DNA of 64,000 nucleotides, from sequence record PZ445444.1; one strand, written 5' to 3'. This DNA is from a phage. The position numbers were made by a program, and so were the translations under genes. The first letter of the stretch is position 1. The number at the start of each line of letters is the position of its first letter. Shown one piece after another: positions 1 to 64,000 of the stretch. Under the pieces are notes generated by a model. That model saw only the letters and a program-made list of their open reading frames with translations. It did not search any database and was not told the origin of the DNA.

Positions 1-1
1 A

Positions 2-76
2 GCCCGTGAACTAGAGTCCTATCTTGATGCAGCGACGACAGCAGCTGCATTTGCCGAAGAAGTGGGAGGTTTCTGA
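2..76 (+). CDS. 3' end of a CDS truncated by the window edge
   Basis: Open frame from window start ending at TGA 74-76; ATGA overlap with the next start codon at 76. Confidence 0.3.
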   Translation, partial: ARELESYLDAATTAAAFAEEVGGF

Positions 77-471
77 TGATTACAGATGTGAAGATTGTCC
101 AATACCACTTAACCAAGTTGGAAGATGCTGAGAAAGAGCTTGCAGAAGTTCTGAATAGTGGATATACTTTGCTATCATGCGCCTGCTCAGACACCTACGC
201 TGTGTGGACACTTATCAGGAAGGAAGAGCCTGCAGGGATCTTGGTGCCAAACCCTAAGATTATTAGTGAGGTGGATGACTACCCCCAGGACGGCCTGCCA
301 GAAGGCTGGGAAGTATGGGAAGGTGGTGAAAACCCTGCACCAGGTAAGTGGGTAAAATACAAACTACGTAGTGGTGCACAGTACGCTGACTACTCTGATG
401 ACCTAGACTGGAGTCATTCTTCACCAGGATCATCTGCAAGTTCATATGATATCGTTGCTTTTCAGGAATAA
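76..471 (+). CDS. hypothetical protein (131 aa)
   Basis: ORF with ATG start translationally coupled to upstream frame; no recognisable motif. Confidence 0.55.
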   Translation: MITDVKIVQYHLTKLEDAEKELAEVLNSGYTLLSCACSDTYAVWTLIRKEEPAGILVPNPKIISEVDDYPQDGLPEGWEVWEGGENPAPGKWVKYKLRSGAQYADYSDDLDWSHSSPGSSASSYDIVAFQE

Positions 472-483
472 GGAGAGGGTGTT

Positions 484-966
484 ATGTCAGATTTTATGTG
501 GAAAGTAGGCTATGCCACTCCTGAAATGTGCGAGGCTTGCTTTGTGAAAATAGGCCGCGAGGATATCGACAAAGTGATCCTTAAGTTTCGTGATGTGGCT
601 GTGATCGGCAACCGAGTGCTTAAGCACTTAAAGAATCTGAAGCTCACCAAAAAGAAGTTCTTCGGGCTTTTCGAAGAGAAAGTTGATGCTTGGACCCATT
701 GCATTCAGGAAGCTAAATCTCACTACAGTGCTATCGTTACTCCAGAACGGGTAGCTAAGATGGAAGGATTCATTAACAGCACAGAATTTGAGTGTCTGAA
801 AGCTGCACTCGATAGTTATCCGAAATGCCTTAAGCACTTGGACAAGTATGCAGAAAAGGATGGGGAAATGTATCTAACCCTGGACGCATATTATGAGATG
901 CAAGAAATTTTAAATTTAGATTTGACATTGGTATCCACCGAGTATACAATAGGTATCCGGGTTTAA
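484..966 (+). CDS. hypothetical protein (160 aa)
   Basis: ATG preceded by GGAGAGGG; followed directly by a GNRA-loop intrinsic terminator. Confidence 0.6.
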   Translation: MSDFMWKVGYATPEMCEACFVKIGREDIDKVILKFRDVAVIGNRVLKHLKNLKLTKKKFFGLFEEKVDAWTHCIQEAKSHYSAIVTPERVAKMEGFINSTEFECLKAALDSYPKCLKHLDKYAEKDGEMYLTLDAYYEMQEILNLDLTLVSTEYTIGIRV

Positions 967-972
967 CACTAG

Positions 973-1000
973 GCCCTGCCCGAAAGGGTGGGGCTTTTTG
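973..1000 (+). terminator. intrinsic terminator (9-bp stem, GAAA loop, T-run)
   Basis: gccctgccc-gaaa-gggtggggc followed by ttttt; the same element recurs at 13268-13296. Confidence 0.6.
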
Positions 1001-1017
1001 CATTAGGAGACAGCAAA

Positions 1018-1782
1018 TTGAAATTTATCTACAAAGAACACTACCACAAAGGTGTTGTGTGGAGTCTATTTGACGGGTCTGGTGGTGCAGTCATTGACTG
1101 GGCAAAAGCTGGGTACCTGTGCCTGTGCTTTAATGCAGAAGGCGCTGATCACGGCAGTTATGCAGAGGTGATCACCGATCATCCCAACATTCACTATGTG
1201 GACTATTGGATTGACCCGTGGTTCCCTCAGGAAACTTTTTGCATGTATCCGGCTCCAGATTTTATTCTTGCATTTCCTCCGTGCACGCATTTAGCGGTAT
1301 CAGGTGCTGCACATTTTAAGAAAAAGCTGGCTAAGGACCCCATGATCCAAATTAATGCTGTAAAGGATGCTCGGGTTGCGGAAGAGCTGGGAGAGATTTA
1401 CGATTGCCCGTGGCATGTAGAGAATCCTGTGGGTGTTATGTCCACACTGTGGCGCAAACCTGATTACCGTTTTCACCCTTCGGATTATGGCGGGTATTTA
1501 CCGGAAGATGATGTAAACCCATGGTTTCCTGAATTTATAGCTCCACGTGATGCCTATCCAAAAATAACTTGCGGCTGGATAGGTAATGGATTTATAATCC
1601 CAGCCACAAAACCTGTCCCGCAAATAGTTGACGCGGTTAGCGGGTATTCCATGCAACACGCCAAGCTGGGTGGAAAGAGTGCAAGAACGAAGATGATTCG
1701 AAGCCTCACACCACGTGGCTGGGCAAAAGCCGTATTCCTAGCAAACGAGCCTGTAGTAAGGAGCAGAATTAATGGGAAGTAA
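1018..1782 (+). CDS. putative DNA (cytosine-5)-methyltransferase
   Basis: Motif I-like FDGSGG, motif IV-like PPCTHLAVSG, motif VI-like ENPVGV. Probable TTG start at 1018 after GGAGA; the track ORF start at 988 lies inside the terminator stem. Confidence 0.5.
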   Translation: MKFIYKEHYHKGVVWSLFDGSGGAVIDWAKAGYLCLCFNAEGADHGSYAEVITDHPNIHYVDYWIDPWFPQETFCMYPAPDFILAFPPCTHLAVSGAAHFKKKLAKDPMIQINAVKDARVAEELGEIYDCPWHVENPVGVMSTLWRKPDYRFHPSDYGGYLPEDDVNPWFPEFIAPRDAYPKITCGWIGNGFIIPATKPVPQIVDAVSGYSMQHAKLGGKSARTKMIRSLTPRGWAKAVFLANEPVVRSRINGK

Positions 1783-3850
1783 ATTTATGGCATCTGCATA
1801 CAACCGTTTCGGTGAGCCAAACCCGAAAGCAACTAAGTATAAAAGTGGGGGAAGTGTGAAACGAGACTATCGTGATGAAAAAGAAGTTGAAACTGTAGAG
1901 ACTGTTTTAGAAAATACTAAAATTGTCCCTGTCCCACAACAAAATATCGGTCTGATGGCTGCACAATATTTTGGTGTGCGATCAGCATTGTCACAAGAAG
2001 ACGGTGTGACAGTCACTGCAACATATTTCCCATATTACGACCGCTACGGAAATCTGTCCGGTTTCAAAAAGCGTGACTGGACTATTCCTAAGGAACAAAG
2101 GGGTCACTTCTCCGTTGTTGGCATCGTAAAGGCCAACTCCCAGATGTTTGGTCAAAAGCTGTGTGCATCTTCCAACAACCGTAAGCAGATTAACGTTTGT
2201 GAGGGAGAAGGTGATGTTATTGCAGCATGGCAGGCTGCATATCAGATACAAGTAAAAGGGATTCTCACCAACGCTAAAGCCCCGGCAAAGGTGAAGCAGT
2301 GGGCTAAAGAGGTCCAGGACGGGATCGACGCAGTTATCAACGGTGGTGATCTGGCAGGAAAACCCTGCCTGCCTTTTGTTGGAATTAACTGTGGATGTGC
2401 AAACGCAGTAGATACTTTTGCAAACAATGAGAAGTTTATCCGTAGCTATGGAACAGTTGTGCTGGCAATGGATAACGATGCAGCTAACGAGGTAGAGAAG
2501 CAAAAACACGTCATTAAAGGTGTTGAGGCCACGCACAATATCGCAGCATTTTTGATGGCTGATAACGTTTACCACGTAGAATACCCTGGTGAAGTAAATG
2601 ACCCTGACGGGGTAAAAGATATCCGTGACATGCTGAAGGCTAAAAAGCTGGAAGATATTGTCAACATGTTCCGGCACCCTGTTAAATATGTGCCTGATGC
2701 TGTGTCGGATTTAGAAGACTTCTCTATCGAGTCTTTGCGGAAAAAGACTTCCAACGGGGTAGATATCAGCGCAGAGTTCCCAAAACTGCAAAAAATGCTA
2801 AAAGGCTTGCACAAAGGGACACTCGTAATGCTTACAGGGCCATCAGGGGGCGGTAAAACAACTGTAGCTAAAAAACTGGAACATTGTATTGCAAGATACC
2901 TAATGGACCCGACATGCCCGAAGGCTGATGACTATGAAGAGGATGATCGTCTATGTATGATCCATCTTGAGGAGGACCCAGAGGAAGCAATTAACTCCTT
3001 GTATGCAAACCAGTTAGGGTTTGATGTTAAAGAGTTTGTTGAAGATCCTAGCCAGTTTTTAACTGATCAAGAACACGCAGAGATTCACCAATCATGGGCA
3101 AAAGCTGGAAAAATCAAAGTGTTCAAACATTTCGGATCTATTCCGGTGGACGAGTTGATTACCAAGCTTAAGCAAATGGTTTGCCTGTACCATTGCCGTT
3201 ATATTGTGCTGGATCACCTGTCCATGGTAATTTCAGGGCTTAATGTTAAGGATGAGCGAAAAGAACTGGACATGGCTATGACTCAGCTGGCTGCGTTTTG
3301 TAAGCAGTTTAACGTGTTTATCTTGGTGATCGCTCACCTCAAACGTACAGAGATTGTGCCTCCTAAGGACAAGGATGGTAACCCGTTACCTTTCTGGTAT
3401 CCTGTGCGAAAAGAGAATTTGCGAGGATCGGCGGGGCTTGAACAGTTGAGTTGGGTAGTCATAGGTGTCGAGGCCGAAGAAATGGTGGATCGTTCTCGTG
3501 GACGTGTCCGTCTGGTAGGTCTTAAAAACCGTCCAGCAAAAACTCTAGGTATTGCTGACACTTTGGTTATGGACCCGCACACAGGTAAGTTCCATGATGC
3601 CAGTAATTGGTACTGGGACAAAGAAATGCAAATGTTTACAGACGGAGAAGGTGGGGAGGTTGTTTGGAGACCTCAGGCTATGTTTGAGGATCAGGAGCAT
3701 GCAGTTGTAGAAACACCTATGGGCAAGGTTGTGGCTGATAAGGTTGTAACTCCTACTGTTAAGCCTGTTGACACGCAGGAAGACCTCCAGTACGATGATC
3801 CATCCTCTGACCCGGTCCCCGGTTTTGAGGATGATGAAACACCTTTTTAA
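1772..3850 (+). CDS. bifunctional DNA primase-helicase (T7 gp4-like)
   Basis: 692 aa; TOPRIM-like CEGEGD segment in the N-terminal half; Walker A LTGPSGGGKTT and DnaB-family features in the C-terminal half. Confidence 0.85.
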   Translation: MGSKFMASAYNRFGEPNPKATKYKSGGSVKRDYRDEKEVETVETVLENTKIVPVPQQNIGLMAAQYFGVRSALSQEDGVTVTATYFPYYDRYGNLSGFKKRDWTIPKEQRGHFSVVGIVKANSQMFGQKLCASSNNRKQINVCEGEGDVIAAWQAAYQIQVKGILTNAKAPAKVKQWAKEVQDGIDAVINGGDLAGKPCLPFVGINCGCANAVDTFANNEKFIRSYGTVVLAMDNDAANEVEKQKHVIKGVEATHNIAAFLMADNVYHVEYPGEVNDPDGVKDIRDMLKAKKLEDIVNMFRHPVKYVPDAVSDLEDFSIESLRKKTSNGVDISAEFPKLQKMLKGLHKGTLVMLTGPSGGGKTTVAKKLEHCIARYLMDPTCPKADDYEEDDRLCMIHLEEDPEEAINSLYANQLGFDVKEFVEDPSQFLTDQEHAEIHQSWAKAGKIKVFKHFGSIPVDELITKLKQMVCLYHCRYIVLDHLSMVISGLNVKDERKELDMAMTQLAAFCKQFNVFILVIAHLKRTEIVPPKDKDGNPLPFWYPVRKENLRGSAGLEQLSWVVIGVEAEEMVDRSRGRVRLVGLKNRPAKTLGIADTLVMDPHTGKFHDASNWYWDKEMQMFTDGEGGEVVWRPQAMFEDQEHAVVETPMGKVVADKVVTPTVKPVDTQEDLQYDDPSSDPVPGFEDDETPF

Positions 3851-3865
3851 TGTTTAACAAAGAGT

Positions 3866-3894
3866 GGGAGGGGTAGTACAACCGCCTCCCCTTT
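3866..3894 (+). terminator. weak hairpin after primase-helicase
   Basis: gggagg ... cctccc stem followed by cttt; long loop, so a weak terminator at best. Confidence 0.3.
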
Positions 3895-3908
3895 AAGGAG
3901 AACACTTT

Positions 3909-4643
3909 ATGAACGAGTTCAGAGATCACTGTGTAGCTAATCACTTGTGGTCAGAAATATTGGAGTATGACGGTCAAAATCTTTTTTGGAAGATAGACAT
4001 TCTGGCAGGCAGCGGTGTAGGATATGTTAAAACTTCAGCAGGCTCCAGAGCTGACAAGGGGCAAGATGCTGATGGCAGGCCTGTGGTTAGTCTAGGAAAG
4101 CATTGCACTAAAGGTGCCCACGTTATAATCTGGGAAATGTTTAACGGTCCTGTACCGGAGGGGTATGAGGTTGACCACATCAAGGAGATAAGGGAAACAG
4201 GTGGTGTGGCTGACAACAGTATTCAAAATTTGCAACTACTCGAACCTACAGATAACAAAAAGAAAAGTTGCAAGATACCTCGTAGCAACAACAAATCTGG
4301 CAGGGTCGGGGTGCACTATTCTGAAGAAAGAGGGGCATGGGTAGCTCAAGGCACAGACTCTGTAGGTGAAAGGGTCTGGCTAGGCCAGTACAGAACTTTT
4401 GAAGAGGCAGAGTGGGCAAGAAAGTTCTTCGAAGATAATGGTTTTTCGCACAAGAGTGGAAGAGCCGTGCAGTATAATAACACCAGCGGTTGCTCAGGGG
4501 TGAATTGGGATAAAACCCATGAAAGATGGGTAGCCAGAATTTATGTAGATGGTAAAAGGAAATGCCTTGGGTATTTCAAGAACAGGGACGATGCAATAGC
4601 TGCAAGAAAGAATGCTGAGAAGACACAGGAGGAGACAGTATGA
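3909..4643 (+). CDS. free-standing HNH homing endonuclease with AP2-like repeats
   Basis: HNH core EVDHIKEIRETGGVADNSIQNLQLL; repeated RVGVHY...GAWVA and GVNWDK..RWVARI AP2-like segments; sits between primase-helicase and DNA polymerase. Confidence 0.7.
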   Translation: MNEFRDHCVANHLWSEILEYDGQNLFWKIDILAGSGVGYVKTSAGSRADKGQDADGRPVVSLGKHCTKGAHVIIWEMFNGPVPEGYEVDHIKEIRETGGVADNSIQNLQLLEPTDNKKKSCKIPRSNNKSGRVGVHYSEERGAWVAQGTDSVGERVWLGQYRTFEEAEWARKFFEDNGFSHKSGRAVQYNNTSGCSGVNWDKTHERWVARIYVDGKRKCLGYFKNRDDAIAARKNAEKTQEETV

Positions 4644-7069
4644 GTAATTGGTGCTTCGATCTGGAGGCCTCAGGGCTTTTGGAAGATCCAGATCTTTATT
4701 ATCACTGCGGTCTGTTTAAAGAGCTGAATAAGAACCGTTTTATGCTGTTCCTTCCTCTAAATGACCGCACACACTACTCCGAGGAGGATATAGAAAAGGC
4801 TAAGAACTTCATTCTGGCAAAGAAAACTCTTTATAAAGATTTTGAAGTTCGCATAGCAGATTTTTCGGAGTTGGAAGGTTGGCTTACAGGCAATTCTGAC
4901 TGGTCACCAACAGCTTTGAACTGCCATAACTGCTACAGTTATGACTTTATGCTAATGGAAAGATTATCCGGTATTCATTTTGATATGTTCCGTGATCCTA
5001 AATGCATGGGGACTATCAACGACCACCAGGTTAACCTGTTTGATACGTTGGCTATGAGCCGAATCTTGTGGCCTGATCGCCCTTTACCAAAAGGTTGTCC
5101 GGACGCTGTATTCAACCCGGTTACTAAGAAAATGCAACCTGTTGGTCCTCACGGCCTTATGGCATGGGGCTACGCCCTTGGTAACCAGAAAGTTCAAATT
5201 GATGACTGGCGCGATCTTCCGCTGTGGAAATATGTGGATCGTGTGTTCGAGGACGTTATCATCCAGGAGTTGCTCTGGAAAGAGTTGGTAGCGGAATCAA
5301 AAGGTGTATTCTACGGCAAATCTGACATGCAGAACTTTATGTATGACCCTGCCAAAGAGAAGCCTAAAGGATTCAAGAAGATTACCTGGAAGAATGCATT
5401 ACGCCGAGGCATGCTGCAGCATTTCCTGATGGAGCTGCAGGCTCGACAGGGTGTGTATTTCGACATAGATGGGGCTATTGCTTTACGTGACCGTTGCGAT
5501 GCGTGGATGAAAGAGATCGCTGATCGTGTTGAACCTCAACTTCCTTTAAAAGAGTTGTCAATGTCTCAGCGGCCCAAGTTCCCTGAAAAGCCGTTTAACC
5601 AAGACGGGACAATCTCCAATAATGGTTGGAAATGGTTAAAAGATAAGCTTGGCTATCCTGTAGACATGAGCGCTTTAGAATTCAAAGCCCCGCCTAAGCG
5701 AGCATTTACCTCCACAGGAGATGTCAGCAAGATGGGGATAAAATGGTGCGAAGAGATGGGCTGCAAAGACCCCGACAAGATGGCTGATTTCTTGAGAGGT
5801 TATATTAAGGGCACCTCCACACCACAACCTTTACCTAAAGAGCTGATGGATCAGGCAATAAGTGATCTGCAGCAGAAGCGAATGCCTGACTGCAAGATAC
5901 CTATGAAAATCAGCAATCAGGACGACATTAAGCGATACCTGATCAGTGCTGGTTGGCTTCCGACAATGTGGAGAACTAAGGATGTAACTAAGGACAGCAA
6001 GAAGAAAGCTCTACCTGATGCAGATGTTGATGCACGAGTATATGCATATATGGACGAGCTTTTAGAGTCAGAGTATTGTGACCTGATTATCAACTTCTGG
6101 AACAAAACTGATGCTAAGTTCCAGACAACCGTGCACAAGTTCCGAAGCTTTCCTAACTCCGAAAGGATTAAAAAGGAAGTATTCGGGAAAATACGTAGAA
6201 AAGCCAGGGCACTTATTACTTCTCCGCAACTGAAAGATACGTTTGGACACCTATGTCCGAATCTTGAAAAATTGAACGGAGAGATGGCTAAAGATATCGT
6301 CTTGTGGTTATCATTGCGAAACCGCAGATCGGTCCTTGATCCAATTAAGGAGGATAAGGTTGATACTGGTCTTCTTAATCACCCACGTTTGAAGATTGAC
6401 CATAAGCTTCCTGCTAAAAGCTCTGGATTAACAAACACTTCCAGACAGAAACACAGTATTTGTGCAAACATGCCTAAACCATCTCCTAAAGTGGTTATGG
6501 GTAAAGAGATGCGTAGCTTGTGGGGTGTTCCTCCTGGATACTTTGAGATCGGTATTGACGGGTCCAACTTAGAGCAGCTTATCGGGGCTTGGGGTGCCTT
6601 TGAGTTCGACAACGGCTTGTACTATGATGTTGTAAGTAACGGGGACGCACACCAAAACAATGCTGAGGCATATACAAAAGTAGCAGGCAGAGAGGTGTCT
6701 CGTAACGACGGTAAACCTATCACGTATGGGGTTATGTACGGGGCACAAAAAGATAAAGTTGCAGATATGCTGGATATCTCCCCAGAGTTGGGGCAAAGGG
6801 TGATCGATGCACTTTGGGATGCCAACCCCGGTCTTAAGGGGCGCAAAGAGGATCTGGAGAAATTCTGGGAAGCAACAGGTAAGAAGTTTATCTACTCTTT
6901 TGATGGTCATGCTATCTGGACCCGATCTAAACACTCTTTACTTAATGCATACCAACAAAATGGTGGTGCATCGCTGTGTGACTTAGTTGGGATACTCATG
7001 CACCACCAAATGGTGAAGCGTGGGTGGTACGATGAAGGTGTCCGTCGTATTATCTATTACCATAAATAA
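4640..7069 (+). CDS. DNA polymerase, family A, with 3'-5' exonuclease domain
   Basis: 809 aa; Exo I motif FDLEASG at the N-terminus; Pol A motif B-like RNDGKPITYGVMYG. Confidence 0.85.
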   Translation: MSNWCFDLEASGLLEDPDLYYHCGLFKELNKNRFMLFLPLNDRTHYSEEDIEKAKNFILAKKTLYKDFEVRIADFSELEGWLTGNSDWSPTALNCHNCYSYDFMLMERLSGIHFDMFRDPKCMGTINDHQVNLFDTLAMSRILWPDRPLPKGCPDAVFNPVTKKMQPVGPHGLMAWGYALGNQKVQIDDWRDLPLWKYVDRVFEDVIIQELLWKELVAESKGVFYGKSDMQNFMYDPAKEKPKGFKKITWKNALRRGMLQHFLMELQARQGVYFDIDGAIALRDRCDAWMKEIADRVEPQLPLKELSMSQRPKFPEKPFNQDGTISNNGWKWLKDKLGYPVDMSALEFKAPPKRAFTSTGDVSKMGIKWCEEMGCKDPDKMADFLRGYIKGTSTPQPLPKELMDQAISDLQQKRMPDCKIPMKISNQDDIKRYLISAGWLPTMWRTKDVTKDSKKKALPDADVDARVYAYMDELLESEYCDLIINFWNKTDAKFQTTVHKFRSFPNSERIKKEVFGKIRRKARALITSPQLKDTFGHLCPNLEKLNGEMAKDIVLWLSLRNRRSVLDPIKEDKVDTGLLNHPRLKIDHKLPAKSSGLTNTSRQKHSICANMPKPSPKVVMGKEMRSLWGVPPGYFEIGIDGSNLEQLIGAWGAFEFDNGLYYDVVSNGDAHQNNAEAYTKVAGREVSRNDGKPITYGVMYGAQKDKVADMLDISPELGQRVIDALWDANPGLKGRKEDLEKFWEATGKKFIYSFDGHAIWTRSKHSLLNAYQQNGGASLCDLVGILMHHQMVKRGWYDEGVRRIIYYHK

Positions 7070-7203
7070 CATTGTGGCTTCGTGCAGTGATGCACGTCGA
7101 AAACCTCTTTAATTGACGGGAAGGCTAAGTTGACTTTTACACCTAAACATGGTAAAAGCTCAATATGCTAATCCGCAGCGAAGACTAAAGGGGTGTAGTT
7201 AAA

Positions 7204-7710
7204 ATGGCTAGATCAGTTGATTATCACGGATATACCGTGTTTGATGATGGAACAATACCTTTATCGAAACGTGATCATACAACAATGTTTTGTTTTGATA
7301 ATGGTCGAGGTTACCTTTGCGTAACCATGTTCATCGAGGGGAAGCAGTGCACAAAAGGTGTCCACCACTTGGTTGCTGAATGCTTTGTATCAAACCCTGA
7401 TCCTGAAAGGCTCACATGGGTGAACCATAAGGACGGAAACAAATACAACAATGCATACTGGAACCTTGAATGGACCACCCCTGGTGGAAATATCAAACAC
7501 GCTTATGATAATGACCTCAGAGTAAGGCCAGTCGGTGAGTATAATGCCAACGCTGTACTGACCGAGGATGAGGTAACGGAGATTTGCGAACTGTTACAGA
7601 GTGGTCTACGACAATGCGAGATTAGGGATCTTGGGTATCCTTATGAGACGGTCAGAGCCATAAAGCAAAGAAGACAGTGGAAACATATCTCTAAAAACTA
7701 CACCTGGTAG
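7204..7710 (+). CDS. free-standing HNH homing endonuclease
   Basis: HNH core VNHKDGNKYNNAYWNLEWTT; located immediately after the DNA polymerase gene. Confidence 0.7.
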   Translation: MARSVDYHGYTVFDDGTIPLSKRDHTTMFCFDNGRGYLCVTMFIEGKQCTKGVHHLVAECFVSNPDPERLTWVNHKDGNKYNNAYWNLEWTTPGGNIKHAYDNDLRVRPVGEYNANAVLTEDEVTEICELLQSGLRQCEIRDLGYPYETVRAIKQRRQWKHISKNYTW

Positions 7711-7902
7711 TAACGTTCAGAGACTATCGAAAGCATAGCGCCAACATAAATTGGTGCGAAGAAGCGAGTAGAGTAGGCCAGCAAGTGCGGTCGAAATGGG
7801 AGGTGCCTTGGTAACAAGGTAGTGAGATAGTCCGATCCATACAGGAAACTGTATGGCTGTGCACGTAATGGTGCGGGGTAGCTTAACGACCTACCTGAAC
7901 TA

Positions 7903-8259
7903 TTGGATGAGTACCAACTTCAGGTCCCTGACACACCTAAGTATAAGACTGTGTACACCTTCGACACAATTGAAGAATTGGAAGCATTTAAGGCAGAGCA
8001 GGAGGCCAAACTTCATGTGTTCGACGGTCATAAGTACAAAAAGGCACGCAAGGATGAAAACGGAAACGAAGTGGTTGACAGAGACGGAAACACGGTGTAC
8101 GATCCTATCCTGAACGATGACGGAAAGCTTGAACTTATCTGGAGCCCTGTGGGTGAAATGGTGGTGCATTGCTTCTGGCAAGCTTCTAAAATGATGGGAG
8201 TCCCGTTCCAGATCACAGGTGAATACTTGTGTGGTCGTAACTGGGGTGATTGTCACTAA
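7903..8259 (+). CDS. hypothetical acidic protein (start uncertain)
   Basis: Protein-like D/E/K-rich frame; TTG start without clear RBS. The overlapping 7853 ATG frame has an RBS but a low-complexity product, so a frameshift or alternative start is possible. Confidence 0.45.
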   Translation: MDEYQLQVPDTPKYKTVYTFDTIEELEAFKAEQEAKLHVFDGHKYKKARKDENGNEVVDRDGNTVYDPILNDDGKLELIWSPVGEMVVHCFWQASKMMGVPFQITGEYLCGRNWGDCH

Positions 8260-8308
8260 TGTAAACTATCAGCACAGGGAGGTGCTGTTGAGCAAAGAGG
8301 AGACTTTT

Positions 8309-8593
8309 ATGGTAGTAGAGCCAACAAAAACATTTACATCCATGACCATTCCTGTTATTATGCAGGTGGAGTGTGTTCAGGTATCTCAAGTGTGGCCTGG
8401 CACCAAAATCCCAACAGGGCCTGATTTCTTTCAGGTTGGGAAAGTGTACAATGTCTGGAAGGCACCAGATTGTTACCCTTTCATTAAAGATGACCGTGGG
8501 ATGCTGTGGTATCTTGGAAATGACTTGACACTGCACCTTGGGAATGCTATTATTGCAGTATTCAGACTTAACAAGAAGGAGACCGATCAATGA
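8309..8593 (+). CDS. hypothetical protein (94 aa)
   Basis: ATG at 8309 preceded by AAAGAGGAGA; inside track ORF 8219..8593. Confidence 0.5.
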   Translation: MVVEPTKTFTSMTIPVIMQVECVQVSQVWPGTKIPTGPDFFQVGKVYNVWKAPDCYPFIKDDRGMLWYLGNDLTLHLGNAIIAVFRLNKKETDQ

Positions 8594-8814
8594 CGACTTT
8601 GGTTAAAGCTACCTTTGTAGAAGAAAAGATGACAGACCTGTCATTCTTTAAAGAAGGAAAGACCTACGAGGTTTATTACGATAAAGCTCGTGCAAACAAA
8701 ATGATTAAAGACGAGGAAGGGGGTTGCCTGGTATATCTCTCACCTGGCAAACGGTGAGTATCATATCTACGGAACCACTTTGCTTGCCAAGTTTGTAGTT
8801 GTTGAAGAGGACCT

Positions 8815-9009
8815 ATGAAAGTAAAGTATCTTGCTGAAGGTATGAATAGGTATTTTACCCTTGGGGAAGAATATTGGCCCTTTACAAACAACGGTGATGT
8901 CTACGTGAAAGATAATTTCGGCACGCCGTGGTTTCTGCACTCTAATGGGCTGGGATACTCCATTTACTGCGGTGCAGTGAACAACACAACTCTTGCAGAG
9001 TTCGTTTAG
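8815..9009 (+). CDS. hypothetical protein (64 aa)
   Basis: ATG start with GAAGAGGA upstream. Confidence 0.5.
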   Translation: MKVKYLAEGMNRYFTLGEEYWPFTNNGDVYVKDNFGTPWFLHSNGLGYSIYCGAVNNTTLAEFV

Positions 9010-9019
9010 AGGAGGTAGG

Positions 9020-9391
9020 ATGTTAGTAAAAGGTACCCGCACAGTCAAACAACGTATTGAAGTTGAGATTGATGATTGTGAGCTGAAGCATATTTTACGG
9101 TCATGCTCCAACGTTTTGCTCCTTAGTATTCTTCAGGAGCGAGCGGAGAACGAGTTCTTAAATGCATTGGCAGGCCGTCCCGGTGACTTCTGTGTGCGTA
9201 AGCGTGGTGACAACAAGTCATGGTTGTGGGAAATCGATGCCGACTGGGATTACCACAAAAATGAGGGTATAGATGAGCCTATTCGTGAACTGACTGACAA
9301 AGAGATTCAGATGTACAATGAAGTTTGTCATTGGGCAACACGCCAACAAATTTACCTAGACCCTGTGTGGCTGATTGAAAATAGCCATTGA
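9020..9391 (+). CDS. hypothetical protein (123 aa)
   Basis: ATG at 9020 preceded by AGGAGG; inside track ORF 8993..9391. Confidence 0.55.
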   Translation: MLVKGTRTVKQRIEVEIDDCELKHILRSCSNVLLLSILQERAENEFLNALAGRPGDFCVRKRGDNKSWLWEIDADWDYHKNEGIDEPIRELTDKEIQMYNEVCHWATRQQIYLDPVWLIENSH

Positions 9392-9416
9392 CAAGAAGTA
9401 AGATTAGATATAAGAT
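9388..9416 (+). promoter_or_regulatory. sigma70-like promoter
   Basis: TTGACA-N17-TAAGAT upstream of the gene at 9468. Confidence 0.5.
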
Positions 9417-9467
9417 GCTTCGCACAAACAGAGTGTTGATTTTTAAATAACTAAGGAGACTGCTAAG

Positions 9468-9722
9468 ATGAAAATTACTTTGAAGTCAGAATGCGTTGCA
9501 AATGACCGAGCTTTTAAAGATTGCACAGTCGGTGCAATTTATGAAGCAGAGTTTTGTGAGAACCCTCTGGTAAAAGCCCTCCTGGAAGAAGGGGCCCCTT
9601 TATCACAAGAAGAGATCGATGAGCTGGAAAACTCAGCACAGTGCCTTACCTTTAAAGATGATGAAGGAGACTCTGTCTGGTGCACTGTTAATGAAGTAGT
9701 TTTTGTAAAACCTGAACATTAA
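9468..9722 (+). CDS. hypothetical protein (84 aa), paralog of 9786..10046
   Basis: RBS AAGGAGA; shares DRAFKDCT...GD.V.CT pattern with the next gene. Confidence 0.6.
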   Translation: MKITLKSECVANDRAFKDCTVGAIYEAEFCENPLVKALLEEGAPLSQEEIDELENSAQCLTFKDDEGDSVWCTVNEVVFVKPEH

Positions 9723-9725
9723 TAC

Positions 9726-9754
9726 TTGACAACAGTGATGGAGCCTAATATAAT
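9726..9754 (+). promoter_or_regulatory. sigma70 consensus promoter
   Basis: TTGACA-N17-TATAAT exact consensus hexamers. Confidence 0.6.
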
Positions 9755-9785
9755 GGCCCTATCAAAACGAAAGGGGACCACAGCA

Positions 9786-10046
9786 ATGACCAAACAATAC
9801 CAACGAATTAAAGCCAAGGTTAAGCCAGACTATCTGGAGAAAGACTCTGCTTTTCGGGACTGCACAGCCGACAAAGTTTACACAGGGGCTGTCCTGTTGA
9901 ACGATAAACTTGAAGTAGATGTGCTGGGTAAAGAGGCCGTTATCGAGGATGACAACGGTGACTGTGTTTTCTGCACCACACGGGAGCTAGAAGTCTTAGA
10001 ATACTTCGGTGAAATCTTCAACTCTTTAGACGACGAGGAAGCGTGA
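9786..10046 (+). CDS. hypothetical protein (86 aa), paralog of 9468..9722
   Basis: ATG at 9786 after AAAGGGGA; the track start at 9726 is the promoter -35 TTG. Confidence 0.55.
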   Translation: MTKQYQRIKAKVKPDYLEKDSAFRDCTADKVYTGAVLLNDKLEVDVLGKEAVIEDDNGDCVFCTTRELEVLEYFGEIFNSLDDEEA

Positions 10047-10435
10047 TGAAAAATATTTGGGATATTGATATCTTTGAAGCCTCTAAGCTTGACGGTGCTG
10101 ATGGAGTTATTATGGTGTCTGATGGCAAGGCAACACTAACTTCCGGAGATATCATCTATGCCTTGGACGAGCTGGCGCTTCTGAAATCTACCGGTAACAC
10201 TTTAGAGGAGCGTCTTCAAGGCTTCGCCTTCAAAGAAGGCACAAATACCGCCATGATGTGCACCACACGGACAGTTCAGGTTGGTAACGGTATCTATATG
10301 ATCATTGCGGTGTGTCCTAAATTCAGCAACGTCAATAAAGATGATGCTGACGCTGTCAACGATGTGGTTGTTCTCTTCGTAGGTGACGCTATGGCAGACC
10401 TGATGAATGCAGGAGAAGCAGCAAATGAAGACTGA
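10043..10435 (+). CDS. hypothetical protein (130 aa)
   Basis: ATGA overlap with upstream stop; no recognisable motif. Confidence 0.55.
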   Translation: MMKNIWDIDIFEASKLDGADGVIMVSDGKATLTSGDIIYALDELALLKSTGNTLEERLQGFAFKEGTNTAMMCTTRTVQVGNGIYMIIAVCPKFSNVNKDDADAVNDVVVLFVGDAMADLMNAGEAANED

Positions 10436-10727
10436 AAACATTACCCCAGCAGGGTTCTTAAAAGTATACCGTGAACTGCTATATACTACAGAGGACAGTG
10501 TTCTAGAGTATCCAGAATATCTTTTGCTGTATAAGTATCTGCAGGAGGCTGGTGAAAATCTGCCAGTTAGTGCAGAAGGTGGTCCGAACTGGATATACAG
10601 CGCATGGAGAAAGGTTGACATTCTCCCAGATCCAGGTAAAGATATGGTAGTTTGGCAGCTTATCAACAACATTGGGATTCCAATCTTTGATGAAGCTGTT
10701 AAAATCTATTTTGAACTTGACGATTAA
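10425..10727 (+). CDS. hypothetical protein (100 aa)
   Basis: ATG at 10425 preceded by AGGAGA; alternative start at 10407. Confidence 0.5.
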   Translation: MKTENITPAGFLKVYRELLYTTEDSVLEYPEYLLLYKYLQEAGENLPVSAEGGPNWIYSAWRKVDILPDPGKDMVVWQLINNIGIPIFDEAVKIYFELDD

Positions 10728-10744
10728 TATCAGGAGACCTTAAG

Positions 10745-10990
10745 ATGACTGAAGTAGTTGCTCGCGCAGGACAGAAAGTACGTTGTGTTGAAGTAGGTTT
10801 TGGTGGCAAAGGGTGTCAAAACTTGACTCAAGGTAAGGAATACGCTGTTATTTCTGGTGGTGGCGACGAGAGTATTGTGTTCGAGGGCCACATCCTGGAT
10901 GCTGAAAACTTTGAAATCTTTGACGACGATGGAGATCCGATCACCTGCCTGCTGGACGGGAATTGGGGAACTTTCGAAGTGATTGGCTAA
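10745..10990 (+). CDS. hypothetical protein (81 aa)
   Basis: RBS GGAGA upstream of ATG. Confidence 0.55.
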   Translation: MTEVVARAGQKVRCVEVGFGGKGCQNLTQGKEYAVISGGGDESIVFEGHILDAENFEIFDDDGDPITCLLDGNWGTFEVIG

Positions 10991-11073
10991 CAAATACCTA
11001 TTGTAATTTACAGAAGGGGATGCTAAAATAGTGTCTCCTTCTATGTTGTTCAAATAAAATCGGAGATTCCATA

Positions 11074-11439
11074 ATGGAACAAATGAACGATCAAGCGTCG
11101 GTTGCGATGAACGAGCAAGAACAACCTCAAGAATTTTTCTTAGGGTTAAGTAAAGATCAAGTGTCTCTTCTGCTAGTGCTTTCTTCTTTCATGGGAAGAC
11201 TTCAGGAGCTCACACAACAGCCAGAGGCTGAACAATTATTCCAAGCTTTGCGTGAAGAAGAAAAATATCGTCGTTTGGACTATGCCTTAGGTTGGGTAGC
11301 TCAACAACGAGATATGCTGATGGCCCTCTCTGGGACCACAAGTTTTGCAATGGGCCTGCTGGCTCAAGTTCAGGACAAATTAATTCAAGCAGGGTTTGCA
11401 CACACGGCAAACACTAACGAAGAACAAGGAGACAAATAA
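11074..11439 (+). CDS. hypothetical protein (121 aa)
   Basis: RBS GGAGA; stop overlaps the SSB start. Confidence 0.55.
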   Translation: MEQMNDQASVAMNEQEQPQEFFLGLSKDQVSLLLVLSSFMGRLQELTQQPEAEQLFQALREEEKYRRLDYALGWVAQQRDMLMALSGTTSFAMGLLAQVQDKLIQAGFAHTANTNEEQGDK

Positions 11440-12665
11440 TGAGCGTTATTCAACAATTCGCTAACCCGATGAATCCGCGTGAAACTGTTTTACTGGCTCA
11501 CGGCATGATTAAACGTGTCAGCATCAAGCCTATCAAAGGTGCTGATCCTACAACAGGTATTAAAACCACTGTGTGGCAAGGTAAGAAAATTGAATCCAGC
11601 CACACCATCTCTTTACTGATTTCTGAACTGGATTCCTCTGATAACCTGCTTCAAGGTGGTGAAGAAGTTTGGATCAGCATGGGTGATAAGCTGCTTAAAC
11701 CTGGTCATCAAGACTCTGTCTCTGTTAAAATTGATGACAAGTGGGAAACCGTAACGCCGGGATGGATCGTAAATATCCCTTTGAAGGCAAACGAGCATAA
11801 CGGTAAGACCTATTACAAAGGCTCACTGGCTAAGATGGTCAAGCTGGGTGCAGGAGAGGCTCCAGCAGCGACTCAGCAGCAAAAACAGCAACAAGGTGCA
11901 CAATCACAAGGCCAGAAGCAGAAACCTCAGCAGAATGCCAATCAGGACGTTTTACGCATCTATGGTGATGTGACTCAGATTGTTGGCAACGTGGTTACTG
12001 TTAATGACCACAAGATTGGCGAAGGTGCTATGGTTGTAACTGATGAGCAGCTTAAAGACCTGGTGGTAGGTGGTCGTGTTGCAGCCATTGTTGACAAAGA
12101 CACCGGAAACATTATCAGTGGTTTCAAAGCCTATCCCCCTAAGGCAGAGAACGGCACTCAAGGCTCCGGTGGCAAGCGTAAATCCTCTTACGACCCTATC
12201 GGTGTGGAAACGGGGCATAGCATCAATGCGTTGCAGATCATCCTGGATCGCGGGTTTAAGGTAGACGACCCACTGGGCGTGGCTAAAACACTGCACGTAG
12301 TCACCATCGAGCTTAAGAAAGAGTATGCTCAAGCCACCAACCGAACTGAAGATGAAGTAGGTGCCAGTGTCGGTAATGCGGTGTTGAACGCTTGTCGCCG
12401 TATTGACAAGAAAACGAAAGTTGATGATTTTGCAGCGGCAATTACTGCAGAAGCAAAAGATGTCTTGACTAATCTGGCTGAGCCGTTGTACGATTGGATC
12501 AAGAACGGTGCTGGGTCAACTGACCATCAAGAACCTCAGGCTGCCAAACAGGAAGCAGCTCCACAGCAAAACACTGTAGACGCTCCTCCTGTAAATGACG
12601 AGGAAGATGACCCGATGGATCAGAATCCAGCACAGTATGAGTTCGATGACTCGATCCCTTTCTGA
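11439..12665 (+). CDS. single-stranded DNA-binding protein (candidate)
   Basis: 408 aa; Q/G-rich linker; acidic C-terminal tail ending DDSIPF, resembling the SSB C-terminal DDDIPF motif; sits in the replication module. Confidence 0.6.
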   Translation: MSVIQQFANPMNPRETVLLAHGMIKRVSIKPIKGADPTTGIKTTVWQGKKIESSHTISLLISELDSSDNLLQGGEEVWISMGDKLLKPGHQDSVSVKIDDKWETVTPGWIVNIPLKANEHNGKTYYKGSLAKMVKLGAGEAPAATQQQKQQQGAQSQGQKQKPQQNANQDVLRIYGDVTQIVGNVVTVNDHKIGEGAMVVTDEQLKDLVVGGRVAAIVDKDTGNIISGFKAYPPKAENGTQGSGGKRKSSYDPIGVETGHSINALQIILDRGFKVDDPLGVAKTLHVVTIELKKEYAQATNRTEDEVGASVGNAVLNACRRIDKKTKVDDFAAAITAEAKDVLTNLAEPLYDWIKNGAGSTDHQEPQAAKQEAAPQQNTVDAPPVNDEEDDPMDQNPAQYEFDDSIPF

Positions 12666-12673
12666 GGTCAGTT

Positions 12674-13252
12674 ATGAAATGCAAACGTTGTGGAGAGGAC
12701 AAGGAGGCCTCCGACTTCTACACCAGTAACAAATCAACGTGCAAAGAGTGTTGCAAGAAGGCCAGCAGGGAGGCTGACCAATTTGCTAGAGACTCTTCAG
12801 AAAAAGGTGTAATACGTGTGTTGTACAAGGCTCAAAAGTGCAACAGCAAGCAAAGAGGTCACCCTCCTCCGACTTACACCAAAAAAGAGTTTAAGGAGTG
12901 GCTATACCTTAACGGTTACAAAGAGTTGTATGATCAGTGGGTAGCCAGCGGATACGACAAAAGGAAAAAGCCTTCTTGTGACAGGATAGATGATTTCAAA
13001 GGGTACTCTTTTGATAATATCCGTTTAACGACTTGGGGAGAAAATAAAGACAAGCAGACAGAGGATATTCTGTTACATAGAAGCACCAGCGGTAGACGGT
13101 GCAAAAATGTAAGGAGGTTGGACATGAATGGTAACGTTCTTAAAGAATGGGTATCTCACAACTCTTGTAGCAGAGAAACCGGAATATATATTGGTTACTA
13201 CATTCATGAAAAAATTCCAGCTCCAGATGGATACTTATACGAATACTTTTAA
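12674..13252 (+). CDS. zinc-ribbon protein, possible degenerate HNH-type endonuclease
   Basis: N-terminal CxxC...CxxC; segment CDRIDDFKGYSFDNIRL resembles an HNH core with H replaced; followed by the repeated terminator. Confidence 0.4.
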   Translation: MKCKRCGEDKEASDFYTSNKSTCKECCKKASREADQFARDSSEKGVIRVLYKAQKCNSKQRGHPPPTYTKKEFKEWLYLNGYKELYDQWVASGYDKRKKPSCDRIDDFKGYSFDNIRLTTWGENKDKQTEDILLHRSTSGRRCKNVRRLDMNGNVLKEWVSHNSCSRETGIYIGYYIHEKIPAPDGYLYEYF

Positions 13253-13267
13253 CACATAACTAACATA

Positions 13268-13296
13268 GCCCTGCCCGAAAGGGTGGGGCATTTTTG
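13268..13296 (+). terminator. intrinsic terminator, second copy of the 973-1000 element
   Basis: gccctgccc-gaaa-gggtggggc followed by a ttttt run. Confidence 0.6.
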
Positions 13297-13314
13297 TATA
13301 AGGAGATCTGAAAA

Positions 13315-13731
13315 ATGACATTAGAAGATATCATTGTTAAACCTGAGAACTATGACCAATACAACCTGTCAACTCAATCTGTAGACCTTGGATGCGCCAC
13401 GGTCAGTGCGTGGCTGGTTAACGGAAAAGAGCTGGATAAATGCTTAGAAGCTCACATGTCTATTAACAAGTTTCTGGATGAAAATACTCACTGGCTTGAG
13501 GGTGCAGGCGTATATGCTTCATGGTTGGAGAGTATGGGATTCGACTACCAATCTGAAGAGGGGTGGTGGAGCTATTTAGCTATCTGTCCAGAGACGCTAC
13601 AATGCTTCATGAAATATTCTGAAGATTTGGAGTACCGGGCGGTGGTTGATAGTGCTATTGCCCGTTATAGCCGTAAACCTTTTTCCCACGACATTAAAAC
13701 TGTGGAAGAATTTGTTGAAGTTTTCTGTTGA
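13315..13731 (+). CDS. hypothetical protein (138 aa)
   Basis: RBS AAGGAGA upstream of ATG. Confidence 0.55.
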   Translation: MTLEDIIVKPENYDQYNLSTQSVDLGCATVSAWLVNGKELDKCLEAHMSINKFLDENTHWLEGAGVYASWLESMGFDYQSEEGWWSYLAICPETLQCFMKYSEDLEYRAVVDSAIARYSRKPFSHDIKTVEEFVEVFC

Positions 13732-13757
13732 CACAGATTGAAAGGTGTGCAATTATA
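13728..13757 (+). promoter_or_regulatory. sigma70-like promoter
   Basis: TTGACA followed 17-18 nt later by AATTAT/ATTATA; upstream of the three-gene unit ending with the macrodomain gene. Confidence 0.45.
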
Positions 13758-13827
13758 ACTTCATAGAACGGGAGGACGTGATGAACGAAGAAAACTGGGA
13801 TGTATAACTAACAGGAGGCCACTGCCC

Positions 13828-14025
13828 ATGATTTATCGAATCCGTGTAAGAGAAGATGCACCAGGCTGTTACTTTGACTGGCGTGGGTGGTGGTTTATCC
13901 ACCCAATGGATGGACTCACAGATAGAATGCTGGATGCTGCCCTTTATACAGATACCGACATAGAATATAATCTCTATCTGAAGGACGGTATAGATAACGG
14001 CCTGTTTGAAGCAATTCCTGTGTAA
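13828..14025 (+). CDS. hypothetical protein (65 aa)
   Basis: RBS AGGAGG; first gene of the putative operon. Confidence 0.5.
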   Translation: MIYRIRVREDAPGCYFDWRGWWFIHPMDGLTDRMLDAALYTDTDIEYNLYLKDGIDNGLFEAIPV

Positions 14026-14093
14026 GAGACTGTGATAGCTATGTTTTATGATCTTCCTGTAGCACCACCACCTGTTGAACCCGGAGAACTAAG

Positions 14094-14519
14094 ATGATCT
14101 ATGAAATGCCAAAACTGATTCGTGACGATGCCCAAAACGCCCACACCTTTATCATGGGCAAGCGCATGGATATTATTTGTCATAAAGATTTCTGGGAAGG
14201 TAGTTACTTCACAGAATATTTTGGTAAACTGGATAATGGTCTGCTGATCCAGTTCTACACCGATGCGGAAAACAATATCTGCTGGGAGTTCGAAACTGAA
14301 GATATCCATAAACTTTTCACCTTCCTAGGTATTAAGGTTGAGGCCAAGTTTGAAGAAGGCGAGTGCGACGATTGTGGATTCTACGAGGTAACAGATTTCT
14401 ATCTCCCAAGTGGTGAGAACCTTTACTATGAAAGCCACTTCGGCAACTCAAATATGCCACAAGGTTGGGATGAGTTTTTTGAAATTGCGGAAGAGGAGCT
14501 GACATACCGTGATTATTGA
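14094..14519 (+). CDS. hypothetical protein (141 aa), coupled to the macrodomain gene
   Basis: Overlaps the macrodomain start by 11 nt; no recognisable motif. Confidence 0.55.
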   Translation: MIYEMPKLIRDDAQNAHTFIMGKRMDIICHKDFWEGSYFTEYFGKLDNGLLIQFYTDAENNICWEFETEDIHKLFTFLGIKVEAKFEEGECDDCGFYEVTDFYLPSGENLYYESHFGNSNMPQGWDEFFEIAEEELTYRDY

Positions 14520-14967
14520 TACTGTAGCGGGAGATTTAATCTCCCTTTTTAAGAGCGGTGCTGGTCACCTGATCCACGGTTGTAACTGCTTTCATACAAT
14601 GGGTGCAGGCATAGCGAAAGATATTGCCCGTGAGTTCCCTCAAGCACTGGCAGCCGACAAAGAGACTGCCTATGGTAATCTGGACAAGCTGGGTATGTTT
14701 TCTTGTTGGGAGCATTTTGCCAAGAACAGGGTCGTATATGGAATCAACCTGTATACCCAGTTCTACCCAGGGCCCAATGCTGAATACTTCTCAATAATGA
14801 AAGGTTTTGAGCGAGTCAACGAGGTATTCAAAGGTGTGTCATTGCCGTTCTACATTCCTAAAATTGGATGCGGTATTGGCGGTCTAAAGTGGGAACATGT
14901 AGAAGATGTAATTAATCTTGCAACCACAGATATTGATGTGGTTGTAGTAGAGTACAAAAAGTGTTGA
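14509..14967 (+). CDS. macrodomain protein (TARG1/DarG-like ADP-ribose hydrolase, candidate)
   Basis: Segments HGCNCFHTMGAGIAKDIAREFP and FYIPKIGCGIGGLKWEHVEDVI match the two glycine-rich macrodomain motifs of the TARG1/OARD1 type. Confidence 0.7.
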   Translation: MIIDTVAGDLISLFKSGAGHLIHGCNCFHTMGAGIAKDIAREFPQALAADKETAYGNLDKLGMFSCWEHFAKNRVVYGINLYTQFYPGPNAEYFSIMKGFERVNEVFKGVSLPFYIPKIGCGIGGLKWEHVEDVINLATTDIDVVVVEYKKC

Positions 14968-14992
14968 CGACCATCTTCTGAGGTGATATAGT
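14964..14992 (+). promoter_or_regulatory. sigma70-like promoter
   Basis: TTGACG-N17-TATAGT. Confidence 0.55.
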
Positions 14993-15218
14993 TTCCACAA
15001 CAACTAAGAGAGGAGAGCACTGTGGAGACTAAAATCTTAATTCTTGCTGTGGTAGATACAACCGAAGGAGCTATATTCGAATCTGCAGGGGGGTATTTCT
15101 ACCTACCATACGGAAAAAGAACTTCCGAGCCAAGTAAAGATTCAATCCTCAAGGTGTTCCCGTGTGCTTTCTGGCTGGAGATTTTGGTATAAGATTGCAG
15201 AGGATTTGGGAGAGAATT

Positions 15219-15413
15219 ATGAGAAACAAGAAAGAGCTTTACTCTGGTGAGTGGATCAACGATCAACAGGTGGGAGAGGTAACCTGCTTCCGATGTTTTA
15301 CCAGGTACAATCTTAAAACTGCACCAAAAAGTGTTCCAAAGACTGATGGTTATTACATAAAAGAACCTCATTGCCCAAAATGTAAATGCCGATTATACTG
15401 GAGTAACCTGTAA
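15219..15413 (+). CDS. hypothetical Cys-rich protein (64 aa)
   Basis: ATG at 15219 after GGGAGAGAA; CxxC...CxxC pattern suggests a zinc ribbon. Confidence 0.5.
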   Translation: MRNKKELYSGEWINDQQVGEVTCFRCFTRYNLKTAPKSVPKTDGYYIKEPHCPKCKCRLYWSNL

Positions 15414-15417
15414 AAGA

Positions 15418-15445
15418 TTGACATCTGAAAACTGCAGTGTATAAT
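15418..15445 (+). promoter_or_regulatory. sigma70 consensus promoter
   Basis: TTGACA-N16-TATAAT. Confidence 0.6.
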
Positions 15446-15476
15446 ATATGCATAAACTAACAGAGAGTGATGTATT

Positions 15477-15668
15477 ATGGTAATTTTTAACCGGGATGGT
15501 ATCATAGTTAGACAGCACCCCTTCCTTGAATACTATCAAATTGAGCAATGGTGCTACGGGGATTGCAGTCACTCCTATGGGCAAAGTTGGGGATATCGTA
15601 CAGTTTTTGAATCCACAGACCTTGACAAAGTAAGACAGAAAGTTTTAGAACTTATTAACAACAAGTGA
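15477..15668 (+). CDS. hypothetical protein (63 aa)
   Basis: ATG start downstream of the promoter. Confidence 0.5.
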   Translation: MVIFNRDGIIVRQHPFLEYYQIEQWCYGDCSHSYGQSWGYRTVFESTDLDKVRQKVLELINNK

Positions 15669-15678
15669 GCATCGTGCC

Positions 15679-16011
15679 ATGGTAACATTGGAAAGACGTA
15701 AAGCTATCGCCGCCACACTGGCAGACATCTTTTGGGATTGCAACTTAAAAGATACCCGAAATTGTGGCGCATCTGTAGATGTATTATTCCCACGGCCCAC
15801 CATTGTTGCAATGGGCAACCTGCTCGATGTGGTATATGGAGCATGGGACAAGGAAGGTGGATTCTATATCTGGCAACCTGACTACGGGACCTGGAAAGAG
15901 GTTAGTGGTTCTGCGGACTTCACTCCTGCAGAGGCTAAAATGGATGGCTGGAAAATCTATGTCGGTAACGACATGAAGCTGAAAGGCGAGATTGTTTACT
16001 GGTTACCTTAA
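15679..16011 (+). CDS. hypothetical protein (110 aa)
   Basis: ORF in the co-directional small-gene array. Confidence 0.55.
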   Translation: MVTLERRKAIAATLADIFWDCNLKDTRNCGASVDVLFPRPTIVAMGNLLDVVYGAWDKEGGFYIWQPDYGTWKEVSGSADFTPAEAKMDGWKIYVGNDMKLKGEIVYWLP

Positions 16012-16031
16012 GAGAATGCAGGAGATAAGGT

Positions 16032-16277
16032 ATGAACAAAGGGTGGACATTTGTAGACGGCGTTAAAAACATGCCTCTAGGAAAGTATATTGTAGCCATG
16101 GCAGATGAGAATGGCAAGGTGGATTTCGGAGTTTGCGAGGTTGTTCTTGCAGGATCTGGTGACTATGCTCACAAAACTGGGATAATTAACGGTCATTTCT
16201 ACTTTGATTACAACCCTGTTGTGGCGTATATGGCTATGCCAGAGTTAGAGCTCCCAAAGGAGGGTGCAGATGTTTAA
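16032..16277 (+). CDS. hypothetical protein (81 aa)
   Basis: RBS GGAGA upstream of ATG. Confidence 0.55.
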   Translation: MNKGWTFVDGVKNMPLGKYIVAMADENGKVDFGVCEVVLAGSGDYAHKTGIINGHFYFDYNPVVAYMAMPELELPKEGADV

Positions 16278-16467
16278 GCTTAAATCTGCATGGAACATCG
16301 CTGTGGGGGACGAGATCCGTATCCCAGGTGGAAAGACCATTATGAAGATATCTCGTATCGAGTACGAAGGTGATCGTGTATTTCATATCTTTGCAGAGGA
16401 TGGTCGAGAAATTTATATACAGGCAGGCTCTCACATCTATATTCGTAAGAAAGGGGACGACAAATGA
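16264..16467 (+). CDS. hypothetical protein (67 aa)
   Basis: RBS AAGGAGG; overlaps neighbours at both ends. Confidence 0.5.
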   Translation: MQMFKLKSAWNIAVGDEIRIPGGKTIMKISRIEYEGDRVFHIFAEDGREIYIQAGSHIYIRKKGDDK

Positions 16468-16793
16468 CAGAGATCATCATTTCAACTGCAGGGTATGTGT
16501 TCCTGACAATCATTGCACTGACCATTCTGGTTGTGGTATATGGAATTGTTATTCTCCCTATTCTTGAGACAATTAGTTTGTGTCGGTGTTGGAGAAAGGC
16601 TTACGGTCCACAGCCGTGGAAGGACTGGCCCCACCTTGTGCACATAGCGTTCTCTTATGCTTATGATCACGCCAGCAGTGCATGCATAACCGGGTATCAC
16701 GCCCACAACTGGAGCTGGGAAGGGTTGAGGAAATGGAATGTTACAAAGACCATACCTCTGCGCATGTACAAACCTAAAAACAAAGACAGCTGA
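16464..16793 (+). CDS. hypothetical membrane protein (109 aa)
   Basis: N-terminal hydrophobic segment TAGYVFLTIIALTILVVVYGIVILPIL. Confidence 0.55.
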   Translation: MTEIIISTAGYVFLTIIALTILVVVYGIVILPILETISLCRCWRKAYGPQPWKDWPHLVHIAFSYAYDHASSACITGYHAHNWSWEGLRKWNVTKTIPLRMYKPKNKDS

Positions 16794-16799
16794 TACTTG

Positions 16800-17300
16800 A
16801 AAATTTCTGGCATATCAAGTGTAAGGAGGATTTCTAAAATGGATTTCCTCCTTTTGATATTTCACCGGGCTAGATATTTTAAAATTCTTAGAAAATCAGA
16901 AAATGGATCGAAAACTAAAATGGATTTTTCAGAGCAGGCACGACGAGATGAACCACTCATCCTATCGTCTGCACCATATTCCAGACCACCATTACAGATT
17001 TCCCGCACATGCTCACATCCTTCTACTAGAACTTCCCCCACTTACCCTTGACCTTTTATAGTAATAATCCAACCACTACCTTGAAGTTGTGGCGCAGCTT
17101 TCCAAGTACTCGATCTGTTTTTCGTTTCAAAGATTGAATTTTCTGAAAATTTTTCTCGATAAATTTCTCAGTACTCGATCTGTTTTTCGTTTTCTGAATC
17201 GGATTTTCTGGAAATCGTTCCGGCTCTCGACCTGAAATTTTTGGGGACGAAATCGATTTTTCGTTTTCAGAAATGGATTTTTAAAATTTCTATATGGGAA
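16800..17300. repeat. iteron-like direct-repeat region without convincing ORFs
   Basis: Repeated aaaatggat units and two copies of tactcgatctgtttttcgttt plus related cgatttttcgttttc. Confidence 0.5.
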
Positions 17301-17401
17301 TATTTTAGTGGATACTATTTTATAGGAAATTGTTACGGAGGGTAATTAGCGTGCTAATTAAATTTATTAAATGCGAGGAGTTCTCATTTAGAATTTTGAA
17401 T

Positions 17402-17480
17402 GATAATCATTCTCGTTTGCAGAATAACGGGCAGGCCCGGTGATTGTCTCCCGGCCCCTACTGCCCCGGCTTGTTATTAT
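17402..17480 (+). repeat. structured hairpin repeat element, copy 1
   Basis: gataatcattctcgtttgcag ... cccggtgattgtctccc ... ctgcccc; nested inverted repeats around conserved ttgtctccc. Confidence 0.5.
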
Positions 17481-17530
17481 AGTAACACACAGGACAAAGA
17501 AAGCAAGAAGTTTTTGCATAAATTTTTAGA

Positions 17531-17620
17531 CGATAATGATAATCGTTCTCATTTCATGCAGCGCCCATCCCCGGTGGTTGTCTCCCCCGTCACCGGTGCC
17601 TGCCGTCCTTTCGATAGGTA
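17531..17620 (+). repeat. structured hairpin repeat element, copy 2
   Basis: gataatcgttctcatttcatgcag ... ccggtggttgtctcccccgtcaccggtgcctgccgt. Confidence 0.5.
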
Positions 17621-17667
17621 TATTTTGCCACCTAGCGGGGCCGCTGTCAACACTTTTCAAAAAAAAA

Positions 17668-17682
17668 AAAAAATTTCTAACC
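17668..17682. repeat. A homopolymer tract (about 14-15 A)
   Basis: Uninterrupted run of A in a non-coding region. Confidence 0.8.
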
Positions 17683-17816
17683 TGATGCGCTGACCGCTGC
17701 AACCTGGCGGGGCCAGCCTGGCAGGGCCTAACTGACCAGGTAGGAGAGAATGAAGGCTTGCAAACCTGGTGGGCCTATGCTATAGGATAGATAACAATTG
17801 AAGAGGAGGTACAAAA

Positions 17817-17993
17817 ATGGAAGGTAATATGATCCCCCTGGAAAATGTAGCTATTAATGACGCTGAGGCTATCGCCCTGGTTGAAAAGGCTATGGCGGGA
17901 GCGTTGGAACATAAAGAAGAGTACGAAAAAATGATGGTTAACCTGGCAGGGGCGGCGGCTGGAGAATTCTACCCAAAAAATAATTTTAACTAA
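17817..17993 (+). CDS. hypothetical small protein (58 aa)
   Basis: ATG preceded by GAAGAGGAGG; below the ORF-track length cutoff. Confidence 0.45.
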   Translation: MEGNMIPLENVAINDAEAIALVEKAMAGALEHKEEYEKMMVNLAGAAAGEFYPKNNFN

Positions 17994-17996
17994 TGG

Positions 17997-18025
17997 TTGA
18001 CAGCTCGGACAGTTCTTGTTATTCT
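17997..18025 (+). promoter_or_regulatory. sigma70-like promoter
   Basis: TTGACA-N17-TATTCT. Confidence 0.45.
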
Positions 18026-18078
18026 TATCCTCGCAAGGTGAACAACACCACACCAATTAACAGAGAGGATAAAAAATC

Positions 18079-18276
18079 ATGAACGCCTACGGAATTAAAG
18101 TACGTCGCAACACTCGCCAGGTGGTCACCAATCAAGTGATTTGCCGGGTGGATGTAACCATCAACAACGGGCAAGGCCTTTATAAATTTCGTCGCGGTCA
18201 TAGCTATACCCTGCAACAGCTTAATCGTTGCGCCCTGACAAAAGGTCAGATCAACCACTGGTTTAATAAAAAATAA
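18079..18276 (+). CDS. hypothetical basic protein (65 aa)
   Basis: RBS GAGAGGA upstream of ATG. Confidence 0.5.
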   Translation: MNAYGIKVRRNTRQVVTNQVICRVDVTINNGQGLYKFRRGHSYTLQQLNRCALTKGQINHWFNKK

Positions 18277-18279
18277 GTA

Positions 18280-18308
18280 TTGACATATAGTCCGACACCA
18301 AATACACT
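18280..18308 (+). promoter_or_regulatory. sigma70-like promoter
   Basis: TTGACA-N17-TACACT. Confidence 0.5.
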
Positions 18309-18340
18309 AAAAGCACAAAAGACACTAAGAGGATAAAATC

Positions 18341-18739
18341 ATGAAAACCACTACCTTTAATTTTGATAATGCAGACTTTTCTTTTTCTGATGTCAAGAAC
18401 TGCCGCCGTGATCGTGGATTTTACAAGGCTTATAATCTGGTGGGCCTGGACGATGACAATAATTTGCACGAAGTAGCTGAGATCCGGTATTATGCCGCCG
18501 CCAGTGGTAACACTCACTACTGCGTGTTTTGGATTCACGACAACAAGAACAATAAGTACGGTTATACTGGCGGCAAGGCGAGCGGTCACGGTTACGATAA
18601 AGCTAACGCAGCACTTGAGAGCGCATTAAATGCTATGGGGATCACTGCCGACGGCTGGATCTACGAAGAAGAGTTTTTGTCGGCACTTGCTGACCACCTG
18701 GGCTATAAAAAGCACATTGTGACATGCGCCCACGAATAA
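18341..18739 (+). CDS. hypothetical protein (132 aa)
   Basis: RBS AAGAGGA upstream of ATG. Confidence 0.6.
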   Translation: MKTTTFNFDNADFSFSDVKNCRRDRGFYKAYNLVGLDDDNNLHEVAEIRYYAAASGNTHYCVFWIHDNKNNKYGYTGGKASGHGYDKANAALESALNAMGITADGWIYEEEFLSALADHLGYKKHIVTCAHE

Positions 18740-18745
18740 AAATCA

Positions 18746-18773
18746 TTGACACGCTGCAAAATTTAAGTAAACT
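18746..18773 (+). promoter_or_regulatory. sigma70-like promoter followed by GC-hairpin leader
   Basis: TTGACA-N16-TAAACT, then ggcgggaa-tgt-ttcccgcc hairpin before the RBS. Confidence 0.5.
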
Positions 18774-18822
18774 AGACACAAAAGGCGGGAATGTTTCCCG
18801 CCAGCACAAAGGAAAAAAGATC

Positions 18823-19218
18823 ATGAATAAGAACGTACGCCGCATCATGAACGAACTGGCAAACGATGAAAAAATTATTGACATGCATTTAGTCAACATT
18901 TGCCGCCGTTGTGTAACATATAACAACCGCGCCGCAAAAGCGCGTGAGATGAACGCAAAAGGCACCTTAAAGCCCTTTCAGGTGGTTGTAAAATCTATAA
19001 CCAGTGCAGCAGGCCAGGCGCATGACCACAACAACGGGAGCACTAATATTGATCCGTCTTACGTAATGAAACGGATCCGGACTTGCAAGAATAAAGAGCA
19101 GGTGTATAATGTCATAGACTGGTTGGACTCTATGGGCGATGTGGTTTACAATAGGTTTTCTGCAGCTATCGAGATCCAGCTTGACAGGTTGGACGGTAAA
19201 GTACTGAAAACTTACTAA
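18823..19218 (+). CDS. hypothetical protein (132 aa)
   Basis: ATG at 18823 after AAAGGAAAA; the track start at 18724 is upstream of the promoter. Confidence 0.55.
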   Translation: MNKNVRRIMNELANDEKIIDMHLVNICRRCVTYNNRAAKAREMNAKGTLKPFQVVVKSITSAAGQAHDHNNGSTNIDPSYVMKRIRTCKNKEQVYNVIDWLDSMGDVVYNRFSAAIEIQLDRLDGKVLKTY

Positions 19219-19220
19219 GA

Positions 19221-19266
19221 TTATTTTTAGATGGCCTTGACTTCAGGGCCATCAATAAAGTAAACT
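19221..19266 (+). promoter_or_regulatory. conserved hairpin element with TTGAC in the loop, copy 1
   Basis: ttatttttagatggccttgacttcagggccatcaataaagtaaac; about 10-bp stem; possible TTGACT-N18-TAAACT promoter. Confidence 0.45.
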
Positions 19267-19298
19267 AATCCCAGTTAAGCGAAAAAGGAGGCTTGAAG

Positions 19299-19418
19299 AT
19301 GAGCACTACACGCCAACACACAAAGGTAACGATTATCGTTTGCATCATTGGTTACATCCTGGCGCAAATGTTGATGGGTAGCGCCAATGATTTCGCAAAA
19401 TTTTTCTTAGACTTTTAA
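19299..19418 (+). CDS. hypothetical small hydrophobic peptide (39 aa)
   Basis: ATG preceded by AAGGAGG; product MSTTRQHTKVTIIVCIIGYILAQMLMGSANDFAKFFLDF has a single predicted membrane helix. Confidence 0.4.
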   Translation: MSTTRQHTKVTIIVCIIGYILAQMLMGSANDFAKFFLDF

Positions 19419-19446
19419 TTGACAAGCTAACTTAAATCAGTATAAT
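19419..19446 (+). promoter_or_regulatory. sigma70 consensus promoter
   Basis: TTGACA-N16-TATAAT. Confidence 0.6.
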
Positions 19447-19498
19447 ACTAAGCACATAAACGGGAAAACTTCCCAGAACACCAAAAGGAGAAAACATT

Positions 19499-19849
19499 AT
19501 GAATACTTCCATCACTATGACCGCCGAAGAAAAAGCCCTGCAGATCGCCGCTCTGAAAAAACAGATTGCAGAACTTGAAGACAAGATCGACAATTTTGAA
19601 ATCGACGAAGACAAGTACGACGATAAATATGATGAATGGTTAGACGAGATCTACGGCGAAATCATGATCGGAAACATTTCTTTTCTTCCGTCGCGTATCC
19701 TCAAGGAGCTAGATCCTATCGCTTACCGCTGCGGATTTAGCGACTACATCGACAGCCTGGATATTGAGGACGATGAAGAATACCAGGAATTACAGACAGA
19801 GCTCGAAGAAGTGAAAGAAGAGCTTGCAGAACTGGAAGAAAACGAGTAA
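19499..19849 (+). CDS. hypothetical acidic coiled-coil protein (116 aa)
   Basis: RBS AAGGAGA; heptad-like E/K-rich segments. Confidence 0.6.
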   Translation: MNTSITMTAEEKALQIAALKKQIAELEDKIDNFEIDEDKYDDKYDEWLDEIYGEIMIGNISFLPSRILKELDPIAYRCGFSDYIDSLDIEDDEEYQELQTELEEVKEELAELEENE

Positions 19850-19851
19850 AT

Positions 19852-19898
19852 TTATTTTTAGATGGCCTTGACCCCAGGGCCATCAATAAAGTAAACTT
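19852..19898 (+). promoter_or_regulatory. conserved hairpin element, copy 2
   Basis: tttatttttagatggccttgaccccagggccatcaataaagtaaac. Confidence 0.45.
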
Positions 19899-19938
19899 TA
19901 GACTGTTAACACTTAACCAATACAGAGGAGTTAAAACC

Positions 19939-20184
19939 ATGGCAGCACTAATCACCAAATATTATGCCCCTACCAACACCAAAAGCGCCCGTATCATGGT
20001 AAAAGGCTTCGGACGTAAAAAGGTGTACACCTGGGATTATGCCTTAGACACGGAAGACAACTACACCAACGCAATGACCGATTTTATTAATGAACTAAAT
20101 AAGCAGATCTTGACAAGTTATAAAGTGACCGATATTGCTTATATAGGTGAAGGCGGGATCTGTTTTGTAGGCATTGTGAAATAG
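19939..20184 (+). CDS. hypothetical protein (81 aa)
   Basis: RBS GAGGAG upstream of ATG. Confidence 0.55.
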   Translation: MAALITKYYAPTNTKSARIMVKGFGRKKVYTWDYALDTEDNYTNAMTDFINELNKQILTSYKVTDIAYIGEGGICFVGIVK

Positions 20185-20189
20185 TTATT

Positions 20190-20235
20190 TTTTCGGTGGT
20201 CCTGGTTGCAGGGCCATCTATAAAGATAATTTATT
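20190..20235 (+). promoter_or_regulatory. conserved hairpin element, diverged copy 3
   Basis: ggtggtcctg-gttg-cagggccatc forms a 10-bp stem with wobble pairs, followed by tataaagataat. Confidence 0.4.
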
Positions 20236-20258
20236 AACACCATGAAAGGAGAAAGTAC

Positions 20259-20612
20259 ATGATCAGCGGGGCAAGTTTTATTATTGGCGCTATTGCTACG
20301 GCTTTAATTGTAAATAAGATCCAGGATAAAAAGGAAAGAGGAAGTACCGCCCTTGCAGAATATCCATTTTGGGCATTCAACGATAACGAAGATTATATTA
20401 TAAAGTATAAAAATAAAGAAGGTGACCAAGTAACACCGCGACCGATCCCGGCTTACAAAATGCAGGAAACACTATACCGCCTGGAGGCGGGAGGCGCAAA
20501 AATTGTAGACTTTTGGGGATACGACCACACAGATCAGGAAGTTATAAAGCGCCGTATCCGGGCTATTCAGGCCAATATTGAAGTTAGCAAGGGGGGAATA
20601 TATGAAGATTAA
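20259..20612 (+). CDS. hypothetical protein with N-terminal membrane helix (117 aa)
   Basis: RBS AAGGAGA; N-terminus ISGASFIIGAIATALIV. Confidence 0.55.
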   Translation: MISGASFIIGAIATALIVNKIQDKKERGSTALAEYPFWAFNDNEDYIIKYKNKEGDQVTPRPIPAYKMQETLYRLEAGGAKIVDFWGYDHTDQEVIKRRIRAIQANIEVSKGGIYED

Positions 20613-20799
20613 TTTTGAGAAGATTGTAAAGCGATCTCATGATTCCGAAGAGCTGCCGGAACGACGCCAGCGTAACAATAAACTGAATAAGCCAAAAAGA
20701 TTTGGAAAGATCTGGCGAAATCATTATGATCGTAAATTGCCTGGCCTACTTTTGGAACGTGAACGACAGGCAGAACGATACCGCCATAAAGACAAATAA
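20602..20799 (+). CDS. hypothetical basic protein (65 aa)
   Basis: ATG at 20602 after AAGGGGGGA; overlaps the upstream gene end. Confidence 0.5.
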   Translation: MKINFEKIVKRSHDSEELPERRQRNNKLNKPKRFGKIWRNHYDRKLPGLLLERERQAERYRHKDK

Positions 20800-20807
20800 C
20801 AACCAAC

Positions 20808-20834
20808 GCCCCGCCATTGTGCGGGGCTTTTTAT
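20808..20834 (+). terminator. intrinsic terminator
   Basis: gccccgc-cattgt-gcggggc followed by tttttattt. Confidence 0.7.
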
Positions 20835-20980
20835 TTCTATCCTACAAATAGCGCCCCTGGTTGGCCCTGTAAGCGCCAAAAAGGCCCCACCTATGCAATC
20901 GCCCCCCTTTAACCTGAAAACATCGCTTAGGGCCGTTTTATGGCGTTAAAAATATCATTGACAGTGATTTTATTTAAAGC

Positions 20981-21008
20981 TTGACATCTTAAACAGGTTA
21001 GCTATACT
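20981..21008 (+). promoter_or_regulatory. sigma70-like promoter (second of tandem TTGACA boxes)
   Basis: TTGACA-N16-TATACT; another TTGACA lies about 25 nt upstream. Confidence 0.6.
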
Positions 21009-21040
21009 AACCACATCAAAGAGAGAAAGGAGTAAACGCC

Positions 21041-21301
21041 ATGCGTAAATTAAAAAATTTTGATAAAGTTGATGTTGTCCTGAATAATTTTTACTACTGC
21101 AACAACAAGGCCATTTGGTGGCGTGATAGTTCCACCGATAAAGTTAAAGCTCGCTTTCTCCAAGGGCACTGGCAAGGCCGTCCAGTGATTAAAATACTGG
21201 GGCAACTGGTAGCGTTTAAAAATTGCCGCCGTGTTGATGACGTTGAAGAGATCTTGAACATTTTACGCCACAATAATTTAAAAAATAGTGTTGACAAGTA
21301 A
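21041..21301 (+). CDS. hypothetical protein (86 aa)
   Basis: RBS AAAGGAG upstream of ATG. Confidence 0.55.
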   Translation: MRKLKNFDKVDVVLNNFYYCNNKAIWWRDSSTDKVKARFLQGHWQGRPVIKILGQLVAFKNCRRVDDVEEILNILRHNNLKNSVDK

Positions 21302-21318
21302 ATCTCGATAAGTATACT
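21291..21318 (+). promoter_or_regulatory. sigma70-like promoter with GC-hairpin leader
   Basis: TTGACA-N16-TATACT, then ggcgggaa-aac-ttcccgcc hairpin. Confidence 0.6.
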
Positions 21319-21375
21319 TAAACACACAGGCGGGAAAACTTCCCGCCACTAACAAAGAAAATAGGAGAAAATATC

Positions 21376-21999
21376 ATGACCACCGTTAACATTACCACAG
21401 GTTACAATTTATCTTTCGACGTGCTGACCGACGAACAAAAAGAAAAAGCTATTGAAATGGTCCGCGAAAGAGAAGAACACAGCGGGGATAATTTTTTTGC
21501 AGAAAGTGTAATTGAACACTATAAAGAATATGTCTTTCCAGAGTACGGCCTTGAAGATACCGAAGTACGTTGGTCCGGCTTTTGGTGTCAAGGCGATGGC
21601 GCGTCAATCAGTGCTGAAAACGTGGATTTAGAAAAATTCTTGCGTAAAGTAAAGGCCCTGACCAAGTTCCGATCAATTCGTCACTTGTTCGGCACAATGC
21701 ACGATGGCGAGTTATCAGCCAGTGTTGAACGTATCCCGTTTAGCCATTATCATCACGAAAACACAATAGGAGGGTGCATCGATACTAATTGGCTAGACCT
21801 GACCACCAAGCAAGAGGACAAAGTTGAAGAGCTGGAAGAGCTGATCACCGAGACGGTACGGGAGCTATCCCGCAAGGTTTACGTAGACCTGGAGGAGGCC
21901 TATCTTGAACAGTTTACTACCGAAAACCTGATCGGCCTTATTGAAGCCAATGATTGGCGGTTTGATGTGGATGAATATGGGGAGATGAGTTTTTCATAA
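21376..21999 (+). CDS. hypothetical acidic protein (207 aa)
   Basis: RBS AGGAGA; no confident motif. Confidence 0.6.
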   Translation: MTTVNITTGYNLSFDVLTDEQKEKAIEMVREREEHSGDNFFAESVIEHYKEYVFPEYGLEDTEVRWSGFWCQGDGASISAENVDLEKFLRKVKALTKFRSIRHLFGTMHDGELSASVERIPFSHYHHENTIGGCIDTNWLDLTTKQEDKVEELEELITETVRELSRKVYVDLEEAYLEQFTTENLIGLIEANDWRFDVDEYGEMSFS

Positions 22000-22007
22000 A
22001 TAAAGTG

Positions 22008-22035
22008 TTGCAATAATCTAAAAACCTGCTATATT
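22008..22035 (+). promoter_or_regulatory. sigma70-like promoter
   Basis: TTGCAA-N16-TATATT, followed by ggggc...gcccc leader hairpin. Confidence 0.5.
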
Positions 22036-22088
22036 AAAAACTCAAGGGGCGAGATGACTTGCCCCCACAAAACAAAGAGGAAAACATC

Positions 22089-22469
22089 ATGAAAAACACT
22101 ACTAAAGCTATTGACACCGTTATGTTTAACCTGGTTACATTCCGTGAAGATATGAAAGATCTTCCACGTGAAACAGTGTGCGACCATATCGAAAACTATC
22201 GCAAACTAATCAAAGAGTTGCCTTTAAAACGTGACCAGTACGCGGCTAACGCTATGCTTAACGCCATGATCAAAAAGATGATCCAGTGTGATTTAACTCT
22301 GGCCTATGATTATGCAGGCGGTCGTTTTGCAGTATACAATCAGCCCGTGCCCGGTATGAGCACCACCGAAGAATTGCACGCGTTAAATCTGAAACAAGAT
22401 GTATGGGATAACATGCCCCGCGTGGTGGTGTGGGCAGAAAGCGGAAAGATTTACGGCGATAATTTTTAA
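22089..22469 (+). CDS. hypothetical protein (126 aa)
   Basis: ATG at 22089 after AAAGAGGAAAA. Confidence 0.55.
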   Translation: MKNTTKAIDTVMFNLVTFREDMKDLPRETVCDHIENYRKLIKELPLKRDQYAANAMLNAMIKKMIQCDLTLAYDYAGGRFAVYNQPVPGMSTTEELHALNLKQDVWDNMPRVVVWAESGKIYGDNF

Positions 22470-22533
22470 TCAGGTAACAGGCGGCATATTTGCCGCCTTA
22501 TTGTTAAACAGAACTGCAAAAGAGGTACATAGA

Positions 22534-22905
22534 ATGGAATTTATTATTTTGGCTGTAGTAGTTGCCTTGTTCAACGCCTGGATCGCTGGCAAGATGGGTA
22601 GATCCGCTTTTTTATGGTTTATTATATCTATTTTCCTGGGGGTGGTTGCAACTATTGTACTTGTTATCCTTGCAATTGTTGACAAGGGGAATAATAGAAA
22701 GGGTAAAGTATTTTCAGACCTGTACGACGCTCAAACATTTGTCAACGCCTACTACAGCGATCTTCCAGTCTCCCTACGTTGCAGCCTTGCACAACAGGTT
22801 TTCGATGAAGCTAAAACCAGAGATCACGCCCATGAGATTTGTTTAACTGAGGCGGATCGCCTATTTGAGAGGAATAGAAAATATGTGGACCAGCCGTTTA
22901 AATAA
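22534..22905 (+). CDS. hypothetical membrane protein (123 aa, two predicted helices)
   Basis: ATG at 22534 after AAGAGG; hydrophobic stretches FIILAVVVALFNAWIA and FLWFIISIFLGVVATIVLVILAIV. Confidence 0.55.
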   Translation: MEFIILAVVVALFNAWIAGKMGRSAFLWFIISIFLGVVATIVLVILAIVDKGNNRKGKVFSDLYDAQTFVNAYYSDLPVSLRCSLAQQVFDEAKTRDHAHEICLTEADRLFERNRKYVDQPFK

Positions 22906-23124
22906 TGCCACGTTAATTAACCCCTTTAGTGAAGATTTGAAGCCAGCCGCCTGGCGGGATGGATTCAATAACGAAAGCTTTATTTTCAGGCCTGATCTTA
23001 AGGAATTTTATAACAATGGATCGAACAACGACAGAGATAATTTTTCTTGTAATGTGCGTGGTGATAATACTCCTGGGGGCCATTGCAAACCACGTCACTG
23101 CTAACAGGAGGAAAGGGGGAGACG

Positions 23125-23244
23125 ATGACACCTAAGGATAAGCCCCGCACCGATAAGGCGCGCCGTGTTATGGTATGGCTTGAGATCATCGCCCTTGAAA
23201 TATTGTTAGGCGTAGGGATGTATTTTATCGCTGTAAGTAATTGA
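23125..23244 (+). CDS. hypothetical small membrane peptide (39 aa)
   Basis: ATG preceded by AGGAGGAAAGGGGGAG; hydrophobic C-terminal half. Confidence 0.35.
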   Translation: MTPKDKPRTDKARRVMVWLEIIALEILLGVGMYFIAVSN

Positions 23245-23296
23245 TAACGGCCCCGATCCCTGGGGCCTAACTTTTCAAATTTTTTTCTCCCTGAGT

Positions 23297-23325
23297 GTTG
23301 CAATCCGATCCAGAATATGGATAAT
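23297..23325 (+). promoter_or_regulatory. sigma70-like promoter
   Basis: TTGCAA-N17-ATAATA. Confidence 0.4.
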
Positions 23326-23384
23326 AACAATCAACGGGGAGACACTCCCCACCGCATAGACAAAGTTCCAAAAGGAGAAACAAA

Positions 23385-23586
23385 ATGAGCAACAATATCC
23401 GCGTTATTAACTTCAAAAAAGAAGAAAAAAATTGCCGTGCTGATTGACGGTCAAGAAATCTTTAAAGGTGATTATGAAGATCATCAAACGGCGATTAGTA
23501 TCACTCGCGTGATTGGTTACCATAATTTTTACCCTCAAGGCGCTGAGGCAGCAGTAAAACGAATTAAAGAGATTGTAGGCCTGTAA
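23385..23586 (+). pseudogene. small gene interrupted by a +1 frame change at an A7 run
   Basis: ATG 23385 after AAAGGAGAAA; frame stops at 23447 just after the A7 run at 23425-23431; a downstream frame runs uninterrupted to 23586. Removing one A gives a continuous 66-aa ORF. Confidence 0.45.
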
Positions 23587-23588
23587 AA

Positions 23589-23636
23589 TTTATTTTTAGA
23601 TGGCCTTGACTCCAGGGCCATCAATAAAGTAAATTT
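23589..23636 (+). promoter_or_regulatory. conserved hairpin element, copy 4
   Basis: tatttttagatggccttgactccagggccatcaataaagtaaat. Confidence 0.45.
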
Positions 23637-23677
23637 AAACCCTGTTAAAATAATCAGTGCAAAAAGGAGTAATGATC

Positions 23678-23977
23678 ATGTTTATCCAGGCTAATAATCT
23701 TTATTTCTTTGATGGTCAGATCGTAGACGGCGTGGAGGTGGAAATCACCGGGTGCCCTGGCGGTCAGGTTATGACTTTTCGGAATAATGCCTTTGATGAT
23801 TCTCATATCGTTATGAGAATGGAAGTTAGTAAGCTGGATGACAAGAAAACACTCATTGATTATTCCGTGAAAGATCATCCAGACTACCACATGATCTATG
23901 GTGATTTGTGCATTGTTGACCGTGACAAGGTGGGCGGCATTGTGATCGCTATTGTGAACGATGTTTTCTCAAACTAA
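23678..23977 (+). CDS. hypothetical protein (99 aa)
   Basis: ATG at 23678, 8 nt after AAGGAG. Confidence 0.55.
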   Translation: MFIQANNLYFFDGQIVDGVEVEITGCPGGQVMTFRNNAFDDSHIVMRMEVSKLDDKKTLIDYSVKDHPDYHMIYGDLCIVDRDKVGGIVIAIVNDVFSN

Positions 23978-23994
23978 TTTCAGCAGGTGATTTT

Positions 23995-24345
23995 ATGAAA
24001 GTAAAACTATATTACCTTAATGAGCTTAACCCCCTTGCCCAGGTCCGCGCCCTGGCTAATACCTTGATTTGTGAGAAATCTGTATATTGTGTTGAGCTTA
24101 ACTCCATGCGTGAACGTCTCAAAGGTGGTTACTTTGACATCCATGCTGCAATCAACGGCCTGAATATGGAATTTATCCGCTTACGTAACAGCCGCCAGAA
24201 TCTGGCAAGAATGGAACAAGATCCGGCCCACCTTCGTAAGCTGGTTATTGAAAATCATCTAATGTTTAATGCCGATGGTGATTATTACCATTTTCACCGT
24301 AAACGCTGGTACCGTAGCGGCAATATAGGAAAGAATGCAAAATAA
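23995..24345 (+). CDS. hypothetical protein (116 aa)
   Basis: ATG start; no recognisable motif. Confidence 0.55.
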   Translation: MKVKLYYLNELNPLAQVRALANTLICEKSVYCVELNSMRERLKGGYFDIHAAINGLNMEFIRLRNSRQNLARMEQDPAHLRKLVIENHLMFNADGDYYHFHRKRWYRSGNIGKNAK

Positions 24346-24382
24346 GGCCCCTGGCAGGGCCTGCAGCGATATAATCACATAA

Positions 24383-24414
24383 AGGCTATGCGGTTGCATA
24401 GCCTTTATTATTTT
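24383..24414 (+). terminator. intrinsic terminator
   Basis: aggctatgc-ggtt-gcatagcct followed by ttattatttt. Confidence 0.6.
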
Positions 24415-24463
24415 GGCGTTACAGCGGCCCCCAAGGCGCTTAAAAAAATTTTTAAAGAAGTAC

Positions 24464-24492
24464 TTGCATCAAGTCCTACAATATGGATAATA
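24464..24492 (+). promoter_or_regulatory. sigma70-like promoter (weak)
   Basis: TTGCAT-N17-ATAATA. Confidence 0.4.
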
Positions 24493-24550
24493 AAGGGTGT
24501 CGGGGGGGTGAGGCCTCCAATCATTAACCGGATAGATAGGAGTTAAAACC

Positions 24551-24835
24551 ATGGCTATTGTTACCGTTGGCGATGTAGTAGAAATGGAAGCCAAATACTT
24601 AAAAGCTGGTATGCATATCATACGGAATGATCAAGAATTGTTATTAACCATGGTTGAATATAATCCCGGTCAGGATTATCCAAGCACTGACTACTTTTTC
24701 CAGTATGTTGATGAAGAATTAAAAGAGGATGAGGCTTATCAGGGTGAATTTTGTAATTTCTTTTGCCCTGATGAGGTTGTAAAAGTTATCTATCAACCTG
24801 GCGTACCTTTCCCGCTGCACGCTATCAACAAATAA
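24551..24835 (+). CDS. hypothetical protein (94 aa)
   Basis: RBS TAGGAG upstream of ATG. Confidence 0.55.
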   Translation: MAIVTVGDVVEMEAKYLKAGMHIIRNDQELLLTMVEYNPGQDYPSTDYFFQYVDEELKEDEAYQGEFCNFFCPDEVVKVIYQPGVPFPLHAINK

Positions 24836-24890
24836 ACCTGGCGGGGCCGAAAAGGCCCCCAATTATGAAAATAAAGAGAGGCAAATCATC

Positions 24891-25124
24891 ATGATGGAAC
24901 AAATTAAACGCGCCGAGGCTATTAATGGCAACGTGATCTATTTTGTCAGCAAAAACGAAAAAGGCGTACCCTATGCGGCGGTAATAGTACAGCCTGACGG
25001 CGATTATTGGTGTACTGTGTACGGCGCTTATTCTTTTGGGCGTCCAGTGCATGATAAAATTTTGAAAGTAGCGAACCCTACCGGGAAAAATATCACAGCA
25101 GAAAAATTTTTTGAAAATAGTTGA
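24891..25124 (+). CDS. hypothetical protein (77 aa)
   Basis: RBS AAAGAGAGG upstream of ATG. Confidence 0.5.
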   Translation: MMEQIKRAEAINGNVIYFVSKNEKGVPYAAVIVQPDGDYWCTVYGAYSFGRPVHDKILKVANPTGKNITAEKFFENS

Positions 25125-25149
25125 CATGACCATATAAGACTGTAGTATA
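25121..25149 (+). promoter_or_regulatory. sigma70-like promoter with GC-hairpin leader
   Basis: TTGACA-N16/17-TAGTAT, then ggggc-aa-gcccc hairpin. Confidence 0.5.
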
Positions 25150-25195
25150 TAAATCAAAGGGGCAAGCCCCACCAACCACAAAGAGGATAAAAATC

Positions 25196-25375
25196 ATGGC
25201 TATTATTGCAAAGACTGAGATCGTAGGCTTGGATTCTATTCTCCTCGCATATGAGGAAGCTATAGAAATGTATGTGGTTTCCTATGGTGAGTATATCCGT
25301 GAATATAAATCTATTGATCTGGCTTTTGAATGTTATATTCGCCAGGTTAATAAAGCGTACGATGATTATCGTTAA
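25196..25375 (+). CDS. hypothetical small protein (59 aa)
   Basis: ATG after AAAGAGGATAAAAA; below the ORF-track cutoff. Confidence 0.45.
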   Translation: MAIIAKTEIVGLDSILLAYEEAIEMYVVSYGEYIREYKSIDLAFECYIRQVNKAYDDYR

Positions 25376-25465
25376 AATAGTTTGAAAACAAACAACCATC
25401 TTACAAAGCATAATACATAAGGCGGTGGAATGGTCCGCCACCTGGAACAAGAAGAGGAAAACAAA

Positions 25466-25570
25466 ATGAAACAGAAATTAATTGATGCGGTGATCCTGGT
25501 TATTGCCCTGGGTATTGGCCTGATTGCAACCATGGCTAATGTGATCTTGTCTTCCAACGGTATCGGGTGA
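25466..25570 (+). CDS. hypothetical small membrane peptide (34 aa)
   Basis: ATG after AGAAGAGGAAAA; product MKQKLIDAVILVIALGIGLIATMANVILSSNGIG. Confidence 0.35.
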   Translation: MKQKLIDAVILVIALGIGLIATMANVILSSNGIG

Positions 25571-25579
25571 GGTTGGCAA

Positions 25580-25795
25580 ATGATCACTAACAAAACAGGC
25601 AAAACGGAATTTTTACGCAACTTACAGATCGGCAAGCCTGAGATCTGGTATTGCACTAAAACACCACGTGACGAAATGAAAGACTTCACCGCCACGCTGC
25701 AACGGGTAAAGATATCCATCACGCAGAAAAAGGCCTTGATAGTGGTGGAAGGTGAGATCCCTCAAACCGTTGTTATAGTTGAGCGTACAGCATAG
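25580..25795 (+). CDS. hypothetical protein (71 aa)
   Basis: ATG start closely following the small peptide ORF. Confidence 0.5.
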   Translation: MITNKTGKTEFLRNLQIGKPEIWYCTKTPRDEMKDFTATLQRVKISITQKKALIVVEGEIPQTVVIVERTA

Positions 25796-25886
25796 TTTAA
25801 TTTATACCGATACCCGAAAATTAACCAACAAAGCATAAACAGGCGGTTACCGCCGCCTTAAACGTAGCAGAAAGAGGATAGACACA

Positions 25887-26171
25887 ATGAAAAAGATGAT
25901 CGCAGTGGTTGCCCTGGTTGTTGGACTTAATGCGCCTGTAATGGCTAAAGAGCTGGCAAAAGAGGTTAATCTAACGGATATTCATGCCGTCAATCGAATC
26001 GGGGTTACTTATCGCTTATGCCTTGCCGCTAAAACTTTTAAGGACGGCACGACAGAGTACTACGGATTCGAAGGTGTCCGGTGCGGTGAACTTGCTCGCG
26101 ACCTTAAGGAAGATCCAGACCTGGAGGATCTGCCCATCACCGTAAACGGGAAAACTTACGTAAACCGTTAA
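25887..26171 (+). CDS. hypothetical secreted protein (94 aa)
   Basis: RBS AAAGAGGA; N-terminal signal-peptide-like MKKMIAVVALVVGLNAPVMA. Confidence 0.55.
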   Translation: MKKMIAVVALVVGLNAPVMAKELAKEVNLTDIHAVNRIGVTYRLCLAAKTFKDGTTEYYGFEGVRCGELARDLKEDPDLEDLPITVNGKTYVNR

Positions 26172-26173
26172 CC

Positions 26174-26308
26174 ATGATAAAGATAATCATCACCTTGGGG
26201 ATTGTGGCGGGATCGCTGGCGCTCTTTCTCCTTATGGTTAGGTATGTGCTGATCGGTATTGTCCTGGTAGTCAGTGATCTATTGGAAACGGTTGGCACCT
26301 TGTTTTAA
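26174..26308 (+). CDS. hypothetical small membrane peptide (44 aa)
   Basis: ATG 2 nt after the upstream stop; product almost entirely hydrophobic. Confidence 0.35.
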   Translation: MIKIIITLGIVAGSLALFLLMVRYVLIGIVLVVSDLLETVGTLF

Positions 26309-26320
26309 AGAGCGGTAAAA

Positions 26321-26512
26321 ATGAATATCGAACAAGTTAGAAAGGTATTGGCGGTACTGCGTTATCATAATCATAGAAAGGTCATAGACGATCCTGATTA
26401 TGTCGATTCAAGCCTGGAAGGGGATACACTACAAGCCATAAGTAACATGCAAGAATTGCTAAAGCGCATGACAGAGAAAAACCGACCGGACTACATAGGC
26501 GAAAAAATATAA
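26321..26512 (+). CDS. hypothetical protein (63 aa)
   Basis: ATG start; followed by a terminator. Confidence 0.5.
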   Translation: MNIEQVRKVLAVLRYHNHRKVIDDPDYVDSSLEGDTLQAISNMQELLKRMTEKNRPDYIGEKI

Positions 26513-26526
26513 TCCTTATAAACTAC

Positions 26527-26556
26527 AAAACAGGGCTTGCAATGGTCCTGTTTTTT
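26527..26556 (+). terminator. intrinsic terminator (imperfect stem)
   Basis: aaaacagggc ... ggtcctgtttt followed by a T-run. Confidence 0.45.
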
Positions 26557-26571
26557 GTTATACTTGTTTCA

Positions 26572-26622
26572 CGGCAGGCACCTGGTGACGGGGGGAGACA
26601 ATCACCGGGTGTGCCTGCTATA
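26572..26622 (-). repeat. structured hairpin repeat element, copy 3 (inverted relative to copies at 17.4-17.6 kb)
   Basis: Reverse complement reads ccggtgattgtctccccccgtcaccaggtgcctgccgt, near-identical to the 17531-17620 copy. Confidence 0.5.
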
Positions 26623-26640
26623 TAAAAACTATAAAAACCG

Positions 26641-26669
26641 TTGACATCTGCCAGGTGGTGGGGTAGCAT
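26641..26669 (+). promoter_or_regulatory. sigma70-like promoter
   Basis: TTGACA-N17-TAGCAT. Confidence 0.5.
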
Positions 26670-26724
26670 TTATCTCGAAGGGGGCAAAAGCGCCCACACA
26701 ACAACCGGAAGAGAGGAAAACGCC

Positions 26725-26997
26725 ATGTTAAGCTGGATTAACCAAGAAGTTGAATCACGTTTCAATGCTATTTGGGATCTCATCGAAAAAGAGGACGGAA
26801 CATCAAGCCCTTATCTCAATAATCTTGAATTCCATTTCGTGGAAGCGATGAACGCAGAACATGATCACGAAGGTGGTGCGGATGAATTCGCTAAAGGATA
26901 TGGCTTCAACAATGCCAACGAAATGATCGAGGCGGTTGTACTCCAGGCTGAGGAAGATTATCAATTAAAAACGCTTGAATTCTGCCGCCGTAAGTAA
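26725..26997 (+). CDS. hypothetical acidic protein (90 aa)
   Basis: ATG at 26725 after GAAGAGAGGAAAA. Confidence 0.55.
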   Translation: MLSWINQEVESRFNAIWDLIEKEDGTSSPYLNNLEFHFVEAMNAEHDHEGGADEFAKGYGFNNANEMIEAVVLQAEEDYQLKTLEFCRRK

Positions 26998-27059
26998 TAA
27001 GATAATGACACAGGCCAAAAGGCCCACTAAACAAAAACCACATAAAGAGGAAAAACATC

Positions 27060-27323
27060 ATGAAACGCCTTGATCAGCTCAAATTAGTTCAATATATGGC
27101 TTATCGTGTTCTTGAAGTCCAGAAAGGTAGCAAAAAAGAGGTTTGCGAGAAAGCTTATAAGATCTTCACTCGCAAAAAAGATGATTGGATGTTACGCCAG
27201 ACCAAAAAAGCCGATATCTTGGGGTACCTGGAAGAAGAGATCCGGCTTGAAGAGCAAGAAGAGATCCGCCGCAGTGAGGCAGATTATCAGGCAGCTTGGG
27301 AAAACTGGATGAATAACAAATAA
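27060..27323 (+). CDS. hypothetical protein (87 aa)
   Basis: RBS AAAGAGGAAAAA upstream of ATG. Confidence 0.55.
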   Translation: MKRLDQLKLVQYMAYRVLEVQKGSKKEVCEKAYKIFTRKKDDWMLRQTKKADILGYLEEEIRLEEQEEIRRSEADYQAAWENWMNNK

Positions 27324-27388
27324 TACAACAAGTTACATGGTCAGGGGCAATAAAGCCCCTTGATCACATAAAAATTATGCCATCCTTG

Positions 27389-27417
27389 GTTGACAGGGAT
27401 CGGCAGTTTTGCTATAT
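27389..27417 (+). promoter_or_regulatory. sigma70-like promoter
   Basis: TTGACA-N17-TATATT. Confidence 0.6.
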
Positions 27418-27467
27418 TCTTTTTTGAAGGGAAGTTGTAAGAAAATTAACTAAGAGGTAAAAACACC

Positions 27468-27887
27468 ATGAACATTAAATCTAATAATCCGGCATATAGC
27501 TTTGATAACGCTTTTTGTCACGGTCCGGCGGCGAAAGGATTCGAAATCGATGGTAAACTAGTTATTGTCAATGTTGACGGGGAAGAGGTTGCAGTATATC
27601 CGGTGGCAGACGTTAAAAGCCGTCTACAATGCCGCATCGATGTTACCGCCTACCAGCTTGATCCGGTCCGGGTAGTTGCCCTGGTCCTGGAAGAAGAAAT
27701 TAAAGCAATGCACCACAGCAACAAGTTTATTGGTGACGCTCAAGATAATATGAAGGTGTGCCGCCATAAAGTTAATGAAGTGCTTAAAGAATATGGCTTT
27801 AAAGATCTGATGATCAAACGTGAGGAAAAATTCCGCTACCGTAACGACCTGGCAAATCGGATTTTTGAAATATACGAATCATTATAA
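27468..27887 (+). CDS. hypothetical protein (139 aa); last gene of the plus-strand block
   Basis: RBS AAGAGG; followed by a strong terminator. Confidence 0.6.
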   Translation: MNIKSNNPAYSFDNAFCHGPAAKGFEIDGKLVIVNVDGEEVAVYPVADVKSRLQCRIDVTAYQLDPVRVVALVLEEEIKAMHHSNKFIGDAQDNMKVCRHKVNEVLKEYGFKDLMIKREEKFRYRNDLANRIFEIYESL

Positions 27888-27905
27888 TTTCTTAACTGAA
27901 TTATC

Positions 27906-27932
27906 AAGGGGCTTAAAGGCCCCTTTCTTTTT
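27906..27932 (+). terminator. intrinsic terminator closing the plus-strand block
   Basis: aaggggc-ttaaa-ggcccctt followed by tctttttgt. Confidence 0.7.
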
Positions 27933-27939
27933 GTCTGCT

Positions 27940-30350
27940 CTTCTCCTACCATAAACGGCCCTACCTGGCAAGTGGAATAATTGACTAGCCATCAATCCCA
28001 CATACTGTACAAATATACATTGAAAATAACTATTGCATAATTTTTCATTGTGTGGTAGCAGGGCCATTTTTACCCGTTTTCTCTCCCAAAAGTGCACGTA
28101 ATGCCGCTATTGCACAAATTTTAACCTGATGCACATCTCCAATATCTTGTCAACAACTAAAAATCTTTATAAGTCATACACTTACACAGCATCGAAAGCG
28201 TGTTCTACGCGAAAAATAGAGTATAACTATAGCCGCCAGATCTCAGAATTCACGTACGCACGCCATTCTATAGCCTGCAAAGTATTTATTCCAACCACAG
28301 AATAAAGGAATAGTCAATACCTGCATAAAATAATTATTCGTGTAAACTGCATAACATAAATCAGCTCAGGTGTCAACATTTTTCGTAAACAGCCCGAAAT
28401 TATCACGATGAGTTATCATAAACAGAGAAATCTTTAGTCGTCTAATGTTTACTGTACATTACTATACTGACTGGAATCATTAGATGACTAAGAGAAAGAT
28501 AAGAAATAATTAATAATGTAATTGTTTTACCTGTAACAATAAGGCAACTATGCAAACGAATGGCATGGCGCGACGGAGTCGCGACATAATATAAAAGCAG
28601 TAACCATCACCCCCGTGATAGTTTGTCTGCAAACTATTAATCAGATCATAGTTGCCTTGTATTTAGTTAATCATGACATAACAAGCAAGGCAACTATAGA
28701 TCTTATAATAGTTGCCCTGCTTTTATATTATGTCATGCTAATTATAATCAGTGCGATTATTGTCATGTATAATTATTGTCATGCAAACGAATGGCATGGC
28801 TGATTATCGGTGTGTAAACAGTCAATCATGTAAATGGTTAGCATGTGAACAATCAGGAATGTAAACAATCCAGTGTGTAAACTAATAGGTGTGTAAAAGT
28901 GTCATGTTGTGTCAGTTAGGTCACATTATGTCAGACAAGTTTTTCTCCTCTTTGTCAAGTGCTGCATGAAAAATTTACAATCTTGTATGGTAGCATTTTT
29001 GCGGCCCTGTTTACATTCAGGAGTGTATGTATAATCCTTGGTGTGTGGGCGTTTAGACGTCTAGACGGTCAGAAGTCTGCAGGTCAATATCTAATCTATT
29101 GGCTGCTAACTATATCCCCCACAAATAATAAGAAATATAATTGTTATGTGCGTAAACAGTAACCCATGTTATCAATCCCTGTATGTATCGCCAGTGGTGC
29201 GCATAATGGGTATTATGTTAAATTGCCCGTAATGATAACTATTCTCACAATGATAGGTATTCTCATTCACTCCCACAAGATAGGTTGCAAATGTTGTGCC
29301 ATTGTGTGAACGGCCTCACCTATTAATTTGCCTCACTGCCTCGATATTTGAGAATTGTTATAAGAATGAGAATGATTCCCATTTCGTCCGCCTAGCAGCA
29401 CTCCTGTAGGACAAGCACAAAATCGTGGCATAGCTGGACCTGTTCAGATATTTCTGGCTGGCTCTTCAGGTCTGTGTGGGAAAAGCCAACCCCCTCCGGC
29501 GGCGGGGAGGGTGTCAATTAAAAAATTTACGGGGTATATGAAGCGCTCTTCAGGTAAGGCATGTACTATGGGATGAAACCCTCTTCGGGCAATGATATTT
29601 GTGGGTGTGATATTTGCTGGAAAGCCAGATATGACGGGACTCCCGGCGGGGCAGGGGTAGTACAGACAGGGAAAATATGGGGATGTAGTTGGGTGAATTG
29701 ATCGGGCAGGTAGAGTATGGAATATGTTACAAGTATGTTAAATATGGAGGGTGAATATCTGCAGGATTTGTGTGTAAAATCAAAGACTTAAGTAGTGTTG
29801 TGGTATTTTCTATAAATAATTCAAGTTTAATAGGTAATATTTGTCTCTATCCACTTTGTGTGGTAAACAAATTCAAATGAGATTGGTTTACAAGTGTATA
29901 CATAATATACAAATTAAAGATACAAGAAACCCCCCTCCCCCTTCGGCTACCATTCACCTTTTCCTCTGACTGGTACTTAAACACTTATTCAGACTCTTCA
30001 GGTTATCACCCATATACCATATGGCAGTGACTGGTGTCCTCCGGCCCCTCTTTCGTCACCCGTCCGCTTCGCCATGCTAATGCCATAGCCAAATGTTCGG
30101 TTGTTCACCCTGTTCACTCAGGTGTATCTCCATACCCCTTCAAACCGAAGAGAACAGAAAACCCGAATTACTCGGTAAAAGAAAAGAGAAGAACTTAATT
30201 TTATCAGGATAGGCAAGAATGTCAAGGCATGACTGCTCACTAAACAAGCAAACAGTCATGTGTGGGAGGTAAGTGATTGTGGTGGTAGGAAATTTAGTTG
30301 AAAGATGTGTTATAGGTGCTTCCAGCACTTTAGCCTGGCAGCTAATTGTG
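27940..30350. repeat. 2.4 kb AT-rich non-coding region between convergent gene blocks
   Basis: No ORF with an RBS; 20-bp direct repeat atgcaaacgaatggcatggc (28551-28570 and 28781-28800); ggcaactata/tatagttgcc palindromes; six tgtRaac repeats (28810-28900); four ctcttcagg repeats (29460-30650). Confidence 0.6.
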
Positions 30351-30352
30351 TG

Positions 30353-30568
30353 TCAGTCCAGCGGTTCATCCTCTACTTCACTGAAATCAATGTTCATGGT
30401 CTCTTCCCAACCATCGATCTCAGCACAAGAGTGGAGTTCTTTAGGGTTTACTCCCAAAGCCTCAGCAACAGAGTCTATATTTAACACCTCTGGCAGGTAT
30501 GATTCATCGAATTCAAGGTAAATCAGGCCACGAGTGTTGTCAACTCCACCAAATATTTCTATCTTCAT
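30353..30568 (-). CDS. hypothetical small acidic protein (71 aa)
   Basis: Last ORF of the minus-strand block; MKIEI... N-terminus like the paralog families upstream. Confidence 0.5.
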   Translation of the reverse strand: MKIEIFGGVDNTRGLIYLEFDESYLPEVLNIDSVAEALGVNPKELHSCAEIDGWEETMNIDFSEVEDEPLD

Positions 30569-30688
30569 GAAATCTCCTCTGGAAATGAGAGTGTGAACGG
30601 GTTTTATACGTCACAATGCACAGGAATTATGCACGTTTGCCTCTTCAGGCCATGCTTTAGCATGAGGAACCTGTGTGGGCTCGGTGCT

Positions 30689-30901
30689 TCATAGTCTACC
30701 ACCCCTGAACTCTTCGTGCTCAGGCATAATAGAGAACCAGATATCTACGATGTCCTCCCACGTCAGGTCATCAGCCTCAGGATCTGTCTGGGACGAAGAT
30801 GAAGAGTCCTCAGAATCTAAGTTTTCCTCTTTAACTGGCTCATCCAAGGGACATATGGTCACTCCTTCGGATGTCTCTTCAGATGCATGTGTGTTGATCA
30901 T
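30689..30901 (-). CDS. hypothetical acidic protein (70 aa)
   Basis: ORF in the co-directional array; highly acidic. Confidence 0.45.
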   Translation of the reverse strand: MINTHASEETSEGVTICPLDEPVKEENLDSEDSSSSSQTDPEADDLTWEDIVDIWFSIMPEHEEFRGGRL

Positions 30902-31261
30902 GTTCCACCCGTGAGTATTCCGGCAACAGCCGCTATGGAAGTAATGATCATCAGGATCACCACTAAAACTTCAGACAATGTTCTCATTGTGTATTCCATA
31001 TTCTCCAAACTGTGTGTGGATACTATCACGGGAGCGGTAATGTGTCAACAGCAACGCCGCGAGGGTTTGGTTAAAATCCGAGCGTATGGTGATTTGGGTC
31101 AAAACGGACGTGCGTTCTCGCTACGCTCGAAATATGGAGTTGTTTGTAGGGAGCTCTTAAACGCTCTGTAATGAGATTAACTACCCAAGGTATGCAATCG
31201 TGCACCAGATAAAGAAAAGGACGCCACAGAGCGTCCTAGGTGTCTTAAATTTGATATTTTG

Positions 31262-31573
31262 CTATACCCACGAGGGCTTATCAAGGTTGGAGTAGCTGAA
31301 AGGTGTCAAAAGGTGACTGTCAAAATCTCTCAAACTATCCAAATCTTTTTCCTCGTCCTGACACCATCTGTGCCTACATTTGTTGTTGTAGTGCATGGAA
31401 TGCATAGCGTTCTGCAACTTAACAGGCACAAGTGATTCAGGAGTAGATAGTATTGTTGGGTATGCCAGAACCACCTCAAACAGTGGAAACACATCGAAAC
31501 TAAAGTCTACCTCTGCAGAGGTTGATGGCATATAGGAGTATTTAGCCGCCTTTGTAGACATAATCCACCTCAC
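31262..31573 (-). CDS. hypothetical protein (103 aa)
   Basis: ORF with start overlapping the upstream stop. Confidence 0.5.
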   Translation of the reverse strand: MRWIMSTKAAKYSYMPSTSAEVDFSFDVFPLFEVVLAYPTILSTPESLVPVKLQNAMHSMHYNNKCRHRWCQDEEKDLDSLRDFDSHLLTPFSYSNLDKPSWV

Positions 31574-31947
31574 ACAGGTTTGATAATACCTTCACCGAAT
31601 AACTCTTCATATCTAATCTTATCCGGATCCCACTCCTGGATAATTTCGAAGACAATATCCAACCCAGGAATAATCACTTCTCCAGTGTCAAGTTTGGCAA
31701 GAACAAAACCAGAAGGCTGAATGGTTTCCCAGTTGCGACGATTGGAATAGAAGACCTCGAAAATATCACCGACCTTGATCTGTTGATCAAGATGTTCAAG
31801 ATTCTCTTTCATATAGACGCAGCGGATTTTTCGTGCAGGCCATAGACCACCTGCATCACGTTCATTTAGCTCTTTCACAGTGATTGGCATTCTCATAGCT
31901 GGTTCCTTTTGCAAATAGTGAAAGAGGGGCCGTAGCCCCTCTGCCAT
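31570..31947 (-). CDS. hypothetical protein (125 aa)
   Basis: ORF in the co-directional array. Confidence 0.55.
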   Translation of the reverse strand: MAEGLRPLFHYLQKEPAMRMPITVKELNERDAGGLWPARKIRCVYMKENLEHLDQQIKVGDIFEVFYSNRRNWETIQPSGFVLAKLDTGEVIIPGLDIVFEIIQEWDPDKIRYEELFGEGIIKPV

Positions 31948-31948
31948 A

Positions 31949-32254
31949 TTATTCTACAGAGCGTTTGAACAGAATGTCTGCCTCAGACATGTGCTCAACC
32001 TCTTCTTCAATCTTAGCGCGACGTTTTTCAGCTTCGTAGCGGATATCAAACTCTGTAGCCACCAAAGATTTGATGAATTTAGGAGAATACAGATGATCCT
32101 GCTTCTCAACAAGAATGATATCCTTGATGGCATCTTTCAAATCTTTAATCTGAAGCTGGAGTTCCACCAGTTCTTCAATTGTTTTGCGAAGGCGATCACG
32201 TTCTGCAGTGTCAGAAGGAAGAGAGGTGAACAGTTCAACTTTAGATTTAGCCAT
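31949..32254 (-). CDS. hypothetical coiled-coil protein (101 aa)
   Basis: Charged heptad-like sequence; GGAG upstream of ATG. Confidence 0.55.
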   Translation of the reverse strand: MAKSKVELFTSLPSDTAERDRLRKTIEELVELQLQIKDLKDAIKDIILVEKQDHLYSPKFIKSLVATEFDIRYEAEKRRAKIEEEVEHMSEADILFKRSVE

Positions 32255-32282
32255 AGTAAGAGTCTCCTTATGTTGTTTTAAA

Positions 32283-32534
32283 TTAACGTTCTACAAAAAT
32301 ACCGTTCAGTTCAATAACCAGGAATTTCTGGTCTTCACTATCGTCACGAGCCAGCACCTCACAGACGTAACGGTCATCTCCGTCATCATCACAGTCAAAT
32401 ACAAGACTGAGGACTTTATCATGATAAACCTTCGCCACTACCGCCTCGTAAGTATTGCCGATTGTGAATCCAAGATAATCTCCAATGCATTTGACAACAA
32501 CATGATCACCAGCATTCAAGTCAATCTTCGTCAT
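32283..32534 (-). CDS. hypothetical protein (83 aa)
   Basis: ATG at 32534 preceded by AAGGAG 8 nt upstream; inside track ORF 32283..32600. Confidence 0.5.
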   Translation of the reverse strand: MTKIDLNAGDHVVVKCIGDYLGFTIGNTYEAVVAKVYHDKVLSLVFDCDDDGDDRYVCEVLARDDSEDQKFLVIELNGIFVER

Positions 32535-32689
32535 TACTGCGCTCCTTGGGTAATAATACTGTATGTAAAACTTTAACCAGAGATGTGAATAACGCCCCAA
32601 AACACACCGATAGCGCTAAAACAGACAAGGCCATCATTAAAGCTTCAGTAAAATCAGTCACCCCTCACCTCTTGTTAGTCACTATACTG

Positions 32690-32953
32690 TCATTTATCCT
32701 TGCCGTCAAGAACTTTTTTAAATCTTTCAGGGATATCGCCTGTTCTTAGATAGCTCATGACCTCACAAGGTTCCCACTTAAATTTCTTACAGAGCAGGGC
32801 GGCTGAGATTGTTTCATTGCGAAAAGAAAGGATATTAATATCCCACTCTGAGAACCCCAACTTCCGAAGGGTAGCTACAGAAATCCTCACCGCAACCCAG
32901 CAGCAAAAACATGCAACAAACGCCACTGCTACAACCCACATCAGGATGTTCAT
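32690..32953 (-). CDS. hypothetical membrane protein (87 aa)
   Basis: N-terminal hydrophobic helix MNILMWVVAVAFVACFCCWVAV. Confidence 0.5.
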   Translation of the reverse strand: MNILMWVVAVAFVACFCCWVAVRISVATLRKLGFSEWDINILSFRNETISAALLCKKFKWEPCEVMSYLRTGDIPERFKKVLDGKDK

Positions 32954-33042
32954 ATAAGCACCTTACTGAAATACAAGACACAGTGTTAAGGTTACTGACC
33001 AGCAAATAATTAACAGTGCCGTTGCAACCTTGGCAAGATTTA

Positions 33043-33330
33043 TCATAGTGCCTCTAAGATTTCATATCCTTCGGGTCGGAATACAAGCCACTCCGTGGCT
33101 CCGTTTGGTCGATACGCTTTATACAGAACAACCTGATCTCGGCACATGCACATAGCTACATAGTTTTCATCCACACCTGCAGCCTGCATTGCAGCTTCTT
33201 CTCCGGCAACTGCTTTGCTTACAACTTCCTTGGTAGGCAGGTGTGCGATCAGCTCGTCACCATCATTAATTCCAAAATGGCTGAGTTCGCCGTTGGTATC
33301 TTTAATCTTAATCTTAACCAGATCTTTCAT
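33043..33330 (-). CDS. small acidic protein, paralog family C (95 aa)
   Basis: MK..VKIKIK N-terminus and acidic YEILEAL-type C-terminus shared with neighbours. Confidence 0.55.
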   Translation of the reverse strand: MKDLVKIKIKDTNGELSHFGINDGDELIAHLPTKEVVSKAVAGEEAAMQAAGVDENYVAMCMCRDQVVLYKAYRPNGATEWLVFRPEGYEILEAL

Positions 33331-33659
33331 TAGTCTTCCTCCAGGTTCAAAGGTCCTAAGATTTCATATGCCAGATTAGAAGTTACAAGAGGGTCTTCTG
33401 CGTCTTTAGTATTATACCACCCGTGAATAACCAGAGTCCCACTTTGTTTCATGTCCAACTGGAACTCTTCTGCCGTTACCTCATCCAGCTCCAAGATTTC
33501 CATAAGGTATTTGATGTTAGGGAGGTATGCAGCTGTTACAGTCCCCTCTACCAGACCTTCAGGCCAACCTACATCTGGATGACAAGTAGGAACCAGGTTG
33601 GTCAGCTTAATGGTGTACGCTTTTTCTGCACGAGCCTTCAGTAACGGGTCAATCTTCAT
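33330..33659 (-). CDS. small acidic protein, paralog family C (109 aa)
   Basis: MKID... N-terminus; C-terminal YEILGPLNLEED; ATGA coupling. Confidence 0.55.
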   Translation of the reverse strand: MKIDPLLKARAEKAYTIKLTNLVPTCHPDVGWPEGLVEGTVTAAYLPNIKYLMEILELDEVTAEEFQLDMKQSGTLVIHGWYNTKDAEDPLVTSNLAYEILGPLNLEED

Positions 33660-34009
33660 TATTCGTCCTCCTCTTCGGTACCTGCTTCCAGTAATAAGTT
33701 AAGAATATCTTCTGCACAAGGTTCATAGAACTCTTGGCCTTCATTATCGATGATTTTGTAGTCATCTCCACGAATAATCAGGGGATCACTATCAAAATTA
33801 TCGAGACCTTTAACAACGACAACACGATCGATTGCCATCATTGTAAGAACTTTATCGACATCTTCCTCTGCTACACCATACTGCAGCAGAATGTCTTTGG
33901 TAGGAGGAACAGCATCCACCACAACGCCGTTACCAAAACCTTCTGGAAGTTTAGCTAAAATATCTTCCGGAACCACATTCACATCAAAACCGGTAATTTC
34001 TACTTTCAT
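33659..34009 (-). CDS. small acidic protein, paralog family C (116 aa)
   Basis: MKVEITG... N-terminus; acidic C-terminal tail. Confidence 0.55.
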   Translation of the reverse strand: MKVEITGFDVNVVPEDILAKLPEGFGNGVVVDAVPPTKDILLQYGVAEEDVDKVLTMMAIDRVVVVKGLDNFDSDPLIIRGDDYKIIDNEGQEFYEPCAEDILNLLLEAGTEEEDE

Positions 34010-34270
34010 TTACAGCACCTCTTCGTCAACTACTTCATAAAAATGGCCTGGGATTGCAATAGCGTTATCACCTTCACCTACAAACACAGTTCCGTCAAGA
34101 ATCAACATCATAAGAATTTCTGTAATATCCTCTTCCGGAACGTTGCCAAAACCTTTAATCAGCTCGTAGGTTGGAATATTTACCTCTAAGATGTCACCAT
34201 CTTTAGAACGGAAATCAACACCGTCCTGAATCTCTGCCGTTTCAAGGTTTTTCAATTTAATCTTCATCAA
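34010..34270 (-). CDS. small acidic protein, paralog family C (86 aa)
   Basis: MMKIKLKN... N-terminus; C-terminal FYEVVDEEVL. Confidence 0.55.
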   Translation of the reverse strand: MMKIKLKNLETAEIQDGVDFRSKDGDILEVNIPTYELIKGFGNVPEEDITEILMMLILDGTVFVGEGDNAIAIPGHFYEVVDEEVL

Positions 34271-34299
34271 TCGGTCCCCTGTCTTGTTAAGATGAAGGT

Positions 34300-34328
34300 A
34301 TTATTTCACACAGGGTTGGCGTTGTCAA
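34300..34328 (-). promoter_or_regulatory. sigma70-like promoter with -35 inside a hairpin loop
   Basis: Minus strand TTGACA-N17-AATAAT; -35 sits in the loop of cacacagg...cctgtgtg (8-bp stem). Confidence 0.45.
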
Positions 34329-34346
34329 CACCTGTGTGCAAGAAAA

Positions 34347-34742
34347 TTACTGAAACAGTGCGGATAAATTACCTTCTGGTGGGAACTTATCTGCCAAAAA
34401 CGGTGTTAGCACAGTAGCCTTCTGAAGATCTGGGGTCCACTCGTTGTTCAGAACATCCCAGTAGTACGCAATGTTGCTGTGTGGGTGCCGCATTACGAAC
34501 TTTTTCCCTTCGTAGTCGTCTGAAACCTCTACAGAAGAAATAACAACAGAATCTTCAAGGGTTTCCTCGTAGAAAGATCCACCTTCAAATTTCCAACGAG
34601 ATGCAAGAGCTCCTGCCTTGAACGCTGCAGATAACGGACTGTCGGCAAGAACATACATTTCTTGCACTCTGTCGCTGCGATCTTTGCTTCTTACATTGTA
34701 TACAGTATCTGAGCTATACTCAACACGGTATAGGCTTACCAT
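34347..34742 (-). CDS. hypothetical protein, paralog family A (131 aa)
   Basis: Shares RHPHSNIAYYWDVLNNEWTP-type segment with 36549..36947 (VHPDSRVKHYWNARTKTWTP). Confidence 0.55.
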   Translation of the reverse strand: MVSLYRVEYSSDTVYNVRSKDRSDRVQEMYVLADSPLSAAFKAGALASRWKFEGGSFYEETLEDSVVISSVEVSDDYEGKKFVMRHPHSNIAYYWDVLNNEWTPDLQKATVLTPFLADKFPPEGNLSALFQ

Positions 34743-35101
34743 TACCGCACCTCCTCAATAACTTCCACATCTGAACCTACCACAAATGCAAAAGGACAGG
34801 TTTCATGAAAGATATCCGGATCGCCGCCAAGCTTGCTAACAATTTCTCCACCACTAATAAACACAAGCTCACCGATATTCATCAGATTGCTGAAATAGTA
34901 CCCATAATGATTAAAGAATGCAGCAGGGTCAGGTAGACTAGTAGCCTCAAGCACTACATCAGTTGAGGTTACTTTCTTATCATAACCTCTCGCCTTTTGA
35001 GATGCAAGATCTGCAGAATCCTCAGGCGACCGGAGATGCACAGGAATTGTTTCACCAATAAAGCGTACTTTCATATTATCACCCAACAACCATAGCTTCA
35101 A
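34742..35101 (-). CDS. small protein, paralog family B (start uncertain)
   Basis: Internal MKVRFIGE start is likely; conserved V.G(S/G)D motif region. Confidence 0.5.
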   Translation of the reverse strand: MKLWLLGDNMKVRFIGETIPVHLRSPEDSADLASQKARGYDKKVTSTDVVLEATSLPDPAAFFNHYGYYFSNLMNIGELVFISGGEIVSKLGGDPDIFHETCPFAFVVGSDVEVIEEVR

Positions 35102-35342
35102 AAGGGGTCATGAACGAATAAACGGCATCATCATCTGCTTCAGGGAATGCTCCCAAAGACTTCATGTCTGAGCCCTTGACAAATACAAGGTTTTGATCAA
35201 AAGCTTCTTGAGGATCAATCCGATACATATTTCGTAGAATATCGCCTACCTCCTCATCAAGAGGTGAGTATGCTGTGCACGTTTTTCCGATCAAGCTTTG
35301 AGAATCAGGGTATCCACCTGAAGTTTTAAAATAAACAATCAT
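35079..35342 (-). CDS. small protein, paralog family B (87 aa)
   Basis: YPDSQSLIGKT ... LVFVKGSDM pattern shared with the MKVK paralogs. Confidence 0.5.
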   Translation of the reverse strand: MIVYFKTSGGYPDSQSLIGKTCTAYSPLDEEVGDILRNMYRIDPQEAFDQNLVFVKGSDMKSLGAFPEADDDAVYSFMTPFEAMVVG

Positions 35343-35433
35343 ATAGTATCACCTCTGGTAAGAGATTGGGATTCCTTTCCCACAAATAATTACAAACCTT
35401 CCTTATCGAGGAAGTATGCTAATCCAAGCAGGA

Positions 35434-35703
35434 TTATTCCTCTACAATCTCATACACATCCGGAGTTACAATCAACTCTTCTCCGTTACCCGGTGCAACA
35501 AACACCACCATGCCTTCAGGTGTGTGCTTTTTAGCCATCTCGATAACATCTTCTCGCAGAGCTGGCTCCATCAGATCAAAACCTTCACCCAGGGCATCAC
35601 GAACCACCTTCATATAGTCAACTGGTTGTGCTTCGACAATCATACCTTCAACCAGTCCACAGTTTTTGTCTGCCAGCTCAGTTTTGAATAATTTAATTTT
35701 CAT
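35434..35703 (-). CDS. small acidic protein, paralog family C (89 aa)
   Basis: MKIKLFK... N-terminus; C-terminal VYEIVEE; RBS GAGGAG. Confidence 0.55.
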   Translation of the reverse strand: MKIKLFKTELADKNCGLVEGMIVEAQPVDYMKVVRDALGEGFDLMEPALREDVIEMAKKHTPEGMVVFVAPGNGEELIVTPDVYEIVEE

Positions 35704-35840
35704 TTAGAGGTCTCCTCAATTATTTGATATTAATAGCCGTAACCTAACACATTAACTACAACTGCGATTGCAAACATAATTTCAAAGCATGCAATCTCTA
35801 CATTTGGGACTAATTTCTTGATCACACCCATTGTAGCACC

Positions 35841-36158
35841 TCATTCTCTAAAGTCAATCTTTACTTTGCCTTTCCCCTTACCTTTCTTTCCACCGCATTT
35901 AGCCAGTTGACGTGCTGCAACATCTACCATACGGTCAGTTGCCTCGTAAGCATCACTGCCTTTAGCTTTGGCAATAACTTCTTTTCCAGAATTGTCAAAA
36001 ATGAACGCCATAACTTCCTGGTGATCATTTTCAACTTTTACACTCACACGTGCATAGTTGGCAGAGGGATGCAAACGCTCCAGCTTAGACATTTTGTGGG
36101 AAATGAAAGACACCATACCTTCAGTGATTTCTACGTTGCCAGTGATTTCAATTTGCAT
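35841..36158 (-). CDS. hpf: ribosome hibernation promoting factor / RaiA-family protein
   Basis: 105 aa; MQIEITGNVEITEGM...KLE...VKVE...G.EV.A.A.G.D.YEA.D..VD..ARQL.K aligns along its length with E. coli HPF (MQLNITGNNVEITEAL...); basic KGKGKGK tail. Confidence 0.75.
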   Translation of the reverse strand: MQIEITGNVEITEGMVSFISHKMSKLERLHPSANYARVSVKVENDHQEVMAFIFDNSGKEVIAKAKGSDAYEATDRMVDVAARQLAKCGGKKGKGKGKVKIDFRE

Positions 36159-36205
36159 AACGTGTTCCTTTTAAAGAAGAGGGAACCAAACCCTCTTTGA
36201 AAACA

Positions 36206-36234
36206 ATGATACTAAATCTGAAGCGTTGTGTCAA
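36206..36234 (-). promoter_or_regulatory. sigma70-like promoter for the hpf homolog
   Basis: Minus strand TTGACA-N17-TATCAT, followed by a 5' UTR hairpin agaggg-tttggtt-ccctct before the start codon. Confidence 0.55.
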
Positions 36235-36240
36235 CAGTTT

Positions 36241-36531
36241 TTACAGATTGTTGTCGATAGTTTTTAAAATATCCACAGCAAGATCTGCCATTTTTCGAAC
36301 ATACTCTGCAAACTCAACAGGATCCTTGATCAAAGAATTCACAGGGTCGTACCCTAGAGCGTTCAAAATGGCTGCAGCATCTACAACCTTCTCATCATTT
36401 GCGAAGATCTCTCCATCAAACTTGTAGGTCCATTTTGAGTCAATCTTGGCAGGGAATGATTGGTCAACGCTTGTTACACCATCCTTTTTAAACGCTCCGG
36501 TGTTATCAGTGTCTAGAACTAAATCCATCAT
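36241..36531 (-). CDS. hypothetical protein (96 aa)
   Basis: ORF in the co-directional array. Confidence 0.55.
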   Translation of the reverse strand: MMDLVLDTDNTGAFKKDGVTSVDQSFPAKIDSKWTYKFDGEIFANDEKVVDAAAILNALGYDPVNSLIKDPVEFAEYVRKMADLAVDILKTIDNNL

Positions 36532-36548
36532 GTTAGTACCTCACCGTT

Positions 36549-36947
36549 TCAGTTTAGCTTTTCTTCAACAACCCCATAGCTCGGGACAGAGTCAAGAGCT
36601 TTCTGGTTTAAAAGTGGTGTAGCAGAATCTGCAAACGGTGTCCAAGTTTTTGTTCTGGCGTTCCAGTAATGCTTCACTCTGGAATCTGGATGCACTATAA
36701 CAAAAACTTTTTCACTTGTCAACACATTAATTTCTTCCACACCCCTGCTGATAATTTCTCCGTCATATCCCCCGGTCTGGTATCCTTCGTACCAGGTTCT
36801 TGCATAGGCATAGCCAGCCTGCCAGCATGCAGCCTCCTCCGAGGTGGAGACTACGTAGAAGTCTTTCTCAAATTCTGGGATACGCCCTTGCTTTACGCTC
36901 CAAGCTCCGCGAATTTTCATTGTAACTTTGAATAGTTTATTTTTCAC
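36549..36947 (-). CDS. hypothetical protein, paralog family A (132 aa)
   Basis: Paralog of 34347..34742. Confidence 0.55.
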   Translation of the reverse strand: MKNKLFKVTMKIRGAWSVKQGRIPEFEKDFYVVSTSEEAACWQAGYAYARTWYEGYQTGGYDGEIISRGVEEINVLTSEKVFVIVHPDSRVKHYWNARTKTWTPFADSATPLLNQKALDSVPSYGVVEEKLN

Positions 36948-36959
36948 AACGGTTACCCA

Positions 36960-37214
36960 TCACAGTTCTACAATATCTGCATCTGACCCTGCCCCAAAGG
37001 CATAATAGGACTCTTCCCCGAAATAATATTCCGGTGCACCAGCAGCGATCAGGTCTGATCCCAAAATGAATACCACGTTGTGGCCTACATAGCTGTGATT
37101 TTGCCGCACAGGATCATCCCACGGCAACCCTTCGAAGTATACCGCAGGGACGACCTTTCCTTTCAGGAAGGATTGCCCCAAGTAGACGTTAGAATCAAGA
37201 ATTTTAACCTTCAT
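36960..37214 (-). CDS. small protein, paralog family B (84 aa)
   Basis: MKVKILDS... with GSDLIAAGA motif. Confidence 0.55.
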   Translation of the reverse strand: MKVKILDSNVYLGQSFLKGKVVPAVYFEGLPWDDPVRQNHSYVGHNVVFILGSDLIAAGAPEYYFGEESYYAFGAGSDADIVEL

Positions 37215-37431
37215 GATCGTCCTCCACTATCTCTACATCCTCACCTAGGGCAAAGTTGTAGGTCCACTGACTGTCAAAGCATTCCTGAGATGCACCAGCG
37301 GCAATAAGATCTGCCCCTTTTATTTTTAAAAGGTCAGGGTAATCTTCGTTAGGGACAGCAGTAAACACTTTCCCTACTAAAGGCTCCTGACCAATATAGA
37401 AGCTTGAATCTAAAACTTTAACTTTCATCAA
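37204..37431 (-). CDS. small protein, paralog family B (75 aa)
   Basis: MMKVKVLDS... with GADLIAAGA motif; tandem to 36960..37214. Confidence 0.55.
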   Translation of the reverse strand: MMKVKVLDSSFYIGQEPLVGKVFTAVPNEDYPDLLKIKGADLIAAGASQECFDSQWTYNFALGEDVEIVEDDHEG

Positions 37432-37715
37432 CGGTCTCCATCAGGTGGTTGTGGGACGTAAACACTGTTACGAATATCGTCCGCAGTATAGTAATAAGTG
37501 TCTCCAACCCTATCTCTGGCTGCAATGTACTCTGCTATACCAATAAGTGCCATTGATTTGGTGGCGTATCTTCCCCACTCGTTAGCTCCCCAGTAGAATT
37601 TAGACCAGTAGGGAATAATACCGAACAAATATACCTTTTGACGAACTTCCCAGTAAGTGCCTTTTCCGACAAGTTTAAACTCTACTTCACTACTGTTAAT
37701 CTTTTTCATTATCAA
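37428..37715 (-). CDS. hypothetical protein (95 aa)
   Basis: W/Y-rich ORF with ATGA coupling. Confidence 0.5.
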   Translation of the reverse strand: MIMKKINSSEVEFKLVGKGTYWEVRQKVYLFGIIPYWSKFYWGANEWGRYATKSMALIGIAEYIAARDRVGDTYYYTADDIRNSVYVPQPPDGDR

Positions 37716-38008
37716 TCTCCCTCTACCGTGGTCGGATTGTCAGTAAGAAATTGAGCATTGGCTGGAGGCACGCCTGACATTTTCCACACAACCATAAGTT
37801 TGTAACCAGGAACTCTATTAAGTGCAGATCGAGTAGAGTTTGTGCACGTATACTTTCGCTTTCCAAACCCGTTCTCCATCATAATCCAGTACCCAGTATC
37901 TTTGTCACCAGGTATCGGTAGACCACCTTCATCAACCCACTGAATGGACCACGGCACGATGGCTACAGCTTTATATTTAAACTTTTTAAACCACTCAAAA
38001 AGTTTCAT
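37712..38008 (-). CDS. hypothetical protein (98 aa)
   Basis: ORF in the co-directional array. Confidence 0.5.
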   Translation of the reverse strand: MKLFEWFKKFKYKAVAIVPWSIQWVDEGGLPIPGDKDTGYWIMMENGFGKRKYTCTNSTRSALNRVPGYKLMVVWKMSGVPPANAQFLTDNPTTVEGD

Positions 38009-38103
38009 AATTCAGCCTCGCATAGACATAATCACTATAAACAGGCAAACAATGAATCCGAATGCCACGCCACCCATAAACGTTAATATTGATGCAATCA
38101 TAG

Positions 38104-38301
38104 TCAATCAGCCTCGCTTGGCAACTCTTCTACCTTAACATGCCGAAAAGTGTTACCGTAATGGTTGATCCATGACATCAGCTCGCTTTCTTGCTCTTCC
38201 TCTGGGATGAACTCTCGAATGCTGACAAGTTTTAAGAAAACCCAATCACAATCTGCACCCATTCTACCAGACAGGCAATAGTGCTTCATAAAACCCCCCA
38301 C
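38104..38301 (-). CDS. hypothetical protein (65 aa)
   Basis: Short ORF, co-directional. Confidence 0.45.
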   Translation of the reverse strand: MGGFMKHYCLSGRMGADCDWVFLKLVSIREFIPEEEQESELMSWINHYGNTFRHVKVEELPSEAD

Positions 38302-38306
38302 CTGGT

Positions 38307-38501
38307 TTAGAATATTGCTTCTTCCATTGCACCTGAGAGCAACAAAGAGGTGATCTGGCTAACATTCATCTCAGACTCTACTTCCTCCCCTTTGAAAGGT
38401 TCGCGGCAGAATAGGACTGTTTCAGGACTTTTACTTCGAACAATATAATACAAATCATTCAATGTGTTGTAGTAATAAGTGTTAAAACGTAAGTTTTTCA
38501 T
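38307..38501 (-). CDS. hypothetical protein (64 aa)
   Basis: Short ORF, co-directional. Confidence 0.45.
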   Translation of the reverse strand: MKNLRFNTYYYNTLNDLYYIVRSKSPETVLFCREPFKGEEVESEMNVSQITSLLLSGAMEEAIF

Positions 38502-38785
38502 TTTCTAGTCCCCTTCTTAGATTTTTGTGTAGAAACGCTTTCTGCAATACGAGACAAACGTTCTTCTGAAGCCTTGCCTATTCCAGGTTTTTTGAGTGGG
38601 TTATCTTTATGACCACAATCCAATTGGATATTGGATACCTCTCCAACCTTGTAAGTCAATTCTAGCAAAAGGTTGTCGTCCTTGTCAAATGTTCTTACGA
38701 TAAATTTTTTATCGTTCTCCTGAACTTCGTATCGGGTACCCGCAGTATACAGCATGGTGCCATCCGCATAGGATATCCAGATCAT
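38498..38785 (-). CDS. hypothetical protein (95 aa)
   Basis: ATGA coupling to the upstream gene. Confidence 0.5.
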   Translation of the reverse strand: MIWISYADGTMLYTAGTRYEVQENDKKFIVRTFDKDDNLLLELTYKVGEVSNIQLDCGHKDNPLKKPGIGKASEERLSRIAESVSTQKSKKGTRK

Positions 38786-39129
38786 TGAACCTCCTTCTGC
38801 TGCAACAGCATTAACTCTTTGTTGGAGATTTTTACTGCTGTTTTTATTGTTCCATCTTCACGAAACCACGACCAGAACTCTACAGTGTCCCCACTGTCAA
38901 GCAAAGCATACCCGTGGTAGAAGTCTTTGTCCTTAGACAGTTTCTCATCTATGTCTGCATCGACACATTCGTGATCCATAGCATTTTGCCTGAATGCATC
39001 GGTTATACCAATGCACGCCTTGCTCTCAAGACTGGTATATCCGATATCTTTTAATTCAGTTTCCCAAGTCCAGTACCCTATAAAAGCTAAAACAGCTACC
39101 CACATTAATAACGTTTTAATCTTTGGCAT
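38782..39129 (-). CDS. hypothetical protein with N-terminal signal anchor (115 aa)
   Basis: N-terminus MPKIKTLLMWVAVLAFIGYWTW. Confidence 0.5.
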   Translation of the reverse strand: MPKIKTLLMWVAVLAFIGYWTWETELKDIGYTSLESKACIGITDAFRQNAMDHECVDADIDEKLSKDKDFYHGYALLDSGDTVEFWSWFREDGTIKTAVKISNKELMLLQQKEVQ

Positions 39130-39191
39130 TCTCTCTACCTCTTTCTTAGTTTATTTCACTATGGCACATCCTTTGTGCCATATCTCAACCA

Positions 39192-39599
39192 CTACTTAAA
39201 TAGTAGTCCAAAATAGTGCAAAATTAACAGAAGTTGAACTACACCTAGTGCAACGGCGAGTATGTTAATCTTAGAATCGAAAAACTTCTTAACTTTTACT
39301 CTAAAAGGTTCCTTAATGTCCTTTACGATCCTATTTATAGATGATTTCATATCCCTGATTACCATCCTAAACATTAGAGACGGATCTTCCTTCTCTGTAA
39401 TAGAATCGAAAACATACTCTCTTCGGTCATAAGGACCTCCAGATCTGCGTATTAACCTCTCCACAGAGACCTCGTACGACACACCTGTAACGTAATCATC
39501 TATGATAAGTAGTGACGGGTCTTTATCGTCCAAGGGTATTAAAGTTATCTTTCCAGATTTTGTTAAAATTTCTCCTTTTTCAAGCAAGGTGTACCCCAA
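39192..39599 (-). CDS. hypothetical tail-anchored membrane protein (135 aa)
   Basis: C-terminal hydrophobic segment ILAVALGVVQLLLILHYFGLLF. Confidence 0.5.
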   Translation of the reverse strand: MGYTLLEKGEILTKSGKITLIPLDDKDPSLLIIDDYVTGVSYEVSVERLIRRSGGPYDRREYVFDSITEKEDPSLMFRMVIRDMKSSINRIVKDIKEPFRVKVKKFFDSKINILAVALGVVQLLLILHYFGLLFK

Positions 39600-39651
39600 T
39601 GCTCTCTACCAAGATTGTTGAGGCACGTTTTTACATATTTAACAAACATCG

Positions 39652-39855
39652 TCACCCCTCATCGCACGTCTGATATAACCACTCTATGAAATCTTGATAC
39701 CATTCGCCCTCTGAGCGCTCCGTAGGCCAATAATCTTCACCCTCTCGTGCATTAAAATCTGAGTATTCAACTTTCCACTCCTTTACCAGCTCGTGGAGAA
39801 GGTTTTCAGCCTGCTCTAAAGATTTATTTTTTGCCATTGCTGTCTCCTTTTTCAA
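39652..39855 (-). CDS. hypothetical protein (67 aa)
   Basis: Short ORF, co-directional. Confidence 0.45.
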   Translation of the reverse strand: MKKETAMAKNKSLEQAENLLHELVKEWKVEYSDFNAREGEDYWPTERSEGEWYQDFIEWLYQTCDEG

Positions 39856-40056
39856 GATAGTTATACATCAGAACTGCACCACCTAAGATGGCTACCAGTA
39901 ACAATATCCCAGATAGCATCTCAATAAACATGGCTTGAAACACTGTAAGGTCTCCCTAAATTAACGCACCATTTTAAATACATGCTCTTTTCCCATAAAG
40001 GTGCCTGGCTAAGATCTGCGTAGAACGCAATCTCTTTAAGAACAGTATAGATAGTT

Positions 40057-40284
40057 TTAGGTGCGGTCTCCATCCCTACTCTCCTTCCTGATATTCTTGT
40101 AGTAATCAACTAGGCACATTATTACGATGAAGATAACAACAGGCCAAAAAGGTGCAGCAGTGATGATGGTGATAAAATCATCAAACTTCACCCTTCGTCT
40201 GGACACGATGCATACACCTGTCAAGAATACCGCTGTTATAACGGACATTACCAGGTAACCTATTAGCACAACATTTATACTCAT
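40057..40284 (-). CDS. hypothetical membrane protein (75 aa, two helices)
   Basis: Two hydrophobic stretches, VLIGYLVMSVITAVFLTGVCIV and IITAAPFWPVVIFIVIMCLV. Confidence 0.45.
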   Translation of the reverse strand: MSINVVLIGYLVMSVITAVFLTGVCIVSRRRVKFDDFITIITAAPFWPVVIFIVIMCLVDYYKNIRKESRDGDRT

Positions 40285-40314
40285 TGGTCCTCCCTTTGTA
40301 GGTTAAATTGTATA

Positions 40315-40848
40315 CTACAAATGGTCGCTGAGGGTGTCAAGAAAATTATCCCGTTCTTTCTCAGAGTTTTCATGTGTGTAGCTGAAAAACATATCGAGAA
40401 TAACCTTATTGATATATTCCAGCTCCTCTGTGTTCAGATGCTTAGCAGGATCTACAATGACATCCCAAATATCATACAGACCACACTCATGATACCCATA
40501 ACGCCACTCAATTGTCAAGCTGAGCGGCAAATCTTTACCTTCACAAACAACCTTCCATCTACATATGTTGGTATCTGGTCGTACCTGTGCACGGTAAACC
40601 TGCACAAAATCCAATTTGAATTTGAGGTACTCGTCATACAATTTAAGCACAAAGCTCTCGATTTGTGGAGACACTTTTGCAGCAAACTGTGCGTATTTGT
40701 ACTTGCACTGGATGATCTTTCTACGTTTTGCAGTTAAATTTTTTGCCGCCAGTTGTTCTTCAGTGTATCTCCACCTACGATCAACAAACGCAACAGGGTC
40801 TTTGTCCCCATAGAGGTCTTCCCAGTTAATCAGAAGCATACCTGTCAC
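40315..40848 (-). CDS. hypothetical protein (177 aa)
   Basis: ORF in the co-directional array; no recognisable motif. Confidence 0.55.
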   Translation of the reverse strand: MTGMLLINWEDLYGDKDPVAFVDRRWRYTEEQLAAKNLTAKRRKIIQCKYKYAQFAAKVSPQIESFVLKLYDEYLKFKLDFVQVYRAQVRPDTNICRWKVVCEGKDLPLSLTIEWRYGYHECGLYDIWDVIVDPAKHLNTEELEYINKVILDMFFSYTHENSEKERDNFLDTLSDHL

Positions 40849-41078
40849 TCCTCCACAACTTCAAGGCCTTTACCGCCTCGCTCTGGCAGATTACTTAAAG
40901 ATAGGTAATACATATAATCAGGAGAGATCCTGCCAGACTCTGCACCTGCAGCTAGTAAATCCTTCCCTTTAACCAGGACAACATTCTCGTTTGCAGATAG
41001 CCGTTTTGCTTCCACAATTTTACCAACACAGTCAACCAAGGAAGGGTACCCTAAATCTGTAAGAAATTTAACTTTCAT
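40845..41078 (-). CDS. small protein, paralog family B (77 aa)
   Basis: MKVKFLTD... with GKDLLAAGA motif. Confidence 0.55.
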   Translation of the reverse strand: MKVKFLTDLGYPSLVDCVGKIVEAKRLSANENVVLVKGKDLLAAGAESGRISPDYMYYLSLSNLPERGGKGLEVVEE

Positions 41079-41115
41079 GCTACCTCCTACCTACCGTCCC
41101 TGGTAAGATAAATTA

Positions 41116-41514
41116 TTACTGAACAGAGCGCGGTGCTGGGAAGGATAACTCTTCTAAAGAGAAGATTTCATTTCCTACCACCCAAGTTGCTGGGTCATCT
41201 GGATCAATAGGTTGGATAATCATTACCTCATCCGCCTCGCACACACGTTTCCCACCCATAGTAGCGTCAGCCACTAACATACGCGGCTCTTCAGAAATGC
41301 ACAGGTAGCCACCTCGGCCCACTGTTCCTTCCACGGGATCCTGCCCTTTGACCACAATGAATACCTTCTCTCCTGTGGCGATATTACTTTTCACACTAAC
41401 AGTTTGACCAACTTTAGATGTACCGACCTTGGTGGCTTCAAACATTAAATCCCGAATTACTGTTGCATAGTTGCCGGACACTTTCTTACCTTCTTTAGTA
41501 ATCTCAATCTTCAT
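41116..41514 (-). CDS. hypothetical protein (132 aa)
   Basis: MKIEITKEG... N-terminus. Confidence 0.55.
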   Translation of the reverse strand: MKIEITKEGKKVSGNYATVIRDLMFEATKVGTSKVGQTVSVKSNIATGEKVFIVVKGQDPVEGTVGRGGYLCISEEPRMLVADATMGGKRVCEADEVMIIQPIDPDDPATWVVGNEIFSLEELSFPAPRSVQ

Positions 41515-41783
41515 AATCTAGGCTCCTTAAATGAATCTATGTAATCAATTAAATCCCAAGCATCCCTATGACCTGTCAGAGGGTATACTTCTCCAAGAGG
41601 GATCATAGCAATAAGTCTATCAAAAACCCAATCTGGACGCAACATTTTATGGTGATACTCCCACTCACCTTCTACAGACTTTTTCTGAGTGATCAGGATC
41701 TCTGTGTAGTGTTTCGCCTGTCTTGAGTAGATTGAGAATGACTTGTACATAAATGGCCCCCTCTTGTTGAAAACAAAATACAC
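41511..41783 (-). CDS. hypothetical protein (90 aa)
   Basis: ATGA coupling to the upstream gene. Confidence 0.5.
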   Translation of the reverse strand: MYFVFNKRGPFMYKSFSIYSRQAKHYTEILITQKKSVEGEWEYHHKMLRPDWVFDRLIAMIPLGEVYPLTGHRDAWDLIDYIDSFKEPRL

Positions 41784-41785
41784 TA

Positions 41786-42070
41786 CTACCAGGTCACTGT
41801 CAAGTAGGCAACTGTGTTATTTTTCTCCGGAGAGATGCCAACAACATCCACCTGCAGACCTCCTGCCCTCAAATCCCCAACAATGTGTGGGAAGTAGTCT
41901 GAGAGGTGTGATGGGAGATTTATCGAAAATCCACATCCCAGAAAGCCTGCTAACGCTTTATTTTGTATCTCCCCAACAATCGCATCATAAATAGAGTTAA
42001 GCTCGTCAGGAAGCGTTACAGGACGTTTTAGCGCTAACTGGTGCAACTTGTCCTTAGCACTCATTTTCAT
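41786..42070 (-). CDS. hypothetical protein (94 aa)
   Basis: Probable start at internal ATG 42070, overlapping the methyltransferase stop as ATGA. Confidence 0.45.
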   Translation of the reverse strand: MKMSAKDKLHQLALKRPVTLPDELNSIYDAIVGEIQNKALAGFLGCGFSINLPSHLSDYFPHIVGDLRAGGLQVDVVGISPEKNNTVAYLTVTW

Positions 42071-42600
42071 TTCAAGTCTGCCTCTGGTGGTGCCAACCAC
42101 ATAAATGGCGGCAAGTCTAGACGGTTTTTCTTGTCCCATACAAAATATGCATATGCCTGCCCATCCGTTCTACCATTAGATTGGAATGACGGACGCTTAG
42201 ATATTGTGATCACAGTGGTAGGTGCATTATCAAGCCACCATTCAAATCTGGCCTTGCTTTCCAGAAAATTAAGACGCAAAAGCATAATAACTACGTCGGC
42301 ATCTTTCAACGCCTTGTCCACAAACTCACGAGCCAGGCTGTACGGCGGGTTGGTGATAATACAGTCAACATGGTTGTATTCTGTATTCAGATAGTCAACA
42401 CCTTCTTGGATTTCTCCCCATGCAGATCCTAACGGCATACGGGAGTAGAACACACCTGAGGCACTATTCCTGCAAGGCTCTAAGTAGGTCCAGTCTTCTG
42501 GGAACGGAATAAGGTCATACAGTCCTTCTGCACACCACTCCGGTGTCACATACTCATCGTAGGCGTTACGTTGTTCATCAGGTTTTCTAGCACAAGTCAT
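42067..42600 (-). CDS. DNA N6-adenine methyltransferase (NPPY motif)
   Basis: Catalytic motif DCIITNPPY. Confidence 0.65.
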   Translation of the reverse strand: MTCARKPDEQRNAYDEYVTPEWCAEGLYDLIPFPEDWTYLEPCRNSASGVFYSRMPLGSAWGEIQEGVDYLNTEYNHVDCIITNPPYSLAREFVDKALKDADVVIMLLRLNFLESKARFEWWLDNAPTTVITISKRPSFQSNGRTDGQAYAYFVWDKKNRLDLPPFMWLAPPEADLK

Positions 42601-42651
42601 GCAAATCTCCAGATCATAAAAGCCCTCCGAAGAGGGCTTTAGAATTAATGT

Positions 42652-43701
42652 TTAAGCTTCTTCGACAATTCCTGCACCCAGGATTTTTTCATTGAGCTCT
42701 TTTGCTGTTTTAATAATATTGTCCACAAGACGCTTGCGAGTCTTATCTTTCACCTTAACCTCTTCACCGCCGTTCAGAGTAGTCTTCAATTGAGACAGAA
42801 TATCCTGAAGTTCAACGACAGAGAATCTCTGCAGATCTTCTGAAGTAATCTCACCCAGGGCAATTCGGACGGTCTCGCCACTTTCCATCTGCAGATTCAG
42901 GAACACAGTGTGAACATCACCTTTCGAACCACCCGCTTTTGCAGATTCAACAGCATGAACTAACTCATCTAAAGATGTGCACTGATGAATCTCCGGAAGA
43001 CCTGCTTCACCTAACACGCCTTCTTCATCACCTTTTGCCAGAAGCTTTTTCGGTTTTTGTCCGTTCTGGATGCGTTGTATGTTGCCTTCATCCAGAATAA
43101 TAGCTCCAGTGCGTGCTGCCAACTCTTCTCCGTCCAACCACACTTCGCCACCAGCTGTGATGGATGCGATCTCATCTTCTGTCAGCACCCCACCGTAGTA
43201 TTTTTCGATCAGGTGTTCAAAATGTTTTTTCCAGTAGCTGACCTGAGTATTCATGTTAACACCGTTACCATAAGTGCCACCTTGATAGTAGTGGAACATA
43301 AATTCTGTGTCCGGAGCCACAGTACGTTCTTTGCAACCAAGCCATAAGATTGTTCCAGCAGAGCAGCACATCCCTTCAGCATGTGCAACAACGCTTGCCT
43401 GAGACTCGCGGAATGCCTGCAGATAGGCCATTGCAATGTGCACGCAACCACCAGGGCTATTGATGATCACACGAATGCTTTCTTCCGGCTGAGCCATACG
43501 GATCGTCTGCAGACGAGACATATGATCCTGCAGGTCCTCCAAATCGTCGATATAAAGAACGTGGTCAACAACAGGTGTTGGGTAGCTGTATGTTTCCATG
43601 ATACCGCCCGGCATACCAAACATTTTATTACTCATAGGTTCGAAACCGTTCTGTTTTTCTTTCATGCCGTGTACCATGGTGCTGCGAGGTGTTAAATTCA
43701 T
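42652..43701 (-). CDS. ClpP-family serine protease with C-terminal extension
   Basis: 349 aa; IRVIINSPGGCVHIAMAYL and MCCSAGTIL match ClpP (S14) core motifs; about 150-aa charged C-terminal extension. Confidence 0.65.
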   Translation of the reverse strand: MNLTPRSTMVHGMKEKQNGFEPMSNKMFGMPGGIMETYSYPTPVVDHVLYIDDLEDLQDHMSRLQTIRMAQPEESIRVIINSPGGCVHIAMAYLQAFRESQASVVAHAEGMCCSAGTILWLGCKERTVAPDTEFMFHYYQGGTYGNGVNMNTQVSYWKKHFEHLIEKYYGGVLTEDEIASITAGGEVWLDGEELAARTGAIILDEGNIQRIQNGQKPKKLLAKGDEEGVLGEAGLPEIHQCTSLDELVHAVESAKAGGSKGDVHTVFLNLQMESGETVRIALGEITSEDLQRFSVVELQDILSQLKTTLNGGEEVKVKDKTRKRLVDNIIKTAKELNEKILGAGIVEEA

Positions 43702-43761
43702 GAGAAATCCTTAATATTGGAAGTTGAAAGCTATTTATTTAAACCTGATTCACATTTACCT

Positions 43762-44073
43762 TTATTTAGCAATCACTATGGAGTACTTACGATTGTCAGA
43801 AGCATCACAACTCAATGATTGCCAATCTACCACATACCACGTATCATTGTCAACAATTACTTTATCGCCTGTTCTGTAGCAAGTGCTGCTTTCAATAATT
43901 CGAGACTCGATAAAGAATCTGTGTCGGCGCTCACGTAGCAACGCTAAGTTGATTATATTACCACCGCTGTCCTTGATCCACACATTCTTGGATCCTTTAT
44001 TTGCCAAAATTGTCTCGCCGTTATAGACAAACAGGCAGTATATTTTATTCAGTCTCTCTTGTATTGTAGCCAT
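43762..44073 (-). CDS. hypothetical protein (103 aa)
   Basis: ORF in the co-directional array. Confidence 0.5.
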   Translation of the reverse strand: MATIQERLNKIYCLFVYNGETILANKGSKNVWIKDSGGNIINLALLRERRHRFFIESRIIESSTCYRTGDKVIVDNDTWYVVDWQSLSCDASDNRKYSIVIAK

Positions 44074-44176
44074 ACTATCTCCTTCTCCTTGTCTTGTCCG
44101 ATAATAATATCTAAAGCTTACCTGTTTGTCAACAACTGTTTTAGATATTTAAGGGTGGAATAACCACCCTTCTGTA

Positions 44177-44965
44177 TTACTCGGAAACAGGGGTCCAAAT
44201 ATGATTTGCACGATCCTCAATAAGATTGAGTGCGATTTGACGACCCAACCCGGAACGAACGACATCGTCTGGACTATCAAAGCTGATCATTCCAACCTCA
44301 GGATCTGGATGACGAGTAAAGAAATCCGTCACCCATGCAAGGCCAGATTTACCAGGGATGTCACGTTGGCTATTATCACCCATAATTACAAGGGTGGCTT
44401 GATCAGAGATCCTTGTGATAATTGACAACATTTCTTCAGGGTTAGTTTGCTGTGCCTCGTCAATCAGGACAAAGCATCGCTCATCGAAACTACGACCACG
44501 AATGCTTTCAACTTCACAAATCTCGATACGACTGTTCTGACCGTCTCCCAGCATTGCGGCAAAAGCACCTTTGCCAACACGACGACAAATCGTGTCCATC
44601 ATGCTTCGAAGATAGGGCCACAGTTTCTGCATTGCATTTCCGGGTTTAAATCCTGAAGTCTTTCCTGTCTGGACGTAAGGACGTGCAACAATGATCTTAT
44701 CAATCTCGTTCTTACGCAGAAGATCACCTGCATATGCAGATGCCATAAATGTCTTACCGGATCCAAACACACCGTTTACAATAATAATCTTACGTGACCC
44801 TAGATAATCAAGATACTTTTGCTGCTTCTTATTCATTGGTCGGAGAGCTGGAGCGGTGTGCTCTCTTTCGTCAGCAAATTTCTCAGCAGCCTTACGCAGG
44901 CGATCAGATTTGCGAGCCTCTCTAGCTTCATCACGCATGCGTTTTGTTTCTTTAGCTCGACCCAT
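44177..44965 (-). CDS. phoH: PhoH-like ATPase
   Basis: Walker A GVFGSGKT, Walker B-like VLIDEAQ and overall PhoH-like layout. Confidence 0.8.
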   Translation of the reverse strand: MGRAKETKRMRDEAREARKSDRLRKAAEKFADEREHTAPALRPMNKKQQKYLDYLGSRKIIIVNGVFGSGKTFMASAYAGDLLRKNEIDKIIVARPYVQTGKTSGFKPGNAMQKLWPYLRSMMDTICRRVGKGAFAAMLGDGQNSRIEICEVESIRGRSFDERCFVLIDEAQQTNPEEMLSIITRISDQATLVIMGDNSQRDIPGKSGLAWVTDFFTRHPDPEVGMISFDSPDDVVRSGLGRQIALNLIEDRANHIWTPVSE

Positions 44966-45003
44966 GTTGGGACTCCTTTCAGATTGAGATGTGCCAAGTA
45001 CTT

Positions 45004-45354
45004 TTACTGCAACAGTTTTTCAATAGCCGCTTCCATGCTGCTTGCAACAGCCTGAACTCGGATATTCATCTCTTCTTGGTGGATCAGCTCCTTAAGCTCT
45101 TTAATGGTAAATTCTTTAGAGAAACCTTCCACCATAATCTTGTGTAAGTCTTCTTGCGTATCTACTTGCAAGAACTTTTCCAGTTTGTTGGCAGAGGCTT
45201 CTAAATCAGCTCGAATACGAGGATCATCTGTGCGATTCAGCATTAGGCGTAAGCCATCAAGATTAGTAGAAATAGCGTCTGCATGTTGAGTAACTAACCG
45301 TGGCAAAATGAGATCTACAAACTTATTAGCCAAATCGATACGTTCTTGTGTCAC
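45004..45354 (-). CDS. hypothetical protein (116 aa)
   Basis: GTG start overlapping an upstream small basic ORF. Confidence 0.5.
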   Translation of the reverse strand: MTQERIDLANKFVDLILPRLVTQHADAISTNLDGLRLMLNRTDDPRIRADLEASANKLEKFLQVDTQEDLHKIMVEGFSKEFTIKELKELIHQEEMNIRVQAVASSMEAAIEKLLQ

Positions 45355-45526
45355 TGTTGCACCCCCTCTTCATCTTCATGATGTTTCTTTTCACGCTTGT
45401 GTTTTTTCTTAAGCTCAAGCGCAATCTCTTTCTTGTACGCCTTCTTCAAGGCTTTTTTAGCCATTTGGCACCTCCTCTGCTTTCATTACGACAATTATAA
45501 CCGACTTAACAAAGCTTTGTCAACGA

Positions 45527-46000
45527 TTAGTCAACCTGAACCCAACCATCTGCTACCTTTTTAAACATTCTTTGGTTATCACTGCCTCTAAAGGGTTTTT
45601 TGGTGGGGTTATCTTTTTCGTACTTACCGTCCATAATGTAATCAACACTATCTTTAATGTAATCGGGGACTTCTTCAAACAAATACCCTGTGTACACCCA
45701 GATAGTTTTTGTGTTGCCGAAGCGTTCACGGATAGCGCAAATGATTGAATACATACCATCAATATTGTAAGGCGCTAAAGGCTCTCCACCGCATAATGTA
45801 ACGCCGGTAATATGGTTTGGTTCTATAGAGCTAAGTATGCTCTCGATTGTGTCATTTGTTAACGGTTCCCCTTTAGCGGGTGACCAAACACTTTTGTTTT
45901 GGCAACCAACGCAGTGATGTGGACAACCAGAACAGAACACCGTTGTCCTAATGCCTGGGCCGTCAACCATACTACACTCTATAATATTAACAACATTCAT
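45527..46000 (-). CDS. nrdG: anaerobic ribonucleotide reductase activating protein (radical SAM)
   Basis: 157 aa; Cys cluster CSGCPHHCVGCQN near the N-terminus; adjacent to nrdD. Confidence 0.8.
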   Translation of the reverse strand: MNVVNIIECSMVDGPGIRTTVFCSGCPHHCVGCQNKSVWSPAKGEPLTNDTIESILSSIEPNHITGVTLCGGEPLAPYNIDGMYSIICAIRERFGNTKTIWVYTGYLFEEVPDYIKDSVDYIMDGKYEKDNPTKKPFRGSDNQRMFKKVADGWVQVD

Positions 46001-46232
46001 TCCTTATCCTCTTTGAGGTAGGGATATTCAGGCCACAATAAGCTCGATCTAAGAAAACAGCTTCTTCCCCTCTGGAATCGGTAGATCTATAATACCCATC
46101 ACCATGGTAACTAACGAACCAGTAGCACCCATCATCGCTTTCCACTGTTGTGGCTCTGTCCGAATGAAAGATAATTTCGTAATCCTTACCGAGTGTAAAC
46201 CATCTGTTAGCTTTTACACAGACACCTATCAT
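45987..46232 (-). CDS. hypothetical protein (81 aa)
   Basis: Short ORF between nrdG and the zinc-ribbon gene. Confidence 0.4.
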   Translation of the reverse strand: MIGVCVKANRWFTLGKDYEIIFHSDRATTVESDDGCYWFVSYHGDGYYRSTDSRGEEAVFLDRAYCGLNIPTSKRIRNECC

Positions 46233-46548
46233 AAGTAACCTCTCTTCTGTGGTGCGCTTCTATTCAAGATAGACCTATAAAAGTCCATTTGATGAAGCCG
46301 TATAACTTTTTATACTTACACTTCAGTGCTAACAATTTTATCTTGATTTTCTTGATAGATTTCCGCATTTCGACCCCTTATGCTTATAAGTACTCCGCGT
46401 CGCATTCAGGACAATGCCAAATAAAATCGTCCAGTGCCTTGCACCAACGAAGATTGCAACGACAACCACACTTGCAAATTTTATAAATGCCTGATGACAT
46501 GCTGCACCTCCTTTAGTTTATACCATGTTTAAAGGTTGATATATGGCT

Positions 46549-47541
46549 CTACAGGCTATTACCTGTCCTATGTTTACAACAAATCTCTCTATGCGCTGAT
46601 TCTACCATACTGAACACTTCAGGTCTGTAGTTAAAGAATTCGGTACTACCATCAAATTTTACAGGGAAGTTTATTTTATATTTACTGAAGGCTTTGTGCA
46701 CAGATTTTTCTACAGCCAGCATGTTTTCAGTTGATCCTTCCAACGTTTTCACTATGTGAAGATCGCGGATACTAGCTCCAGATCTTTGTGCACTTTTAAG
46801 TATCTGGTCTCTTCGCTTACTTTCATTATGACTGACCCCTATTTTCATAAATGTAGGCACTTCTGGATCATCAACCATAATGTAGAGTTTTCCGTTATCG
46901 TGTGATAAAAATCCTGTTTTAGCACATCTAGGGCAAGCATGTCCCTGCTTAAGACTGCTTGGTACGGTTAACCATGTGTGGCTACAATTTTTACAGCAGC
47001 ACAGGACTTTCTTATCCCACCTAATAATTTCTTCCAATATCTCAACATAAGGATTTCTACTTCTTATGGACTCAACCCACTTTTCGTGTGGTGATGTTTT
47101 ACTTTGTGAGATTCTTGACCCCTTACAAACTGGACAACCTCTTTTCAAATTTATATGGTTATCAGGTGTCTGTGTAAAGTGATTTCCACAAGTGTTGCAG
47201 ATTATTTCTACCCTGTCTTTGCAAGTCTTGTAGTATACGAGAGAGTAGTCATATTTATCTCCATGGATTTCTTTGGCCCTTTCTACAAATTTAAGACCTT
47301 TATTACACTTTGCAGCACGAGAAAGTTTTGCACAAAAAGGACAACCACGACCTTGCAAGTGTTTACAAGGTGCTTGCATAAAATCCCCATGGATTTGGCA
47401 GGTAATGCAAACCTTCGCATAGCAATCCACGTACACTGTTTTCGTGTAATCGTATTTATAACCGTGAATGATTTTCGCCTTCTCTATAAACTCTTCTGTT
47501 GATAATTTAGCCATTTCTTGTTTCCTAACTTCTCTAAACAT
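46549..47541 (-). CDS. zinc-ribbon repeat protein with C-terminal T5orf172/GIY-YIG-like domain (possible free-standing homing endonuclease)
   Basis: Three repeats of HG.KYDY...C..C...CP.C type; C-terminal KLYIMVDDPEVPTFMKIGVSHN ... GSTEFFNY resembles the T5orf172 (GIY-YIG superfamily) pattern. Confidence 0.5.
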   Translation of the reverse strand: MFREVRKQEMAKLSTEEFIEKAKIIHGYKYDYTKTVYVDCYAKVCITCQIHGDFMQAPCKHLQGRGCPFCAKLSRAAKCNKGLKFVERAKEIHGDKYDYSLVYYKTCKDRVEIICNTCGNHFTQTPDNHINLKRGCPVCKGSRISQSKTSPHEKWVESIRSRNPYVEILEEIIRWDKKVLCCCKNCSHTWLTVPSSLKQGHACPRCAKTGFLSHDNGKLYIMVDDPEVPTFMKIGVSHNESKRRDQILKSAQRSGASIRDLHIVKTLEGSTENMLAVEKSVHKAFSKYKINFPVKFDGSTEFFNYRPEVFSMVESAHREICCKHRTGNSL

Positions 47542-47578
47542 CTGTATAGTGCCACATCCTTGTGGCTTTTGTCAAGTA

Positions 47579-48841
47579 TCAGCAACTACAACTTCCATAG
47601 TGCTTAACTCGCTCGATAACTTCCGCTTGCTTACCTTTATTGTAAGGACGGGAGTTAGGACTGGAAAGGTATCCAGACACACGTCGAATTACACTGATCG
47701 TTCCCTCTTCATGGTTTCCACACTCTGGGCATACAAAGCCTTTAGCTGTTGCACTGAACTCACCAGAGAAACCACACTTGAGACATTTATCCACAGGTTG
47801 GTTAATACCAAAATACATAATGTGTTTATACCCGAAGTCAACAAGAGCCTCTAAAGCATCCAGGTTGTTTTTCAGGTTGGGTGTTTCTACGTATCCGATG
47901 TTGCCACCAGAGGAGATCATAGCAAAACCTTCCTCATACTCCCACTTATCAAAAGGAGAGCTATTTATCCATACTGGCTGATGGAAACTGTTGGTGAGAT
48001 ATTCATGCTCGTGCTTCAACACTTCCGGATATTCACGATCCAGACAGGTTGCAGCTTTATAGCATAGACTCTCAGAAGGAGTGCCGTACAAGCTAAATGC
48101 TAGTCTACTTTCCTTCTTGTATCGCTCACAAGCATCTCTCATGTGCTGAAGGATTCCAAGAGCTAAAGCCTTGTCACCCTCTCTGCCCAAAATCTGACAG
48201 GTTTCATACACACCGATATACCCAATACTGATGGAAGCGTACCCGTCATAGAAGAGTTTATCAATACTCTCTTCAGGATCCAGGCGAGCAAGAGCGCCTT
48301 CACACCACATGATGGGGTTCTGCCCTGCCTTTGTTCCTTTTAGACGATTAACCCTTACAAGGTGAGCCTCGTATGCAAGATCCAAGTATTCGTCAAGAAC
48401 TGCAAAGAAATCAACACCTTCAGTCTTGGCTTTTGCCGCAATCATTGGCAGGTTAAGGCTAACAACGCCTAAGTTAAATCTGCCAAGGTATTTCTCCTCG
48501 CCTGTTTCCAAGTCATTGTATTTGCTAAGAAAACTCCTGCAACCCATGCTAGTTACTTTGCCATCTGTCGAGCCTGTCACTTTTCTATTTAGTGGTACAG
48601 ATACGAAGTCAGGATAGATACGTTCTGCACAGCATTCCAGAGCTAATCGTTTCAAATCATAGTTAGGATCCCCAGGGTTCATGTTGACACCCTCTTCCAG
48701 GAAGAACAGCACTTTAGGGAACACAGGTGTGATACGTTCTTCACCAAGACCCATTTTGTGGACTTTCAGGTAGTTTTTGGTAATCATTCTACCAAAGACC
48801 GAGGTATCCAGTCCTAAACTCAATGTGATGAATGGAGTCTG
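47579..48841 (-). CDS. nrdD: anaerobic ribonucleoside-triphosphate reductase, exon 2
   Basis: Begins QTPFITLSLGLDTS (E. coli NrdD QTPFVTFGFGLGTS); C-terminal glycyl-radical region RRVSGYLSSPNSRPYNKGKQAEV and Cys cluster. Confidence 0.8.
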   Translation of the reverse strand, partial: QTPFITLSLGLDTSVFGRMITKNYLKVHKMGLGEERITPVFPKVLFFLEEGVNMNPGDPNYDLKRLALECCAERIYPDFVSVPLNRKVTGSTDGKVTSMGCRSFLSKYNDLETGEEKYLGRFNLGVVSLNLPMIAAKAKTEGVDFFAVLDEYLDLAYEAHLVRVNRLKGTKAGQNPIMWCEGALARLDPEESIDKLFYDGYASISIGYIGVYETCQILGREGDKALALGILQHMRDACERYKKESRLAFSLYGTPSESLCYKAATCLDREYPEVLKHEHEYLTNSFHQPVWINSSPFDKWEYEEGFAMISSGGNIGYVETPNLKNNLDALEALVDFGYKHIMYFGINQPVDKCLKCGFSGEFSATAKGFVCPECGNHEEGTISVIRRVSGYLSSPNSRPYNKGKQAEVIERVKHYGSCSC

Positions 48842-49638
48842 CTGTCTCCTCCCTGTGTTTCCACAGGGCCAGACTATCTCTTACTCTACTTCAATAAGAT
48901 AATAACCCTTTATTGTGAGATGCTTACCTTCGGCATTTCCTTCGATAGCCCTATGAACGTTACCTACGTTCAAATTTAAGGCTTTTGCACAGGCATAGAG
49001 TGAAGGATATTCACCCACCAAGGTTTTCCCTTTGTATGCCTGCACTTTCCTATAGCACTTACCTGGACAAAGTCCTGTTCGGAAAGCATGTCTCTTATTA
49101 TCTTCCGGCAAAACCCACTCTAGGTTAGACGGATGATCATTCAATGTATTGCCATCTTTATGATTCACTTCCCAGTTTTCAGGGTCTTCTGGGACATCCG
49201 GCAAACAATACAAGGCAACAATCCTTGAGGTTTGGATTCGAATCTTTTTACCTTTGTGGTTGAAAGAGTACATATAACGGCGTTTAACATGCTTGTTACC
49301 TTTTCCATAACCTCCCCACAATATTGGGTGTAGCATTCCACGTTTTCCGTATACGTTTCCAACCTCATCAATCACATAGTTTGATTCTTCACCATTAAGA
49401 ATGATCTTTTTCATAGAGCCTCTCCATTTCGAAGTTAGTATTTCAACTAACCCCTACACTACTTGGTTCAGAAATGTTTGTCAAGCATCTCTGCCTTTCG
49501 TTAGTCGTTACAACCGTTCCAACTCCTGTAAGAACTAGTCACGGGATTGGCATAGCTTTCGCCTTAGCGTTCCCCGTTAGCCGGATTTACCGACCCCTCT
49601 TATGAGGTTAGGAGAGTTTTACAACGGCCAGTTTGTTA
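48842..49638 (-). mobile_element. group I self-splicing intron interrupting nrdD
   Basis: Exon 1 frame stops right after ...NTLTSVNG; intron starts after exon-terminal T and ends in G before QTPF. Core-like elements aacggggaac (P), caatcccgtg (Q), gtaacgactaacg (R), gagatagtctgg (S); P9-like cctgtg-gaaa-cacagg; HNH ORF between R and S. Confidence 0.7.
48881..49414 (-). CDS. intron-encoded HNH homing endonuclease
   Basis: 177 aa; HNH core VNHKDGNTLNDHPSNLEWV; RBS GGAGAGG; lies wholly inside the nrdD intron. Confidence 0.8.
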   Translation of the reverse strand: MKKIILNGEESNYVIDEVGNVYGKRGMLHPILWGGYGKGNKHVKRRYMYSFNHKGKKIRIQTSRIVALYCLPDVPEDPENWEVNHKDGNTLNDHPSNLEWVLPEDNKRHAFRTGLCPGKCYRKVQAYKGKTLVGEYPSLYACAKALNLNVGNVHRAIEGNAEGKHLTIKGYYLIEVE

Positions 49639-50499
49639 ACCGTTGACAGAAGTTAACGTATTGATTTGATAGAGCAAAGTCTGCATGCTGTCAAATACGT
49701 CTTTATCTGTCATTTGCATTGCAACAGTCTCAGCATCTGGCAACCAATGTTCCTGGCAAAATTTAAGGTTCTTCTCATAGGTCGCTTCAGCATACTGTGC
49801 CAGATAATGATCAATATGGCTCATAGTCTGACCCCCATATTGAGCACTAGCTACTGCACTAGAGATTTGGCTAAGGATTGTTGTTGCAACCCCTATTGAC
49901 TTAGGCTTACTGACATGGGCGTTACCAATGTTGAATCCGTTTTCCAACATATCTGGATAATTTACCAAACAACAGTTTGTTAACGGACTGATCAAGTAGT
50001 CAAGATCATGCACATGGATGAAGCCTCTATTGTGCTCTTCTGAGACACGGTCTGGCAGGATCTGTGTTGATGCAAGGTGTTTGCTAAGAATGCCTGCAAG
50101 CAGGTCACGATGAGTGTGTACATGATTGGTAGGCTTATTTGCGTTTTCTTTTGTAAATTCATCACAAGTGCGATCCAAGAAGCCACTAATATCTGCAAGC
50201 AGTTTTCCACCTGCCTCTCTGTTATTATCTCTTGTCTGCCTATACTGGATGTATTCTCTGGCTGCACATTTTAAACCCATATCCATAAGAGCGTCTTCAA
50301 CAAGGATATGGATATTTTTTACAGAGATCGTGCACTGGTCGGTTGGTAGATTGTTAGCAACAACTTCATTAACCGCGCAGGCGATCCGGTAAGCTTCTTC
50401 TTCAGTATGTCCAGACTCAAGTAAGGCGGACTCTGCCGCCTTGATCACCTTAATTCCGTTATAGACCTCTTCTCTACCGTCCCGTTTTACAACTTTCAC
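49639..50499 (-). CDS. nrdD: anaerobic ribonucleoside-triphosphate reductase, exon 1
   Basis: N-terminal ATP-cone (VVKRDGREE...); collinear with the E. coli NrdD N-terminal 300 aa up to ...NTLTSVNG. Confidence 0.8.
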
Positions 50500-50774
50500 T
50501 TTTTCTCTCCAAAACCATTCTTAACAAAAGAGATGAAATCGTCGGCACCGCCTATATGGACACTTTCAAGATTACTTTCTAAGAAGATCTGCGGCAACGT
50601 TCTGGGTACGATTGGACTGCACTTCTCAATAAGCTCTTCTTTTGTGTAACCCTCGCCAAGTGTCTTATATACAAAAGGCAGACCCTTACTGACTGCAAAT
50701 TCTTTTGCTCTTACACAATGTGGGCAGTTATCTTTACCGTAAATAATAAAGAAAAAAGATTTTTCACAGCTCAT
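50496..50774 (-). CDS. glutaredoxin/NrdH-like redoxin
   Basis: 92 aa; active-site CPHC; adjacent to nrdB. Confidence 0.7.
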   Translation of the reverse strand: MSCEKSFFFIIYGKDNCPHCVRAKEFAVSKGLPFVYKTLGEGYTKEELIEKCSPIVPRTLPQIFLESNLESVHIGGADDFISFVKNGFGEKK

Positions 50775-50777
50775 GTA

Positions 50778-51866
50778 TTAAAACTCCCAAATTTCTTCTT
50801 CAGCGTCGTTAACAGTTGTGTTGACGCGGTAGTCAGTGTTCGACATTTCTTGGTTCGCCGTCTGTTGCAATGAAGGTTTCATCCACACCTGCATAAACGG
50901 TAGCGGGTCCTTTGTTGGCGGCACAAAGTCTTTGTCGATATCGTAGTAATCATAAATCGGTGAGCAGTTATAGTCAACCCATTCTTTAAGCAACGGTGAG
51001 TTAAGGCCTATAATCGCTCTTCCTTCGCTGAAAATATAGTCGCTCCAACCGTACTCCTTGGTTCGTACTTCATCAAGAATCTCTTTTAACTCCCCTTTTA
51101 TCTCCAGGAAGCTTTTCTCCCATGCTGGATCGTTAAGCAGGATATCAATGATGGCAAAATCACCTTTCGAATGTAGCATTTCGTCAAGCATGATTTTTTG
51201 AACAAGCTGTGCCACCTGAACAAAAATACCCTGTTCAGCTACTGCGAAAGTGCATGCAAAACTTGCAATAAACTCAATACTTTCCAGAGCTAAAAGTGCA
51301 AAAAGCGCTCTAAGAATGCATTTCCGCACAACATCTTCTTCAACACTAGAAGGATCCAGTCGGTATTTTGCACCAATAACCTCAAGCTCTTGCATGTATT
51401 TGACAATAACGCCGGATCTGCTCAGAACGTTTTGGTTTTCCTGAATCTCTTCTATAATCTCACGGGCATTGGGGAGGCATTGTCTAACAATCTCTGAGTA
51501 AGTTAGTGCGTGAAGAACTTCAATCTCTGACTGTTTCATCAATAGAGTGAAAAGCTCACTATTGGTGATAAATGGTGAAAACAGACAAATGATAGATCTT
51601 GCCGCAACGCTATCAGCCTCCCATTGCCACATCAAGGTCTGCACCATCACGTCATAAGTTGACTTTGAGCATGTTACAAAATCTGAAATAGATTGCGACA
51701 AATCCACTTCATCCTCTGCCCAGTCTTGTTCTTTTTGTTTTTTGTATAGTTCAAACAGTTGTGGATATTTTTTGTTGATAGAGTCGTACATACCCATTTG
51801 CTGTCCTAGAAACAGCGGATAGTCACCAGTTTTATGAGCGGTGTTCTCAGCATTAAATACAGCCAT
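50778..51866 (-). CDS. nrdB: ribonucleotide reductase class Ia beta subunit
   Basis: 362 aa; ferritin-like helical protein with acidic C-terminal tail ...EEEIWEF; immediately downstream of nrdA. Confidence 0.8.
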   Translation of the reverse strand: MAVFNAENTAHKTGDYPLFLGQQMGMYDSINKKYPQLFELYKKQKEQDWAEDEVDLSQSISDFVTCSKSTYDVMVQTLMWQWEADSVAARSIICLFSPFITNSELFTLLMKQSEIEVLHALTYSEIVRQCLPNAREIIEEIQENQNVLSRSGVIVKYMQELEVIGAKYRLDPSSVEEDVVRKCILRALFALLALESIEFIASFACTFAVAEQGIFVQVAQLVQKIMLDEMLHSKGDFAIIDILLNDPAWEKSFLEIKGELKEILDEVRTKEYGWSDYIFSEGRAIIGLNSPLLKEWVDYNCSPIYDYYDIDKDFVPPTKDPLPFMQVWMKPSLQQTANQEMSNTDYRVNTTVNDAEEEIWEF

Positions 51867-51877
51867 TATTCTAACCT

Positions 51878-51898
51878 CTAAAATGGGGCCGAAGCCCC
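51878..51898 (-). terminator. possible intrinsic terminator after nrdA
   Basis: Minus strand ggggc-ttcg-gcccc followed by auuuuag. Confidence 0.4.
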
Positions 51899-51905
51899 TT
51901 TAAAA

Positions 51906-54221
51906 TTATAGTGCACAACTTTCACAATACTGATCTTCAACTGAACTATCTGCATTCAAAGGATAGTTCTTTCTGGTTTCATCTTCAGCCTGTTTCTTGG
52001 CATGAAGTTCCTCTGCCAAGGAGTCGCCAGCACCAACCCTAGAGTTTAAATAATACCATGTCTTCATTCCGAATTTAGTGGCACGGATAAGGTACCCTAG
52101 CTGCTCCTTCATTGAAATTTTACCATCTTTCAACTTGGTGTAGTCTATGTACAAATCCGCGCTGATTGCCTGACCTGTGAATTTTTGAATCACAGCATAC
52201 ATATCGATCATGTCGTTAGTATCAACGTCCCAAGCCGAAGTGTAATACTCTTTCAACTCATCATAGTCAGGAACGATAAACAGCACCTGCCCTTGTGGCG
52301 ACTTTTTAAAGATAATGTGCTCACGGACAGGATAGACCCCGTTAGTGGTGTTTGTTGCCAGCGAAGAGCTTTCATTAGGCATATATGCTTCAAGAACGCT
52401 ATTACGTAGCCCACCATTTTCAATGATTTCTTTACGTAACCCTTCCCAATCCTGTTTAAGAGAAGGATCTTTCACCACGCTATCGACCTCTTTGTTATAG
52501 GTGTCGATTGGTAACCAACCTTCTGGATATTTTGTCTTATGCATCCACTCGCAGACACCACGCTCTTTTGCCAACCGTAAACTTGCCTTATGCAAGCTGT
52601 AGCTGTGAAGTTCTGCAAGATCGTGAACAAGCTGTTTACTTTCAGGAGATCCGTAAGTAACCTTGTGGCTGGCAATAAAATGTGCAACATTGGTAAGGCC
52701 AACCCCGATGGATCTGCGTTTTTTAACAGTACTCTCCATATTTTCATACGGATATGTCATGATTTCCATAACATTGTCAATCATAAGCACCGTGTAGTAT
52801 GCAACATCCTCATACTCCTCTGGGGTAACCCTTCCAGCTACAAGGGATGACAGGAAGCACAATGCAACCTCACCATCATCAACATCGTACTTGAAGATAT
52901 TACGCATATCTGAATAGCCTTTTGTCGGGAGAGCTATTTCTGCACACAGGTTACTTGAATAGATCACATCTTTAAAAGGTGTATGTCTATTCATCTCATC
53001 TGTCCAGTATACGTACAGTCTTCCCACCTCGGTACGCTGCGTGATCAGCTCAACAGCAAGATCTCTAGCTCGGATCCATGTTTTAGGAATACTGTCATCT
53101 TTAGCGATACGATCAACCTCTGCATCAAACTCCTCCATAGACATGGTGAAGATACCTTCATGCAGTTGAGGCGCGTGCTTATAAGAAACAAGCATCCAAT
53201 CTAAATTCTTAGCCACACGGTTGATAAACGACCTATTAATACCTATGGAGTAGTCCATGGTGTTGATTCTTTTTGAAGCAACAGTCATAGGGTTTCTCAA
53301 ACGGATTAGCTCATCAATCTGCGGGTCTAGTGCAAGGAATGATACTGTTGCAGAACCGCCACGTGATTGTTGTCTGTTCTCCTTAACCCCAGCATCAATA
53401 CCTCGATAATATGGAATCTTACCCATATGTTTAATAGTGTTACCACGAACACCATCGCCTGCAGATCTTGAGGATAAGTAGTAGCCGATACCTGCTTGGT
53501 TAACCGTCATTGTGTACGCAACTTCACGTGCCACACCAATCGATTTTGCTGTATCATCAGCTTTTATTACACAACAAGATGCATACCCTGTCTTACCTGT
53601 GCGCAGCCCGTTTAAGTATGGTGTCGGGGCATTGATCTTTAAGTCGGACAGATAAGTGTATAATTTTACAACATCGTTGATACGACGTTCTTTCGGCATA
53701 TTCTTCATGACAGCCATTGCTATCCCCATAAACATCATCTGGGGAGATTCAAACAGGGTGTCTTTAAGAGTATCCTTGATCCCGTATTTGTCGCGAAACT
53801 GTTTAAGGACTGCATAGCCATAACCGAGATCTTTACTGTGGTCAATAACAGCGTCTAAAGTGTTTAGCTCGGTAAAGCTATAACCCATATCCTCCCAATA
53901 ACCTTTCTCAACCATGGTATTGTAAAAGGATGGTAAGGAAGGGATCTTTGTAAACCCTCCAAAAGCCTCTTTATAAATCTGACCAATAAGAACACGACCA
54001 GCCATACGGGAATGTGCTTCGTCTTTACGGCTAACACAGGAGTCTATGATAGCTTGGTTAACTTCTTTGGTTGTACATCTATCATACAGTCGTTTGTATG
54101 CATCCAGTGCAATGTGTGACCAATTGCCGTTACCGTCGTCACCGAAAATAGCTGCCTTATTTAAACGTTCTGGATCGAATGCCACTTCACATCCGTTGCT
54201 TTTAATTACCTTGGTGATCAA
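51906..54221 (-). CDS. nrdA: ribonucleotide reductase class Ia alpha subunit
   Basis: 771 aa; N-terminal ATP-cone; active-site SSNLCAEIALPT; C-terminal Cys pair CESCAL. Confidence 0.9.
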   Translation of the reverse strand: MITKVIKSNGCEVAFDPERLNKAAIFGDDGNGNWSHIALDAYKRLYDRCTTKEVNQAIIDSCVSRKDEAHSRMAGRVLIGQIYKEAFGGFTKIPSLPSFYNTMVEKGYWEDMGYSFTELNTLDAVIDHSKDLGYGYAVLKQFRDKYGIKDTLKDTLFESPQMMFMGIAMAVMKNMPKERRINDVVKLYTYLSDLKINAPTPYLNGLRTGKTGYASCCVIKADDTAKSIGVAREVAYTMTVNQAGIGYYLSSRSAGDGVRGNTIKHMGKIPYYRGIDAGVKENRQQSRGGSATVSFLALDPQIDELIRLRNPMTVASKRINTMDYSIGINRSFINRVAKNLDWMLVSYKHAPQLHEGIFTMSMEEFDAEVDRIAKDDSIPKTWIRARDLAVELITQRTEVGRLYVYWTDEMNRHTPFKDVIYSSNLCAEIALPTKGYSDMRNIFKYDVDDGEVALCFLSSLVAGRVTPEEYEDVAYYTVLMIDNVMEIMTYPYENMESTVKKRRSIGVGLTNVAHFIASHKVTYGSPESKQLVHDLAELHSYSLHKASLRLAKERGVCEWMHKTKYPEGWLPIDTYNKEVDSVVKDPSLKQDWEGLRKEIIENGGLRNSVLEAYMPNESSSLATNTTNGVYPVREHIIFKKSPQGQVLFIVPDYDELKEYYTSAWDVDTNDMIDMYAVIQKFTGQAISADLYIDYTKLKDGKISMKEQLGYLIRATKFGMKTWYYLNSRVGAGDSLAEELHAKKQAEDETRKNYPLNADSSVEDQYCESCAL

Positions 54222-54469
54222 TTTGCTTCCTCCACTTCATTAACGTATTTATCAAGGCAGGTATCAGTATCTTGCTGGACAAAGGTATCCTCTTCTACAG
54301 AGATATTTATAATTTTACCTGTATACTCGTCATAATAAACATCATCATACATTTTAATATCGTTTGTCAGGCCGTTGAACCAAAGCCAGCCAACATATTC
54401 TGCCCGACTTGCAAAACCAAGATCCTTCCACTTGGAGTTATGACTCATCTTCACCACCTTAGCTTTCAA
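54218..54469 (-). CDS. hypothetical protein (83 aa)
   Basis: ATGA coupling to nrdA. Confidence 0.45.
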   Translation of the reverse strand: MKAKVVKMSHNSKWKDLGFASRAEYVGWLWFNGLTNDIKMYDDVYYDEYTGKIINISVEEDTFVQQDTDTCLDKYVNEVEEAN

Positions 54470-54959
54470 TACCGAATAATTTTTCTAGGCGATGCAGATC
54501 TTCAAAATTGAAAGGTTCATCAACAATATGAATATCTTCAGCCTTTTCAGATTGTTTTGTATACTTTCTTACATTAACACGATCCTCTACAGGGATATCA
54601 TACGGAAGATCTTGAACAAGCATTGCCTCACCAGGTGCTTTATCTACATCTAAAATATCTACACCGTTATACATTTGTGGGTATCTAAAGTCTGCACGCA
54701 TGACACCAGCAAATACATCTGCCTTTCGATAATGGGTTGGCTTATTTTTGCATCTAACGTTTTTTCCACGAAGAACATCAATATTTTTTAAATCAAACCC
54801 TACGGCGAAGAGTGCAGCTCGGAGACCGTTTCGTGTGCGAACGTTAAACCCAGGGACGGTAGCTAGGAAATCTAAAGTAACTGAAATAAATGTCTTTTTA
54901 GGAATCATAACATTACTCATATCTGTCTCCATTTCTGGCTCACCAACAAAGTGAGCCAT
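54459..54959 (-). CDS. hypothetical protein (166 aa)
   Basis: ORF in the nucleotide-metabolism cluster; no confident motif. Confidence 0.5.
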   Translation of the reverse strand: MAHFVGEPEMETDMSNVMIPKKTFISVTLDFLATVPGFNVRTRNGLRAALFAVGFDLKNIDVLRGKNVRCKNKPTHYRKADVFAGVMRADFRYPQMYNGVDILDVDKAPGEAMLVQDLPYDIPVEDRVNVRKYTKQSEKAEDIHIVDEPFNFEDLHRLEKLFGIES

Positions 54960-55018
54960 TATTATAGATTATCTGATACTATTAGTCAACACAAAAGTTA
55001 CCTATCGCTGTGATAGGA

Positions 55019-56002
55019 TTAACCTTTCACGAAGTGGTTATTAAGCAGTTGTCTGTGCTGAACCCACCCACAAAAGTTGGCAGACCAGAATTTACCATCA
55101 CGGTCTTGATGGGTTACACCTTCCTGCCAAGTACTAATGTCTTGTGTGATTTCACATGAAGACAGGTAGTAGTTTAAACGTTCCATTGCGTTATCATGAT
55201 CCATAGGTGTTGCCTGGTGTTCGTAAGGGCTTGCATGAATACGATCCCCACCAATCAATTTTTTAGCCACACTGTCTGCCTTTTCAAACGTACTGTCAAT
55301 ATTTCGATAAGATACTTGTGCACAGCAACTAGCACTAATAGACAGAGCTTCTTTAGTATCAAGAATGCAGAGCTTTCCTTCTGTGTCACGTACAGCGTAG
55401 TTAAACTCTCCGTCCAAATAAACGTGCTCTACATATGGAGTGTGCCATTGACCAGGTTTAAGGATTTCAGGAGTGCTATTAGTCATAGCCTCCCACATAC
55501 AATTAGCCAACATATGAATCGTAGGATCTGCATCGTGCCAGCAACGGAGGTGGAAAAAATTATTCCACTCGGTGCTTGTTACAACTGTTTTCATGCGCTG
55601 AAACGGCTCTACTAAGCGGTTACACACCTGCTTATGGTATCCAGCAAGAGCAAACTTCTCAGCGTGCCAGGCTGCATTTTTGGCAGCTTCTTTCCAGAAC
55701 TCTTCAGGAGAGAACTCAAGATCAGTATACTCTACACGGATCTTCTGATCGTGATCGCCACCATCCTCCATACCTCGCTGGTTTACACCAAAACGAACTG
55801 GCATTGCAGGATTTTCCATAACCTGCTGCAGCATTTTGTTAACAGGTACTGCACGAGAGGACATGGCGTTTCTGCTGAAAACTCGGTGTGTCATGAGTTC
55901 AGAGTGAATGATTCTAGGATACTCTAGCTCAAAAGTGGTTATACGCTTACCTTTCTCGGAAATGCTGTCAGCAATAATCTTTGCAGTGCACAGTTTTAGC
56001 AT
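55019..56002 (-). CDS. thyX: flavin-dependent thymidylate synthase
   Basis: ThyX-type motif HR-x7-S in THRVFSRNAMSSR; 327 aa. Confidence 0.7.
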   Translation of the reverse strand: MLKLCTAKIIADSISEKGKRITTFELEYPRIIHSELMTHRVFSRNAMSSRAVPVNKMLQQVMENPAMPVRFGVNQRGMEDGGDHDQKIRVEYTDLEFSPEEFWKEAAKNAAWHAEKFALAGYHKQVCNRLVEPFQRMKTVVTSTEWNNFFHLRCWHDADPTIHMLANCMWEAMTNSTPEILKPGQWHTPYVEHVYLDGEFNYAVRDTEGKLCILDTKEALSISASCCAQVSYRNIDSTFEKADSVAKKLIGGDRIHASPYEHQATPMDHDNAMERLNYYLSSCEITQDISTWQEGVTHQDRDGKFWSANFCGWVQHRQLLNNHFVKG

Positions 56003-56202
56003 TATTTAGCTCTCCTTGTTTTAATTTTGGAAATTTCGTCTGGGTTTATGTTGGCCTTAAATGCAAGGTACCTGTTAAACATGTCAGAGCACATATCCTG
56101 GGTGATCCTGGAAGCATACACTAGCTTTCCCTCCAGATTATATACCTCTAGCCAGTCTCCGTATCTGACTACAGGATCGCCACCTTTAGAACATCTGCCC
56201 AT
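56002..56202 (-). CDS. hypothetical protein (66 aa)
   Basis: Short ORF coupled to thyX. Confidence 0.45.
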   Translation of the reverse strand: MGRCSKGGDPVVRYGDWLEVYNLEGKLVYASRITQDMCSDMFNRYLAFKANINPDEISKIKTRRAK

Positions 56203-56203
56203 T

Positions 56204-56797
56204 TCAAATACCTTCTAAAAACTTTCCTATTTTATACCAGCTATTAGCGGTATAGTCAATACTGACCTTTAACTCCTCGAATTGCTCATAAGGCGTATCT
56301 TTTAGGATTTTAATAACTTCAGGTCGTGAAGCGAATTGGTTCAGGTATTCATGCCTGTCGTCAATTATAACATCTACAGCCACATTTCCTTTGAAATGTG
56401 TGGCGTAGAAGCCGTGGCCCTGGGTGTGATCGTCCAGATCCATAAAATCACTGGTCCAACGCTTTAAGAACCTTGATTTAGATGCAAGGTGGCCTTTCTT
56501 GCATACCGAGATAAATGCAAGCTTGTGACCACGAGCCACCAAATCTTTCATAACCTCAATAGCCCCCTCTTCAGGCTTAAGGAAGTCGTAGAGGAACGGG
56601 TCACTCCAGAAATCAAAAGGCCCTATGATGTTTTCTTTGGGGCGATCAGGCCAATACTTCGACAGATCGTAATACATTAGCCCATTAGAAGGTTTAGCGA
56701 CTGTCTTACTGGCTGGACCATACAAACGCTCCAACCACTCCCACCATGCTGTTCCTGAATCTACCAGTGTCAAATCTACATCAATTCCGATTAACAT
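56204..56797 (-). CDS. HAD-superfamily phosphatase (possible deoxyribonucleotidase)
   Basis: N-terminal motif I-like GIDVDLTLVD (DxDxT). Confidence 0.5.
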   Translation of the reverse strand: MLIGIDVDLTLVDSGTAWWEWLERLYGPASKTVAKPSNGLMYYDLSKYWPDRPKENIIGPFDFWSDPFLYDFLKPEEGAIEVMKDLVARGHKLAFISVCKKGHLASKSRFLKRWTSDFMDLDDHTQGHGFYATHFKGNVAVDVIIDDRHEYLNQFASRPEVIKILKDTPYEQFEELKVSIDYTANSWYKIGKFLEGI

Positions 56798-57405
56798 TCT
56801 TCTTGGGCCTCTTTAGCATCAATATACTTGCACACAATCTCCGATGCACACTCCCAAGGTGCACCTTCAGGGTTTACAACATCAAACTCAACCCCTTTTA
56901 TTCCGTTCTTTTCCAGACTTAGATAGGTTCTGGAATCATTTCCCCAGCCATATCCTACACGGTGAATACGGAACAACAACAGATCTCCACCTGTGCTGTA
57001 TGCGTACTCGCTAAGGCATGCCAGCTCCTCTTTGAATCCACCATCGGAGTAAACAATAACCCCTTTACTTTCAGGAAAATCTTTCTTCAAAGATGCGACT
57101 GCGGCTTTACCGAAAGCATCTTCACCAAAGATAGGTTTAATCAGATTTTCACTACAATGGATCATCCATTCTCGCGGAGAAACATGCTTGCCGTCTATCA
57201 TTAAGAAAGGGCAAGGCCCTTCTTTGTAGTGGCGGTCATAAAGTGCATTCCAGAGTTGAGGAGTTACACCAGCTGCCTTAATTGCCACACTGAAGAGCAT
57301 TTCCTTAACCTCACGGTGGTGTGAGTTAGGAATAGCTTCCAACAAGAGATCTGCAATGTGATCCTTACCACTGCTGGGTGGGGCGTTAAGAACAATAATA
57401 TCCAT
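56791..57405 (-). CDS. deoxynucleoside monophosphate kinase-like P-loop protein
   Basis: N-terminus IIVLNAPPSSGKDHIADLL resembles T4 dNMP kinase LIFLSGVKRSGKDTTADFI. Confidence 0.55.
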   Translation of the reverse strand: MDIIVLNAPPSSGKDHIADLLLEAIPNSHHREVKEMLFSVAIKAAGVTPQLWNALYDRHYKEGPCPFLMIDGKHVSPREWMIHCSENLIKPIFGEDAFGKAAVASLKKDFPESKGVIVYSDGGFKEELACLSEYAYSTGGDLLLFRIHRVGYGWGNDSRTYLSLEKNGIKGVEFDVVNPEGAPWECASEIVCKYIDAKEAQEEC

Positions 57406-57608
57406 TAAAAACCTCCGTGGTATTCTTCAACTGCATCAATAATACTTTTACACTTATCTACCAGCTCGTTAGCCACTACAGCATCGTCTTCCCAAACAGC
57501 CTCCTCAATCTGATCAAGCAATGATCGCATCTTACTCATCATTTCTGGGATAAAGTTTTCTGAAAAGCTGTCTGGAATTGTTAACTCTAGTGTCATTTCG
57601 GTCTCCAA
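57405..57608 (-). CDS. hypothetical acidic protein (67 aa)
   Basis: Short coupled ORF. Confidence 0.45.
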   Translation of the reverse strand: METEMTLELTIPDSFSENFIPEMMSKMRSLLDQIEEAVWEDDAVVANELVDKCKSIIDAVEEYHGGF

Positions 57609-57623
57609 TCATACTATGCGTTA

Positions 57624-58082
57624 TTAGAAGTTTGTTTTTACACGTCCCTTCTCATCAACCTCGTTGTTAGCTAAAAGCGTTACAAAGTCTGTGAAACGAA
57701 CATGAAGAACCCTTTTCTTATCAAGGTATCCTAAAGCCACCCCTGAGAAATTTAGCATCAAAGGGGCTAAAGAAGCTCTGGCACTGAAATGCTGTTGTTC
57801 TACCCTTCCAACACCCTTAGTGTAGGATGGGTTAAGATTGTAAGTTCTGAATCCCAGTTTTGTTGGAGCTTTAGAATTAAAAACGACTTTATAGCGTTTC
57901 TTACTCAACTTATGCTCCAGGATAAGCATTCCCTTATCACCTTTGATAAGTTGAAAATCTGTAAAGTGCTCTTTTAAGACGAAAGGTAGTGCCAGTCCCA
58001 TCGCCTGTCCTCTTTGTACCGCTGTCTCACCAAAAGCTTTTGCATCAGTAAGTTCTTTGGTCAAGTCTATGCTTTTGATCAT
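57624..58082 (-). CDS. hypothetical protein (152 aa)
   Basis: ORF in the co-directional array. Confidence 0.5.
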   Translation of the reverse strand: MIKSIDLTKELTDAKAFGETAVQRGQAMGLALPFVLKEHFTDFQLIKGDKGMLILEHKLSKKRYKVVFNSKAPTKLGFRTYNLNPSYTKGVGRVEQQHFSARASLAPLMLNFSGVALGYLDKKRVLHVRFTDFVTLLANNEVDEKGRVKTNF

Positions 58083-58893
58083 ACCTGGTCTCCAAAATGT
58101 ATTGTAGTTCTTTCTTACCTATACTCTTCATTCCAGCAGTCTTACCTGCTTCTTCTTGAAAAGAAGAATAGCATTCAGCAAACACTCTGTCAACACCGTC
58201 AACTAAAGATTTTATGAAATATGTTGATTCTTCAGATTTTGGGTCATCATCCCCCAATACTTTTCCAGCATTATACCCAACACGTCTTACACAGAAGTCG
58301 TAGTCATCTGGTGTGCTAAAAGAAAATAACTTATTCTCTCCAATCTCTACAGGATCCCTATTGCACACCTTTTTCTCCCAAATTTGGAAAACACATGGCA
58401 CGTCATAAGGTTTGCCATTAAGTAAAAACGAATTCTTAGGGCACCTTTCGCTGTAGACAAGGTGCATCGACATGTCCAGTTTGTTTGCAAAAAATATTTT
58501 TTCAAATGTCCGTGGCAAGATGAAGGCTATAGCCCCTCCAAGCTCTAGCAATGATGCACAATGGTTAAAGAATTTGCAAGCTAAGGATGAATTCTTGCCA
58601 AATGGTGGGTTACCTATGAAGACATCTGCCTTGGGATGCACCTCCAAGAAGTTTGCCTGAATGCACGGTGTTGGTCCTTCAAATTCAGGATCTGGTACTA
58701 AATCGTACGACAGTATCTCTGAAAATAGTTTTGAAAAAGAACCCCTTCCAGCAGAAGGCTCAACGTATGCACAATTCCCATACTTATCTTTTACTTTACC
58801 AACAAGATATTCTGCATACTCAGGGTTTGTGTAGTATTTGTCGTTGGACTCTTTCTTGCTCAAAGTGCCTCCAAAAGGAAAAGGGAGGCGCAA
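58045..58893 (-). CDS. DNA N6-adenine methyltransferase (NPPF motif)
   Basis: Catalytic motif DVFIGNPPFG; start uncertain because the track TTG start lies inside a hairpin at 58883-58900. Confidence 0.6.
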   Translation of the reverse strand: MRLPFPFGGTLSKKESNDKYYTNPEYAEYLVGKVKDKYGNCAYVEPSAGRGSFSKLFSEILSYDLVPDPEFEGPTPCIQANFLEVHPKADVFIGNPPFGKNSSLACKFFNHCASLLELGGAIAFILPRTFEKIFFANKLDMSMHLVYSERCPKNSFLLNGKPYDVPCVFQIWEKKVCNRDPVEIGENKLFSFSTPDDYDFCVRRVGYNAGKVLGDDDPKSEESTYFIKSLVDGVDRVFAECYSSFQEEAGKTAGMKSIGKKELQYILETRYDQKHRLDQRTY

Positions 58894-58908
58894 GCCTCCC
58901 TATAATTG

Positions 58909-59892
58909 TTAGATTATCTGAATCAGGGTATTTTTCATTTCTTCTCTGGTGCGGATGTTGTTACGGTCACGAACAACAGATCCACAACCTTCGCAGCGGT
59001 ATGTTTTAAATGCACTCAGTTGAGTATACGCCAAAGCTTCTTCCTCGTGAAGGTGTTCTCCACCACAGCGTGGGCAACGAACTTTTGGCTCCTCATCCTG
59101 GTAGTACAATGACATGTTGGGGTGCTGCTTAGCAAACGGGCGAGCCAGCAAATACAGGCCTTCCAGAGATAGGATATCGCCAACATTGTACTCCCGCATC
59201 TGTTTAAACGCCTCAAGATCACCGTGAACACACTTGATCCACATTTCAAATGTGTGGTCAATCAGTTTCTGTCGGGCAAGTTGGAAGTATTTGCATGCAT
59301 ACTCCAAAGTGTTTGCATTCAAACGGAATGCCTTCTTGATCATTTTAAGGGTGTCAACCTCTTTGTAGGGGCTTGTTGGAGGCAATCCGTGAAATGCAAA
59401 TCGTTGGTTGGCCCACCCACAGTCAAAACCTGAATTGTGGGCTACTGCGACATCACATTTATCCAGATAATACCACAAATCCTGAATCAATTCGAGATCA
59501 TTGTGAATATCCTCATCCCACATTTTGTAATCAGGAAGAGCGCAGTCAACCACACTAGGACTGTCTAACCACTTACCTGCGAAAGTTAGCATGTAGGGCA
59601 TAATTTCAATACCGCAGGTTTGAATGTTGGTCTTATAGTGCCCAAAGAACCAGCCGTTTGTTGGAGATGTCTCTGTATCATACACCCAAACTTTAGCACC
59701 TTTGTGCTCTTCAAGGAAGCGCTCCGTTGCTTCTCCTACAATCTCTGACATATTCTCTTGTGCACGTTTAAGCTGTAGTCGGATCCAGCTCTCACGTGAC
59801 TCACGGCCTAAAAATTCACGAGCAATTTGTCTATTAGTGTATCCCTGTTGCTTTAGTGTTAAAATTTGCTCAAGAGTTAACTTTGTCATCAT
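58909..59892 (-). CDS. DnaQ-like (DEDD) 3'-5' exonuclease with C-terminal zinc ribbon
   Basis: Exo I-like VWVYDTETS, Exo II-like VAVAHNSGFD; C-terminal CPRCG...CEGCG. Confidence 0.55.
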   Translation of the reverse strand: MMTKLTLEQILTLKQQGYTNRQIAREFLGRESRESWIRLQLKRAQENMSEIVGEATERFLEEHKGAKVWVYDTETSPTNGWFFGHYKTNIQTCGIEIMPYMLTFAGKWLDSPSVVDCALPDYKMWDEDIHNDLELIQDLWYYLDKCDVAVAHNSGFDCGWANQRFAFHGLPPTSPYKEVDTLKMIKKAFRLNANTLEYACKYFQLARQKLIDHTFEMWIKCVHGDLEAFKQMREYNVGDILSLEGLYLLARPFAKQHPNMSLYYQDEEPKVRCPRCGGEHLHEEEALAYTQLSAFKTYRCEGCGSVVRDRNNIRTREEMKNTLIQII

Positions 59893-59904
59893 CGTTAAGA
59901 TTCC

Positions 59905-60126
59905 TTAGTAAAACTGAAGAATGTCTTTTAAAGCGAAGTCACGATATTCGCCCTTGTCTACATCGAAGGCACGCATCAACCACTGCTCTTCTTTATGATA
60001 CTCTGTAGAGCCAAACCATAAATTAGGCTCAGTAACGCAGCGATCTGCAACAACACCTTTCCAGTTACGGTATTTCATCCTGATCAGAACTGAATCGCAA
60101 GGATTGAATACCTTTTTCATCCCCAT
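59905..60126 (-). CDS. hypothetical protein (73 aa)
   Basis: Short ORF. Confidence 0.4.
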   Translation of the reverse strand: MGMKKVFNPCDSVLIRMKYRNWKGVVADRCVTEPNLWFGSTEYHKEEQWLMRAFDVDKGEYRDFALKDILQFY

Positions 60127-60670
60127 AGAAATCTCTCTCCTCAGTTTTCTTTATAAACTCCTGCATGTAGAACTCAATAGCCTCATGCTTGGTGCACTCC
60201 GGATTAATGACAAGATTGAGATCTGATTCTGCTCGTGCAATGATCGTAGCTTTAGAGCATCTCCTCAAGAACTTTGTCATATCATCTCTGTAGTTTTTGT
60301 GGAGCGGGAAGTCGCTGTAGTCTTTCTCCAAATAGTCAGCCATCCGGCGCAACGCCTCTGATAAACTGCAATCTGTATACTCGTTACAGTATTTCATCCA
60401 GTATTTAAGCACATACCCCTCAAAGGTATTAGTGCATTGGGACAAAACACCCCTGCAACGACCAGTCAGATGGTCATGATCCAAACAAGGCTTACGAAGT
60501 GGCTCGCACAAGATAGGATCAAGACCATCCTGCTCCTCTGACAATTCTTTTCGAAAGTTGGCTATGTCCTTAGAATCTTTTAACCACCCGTTATGAACGG
60601 GGGCTTTGACAGCTTTCTTTCTTATTTTACGCTTTGCGATAATCCCTCCAGATGCGCCCTGCCTATCCAA
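60065..60670 (-). CDS. endonuclease VII-like junction-resolving nuclease
   Basis: LDHDHLTGRCRGVLSQCTNTFEG resembles the T4 endonuclease VII zinc/His-Me finger region (LDHDHELNG...RGLLCNLCNAAEG). Confidence 0.6.
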   Translation of the reverse strand: MDRQGASGGIIAKRKIRKKAVKAPVHNGWLKDSKDIANFRKELSEEQDGLDPILCEPLRKPCLDHDHLTGRCRGVLSQCTNTFEGYVLKYWMKYCNEYTDCSLSEALRRMADYLEKDYSDFPLHKNYRDDMTKFLRRCSKATIIARAESDLNLVINPECTKHEAIEFYMQEFIKKTEERDFYGDEKGIQSLRFSSDQDEIP

Positions 60671-61251
60671 TAAGCATCTGCGAGATCGGCCTTACCTTGT
60701 ACCAAATTGATCCCATCTAGGAACCCAGGTTCAGATACTTCGCAGGCCTTAACCATCAACTTTTTATCCATCGTAACAGGTTTCTTCACAGTATGCTCTT
60801 TACCTGTCTTTTTGTCAAGCTTTTTCTTCTCCTCGAAAGCAAGTTCCTCAGGAAGATGACCACGAGCAAACTTTTTGGCAGTTGTTGGTGTCACTGTGTG
60901 GACCTTAAACAGGCCGTCATTTTCACAATCAGCTAAGGCATCCCAAAGCATAACTTCAAGACCGTAAAACAACCCAGCCAGTTCACGTGTGGCATCCCCG
61001 CGTGATCCAAAGGAAAGCCCTTCCATAACTACAGTGTCAACGCCGTGCGTGTGGATATAATATCTGACCTGTTTGCAGATCCAGTCAATACGCTCAGCAG
61101 CTGTTGCAAAAGAAACCGTCCCTGGTTTCTTCTCTTTTGCAGATGAGCTTTGAGTTCGTAACACAACCTTATGAACAGGCTTTCCATCGTCCCATACAAC
61201 GCAAGCTGTGTGTGTCAACGACTGGTCTATGGATAATAGACGCTCTCTCAT
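60622..61251 (-). CDS. RuvC-like nuclease (candidate)
   Basis: Spacing of acidic residues (SIDQS, VVMEG, DLADAY) is consistent with an RNase H-fold resolvase; weak. Confidence 0.4.
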   Translation of the reverse strand: MRERLLSIDQSLTHTACVVWDDGKPVHKVVLRTQSSSAKEKKPGTVSFATAAERIDWICKQVRYYIHTHGVDTVVMEGLSFGSRGDATRELAGLFYGLEVMLWDALADCENDGLFKVHTVTPTTAKKFARGHLPEELAFEEKKKLDKKTGKEHTVKKPVTMDKKLMVKACEVSEPGFLDGINLVQGKADLADAYWIGRAHLEGLSQSVK

Positions 61252-61583
61252 GCTTCCTCATCCTCCTCTCCTTCATCAGGAGCATAAGCCTTATCTTTGA
61301 ACAATACGAGAGAGCAAAGCTTAACATCTGTTTCCACACTGGTGAACATGCATAACCGCTCGCCCTCAATCAGCTCACAATCCTCTTTTAAAACAGCAGA
61401 CCATACACGGTCATCTGCGTAATCATCCGTGTACAGGATGTATGAAATGGTGTCATCTTCATACAACCGCCACATACCTGTGGCAACAACGAATGTATTT
61501 TTTGTTTTAAGTGTCCCTGTTGTGTGATCATCCTCAAAAACAGCTTCCATAATTGCGTTATCTACAGAATTTTTAGTCATCAA
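61248..61583 (-). CDS. hypothetical acidic protein (111 aa)
   Basis: ATGA coupling. Confidence 0.45.
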   Translation of the reverse strand: MMTKNSVDNAIMEAVFEDDHTTGTLKTKNTFVVATGMWRLYEDDTISYILYTDDYADDRVWSAVLKEDCELIEGERLCMFTSVETDVKLCSLVLFKDKAYAPDEGEEDEEA

Positions 61584-62719
61584 ATTGCTCCAACATTTCT
61601 AAGAACGTTAACAAGTTTTGTTTGATCATTGAATGTTCGCTTCATATACAAACAGTCAAAAATTATACTCATCCATTGACCTACGGAGATTCTACGATCA
61701 ATACCATTGAAGTCAGTATACTTAACAACACCTTTCGGGAACCACTTCTTGTACTGATCAATAATAGCCACCCACATCTCCTTTGGAGTGCTGCACTGAG
61801 ACAGTAGGTAGAATGCTGAGGCATCTCCGAACTTACCCTTACCGATAAGTCCTTGATACGGCTTGATGTTGTCAGCAGAGTCACCACACAGCATTTGGTA
61901 TCCGAAGAACAGCATTCCGTAACCACCAACCTCTCCATTAGGCTTCATGAAGATGTTCCCCATACCGTTATCGATCAGCATAGGGGTTTCCCTTACAAAA
62001 TCTCCCTTATCGTTTCGCATGGGATCGAACACAAGCCCCGGTAGTGTTCTTTGGTCCTTATCAATAGAGATAATAAACTTGTTGAACTTACCTGTTTTTT
62101 GGTAGTGGTTCCAACCTTCAAATTGCTGGATAGCTAACCAGTCATCAGCCTCGATACCGTTGATCACTTGAGCATTATACTGCTTTTGGAGATACTGTCT
62201 TGCATCTCCAAGCAGCAGTGGTCGAAGAGTATTGTTACGGTTGGCTTTGTATCTTTCCGGCATTGGAAGATCTAGTCTGAAGTTACCTGTGCCTCCCAAC
62301 ACCCCGACACATCGCTCTTCCGGAATACCAAGATAGTTAAGAACTGCATTTGCCTTACATTTTATTGTGTGCAAGCAGTTCTCTACAGGGTCAGGTGTTT
62401 GGATATCCAAGACATCAAAATCTTCACGTGTCCACGGAATAAACTCCTTACCAGACTTTTTACATGCGGCTTCACGGTTGGTATTCTCAGCTTTTAGCCA
62501 ACCACCAACGGTGTTCTTCTGCCGCCCCCAGAACTCTGTTCGTGTTTTAAACATCTTCTTACGTCCGGAGGCTTTGTGTGTTACCTCAATTGTCCTTTTT
62601 TCACAACTTGCTGCAGCTTGATATGCAACCTGATCGAAGTCATAATAAACTATAGCGTCAGGTTCAAGAAGATCAGCCAGACAATCTATGGACTCAATAA
62701 GTGGATATTCTCTACTCAA
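61580..62719 (-). CDS. 5'-3' exonuclease / flap endonuclease (FEN family)
   Basis: FEN-type motifs GIEADDWLA, ISIDKDQRTL and GDSADNIKP. Confidence 0.6.
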   Translation of the reverse strand: MSREYPLIESIDCLADLLEPDAIVYYDFDQVAYQAAASCEKRTIEVTHKASGRKKMFKTRTEFWGRQKNTVGGWLKAENTNREAACKKSGKEFIPWTREDFDVLDIQTPDPVENCLHTIKCKANAVLNYLGIPEERCVGVLGGTGNFRLDLPMPERYKANRNNTLRPLLLGDARQYLQKQYNAQVINGIEADDWLAIQQFEGWNHYQKTGKFNKFIISIDKDQRTLPGLVFDPMRNDKGDFVRETPMLIDNGMGNIFMKPNGEVGGYGMLFFGYQMLCGDSADNIKPYQGLIGKGKFGDASAFYLLSQCSTPKEMWVAIIDQYKKWFPKGVVKYTDFNGIDRRISVGQWMSIIFDCLYMKRTFNDQTKLVNVLRNVGAI

Positions 62720-63020
62720 AGACCCTCCTGTTAGTTATTCTGCAAGATGGTTGGATGCTGTAATGGAATGCATCATCACTCTCTGCAATAAGTGACTCAA
62801 CATCCCAATACTTTTCAAAAAGGAACGGATTAGACCCCCAGTGGTGGGTTATTTTCATCAAGGAGTCTGGTATCATATAACCACAGATCTTAATTACATC
62901 GCCAGGTTGAATTGTGTTTTCATGAAGGTTGCTTGCCTTCTTCAGAATCATACCTTTATGATTCTCGTTTGCATACAACTGGACAATATCTTTATCTTCA
63001 ACAATAAAAATTTTAAGCAT
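62712..63020 (-). CDS. hypothetical protein (102 aa)
   Basis: ORF in the co-directional array. Confidence 0.45.
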   Translation of the reverse strand: MLKIFIVEDKDIVQLYANENHKGMILKKASNLHENTIQPGDVIKICGYMIPDSLMKITHHWGSNPFLFEKYWDVESLIAESDDAFHYSIQPSCRITNRRVFE

Positions 63021-63079
63021 ACCTAGTTCTCCTAGTTTATAGATATCTGACCGATAATATCAGATTAATAACACTTTTG

Positions 63080-63373
63080 TCAAGACTTTTTAGTCTTTCT
63101 TGGAGAGCTTTTTGTTGATCTTTTCCTTTTGTGGTAGATTCCAAGTGCAGCGTTTTCTTGGGCGCACGTTTTAACAGTTCTCAGACAAGAGCTTTCAGCT
63201 TTAGGCAGGTTTAACTCCCACCAACCAAGCCAGTAAAGTTCTGATTCAGACAACTGCTCAGATTCAGCCTTCCGATACAAGGCTTGCATACCCCTGATGA
63301 TATCGTCCAGAGGTGTATCGAATACAAAAGCTGTCTTATCGAATTTCTCTTTTACAGATCTCTTAGCCATCAA
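63080..63373 (-). CDS. hypothetical basic protein (97 aa)
   Basis: Basic C-terminal tail. Confidence 0.45.
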   Translation of the reverse strand: MMAKRSVKEKFDKTAFVFDTPLDDIIRGMQALYRKAESEQLSESELYWLGWWELNLPKAESSCLRTVKTCAQENAALGIYHKRKRSTKSSPRKTKKS

Positions 63374-63827
63374 GGTAACCCTCTATCCACGAAAAGTCAG
63401 TCTTCCATTCTGGAACTTTACTAAGCTCGCGCCACTCTGCAAAGCAGTCTCGGTAATACGCCTCTGCCATACCTCTGGTGATCTTATTCACCTTAGCCAA
63501 CTGATTAACTGCCTGAGCATACTTTCCACGGATATTTGCTAATCCAGGATGTACCGATGTGTGACAATCTGGGCACAACGCTATCAGTCCGACAAGCCGG
63601 ATCACTCCCTCTTCGAAAGTGTAAAGTTCATGACACTCCACTGGATGTTTGCTGCCTTTACCGCCGCACACCTCGCAAGTGTAGTTTGCCTCTCTGTAGC
63701 ACTTCTTACGGATCTTATCCCACTCACTCTTCTTCACAGCGTTTCGGAGGTTATTATACCAAGCTGTTTCTGGGATCAGTTGCACAATAAGCCTGCGTTC
63801 AGACCTCATTAAACGTCCGTCTTCCAC
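63363..63827 (-). CDS. HNH-type nuclease-like protein
   Basis: CEVCGG...H..ECHEL...LCPDCHTSVH zinc-binding HNH-like arrangement. Confidence 0.45.
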   Translation of the reverse strand: MEDGRLMRSERRLIVQLIPETAWYNNLRNAVKKSEWDKIRKKCYREANYTCEVCGGKGSKHPVECHELYTFEEGVIRLVGLIALCPDCHTSVHPGLANIRGKYAQAVNQLAKVNKITRGMAEAYYRDCFAEWRELSKVPEWKTDFSWIEGYLDG

Positions 63828-63839
63828 GTATCCCCCTTA

Positions 63840-63998
63840 TTCAAAGAAATGGGTGCGAGGGCAGGAACCTGCCTCGCCTTGTTTCACAAGCTCGTAGAGC
63901 TCACCTTGGCTTGTCTCATAAAGGCAAATACGTTTACCATTGTCCCGATATACATCGACAAGATACGCTGTTTCACCTGCAAACACTACACCACAGGC
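63840..63998 (-). CDS. 3' end of a CDS entering from beyond the window
   Basis: Open minus-strand frame from the window edge ending TAA at 63842-63840. Confidence 0.3.
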
Positions 63999-64000
63999 CA

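What the first reader, a model, noticed from the sequence alone, without database searches (positions are those of the whole stretch)
35841..36234. Phage-encoded ribosome hibernation factor (HPF/RaiA) homolog with its own promoter and structured leader
The 105-aa product aligns from its first residue with bacterial HPF/RaiA (MQIEITGNVEITEGM versus E. coli MQLNITGNNVEITEAL, plus the ARQL.K helix) and adds a Lys/Gly-rich basic tail. It has a dedicated TTGACA-N17-TATCAT promoter and a terminator-like hairpin in the 5' UTR that could act as an attenuator. A phage-borne ribosome-silencing factor would be a direct means of host translation takeover or stabilisation of ribosomes during infection.
Basis: partly seen in the sequence, partly recalled or inferred. 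Interest (0 to 1): 0.8.

Follow-up and report, generated by a model that had tools for sequence, protein, structure and literature searches.

The report
Known rV5-phage ribosome hibernation factor homolog
This is a real phage copy of the bacterial ribosome-hibernation protein HPF, but it has been annotated in rV5-like coliphages since the rV5 GenBank record and was published and tested in 2019, when it did not co-purify with ribosomes, so its function remains open.

Summary
The ORF at 35841-36158 (minus strand, 105 aa) is real. It is a bona fide S30AE/HPF-family protein: Pfam PF02482 E=1.8e-12, 41% identity to E. coli HPF over residues 1-89, and an AlphaFold model that matches solved HPF structures (TM 0.87-0.94). 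The window is a Vequintavirus (rV5-like coliphage), 99.9% identical to phage JohannBauhin. The gene is annotated in most of the ~118 matching phage records, and its sigma70 promoter is already a feature (P144) in the rV5 GenBank record. Mizuno et al. 2019 described this protein, expressed it in E. coli, and found it in crude extract but not in salt-washed 70S/100S ribosomes.

The promoter claim holds: 11/12 match, and the -35 box is conserved in a lineage whose synonymous sites are saturated. The attenuator claim does not hold. The 7-bp hairpin is no better than shuffled sequence, has no U-tract, and is missing from two sister phage lineages.

New here:
- Three syntenic phage lineages carry the gene under strong purifying selection.
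- 28 of 60 host-invariant positions are replaced in all three lineages, including the ribosome contacts T53, H55, H62, K80 and K89.

The most likely role is a YfiA-like, salt-labile occupant of vacant host ribosomes; this is inferred, not shown. Verdict: already known, low-moderate interest.

The parts
35841..36158 (-). CDS of the phage HPF homolog (105 aa plus stop); rV5 ORF144 / bas53_0151 equivalent; PHROG 12469
   Evidence: ORF list; PF02482 48.3 bits, TIGR00741 45.9 bits against cut-off 40.9; phrog_12469 E=2e-70; annotated 'ribosome hibernation factor' in JohannBauhin
35892..36158 (-). [quoted passage not shown]
   Evidence: AF2 model with pLDDT 80-96 over residues 1-89; elements E2-7, H13-29, E33-43, E46-55, E60-67, H70-89. 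Foldseek: 4hei TMt 0.94, 2rql and 6h4n 0.87. dN/dS 0.05-0.13
35841..35891 (-). Basic Lys/Gly-rich C-terminal tail (residues 90-105) plus stop codon; predicted disordered; about 10 residues longer than host HPF
   Evidence: pLDDT below 50 for residues 90-105. The tail is basic but not sequence-conserved across the three phage lineages. Homopolymer-run frameshifts in APECc02 and Murica
36166..36170 (-). Shine-Dalgarno AAGGA, 7 nt upstream of the ATG; unpaired in the minimum-free-energy fold
   Evidence: Read from the sequence; fold
36177..36197 (-). Leader hairpin AAGAGGG-TTTGGTT-CCCTCTT, starting about 2-3 nt after the predicted transcription start
   Evidence: -9.9 kcal/mol, z = -1.0. Not called as a terminator. 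Lineage-specific. One of a set of promoter-proximal hairpins in this phage
36206..36234 (-). Sigma70-type promoter TTGACA-N17-TATCAT (equivalent to rV5 'P144'); predicted start near 36199-36198
   Evidence: Scan, 11/12. Enrichment of near-consensus sites. The block AAACTGTTGACACA is invariant in the P0004-type lineage. Annotated in DQ832317 and in the Gotham record
35730..35831 (-). 33-aa hydrophobic small ORF (phrog_15151) starting 10 nt after the HPF stop codon, with SD GAGGTG; probably co-transcribed with HPF
   Evidence: annotated as rV5 ORF145

Best explanation
The feature is the already described HPF homolog of Vequintavirus (rV5-like) coliphages. It is a short-HPF-type S30AE protein, captured long ago from a gammaproteobacterial host and inherited vertically with its neighbours. 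It is kept under strong purifying selection. In the rV5-type lineage it is transcribed by host sigma70 RNA polymerase from a near-consensus promoter, inside the leftward block of small genes of unknown function.

Most likely mechanism (inferred, not shown): the protein still targets the 30S decoding channel (A/P-site region) of vacant host ribosomes, as HPF and YfiA do. It would anchor through the retained residues K25 (host K26), R83, K87 and K91. Its longer disordered basic tail would run toward the RMF/anti-SD region, as the YfiA tail does. On this reading it works as a YfiA-like 70S occupant and competitor of the host hibernation factors. It would park and shield idle ribosomes and keep them out of RMF/HPF 100S dimers. 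It would not act as a 100S promoter or a general translation shut-off.

Several host contact residues are replaced (T53, H55, H62, K80, K89). Binding is therefore expected to be weaker, salt-labile or conditional, which would reconcile this reading with the published failure to find the protein in salt-washed ribosomes.

The leader hairpin is not an attenuator. At most it is a generic 5'-proximal stem-loop of the kind that follows several promoters in this phage.
For: Family and fold:
- PF02482 and TIGR00741 score above their cut-offs. The HPF model (55.8 bits) scores far above the RaiA model (17.6 bits).
- 41% identity to E. coli HPF over residues 1-89.
- AF2 model pLDDT 83, with HPF structures as the top 36 Foldseek hits.

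Identity as a known gene:
- 99.9% nucleotide identity to phage JohannBauhin; 118 phage records carry the gene.

Selection and age:
- dN/dS is 0.05-0.13 within the rV5 type. Between lineages pS is 0.79-0.84 (saturated) while pN is 0.12-0.25.
- Three lineages carry the gene in conserved synteny. HPF divergence (56-64% identity) is typical of the neighbouring genes.

Retained anchors: host K23, K26, R83 and K87 are kept in all three lineages, and the window protein also has K91. R83, K87 and K91 are among the four basic ribosome-contact residues shared by HPF and YfiA (preprint 10.1101/2025.10.07.680626).

Tail: it is always longer than the host tail and always basic. The YfiA tail heads toward the RMF site.

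Promoter.

Prior hypothesis: Mizuno et al. proposed that viral HPF might compete with cellular homologs and prevent ribosome dimers.
Against: - Mizuno et al. 2019 found rV5 HPF peptides only in crude extract. They found none in the 70S/100S fractions and saw no change in 100S. The authors list genuine loss of ribosome binding as one possible reason.
- 28 of 60 columns that are at least 90% conserved in 28 Enterobacterales HPFs are changed in all three phage lineages. These include the contact residues T53, H55, H62, K80 and K89.
- The protein fails the NCBIfam HPF equivalog cut-off (55.8 vs 125 bits).
- The tail sequence is not conserved between lineages.
- No expression-timing or infection data were found.
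Confidence: 0.45

Rival explanations
1. Neofunctionalised HPF fold: the protein no longer binds the ribosome in the canonical way. It uses its remodelled, phage-conserved surface on another target, such as a different RNA, a host factor that recognises HPF, or only a phage-modified ribosome.
For: It was absent from salt-washed ribosomes although it was expressed. Of the 28 host-invariant columns changed in all three phage lineages, 13 carry a residue that is itself identical in all three: R17V, F31H, V37A, Y38R, L41V, H55F, V56D, G58S, E66K, M70A, A72E, L77M, L81A. That pattern indicates a new constraint rather than decay. It scores below the HPF equivalog cut-off.
Against: The core anchors R83, K87, K26 and K23 and the whole fold are retained. 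The negative experiment used stringent salt washes and exponentially growing cells, and its authors flag both as caveats. No alternative partner is suggested by gene context, since all neighbours are of unknown function.
Confidence: 0.27
2. General host-translation shut-off factor: early expression blocks A/P sites and shuts down host protein synthesis.
For: [quoted passage not shown] The gene has a strong sigma70-type promoter that host RNA polymerase could use.
Against: The phage needs the same ribosomes, and an HPF-type factor offers no evident way to tell phage from host mRNA. Expression in E. coli did not alter ribosome profiles. Contact residues are weakened rather than strengthened.
Confidence: 0.1
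3. Canonical HPF function: together with host RMF it promotes 100S dimers and stores ribosomes, for example during infection of starving cells.
For: It is closer to HPF than to RaiA by profile (55.8 vs 17.6 bits) and by structure.
Against: No effect on 100S was seen when it was expressed. Its extended tail resembles that of YfiA, whose tail runs toward the RMF site. The H55 contact to uS9 and K80 are lost.
Confidence: 0.1
4. The leader hairpin is a transcription attenuator or terminator that regulates HPF expression.
For: A 7-bp G+C-containing stem sits between the predicted transcription start and the SD.
Against: Only CUUU follows the stem, and the terminator scan does not call it. z = -1.0. 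A G-to-A change in V18/Murica breaks a pair without compensation, and the fold falls to -7.0 kcal/mol. The hairpin is absent in the P0004-type and P0033-type lineages. Similar promoter-proximal hairpins without U-tracts follow several other promoters (8 of 47 against a 6% background, p=0.006).
Confidence: 0.05
5. Decaying passenger gene with no function in the phage.
For: Negative ribosome-binding result; frameshifted tails in two records.
Against: dN/dS is 0.05-0.13, and an intact ORF is retained across three lineages whose synonymous sites are saturated. The core is intact in all 118 matching records, each covering at least 80% of the query.
Confidence: 0.03

Closest known systems
rV5 ORF144 / gp144-type 'sigma 54 modulation factor' = phage HPF (ABI79209; PHROG 12469), Mizuno et al. 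2019 Nat Commun (PMC6375957)
   Same: 99% identical protein (a single G104R difference), same locus, same promoter (annotated P144). It is the same gene in a sister phage.
   Different: Nothing of substance. The window phage is closest to JohannBauhin (Bas53), and its protein is 100% identical to that of AlexBoehm, RudolfGeigy and PMBT16.
Enterobacterial short HPF (YhbH; PDB 2rql, 4v8h, 6h4n; NCBIfam PRK10470)
   Same: Same fold and length class. Colinear from residue 1. 37-45% identity. Retains K23, K26, R83, K87 and the D69/Y71/D75/D79 framework.
   Different: Below the equivalog cut-off (55.8 vs 125 bits). 28 of 60 host-invariant positions are replaced in all phage lineages, including T53, H55, H62, K80 and K89. 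The window's form has a one-residue deletion in the beta1-alpha1 loop (V18 and Murica keep GNNVEIT, as the host does), and all phage forms have a one-residue insertion in the beta3-beta4 loop. The tail is about 10 residues longer, Lys/Gly-rich and disordered. The protein was not recovered with salt-washed ribosomes.
YfiA / RaiA / protein Y (PDB 4v8i, 1n3g; NCBIfam PRK10324)
   Same: Same fold and same 30S site. It has a C-terminal extension beyond the HPF length that heads toward the RMF site and goes with 70S rather than 100S hibernation. This is the best functional analogy for a tail-bearing HPF fold.
   Different: Sequence affinity is much weaker (17.6 bits vs a 158-bit cut-off; about 21-24% identity in structure alignments). 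The phage tail shows no detectable sequence similarity to it.
Other phage-borne S30AE genes (Cronobacter jumbo phage GAP32, Xanthomonas jumbo phage XaC1; PHROG 8990)
   Same: S30AE-family genes carried by large myoviruses.
   Different: Apparently independent acquisitions. tblastn with the window protein does not reach them at E<1e-5, and the match to phrog_8990 is only E=1.5e-6.

Membership tests
Ribosomal_S30AE / HPF-YfiA superfamily (Pfam PF02482, TIGR00741) | Profile match above the curated cut-off over the whole domain | tested here: met
   PF02482 48.3 bits vs 23.7, residues 3-88 on profile positions 1-83 of 88. TIGR00741 45.9 bits vs 40.9.
Ribosomal_S30AE / HPF-YfiA superfamily (Pfam PF02482, TIGR00741) | [quoted passage not shown] | tested here: met
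   AF2 pLDDT 83.2, pTM 0.73, elements E-H-E-E-E-H. Foldseek top hits are HPF, YfiA and pY structures, TMt up to 0.94 and rmsd 0.9-1.0 A.
Enterobacterial HPF equivalog (NCBIfam NF007780 / PRK10470) | Score at or above the 125-bit equivalog cut-off | tested here: not met
   55.8 bits. 37-45% identity to 28 Enterobacterales HPFs that are 73-98% identical to each other.
Enterobacterial HPF equivalog (NCBIfam NF007780 / PRK10470) | Ribosome-contact residues: K80, R83, K87, K89, K91 on alpha2; T53 and H62 to m2G966; H55/E60 to the uS9 C-terminus; K26 and Q29 near m3U1498 (10.1101/2025.10.07.680626) | tested here: inconclusive
   Kept: K26, R83, K87, K91 (window). Replaced in all three phage lineages: T53 to F/R, H55 to F, H62 to I/M/L (a hydrophobic residue also occurs in P. 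aeruginosa), K80 to V/T/I, K89 to G/S/N. Q29 becomes R.
Enterobacterial HPF equivalog (NCBIfam NF007780 / PRK10470) | Binds 70S ribosomes and, with RMF, stabilises 100S dimers | not testable with these tools
   The published test of the 99%-identical rV5 protein found no peptides in 70S/100S fractions after a high-salt preparation and no change in 100S (PMC6375957).
RaiA/YfiA equivalog (NCBIfam NF007654 / PRK10324) | Score at or above the 158-bit cut-off | tested here: not met
   17.6 bits. GenBank names such as 'ribosome-associated translation inhibitor RaiA' are generic PGAP family names.
Sigma70-dependent promoter | -35 and -10 hexamers with 16-18 nt spacing close to consensus, conserved in relatives | tested here: met
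   TTGACA-17-TATCAT, 11/12. 18 such sites against 1.4 expected. The -35 block is invariant in the P0004-type lineage despite saturated divergence. The site is absent in the P0033-type lineage. No transcription-start mapping is available.
Intrinsic terminator / transcription attenuator | Stable G+C-rich stem immediately followed by a U-tract; an alternative anti-terminator structure or conservation across relatives | tested here: not met
   Not called by the scan. A 7-bp stem, -9.9 kcal/mol, z = -1.0, followed by CUUUAAAA. No compensatory change in V18/Murica, and absent in two lineages.

The most novel reading that the evidence does not exclude
The phage protein is not a plain HPF copy but a re-tooled HPF fold. 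About half of the positions that are invariant in host HPFs, including five ribosome-contact residues, have been replaced, many by residues that are themselves conserved across three anciently diverged phage lineages. It may therefore bind the ribosome in a different mode, or only in a particular state: for example as an anti-hibernation decoy that blocks RMF/HPF/YfiA, or as a shield of the decoding centre against ribosome-targeting host toxins. Alternatively it may bind a non-ribosomal partner. Either case would explain the published negative ribosome-binding result.
Probability: 0.27. Interest if true: 0.6.

Novelty: already known. Interest (0 to 1): 0.27.

Why it matters
Phage genes that touch the ribosome directly are rare. 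In the 50,697-record phage collection, HPF-like genes are almost confined to rV5-like coliphages, with a few jumbo phages besides. The one functional test of this protein was negative, so what a lytic phage gains from a hibernation-factor fold is still unknown. Knowing whether it protects, parks or re-activates ribosomes would bear on how phages infect slow-growing or starved gut E. coli. The existence, homology and promoter of the gene are not news. The only added value here is the evidence for long-term purifying selection on a remodelled contact surface, which gives concrete mutants to test.

Tried and rejected
- Word-indexed protein search with the single sequence found only 5 near relatives. 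The exhaustive representative search found no cellular relative closer than 45% identity. Its second hit, P0006, is a spurious PPC-repeat protein.
- An IMG/VR scan with a phage-lineage profile gave only 2 loci, both rV5-type.
- Rfam found no family in the window, so no known leader or riboswitch. ARAGORN found no tRNA in the window.
- Pfam and PHROGs on ten neighbouring ORFs found no known function, so there is no operon logic to exploit.
- Literature searches for a later functional study (Vequintavirus plus ribosome hibernation; phage-encoded HPF; viral HPF; Vequintavirus transcriptomics) found nothing beyond Mizuno 2019 and Mathieu 2020.
- I considered that the 33-aa downstream ORF might be an RMF-like partner. 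I rejected this because it is hydrophobic and is not called in the sister lineages.
- I considered that the hairpin might terminate the upstream gene. I rejected this because it lies downstream of the promoter and lacks a U-tract.
- I considered a recent transfer from E. coli, as Mizuno et al. suggested. That fits poorly with 37-45% identity to a host family that is 73-98% self-identical, and with the gene's presence in three lineages that are saturated at synonymous sites.

Full report
**1. Observation**

- It matches Pfam PF02482 (Ribosomal_S30AE) at E=1.8e-12: 48.3 bits against a gathering score of 23.7, covering profile positions 1-83 of 88.
- It passes TIGR00741 (HPF/YfiA family), 45.9 bits vs 40.9.
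- It scores 55.8 bits on the enterobacterial HPF equivalog model (cut-off 125) and only 17.6 bits on the RaiA model (cut-off 158).
- Against PDB sequences the best matches are E. coli HPF (2rql, 4v8h, 6h4n; E about 5e-12), aligned colinearly over residues 1-89.
- An AlphaFold2 model built on a 32-sequence alignment has mean pLDDT 83 and the beta-alpha-beta-beta-beta-alpha order. Residues 90-105 are disordered.
- Foldseek returns only hibernation factors as its top 36 hits. V. cholerae HPF 4hei gives TMt 0.94 and rmsd 0.9 A; E. coli HPF gives 0.87.

The homology claim is therefore fully confirmed.

**2. What the window is, and prior knowledge**

The 2-kb region around the gene is 99.9% identical to Escherichia phage JohannBauhin (Bas53; Vequintavirus). 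It is at least 90% identical to 118 phage records, essentially all of them rV5-like. tblastn with the protein finds the same 118 records plus one bacterial genome.

The gene is variously annotated as 'ribosome hibernation factor', 'sigma 54 modulation factor', 'hpf' or 'RaiA'. The original rV5 record DQ832317 annotates it as ORF 144. PhagePromoter also predicts it in phage Gotham.

Mizuno et al. 2019 (PMC6375957) list rV5 HPF (ABI79209, 105 aa) among virus-encoded ribosomal proteins. They expressed it from pBAD24 in E. coli. They detected its peptides in crude extract but none in sucrose-gradient 70S/100S fractions prepared at high salt, and they saw no effect on 100S. They state that growth phase, salt washes or genuine loss of binding could each explain this. 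Mathieu et al. 2020 note the gene again in five new rV5 isolates. I found no later functional study in the searchable library. The finding is therefore already known.

**3. Promoter**

TTGACA-N17-TATCAT lies at 36234..36206 and is an 11/12 match. Sites at or above 11/12 are strongly enriched in the window: 18 observed against 1.4 +/- 1.1 in dinucleotide shuffles.

The block AAACTGTTGACACA is invariant in a sister phage lineage (P0004-type) whose coding sequence is saturated at synonymous sites. That argues the promoter is functional. A third lineage (P0033-type) has only a 33-nt intergenic gap with no promoter, so there the gene is presumably read through from upstream. The 'dedicated promoter' is thus real but lineage-specific.

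**4. Leader hairpin**

The stem-loop AAGAGGG/TTTGGTT/CCCTCTT (36197..36177) folds at -9.9 kcal/mol.
- 29 of 200 shuffles fold as well (z = -1.0).
- It is followed by CUUUAAAA rather than a U-tract, and the terminator scan does not call it.
- It leaves the SD (AAGGA, 36170..36166) unpaired.
- In V18 and Murica a G-to-A change breaks a pair without compensation, and the fold falls to -7.0 kcal/mol.
- In both sister lineages the hairpin is absent and the leader is short.

Short G+C-rich hairpins without U-tracts, starting a few nucleotides after the predicted start, also follow several other near-consensus promoters in the window. Examples are at 18746, 21291, 26641, 25121, 3768 and 54989. Eight of 47 promoters have a fold of -8 kcal/mol or better, against 6% of random 32-mers (binomial p=0.006).

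The attenuator idea is therefore not supported. If the hairpin does anything, a generic 5'-proximal stem-loop (for example an mRNA 5'-end stabiliser; this is my inference from general E. coli mRNA-decay knowledge) is more plausible.

**5. Evolution**

Besides the rV5 type, two more phage lineages carry the gene at the syntenic position. They are known only from assemblies: P0004-type (64% identity, contigs up to 137 kb) and P0033-type (55-56% identity). Neighbouring genes are 28-89% identical between the lineages, so HPF diverged along with the genome.

Selection on the core domain is strongly purifying. Within the rV5 type, dN/dS is 0.05-0.13. Between lineages pS is 0.79-0.84 (saturated) while pN is 0.12-0.25.

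The exhaustive representative search finds no cellular protein above 45% identity. The 28 Enterobacterales HPFs are 73-98% identical to each other (mean 82%) but only 31-45% identical to the phage proteins. I read this as an old capture followed by a shift in constraints, not a recent transfer.

**6. Remodelled surface**

Sixty alignment columns are at least 90% conserved in host HPFs. Of these, 22 are kept in all three phage lineages, including K23, K26, R83 and the D69/Y71/D75/D79 framework; K87 is also invariant across the alignment.

Twenty-eight columns are changed in all three lineages. Thirteen of those carry a residue that is itself identical in all three: R17V, F31H, V37A, Y38R, L41V, H55F, V56D, G58S, E66K, M70A, A72E, L77M, L81A.

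A 2025 cryo-EM preprint on Gram-negative hibernating ribosomes lists the following as conserved HPF contacts:
- K80, R83, K87, K89 and K91 on helix alpha2;
- T53 and H62, which contact m2G966;
- H55/E60, which contact the uS9 C-terminus;
- K26 and Q29, near m3U1498.

The phage protein keeps K26, R83, K87 and K91. It has lost K80, K89, T53 and H55, and it has a hydrophobic residue at position 62. This is compatible with weaker or altered ribosome binding and with the published negative result, but it does not prove either.

**7. Tail**

All phage forms extend 4-10 residues beyond the host's 95 aa, and all extensions are basic. Their sequences differ: GGKKGKGKGKVKIDFRE, SKSKGIDKRTAKWDY and NLTKSRRASKQEITLY. 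The altered tails in APECc02 and Murica come from one-base indels in a GGGG/AAA run, while the downstream DNA is unchanged. These are either recent changes or sequencing errors.

The YfiA tail is reported to run toward the RMF site. That is the basis for my YfiA-like analogy, which remains an inference.

**8. Context**

The gene lies in a roughly 37-kb leftward block. The block begins with RNA ligase, sirtuin, DNA ligase, endolysin, the Nrd genes, ThyA, PhoH and a ClpP-like protease. It ends in about 50 small ORFs of unknown function. Ten neighbours have no Pfam family and fall only in PHROGs of unknown function. A 33-aa hydrophobic ORF starts 10 nt after the HPF stop codon.

**9. Verdict**

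- Best mechanism, confidence about 0.45: a salt-labile or conditional, YfiA-like occupant of the decoding channel of vacant host ribosomes. It would compete with host hibernation factors and park or shield ribosomes.
- Main rival, confidence about 0.27: a neofunctionalised HPF fold with a different binding mode or partner.
- Novelty: already known. Interest: low to moderate.

Noticed in passing
window 27,900-30,300: About 2.4 kb with no ORF longer than 71 aa, unannotated in the JohannBauhin record. It sits where the rightward and leftward gene blocks converge. It is A+T-rich (GC 0.335-0.38, against about 0.43-0.46 nearby). It carries scattered repeats: an ATAGTTGCC(C/T)TG motif in both orientations at 28534-28734, an exact 20-nt direct repeat at 28550 and 28781, and GTGTGTAAAC three times. 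It may be an origin or a regulatory region.
   Followed up: partly
window + strand 922, 3768, 18746, 19419, 21291, 25121, 26641; - strand 54989, 36234: Near-consensus sigma70 promoters are often followed, a few nucleotides after the predicted start, by short G+C-rich hairpins without U-tracts, often preceded by CAAAG. Examples are GGCGGGAATGTTTCCCGCC and GGCGGGAAAACTTCCCGCC. Eight of 47 promoters have a fold of -8 kcal/mol or better, against a 6% background (p=0.006). This looks like a recurrent promoter-proximal stem-loop class of unknown role.
   Followed up: partly
window 34347-34742 and 36549-36947; 36960-37214, 37204-37431, 35079-35342: The HPF gene is flanked by paralogous small ORFs. 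Two phrog_7379 members (about 131 aa) lie one on each side, and there are two or three phrog_5009 members. The upstream phrog_7379 copy has no syntenic counterpart in the two sister lineages; its only match there is the copy downstream of HPF.
   Followed up: partly
window 35730-35831 (-): A 33-aa hydrophobic ORF (phrog_15151; rV5 ORF145) starts 10 nt after the HPF stop codon, with SD GAGGTG. A promoter-like site (TTGACT-16-TACAAT, 35857-35830) overlaps the end of the HPF gene and the small ORF's start codon.
   Followed up: no
phage records MG0656xx: Eighteen GenBank records named 'Campylobacter phage', with host C. jejuni, are 96-99% identical to rV5-like coliphages across this region. They are probably mislabelled or contaminant genomes.
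   Followed up: no
phage records MT884008-11, OR062525/28/30: Several records name the HPF gene 'ATP-dependent protease La type I', an evident annotation error. APECc02 labels the neighbouring 89-aa ORF 'sigma 54 modulation factor' although that ORF has no S30AE match.
   Followed up: yes
JohannBauhin record 129,427-135,200 (outside the window; L013): The same phage also encodes RNA ligase, polynucleotide kinase and a phosphoesterase (a tRNA-repair-type set) and six tRNAs. HPF would therefore be one of several genes touching the translation apparatus.
   Followed up: no

Follow-up and report, generated by a model that had tools for sequence, protein, structure and literature searches.

A probable mobile group I intron with an HNH endonuclease gene in nrdD of a Vequintavirus coliphage

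The DNA analysed here is a window of 64,000 nucleotides from a phage (sequence record PZ445444.1), and all positions are those of this whole stretch. The features of the locus lie on the minus strand and comprise an nrdD gene (anaerobic ribonucleotide reductase) in two parts, the 797 nt that separate them, and a second, free-standing gene (Table 1). The first nrdD reading frame (ORF 49636..50499) ends in ...NTLTSVNG, its GGU codon (49641-49639) being followed directly by UAA (49638-49636), and the frame reopens with CAG at 48841 (QTPFITLSLG...). A sequence-only reading of the window had placed the stop and the resumption at these residues, 797 nt apart, with a U closing the exon and a G closing the intervening sequence, and these boundaries proved correct to the nucleotide (U 49639, the last base of exon 1 and the 5' splice-site U; G 48842). 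The collinearity with uninterrupted NrdD that it described also holds for the comparators used here. The Pfam NRDD profile continues from exon 1 (positions 1-154) to exon 2 (positions 156-562), and the conceptually spliced NrdD has 707 amino acids with no internal stops. Its junction is identical, residue for residue, to that of the uninterrupted 712-amino acid NrdD of phage inoa, and the exons are collinear with T4 NrdD as well. The insertion site falls within the conserved ...NG/QTPF motif, where it parts the Gly codon from the Gln codon.

Table 1. Coordinates of the features at the nrdD locus, with the basis of each assignment where given.
Feature	Position	Strand	Description	Basis
nrdD exon 1	49639..50499	-	287 codons; ATP-cone and N-terminal NRDD domain	ORF list, Pfam
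Probable group I intron, subgroup IA2	48842..49638	-	797 nt	Presence/absence in related genomes, covariation, sub-threshold RF00028
Internal guide GCCGUUG	49622..49628	-	Forms P1 with exon CAACGGU (49645-49639); U.G at splice site	
P3 5' strand CUCUCC	49611..49616	-	Pairs with GGAGAG 49425-49420	
Two hairpins between P3 5' strand and J3/4-P4	49580..49607	-	CCUC-AUAA-GAGG and GUCGG-UAAAU-CCGGC	
P4-P5-P6 domain	49513..49577	-	P4 ACGGGG/UCCCGU; P5/P5a with GAAA loop; P6/P6a	
P7 5' strand GACUA	49502..49506	-	Pairs with UAGUC 48876-48872; pseudoknot with P3; invariant	
P7.1 (extended), GUA linker, P7.2	49431..49501	-	IA2 signature; P7.1 loop with conserved UUGACAA	
P3 3' strand GGAGAG	49420..49425	-	Also Shine-Dalgarno of HNH ORF; ends 5 nt before AUG	
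HNH homing-endonuclease ORF	48881..49414	-	177 amino acids, I-HmuI-like; fills P8 loop	
J8/7, P7 3' strand and P9	48851..48882	-	J8/7 AAGAGAUAG	Rfam alignment, covariation
Hairpin across 3' splice site	48834..48849	-	Intron GGAG 48849-48846 with exon CUCC 48837-48834; omega-G in loop	
nrdD exon 2	47579..48841	-	420 codons, including glycyl-radical domain	Pfam NRDD positions 156-562 and Gly_radical
T5orf172 (GIY-YIG-related)/treble-clef zinc-finger endonuclease-like gene	46549..47541	-	Free-standing, between nrdD and nrdG	

The way in which the frame is broken bears on what kind of element this is. The UAA stop directly after exon 1 contradicts both an intein and translational bypass as alternatives to an RNA intron. 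The insert contains no intein domains, its only ORF being the separately initiated HNH gene, and known translational bypass gaps are far shorter than 797 nt. Inteins are often found in ribonucleotide reductase genes (PMC3653736), but the sequence refutes this reading here, and its probability is negligible.

Comparison with related genomes defines the element independently of its contents. Among 118 Vequintavirus genomes, 27 have the intron with the HNH gene, 14 have a 257-nt intron without an ORF, and about 77 have neither. The intron-less matches listed span exactly 504 bp (262 + 242), and this exact lack of the 797 nt in related genomes argues that the insertion is not due to chance. All seven intron-less alleles that were read (inoa and six more) are uninterrupted at the junction, where each has AACGGG/CAAAC (the slash marks the junction); the intron alleles examined all have AACGGU/ instead, which supplies the U for the splice-site U.G. 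Both nrdD exons are intact in all intron-bearing genomes examined (41 carry an intron at this site).

The 797 nt can be folded into a group I ribozyme with helices P1 and P3 to P9. The intron opens with UAAC, which provides the in-frame stop for exon 1, and ends with the omega-G at 48842; all variants end in G ahead of a CAR Gln codon. P1, formed between the exon and the internal guide, has 7/7 pairs in seven variants, with an invariant U.G and an outermost pair that covaries between exon and intron (CG, AU, UA, UG). A candidate P10 of 3 bp can be drawn between CUG 49631-49629 and the first bases of the 3' exon, CAG; this pairing was looked for in the other variants and is not conserved, and we place no weight on it. 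P3 was not found by placing it adjacent to P4. The CUCUCC/GGAGAG pairing was accepted after it recurred across 32 unique related phage introns, collected from IMG/VR and vequintavirus loci, in which P3 is 6/6 paired in many distinct complementary sequences. The ORF-less allele has a compensatory C-G to G-C change in this helix.

The two short hairpins that follow the P3 5' strand each have one compensatory pair, and are common to the vequintavirus intron and the wider set of 32 related phage introns. The T4 td and sunY introns lack them. We found no published description of this two-hairpin J3/4 layout, and a search under the nomenclature P3.1/P3.2 gave nothing relevant. The P4-P6 domain that comes next is matched by blastn in introns from phages of Listeria, Bacillus, and Enterococcus, and its P4 motif is near-identical to that of T4 td and sunY. 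The P/Q/R/S-like core elements named in the sequence-only reading are present, as P4 (P/Q, ACGGGG/UCCCGU) and P7 (R/S, GACUA/UAGUC), and compensatory changes in the seven variants back the ribozyme core.

Introns of subgroup IA2 have P7.1 and P7.2 joined by G-U-A (PMC3428280). Between P7 and the P3 3' strand, the intron has just such a GUA-linked P7.1 and P7.2 (...AGU-GUA-GGGGUUAGU...), the same motif as in T4 sunY. The J8/7-P7 segment (AAGAGAUAGUC) aligns to the consensus of the Rfam group I model, RF00028. P8 is formed by GCUCUA (49419-49414) and UAGAGU (48888-48883), with compensatory changes in five of its six pairs. The GNRA-capped, P9-like hairpin predicted earlier is CCCUGUG-GAAA-CACAGGG, and three of its seven pairs are compensatory. 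The hairpin that spans the 3' splice site covaries in other variants as well (GGGG/CCCC and GGGCA/UGCCC).

The P1-P9 model was evaluated over seven sequences, which make up a shallow set of about four distinct lineages. Because the variable helices were misaligned in two MAFFT alignments (A1 and A2), the evaluation used an alignment in which the P8 loops were equalised and short P7.1 segments padded with N. Of the cells formed by the 76 pairs of the model, 96.5% are paired in the seven variants, as compared to 34-51% in controls with slid partners; changes on both sides are seen in 16 pairs, as compared to 0-3 in these controls. None of 500 shuffles matched the observed values for paired cells, for pairs and cells changed on both sides, or for the covariation score. 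Further pair types, by contrast, were no more numerous than in the 500 shuffles.

A covariance-model search had been proposed as a check, and its outcome was divided. RF00028 gave matches over its full length that lie below threshold, and at the gathering threshold of 50 bits it had no match in the window or in the ORF-less homologues. Permissive scores were 27.7 bits for the window and 29.3 bits for an ORF-less homologue; the full-length match to the ORF-less allele had an E-value of 1e-5, and a 1.5-kb scan of the window gave 1e-4. In the first sub-threshold match, the ORF was wrongly aligned to the 5' half of the model, and in the ORF-less allele the second hairpin was mistaken for P3. Of 13 related introns, RF00028 likewise failed to detect 11, and it detected none of the four introns with a standard td-like layout that were tried. 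Since the model misses most of the related introns tested, the low score reflects a weakness of the model and not of the intron; the gathering threshold is a curated score rather than a structural feature. Used at this threshold, the Rfam group I model overlooks a whole set of such phage introns.

The sub-threshold score and the weak P10 could also be read as marks of decay. The class III reductase gene nrdD is dispensable in aerobic laboratory growth, and an unspliced, split gene could therefore in principle be tolerated as a pseudogene. Several observations make a decayed intron that no longer splices very unlikely: the exons have stayed intact in every intron-bearing genome examined, compensatory changes have kept the core helices paired, the core is 98.7-100% conserved among carriers, and the U at position -1, which splicing requires, is found in all intron alleles examined but is lacking from the seven intron-less alleles that were read.

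The ORF-less intron is found in sister vequintaviruses (CM1, AlexBoehm, 241Ecol014PP, and others). It and the HNH-bearing intron share the insertion site, P1 guide, core, and P9, and are ~86-87% identical over the parts aligned by blastn (70% of the intron, including the first 139 nt). They differ in that the 257-nt form has an ORF-free hairpin of 34 nt as its P8, and a P7.1 stem of 3 bp that lacks the 35-nt extension of the HNH-bearing form. The existence at this site of an allele without any ORF speaks against the proposal that nrdD is split by an endonuclease cassette and that its products reassemble without RNA splicing. Such an arrangement has a precedent in mobE within nrdA of Aeromonas phage Aeh1 (PMC3045599, described in PMC3653736), and would agree with most GenBank records, which give two nrdD CDSs on either side of an HNH gene. 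However, it leaves unexplained a complete ribozyme core with compensatory changes that include the guide/exon pairing. A plausible start is also lacking for exon 2; a UUG 18 nt into the exon is the first candidate, and no Shine-Dalgarno-like run is present other than one ~22 nt upstream of this UUG. We consider a split without splicing highly unlikely.

Taken with the exact boundaries, the ribozyme core and its compensatory changes uphold the earlier suggestion that a group I intron with an HNH homing endonuclease splits nrdD. The 797 nt in nrdD of this Vequintavirus (rV5-like) coliphage are very probably a mobile IA2 group I intron, nearest in design to the T4 nrdD (sunY) intron. On unspliced RNA, a ribosome is expected to halt at the UAA with which the intron begins. 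In splicing as modelled on this fold, the exon end CAACGGU would pair with the guide GCCGUUG, placing the U.G at the splice site, and P3-P8, P4-P6, and the P7 pseudoknot would make up the guanosine-binding core. An external G would attack after U49639, the freed exon would then attack after the omega-G at 48842, and joining of the exons would yield an mRNA for the 707-amino acid NrdD.

The T4 sunY intron, which encodes I-TevII, has the same host gene and the same IA2 design. Both introns open with UAAC, proceed from P1 to GUAAAA and P3 with no P2, and have ACGGG in P4. They also share a P7.1-GUA-P7.2 segment that ends in CGAAAC, the J8/7-P7 sequence AAGAUAUAGUC, and the P9 hairpin. The insertion site lies just 32 nt upstream of the homologous position, within the same ...NTL.S.NGQTPF block, and the present intron would represent a second independent invasion of the 40-bp conserved nrdD block that the T4 intron uses. 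The introns differ in the endonuclease gene and in where it is placed. In T4 the intron ORF is of the GIY-YIG family and lies 3' of the catalytic core, in the P9.1 region, whereas in the present intron an HNH gene lies in P8. In T4, too, an endonuclease gene (mobC) stands free between nrdG and nrdD, and the families are swapped: GIY-YIG in the intron and HNH free-standing in T4, and the reverse in this phage.

The HNH ORF had been located between R and S; this is borne out, with the P8 loop as the precise location and an alignment to I-HmuI as evidence of the protein family. The ORF matches Pfam HNH_3 (29.3 bits; cut-off, 24.8) and PHROG 59 (1.5e-26), and residues 8-160 align to I-HmuI (PDB 1U3E; E-value, 2.7e-4). 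The motif NHKDGN...SNLEW...EDN aligns to DHKDGN...TNLRW...KIN of 1U3E, so that His85, Asn97, and Asn106 occupy the HNH motif positions; the corresponding His, Asn, and Asn of I-HmuI have catalytic roles. A C-terminal NUMOD-like domain as in I-HmuI scores 18.4 bits, below the Pfam cut-off of 27, and the alignment with 1U3E runs through this region. The endonuclease of the DNA-polymerase intron of Bacillus phage SPO1, I-HmuI, belongs to the same family as the protein found here, as do I-HmuII, I-BasI, and I-TwoI, and is nearly equal to it in size (174 as compared to 177 amino acids), with the His-Asn-Asn motif conserved. I-HmuI likewise resides in an IA2 phage intron of a nucleotide-metabolism/replication gene (PMC3428280). 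The SPO1 intron differs from the present one in its host gene and in the phylum of its bacterial host, and the similarity of the proteins, at the E-value given above, is weak. Nine homologues of the HNH protein were found; the three closest (62-87% identity), which are those whose context was looked up, share the nrdD site and the intron type, and occur in distant phages.

The HNH gene and the ribozyme overlap. The predicted ribosome-binding site of the ORF is the P3 3' strand, the A of its AUG is the last base of the P8 5' strand, and its end straddles P8 and J8/7, with the last sense codons and the U of the UAA stop forming the P8 3' strand. An RNA folded as a ribozyme would therefore not be expected to serve for translating the endonuclease, and vice versa. 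The 35-nt extension of P7.1 is limited to HNH-bearing variants, and its loop retains TTGACA, with TAGTGT 17 nt downstream. One might speculate that TTGACA-N17-TAGTGT is an internal promoter. Its transcripts would lack the P3 5' strand, and if so would be the sole RNAs that allow translation of the endonuclease. A scan of 48700-49800 for sigma-70 promoters found none, and TTGACA-N17-TAGTGT did not pass, with 3/6 matches in the -10 hexamer. A closer integration of endonuclease gene and ribozyme than in the classic T4 introns, with a promoter in P7.1 as a switch between splicing and homing, is a tentative idea that we regard as rather unlikely.

The intron bears a signature of lateral spread. Between phages that share 92-98% identity in the flanking exons, identity within the intron is 99-100%; in comparison with the distant phage L068, it is 81-96% for the intron and 40-80% for the exons. 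A search of 5,426 complete E. coli genomes found no copy of it. By analogy to I-HmuI, I-BasI, and I-TwoI, the HNH enzyme would, in a mixed infection, make a nick or a cut close to the insertion site in nrdD alleles that lack the intron, and recombinational repair would copy the intron, along with some flanking exon sequence, into the recipient. A single position in one genus presents an empty site, an ORF-less intron, and an endonuclease-bearing intron, a natural system for studying the acquisition of an endonuclease by an intron, co-conversion, and resistance of target alleles. The GGG/CAA of all seven intron-less alleles read, as against GGU/ in intron-bearing ones, may be an example of the last of these. 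The intron exemplifies well a type of selfish element that is already known and does not represent a new one, and the finding leaves knowledge of how such elements work unchanged.

The free-standing gene at the locus was described earlier as GIY-YIG/T5orf172-like with a zinc ribbon and as the second of two independent insertions, and both points find support. The gene matches Pfam T5orf172 (30.6 bits; cut-off, 20), the DUF4379 treble-clef zinc finger (28.9 bits; cut-off, 24.5), and the 'endonuclease' family PHROG 681 (1e-55). It is absent from MaxBurger and 241Ecol014PP, replaced by a 52%-identical allele in inoa, and truncated in CM1; the spacer that contains it is shared over at least 80% by only one of the 118 genomes. 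Present, different, or absent in sister phages, the gene is an independent, polymorphic insertion that encodes a predicted endonuclease. We considered collaborative homing of this gene with the ORF-less intron and rejected it, as the gene is not consistently tied to that intron and most ORF-less carriers lack it.

Introns have been described elsewhere in this group of phages. In Certrevirus CB7, of the same subfamily (Vequintavirinae), introns with HNH genes in the terminase, DNA polymerase, nrdA, and nrdB genes are spliced in vivo, as seen by RT-PCR; nrdD was not reported to be interrupted, and RNA structures were not given (PMC7344957). The rV5 paper reports introns in the terminase gene only, a survey of ribonucleotide reductases does not mention rV5 or FV3, and the BASEL paper, as to introns, annotates boundaries by comparison and goes no further. 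GenBank records already show nrdD in split or joined form and name a homing endonuclease. In most of the 41 affected genomes nrdD is listed as two or three separate genes plus a hypothetical protein, an annotation that the intron call corrects. Further introns occur elsewhere in nrdD within the genus.

The limits of the nrdD intron, placed at 48842–49638 (797 nt) by the sequence-only reading, are exact as judged from the exon frames and from comparison with NrdD of phage inoa. The conceptually spliced protein (707 amino acids) has no internal stops, and its junction agrees with the uninterrupted 712-amino acid inoa protein. The Pfam NRDD profile is matched at positions 1–154 in exon 1 and 156–562 in exon 2. 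The window derives from an rV5-like coliphage of the genus Vequintavirus. The gene order on the minus strand is nrdA, nrdB, glutaredoxin, nrdD, an insert, and nrdG, and phages nomine and Mangalyan are 99.5% identical over 1.3 kb around the intron. The stop codon and the length of the intervening sequence rule out both an intein and translational bypass.

Features of the nrdD and DNA polymerase loci in window coordinates; nrdD intron elements are read on the RNA sense strand
Feature	Coordinates	Strand	Details
nrdD exon 1	50499..49639	-	ends ...NTLTSVNG; GGU at 49641-49639, UAA directly after
nrdD exon 2	48841..47579	-	frame reopens with CAG ACU CCA (QTPFITLSLG...)
P1		-	exon CAACGGU / guide GCCGUUG; U.G at splice site
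P2			absent
P3		-	CUCUCC / GGAGAG
Two hairpins in J3/4	49580..49607	-	between P3 5' strand and UAA preceding P4
P4		-	ACGGGG / UCCCGU
P5/P5a, then P6/P6a		-	P5/P5a with GAAA loop
P7		-	GACUA / UAGUC
P7.1 and P7.2		-	joined by GUA
TTGACA (loop of extended P7.1) to TAGTGT	49456..49484	-	
P8		-	GCUCUA / UAGAGU
HNH ORF	49414..48881	-	177 amino acids
J8/7		-	AAGAGAUAG
P9		-	CCCUGUG-GAAA-CACAGGG
Omega-G	48842	-	
Hairpin across 3' splice site	48834..48849	-	intron's last bases GGAG / exon 2 +5 to +8 CUCC
T5orf172/zinc-finger gene	46549..47541	-	330 amino acids; treble-clef zinc-finger repeats and T5orf172 domain (Pfam)
81-amino acid ORF	45987..46232	-	PHROG 3249 (unknown function)
DNA polymerase exon 1	4640..7069	+	ORF
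DNA polymerase intron	7064..7905	+	group I, in family-A DNA polymerase gene
HNH ORF of this intron	7204..7710	+	168 amino acids
DNA polymerase exon 2	from 7906	+	

The intron is placed in subgroup IA2 because of the GUA joining P7.1 and P7.2, a criterion quoted in PMC3428280. Its plan and many of its motifs are common to the T4 nrdD (sunY) intron (NC_000866), which opens with UAAC, followed by GUAAAA and P3, P4 ACGGG, ...GUAGGG...CGAAAC-P3', and AAGAUAUAGUCU before the P9 hairpin. At the place of the two J3/4 hairpins seen here, the T4 td and sunY introns contain just UAAA. A strict core pattern searched in IMG/VR yielded 51 loci, and the layout of P3, two hairpins, UAA, and P4 (window and loci L006–L056) occurs in 32 unique sequences from IMG/VR and the vequintavirus loci. 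P3 complementarity is 6 of 6 across these 32 introns while the P3 sequences are highly varied, so the odd placement of the hairpins is real. No name for this J3/4 elaboration was found in the searchable literature.

The group I core with P-, Q-, R-, and S-like elements put forward by the sequence-only reading is borne out by covariation of a P1–P9 model across seven variants: the window, phage MaxBurger, three divergent metagenomic copies retrieved through the HNH protein (L065, L066, and L068), and two ORF-less alleles (CM1 and L009). In the model of 76 pairs, standard pairing is seen in 96.5% of cells, as against 34–51% with partners slid by 1–3 columns; changes on both sides occur in 16 pairs, as against 0–3 when slid. 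None of 500 shuffles matched the observed paired cells, both-side changes, or covariation score. Compensatory changes affect five of six pairs in P8 and three of seven in P9, and the exon and guide bases of the outermost pair in P1 change together (C-G, A-U, U-A, U-G). The hairpin spanning the 3' splice site (helix 14 of the model) also covaries (GGGG/CCCC and GGGCA/UGCCC in other variants), and variants having either of these forms show a weak canonical P10 or none.

The covariance-model search proposed by the sequence-only reading gave a match below threshold: Rfam RF00028 aligns full length, but at 27.7 bits for the window and 29.3 bits (E 1e-5) for the ORF-less allele, under the gathering score of 50. 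In a control at this score (loci L008–L049), RF00028 failed to detect 11 of the 13 related introns and all four with the standard td-like layout. The sub-threshold score says little about the nrdD intron, and pipelines relying on RF00028 at its gathering score will overlook the majority of these kinds of phage intron.

This single site has three allelic states, which merits specialist attention. Among 118 Vequintavirus records matching the intron flanks, 27 carry the 797-nt element and 14 a 257-nt ORF-less element at the identical site (e.g., CM1, L001:3263–3519); the element is absent from the remaining ~77, and the intron-less matches listed are exactly 504 (262 + 242) bp. An allele with no ORF cannot be a cassette for an endonuclease; together with an intact, covarying ribozyme and an exon 2 having no start signal, this makes it unlikely that nrdD is an Aeh1 nrdA-type gene, split without RNA splicing. 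The junctions read ...AACGGU/.../CAGAC... in HNH-intron alleles and ...AACGGU/.../CAAAC... in ORF-less ones, so all intron alleles have the exon-terminal U needed for group I splicing. With this obligatory U present, exons intact, and pairing maintained, an intron that is in place but dead is also unlikely. The intron-less junction is ...GUCAACGGG/CAAAC... in all seven alleles read (inoa and six sampled), none of which has the exon-terminal U. Two silent differences flank the insertion site (49639 and 48839; loci L004 and L060–L064), GGG/CAA in intron-less and GGU/CAG in HNH-intron alleles. Co-conversion, the need for a U in splicing, or an ability of GGG alleles to resist invasion could account for them.

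Among carrier phages the intron is 99–100% identical and the flanking exons 92–98%; for EI-SP-GF the values are 94.7% (exon 1), 100% (intron core), 99.6% (ORF), and 92.1% (exon 2). Against L068, a distant phage with just 60% identity in the exon 1 protein, identity is 81–96% in the intron and 40–80% in the exons. Intron identity above exon identity is a sign of mobility. Only nine endonuclease homologues were found among 5.8 billion protein clusters, and the three looked up all lie at the same nrdD site in the same intron type. No copy of the intron was found in 5,426 complete E. coli genomes.

The HNH ORF, expected between R and S, fills the P8 loop exactly. It matches Pfam HNH_3 (29.3 bits; cut-off 24.8) and PHROG 59 "HNH endonuclease" (1.5e-26), and residues 8–160 align with I-HmuI of Bacillus phage SPO1 (PDB 1U3E; E 2.7e-4), with NHKDGN...SNLEW...EDN opposite DHKDGN...TNLRW...KIN. 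Its translation signals are built into core helices, a feature also worth specialist attention, as are the extended P7.1, the hairpin across the 3' splice site, and the two J3/4 hairpins. The Shine-Dalgarno GGAGAG is the 3' strand of P3; the A of the AUG is the last base of the P8 5' strand; and the P8 3' strand comprises the last sense codons and the U of UAA, the AA left over beginning J8/7. With these signals in P3 and P8, the folded core should block endonuclease translation. The extended P7.1 is limited to HNH-bearing variants and missing from the ORF-less allele. Its stem covaries, its loop keeps TTGACA in four of four HNH-bearing lineages, and TAGTGT or TAGGGT lies 17 nt 3' of this motif. 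The TTGACA may belong to an internal promoter for the endonuclease, a weak reading because a promoter scan tool rejects it.

A second, independent insertion at the locus was likewise confirmed: the T5orf172 gene matches PHROG 681 (1e-55), and spacer content varies among sister phages. The nrdD-nrdG spacer is empty in MaxBurger and 241Ecol014PP and contains a 52%-identical allele in inoa and a truncated one in CM1; at least 80% of the window's version is common to only 1 of 118 genomes. T4 is the mirror image: its intron encodes the GIY-YIG enzyme I-TevII, HNH mobC occupies the nrdG-nrdD interval, and the intron is inserted 32 nt upstream of the position homologous to the site here. Between the T5orf172 gene and nrdG lies an 81-amino acid ORF that other annotations call "putative minor capsid protein" and that is likewise variably present among sister phages.

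The DNA polymerase gene of the window holds a second group I intron (RF00028, 40.5 bits, E 7e-7, over 7054–7855). P1 can form between CCAU of the exon and GUGG of the intron, J8/7 is GAGAUAGUC (7824–7832), and the 3' end is ...CUGAACUAUUG, like T4 sunY. Its HNH protein resembles that of the nrdD intron only in the HNH motif region (42% identity over 64 residues).

A further td-like IA2 intron, 762 nt long (241Ecol014PP, L002:3820..4581), occurs in some sister phages and leaves nrdD in three pieces; its P6 region holds an HNH ORF unlike that of the 797-nt intron. The insertion precedes the Cys codon of ...SMG/CRSF... (...VTSMG/CRSF... at the homologous point in window exon 2), which corresponds to the catalytic cysteine (Cys290) of T4 NrdD. 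Two more distant metagenomic phages that also have the intron studied here, L065 (~3074–3392) and L066 (~2478–3406), show a further upstream interruption near residue 165–171 of exon 1, ORF-less in the former and with a 206-amino acid HNH gene in the latter. One nrdD gene can thus use up to three insertion sites.

The nrdD intron is a known type of element and is well documented here. In the FV3 record (2012), the ORF between two nrdD fragments is already named "HNH homing endonuclease," and the BASEL records join both exons as one CDS; according to the BASEL paper, comparison was used to set intron boundaries. Our literature search found no paper describing the intron RNA or testing splicing. 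Eighteen "Campylobacter phage" records (MG0656xx, host C. jejuni) share >90% identity with E. coli vequintaviruses over the locus; their names or hosts look doubtful.
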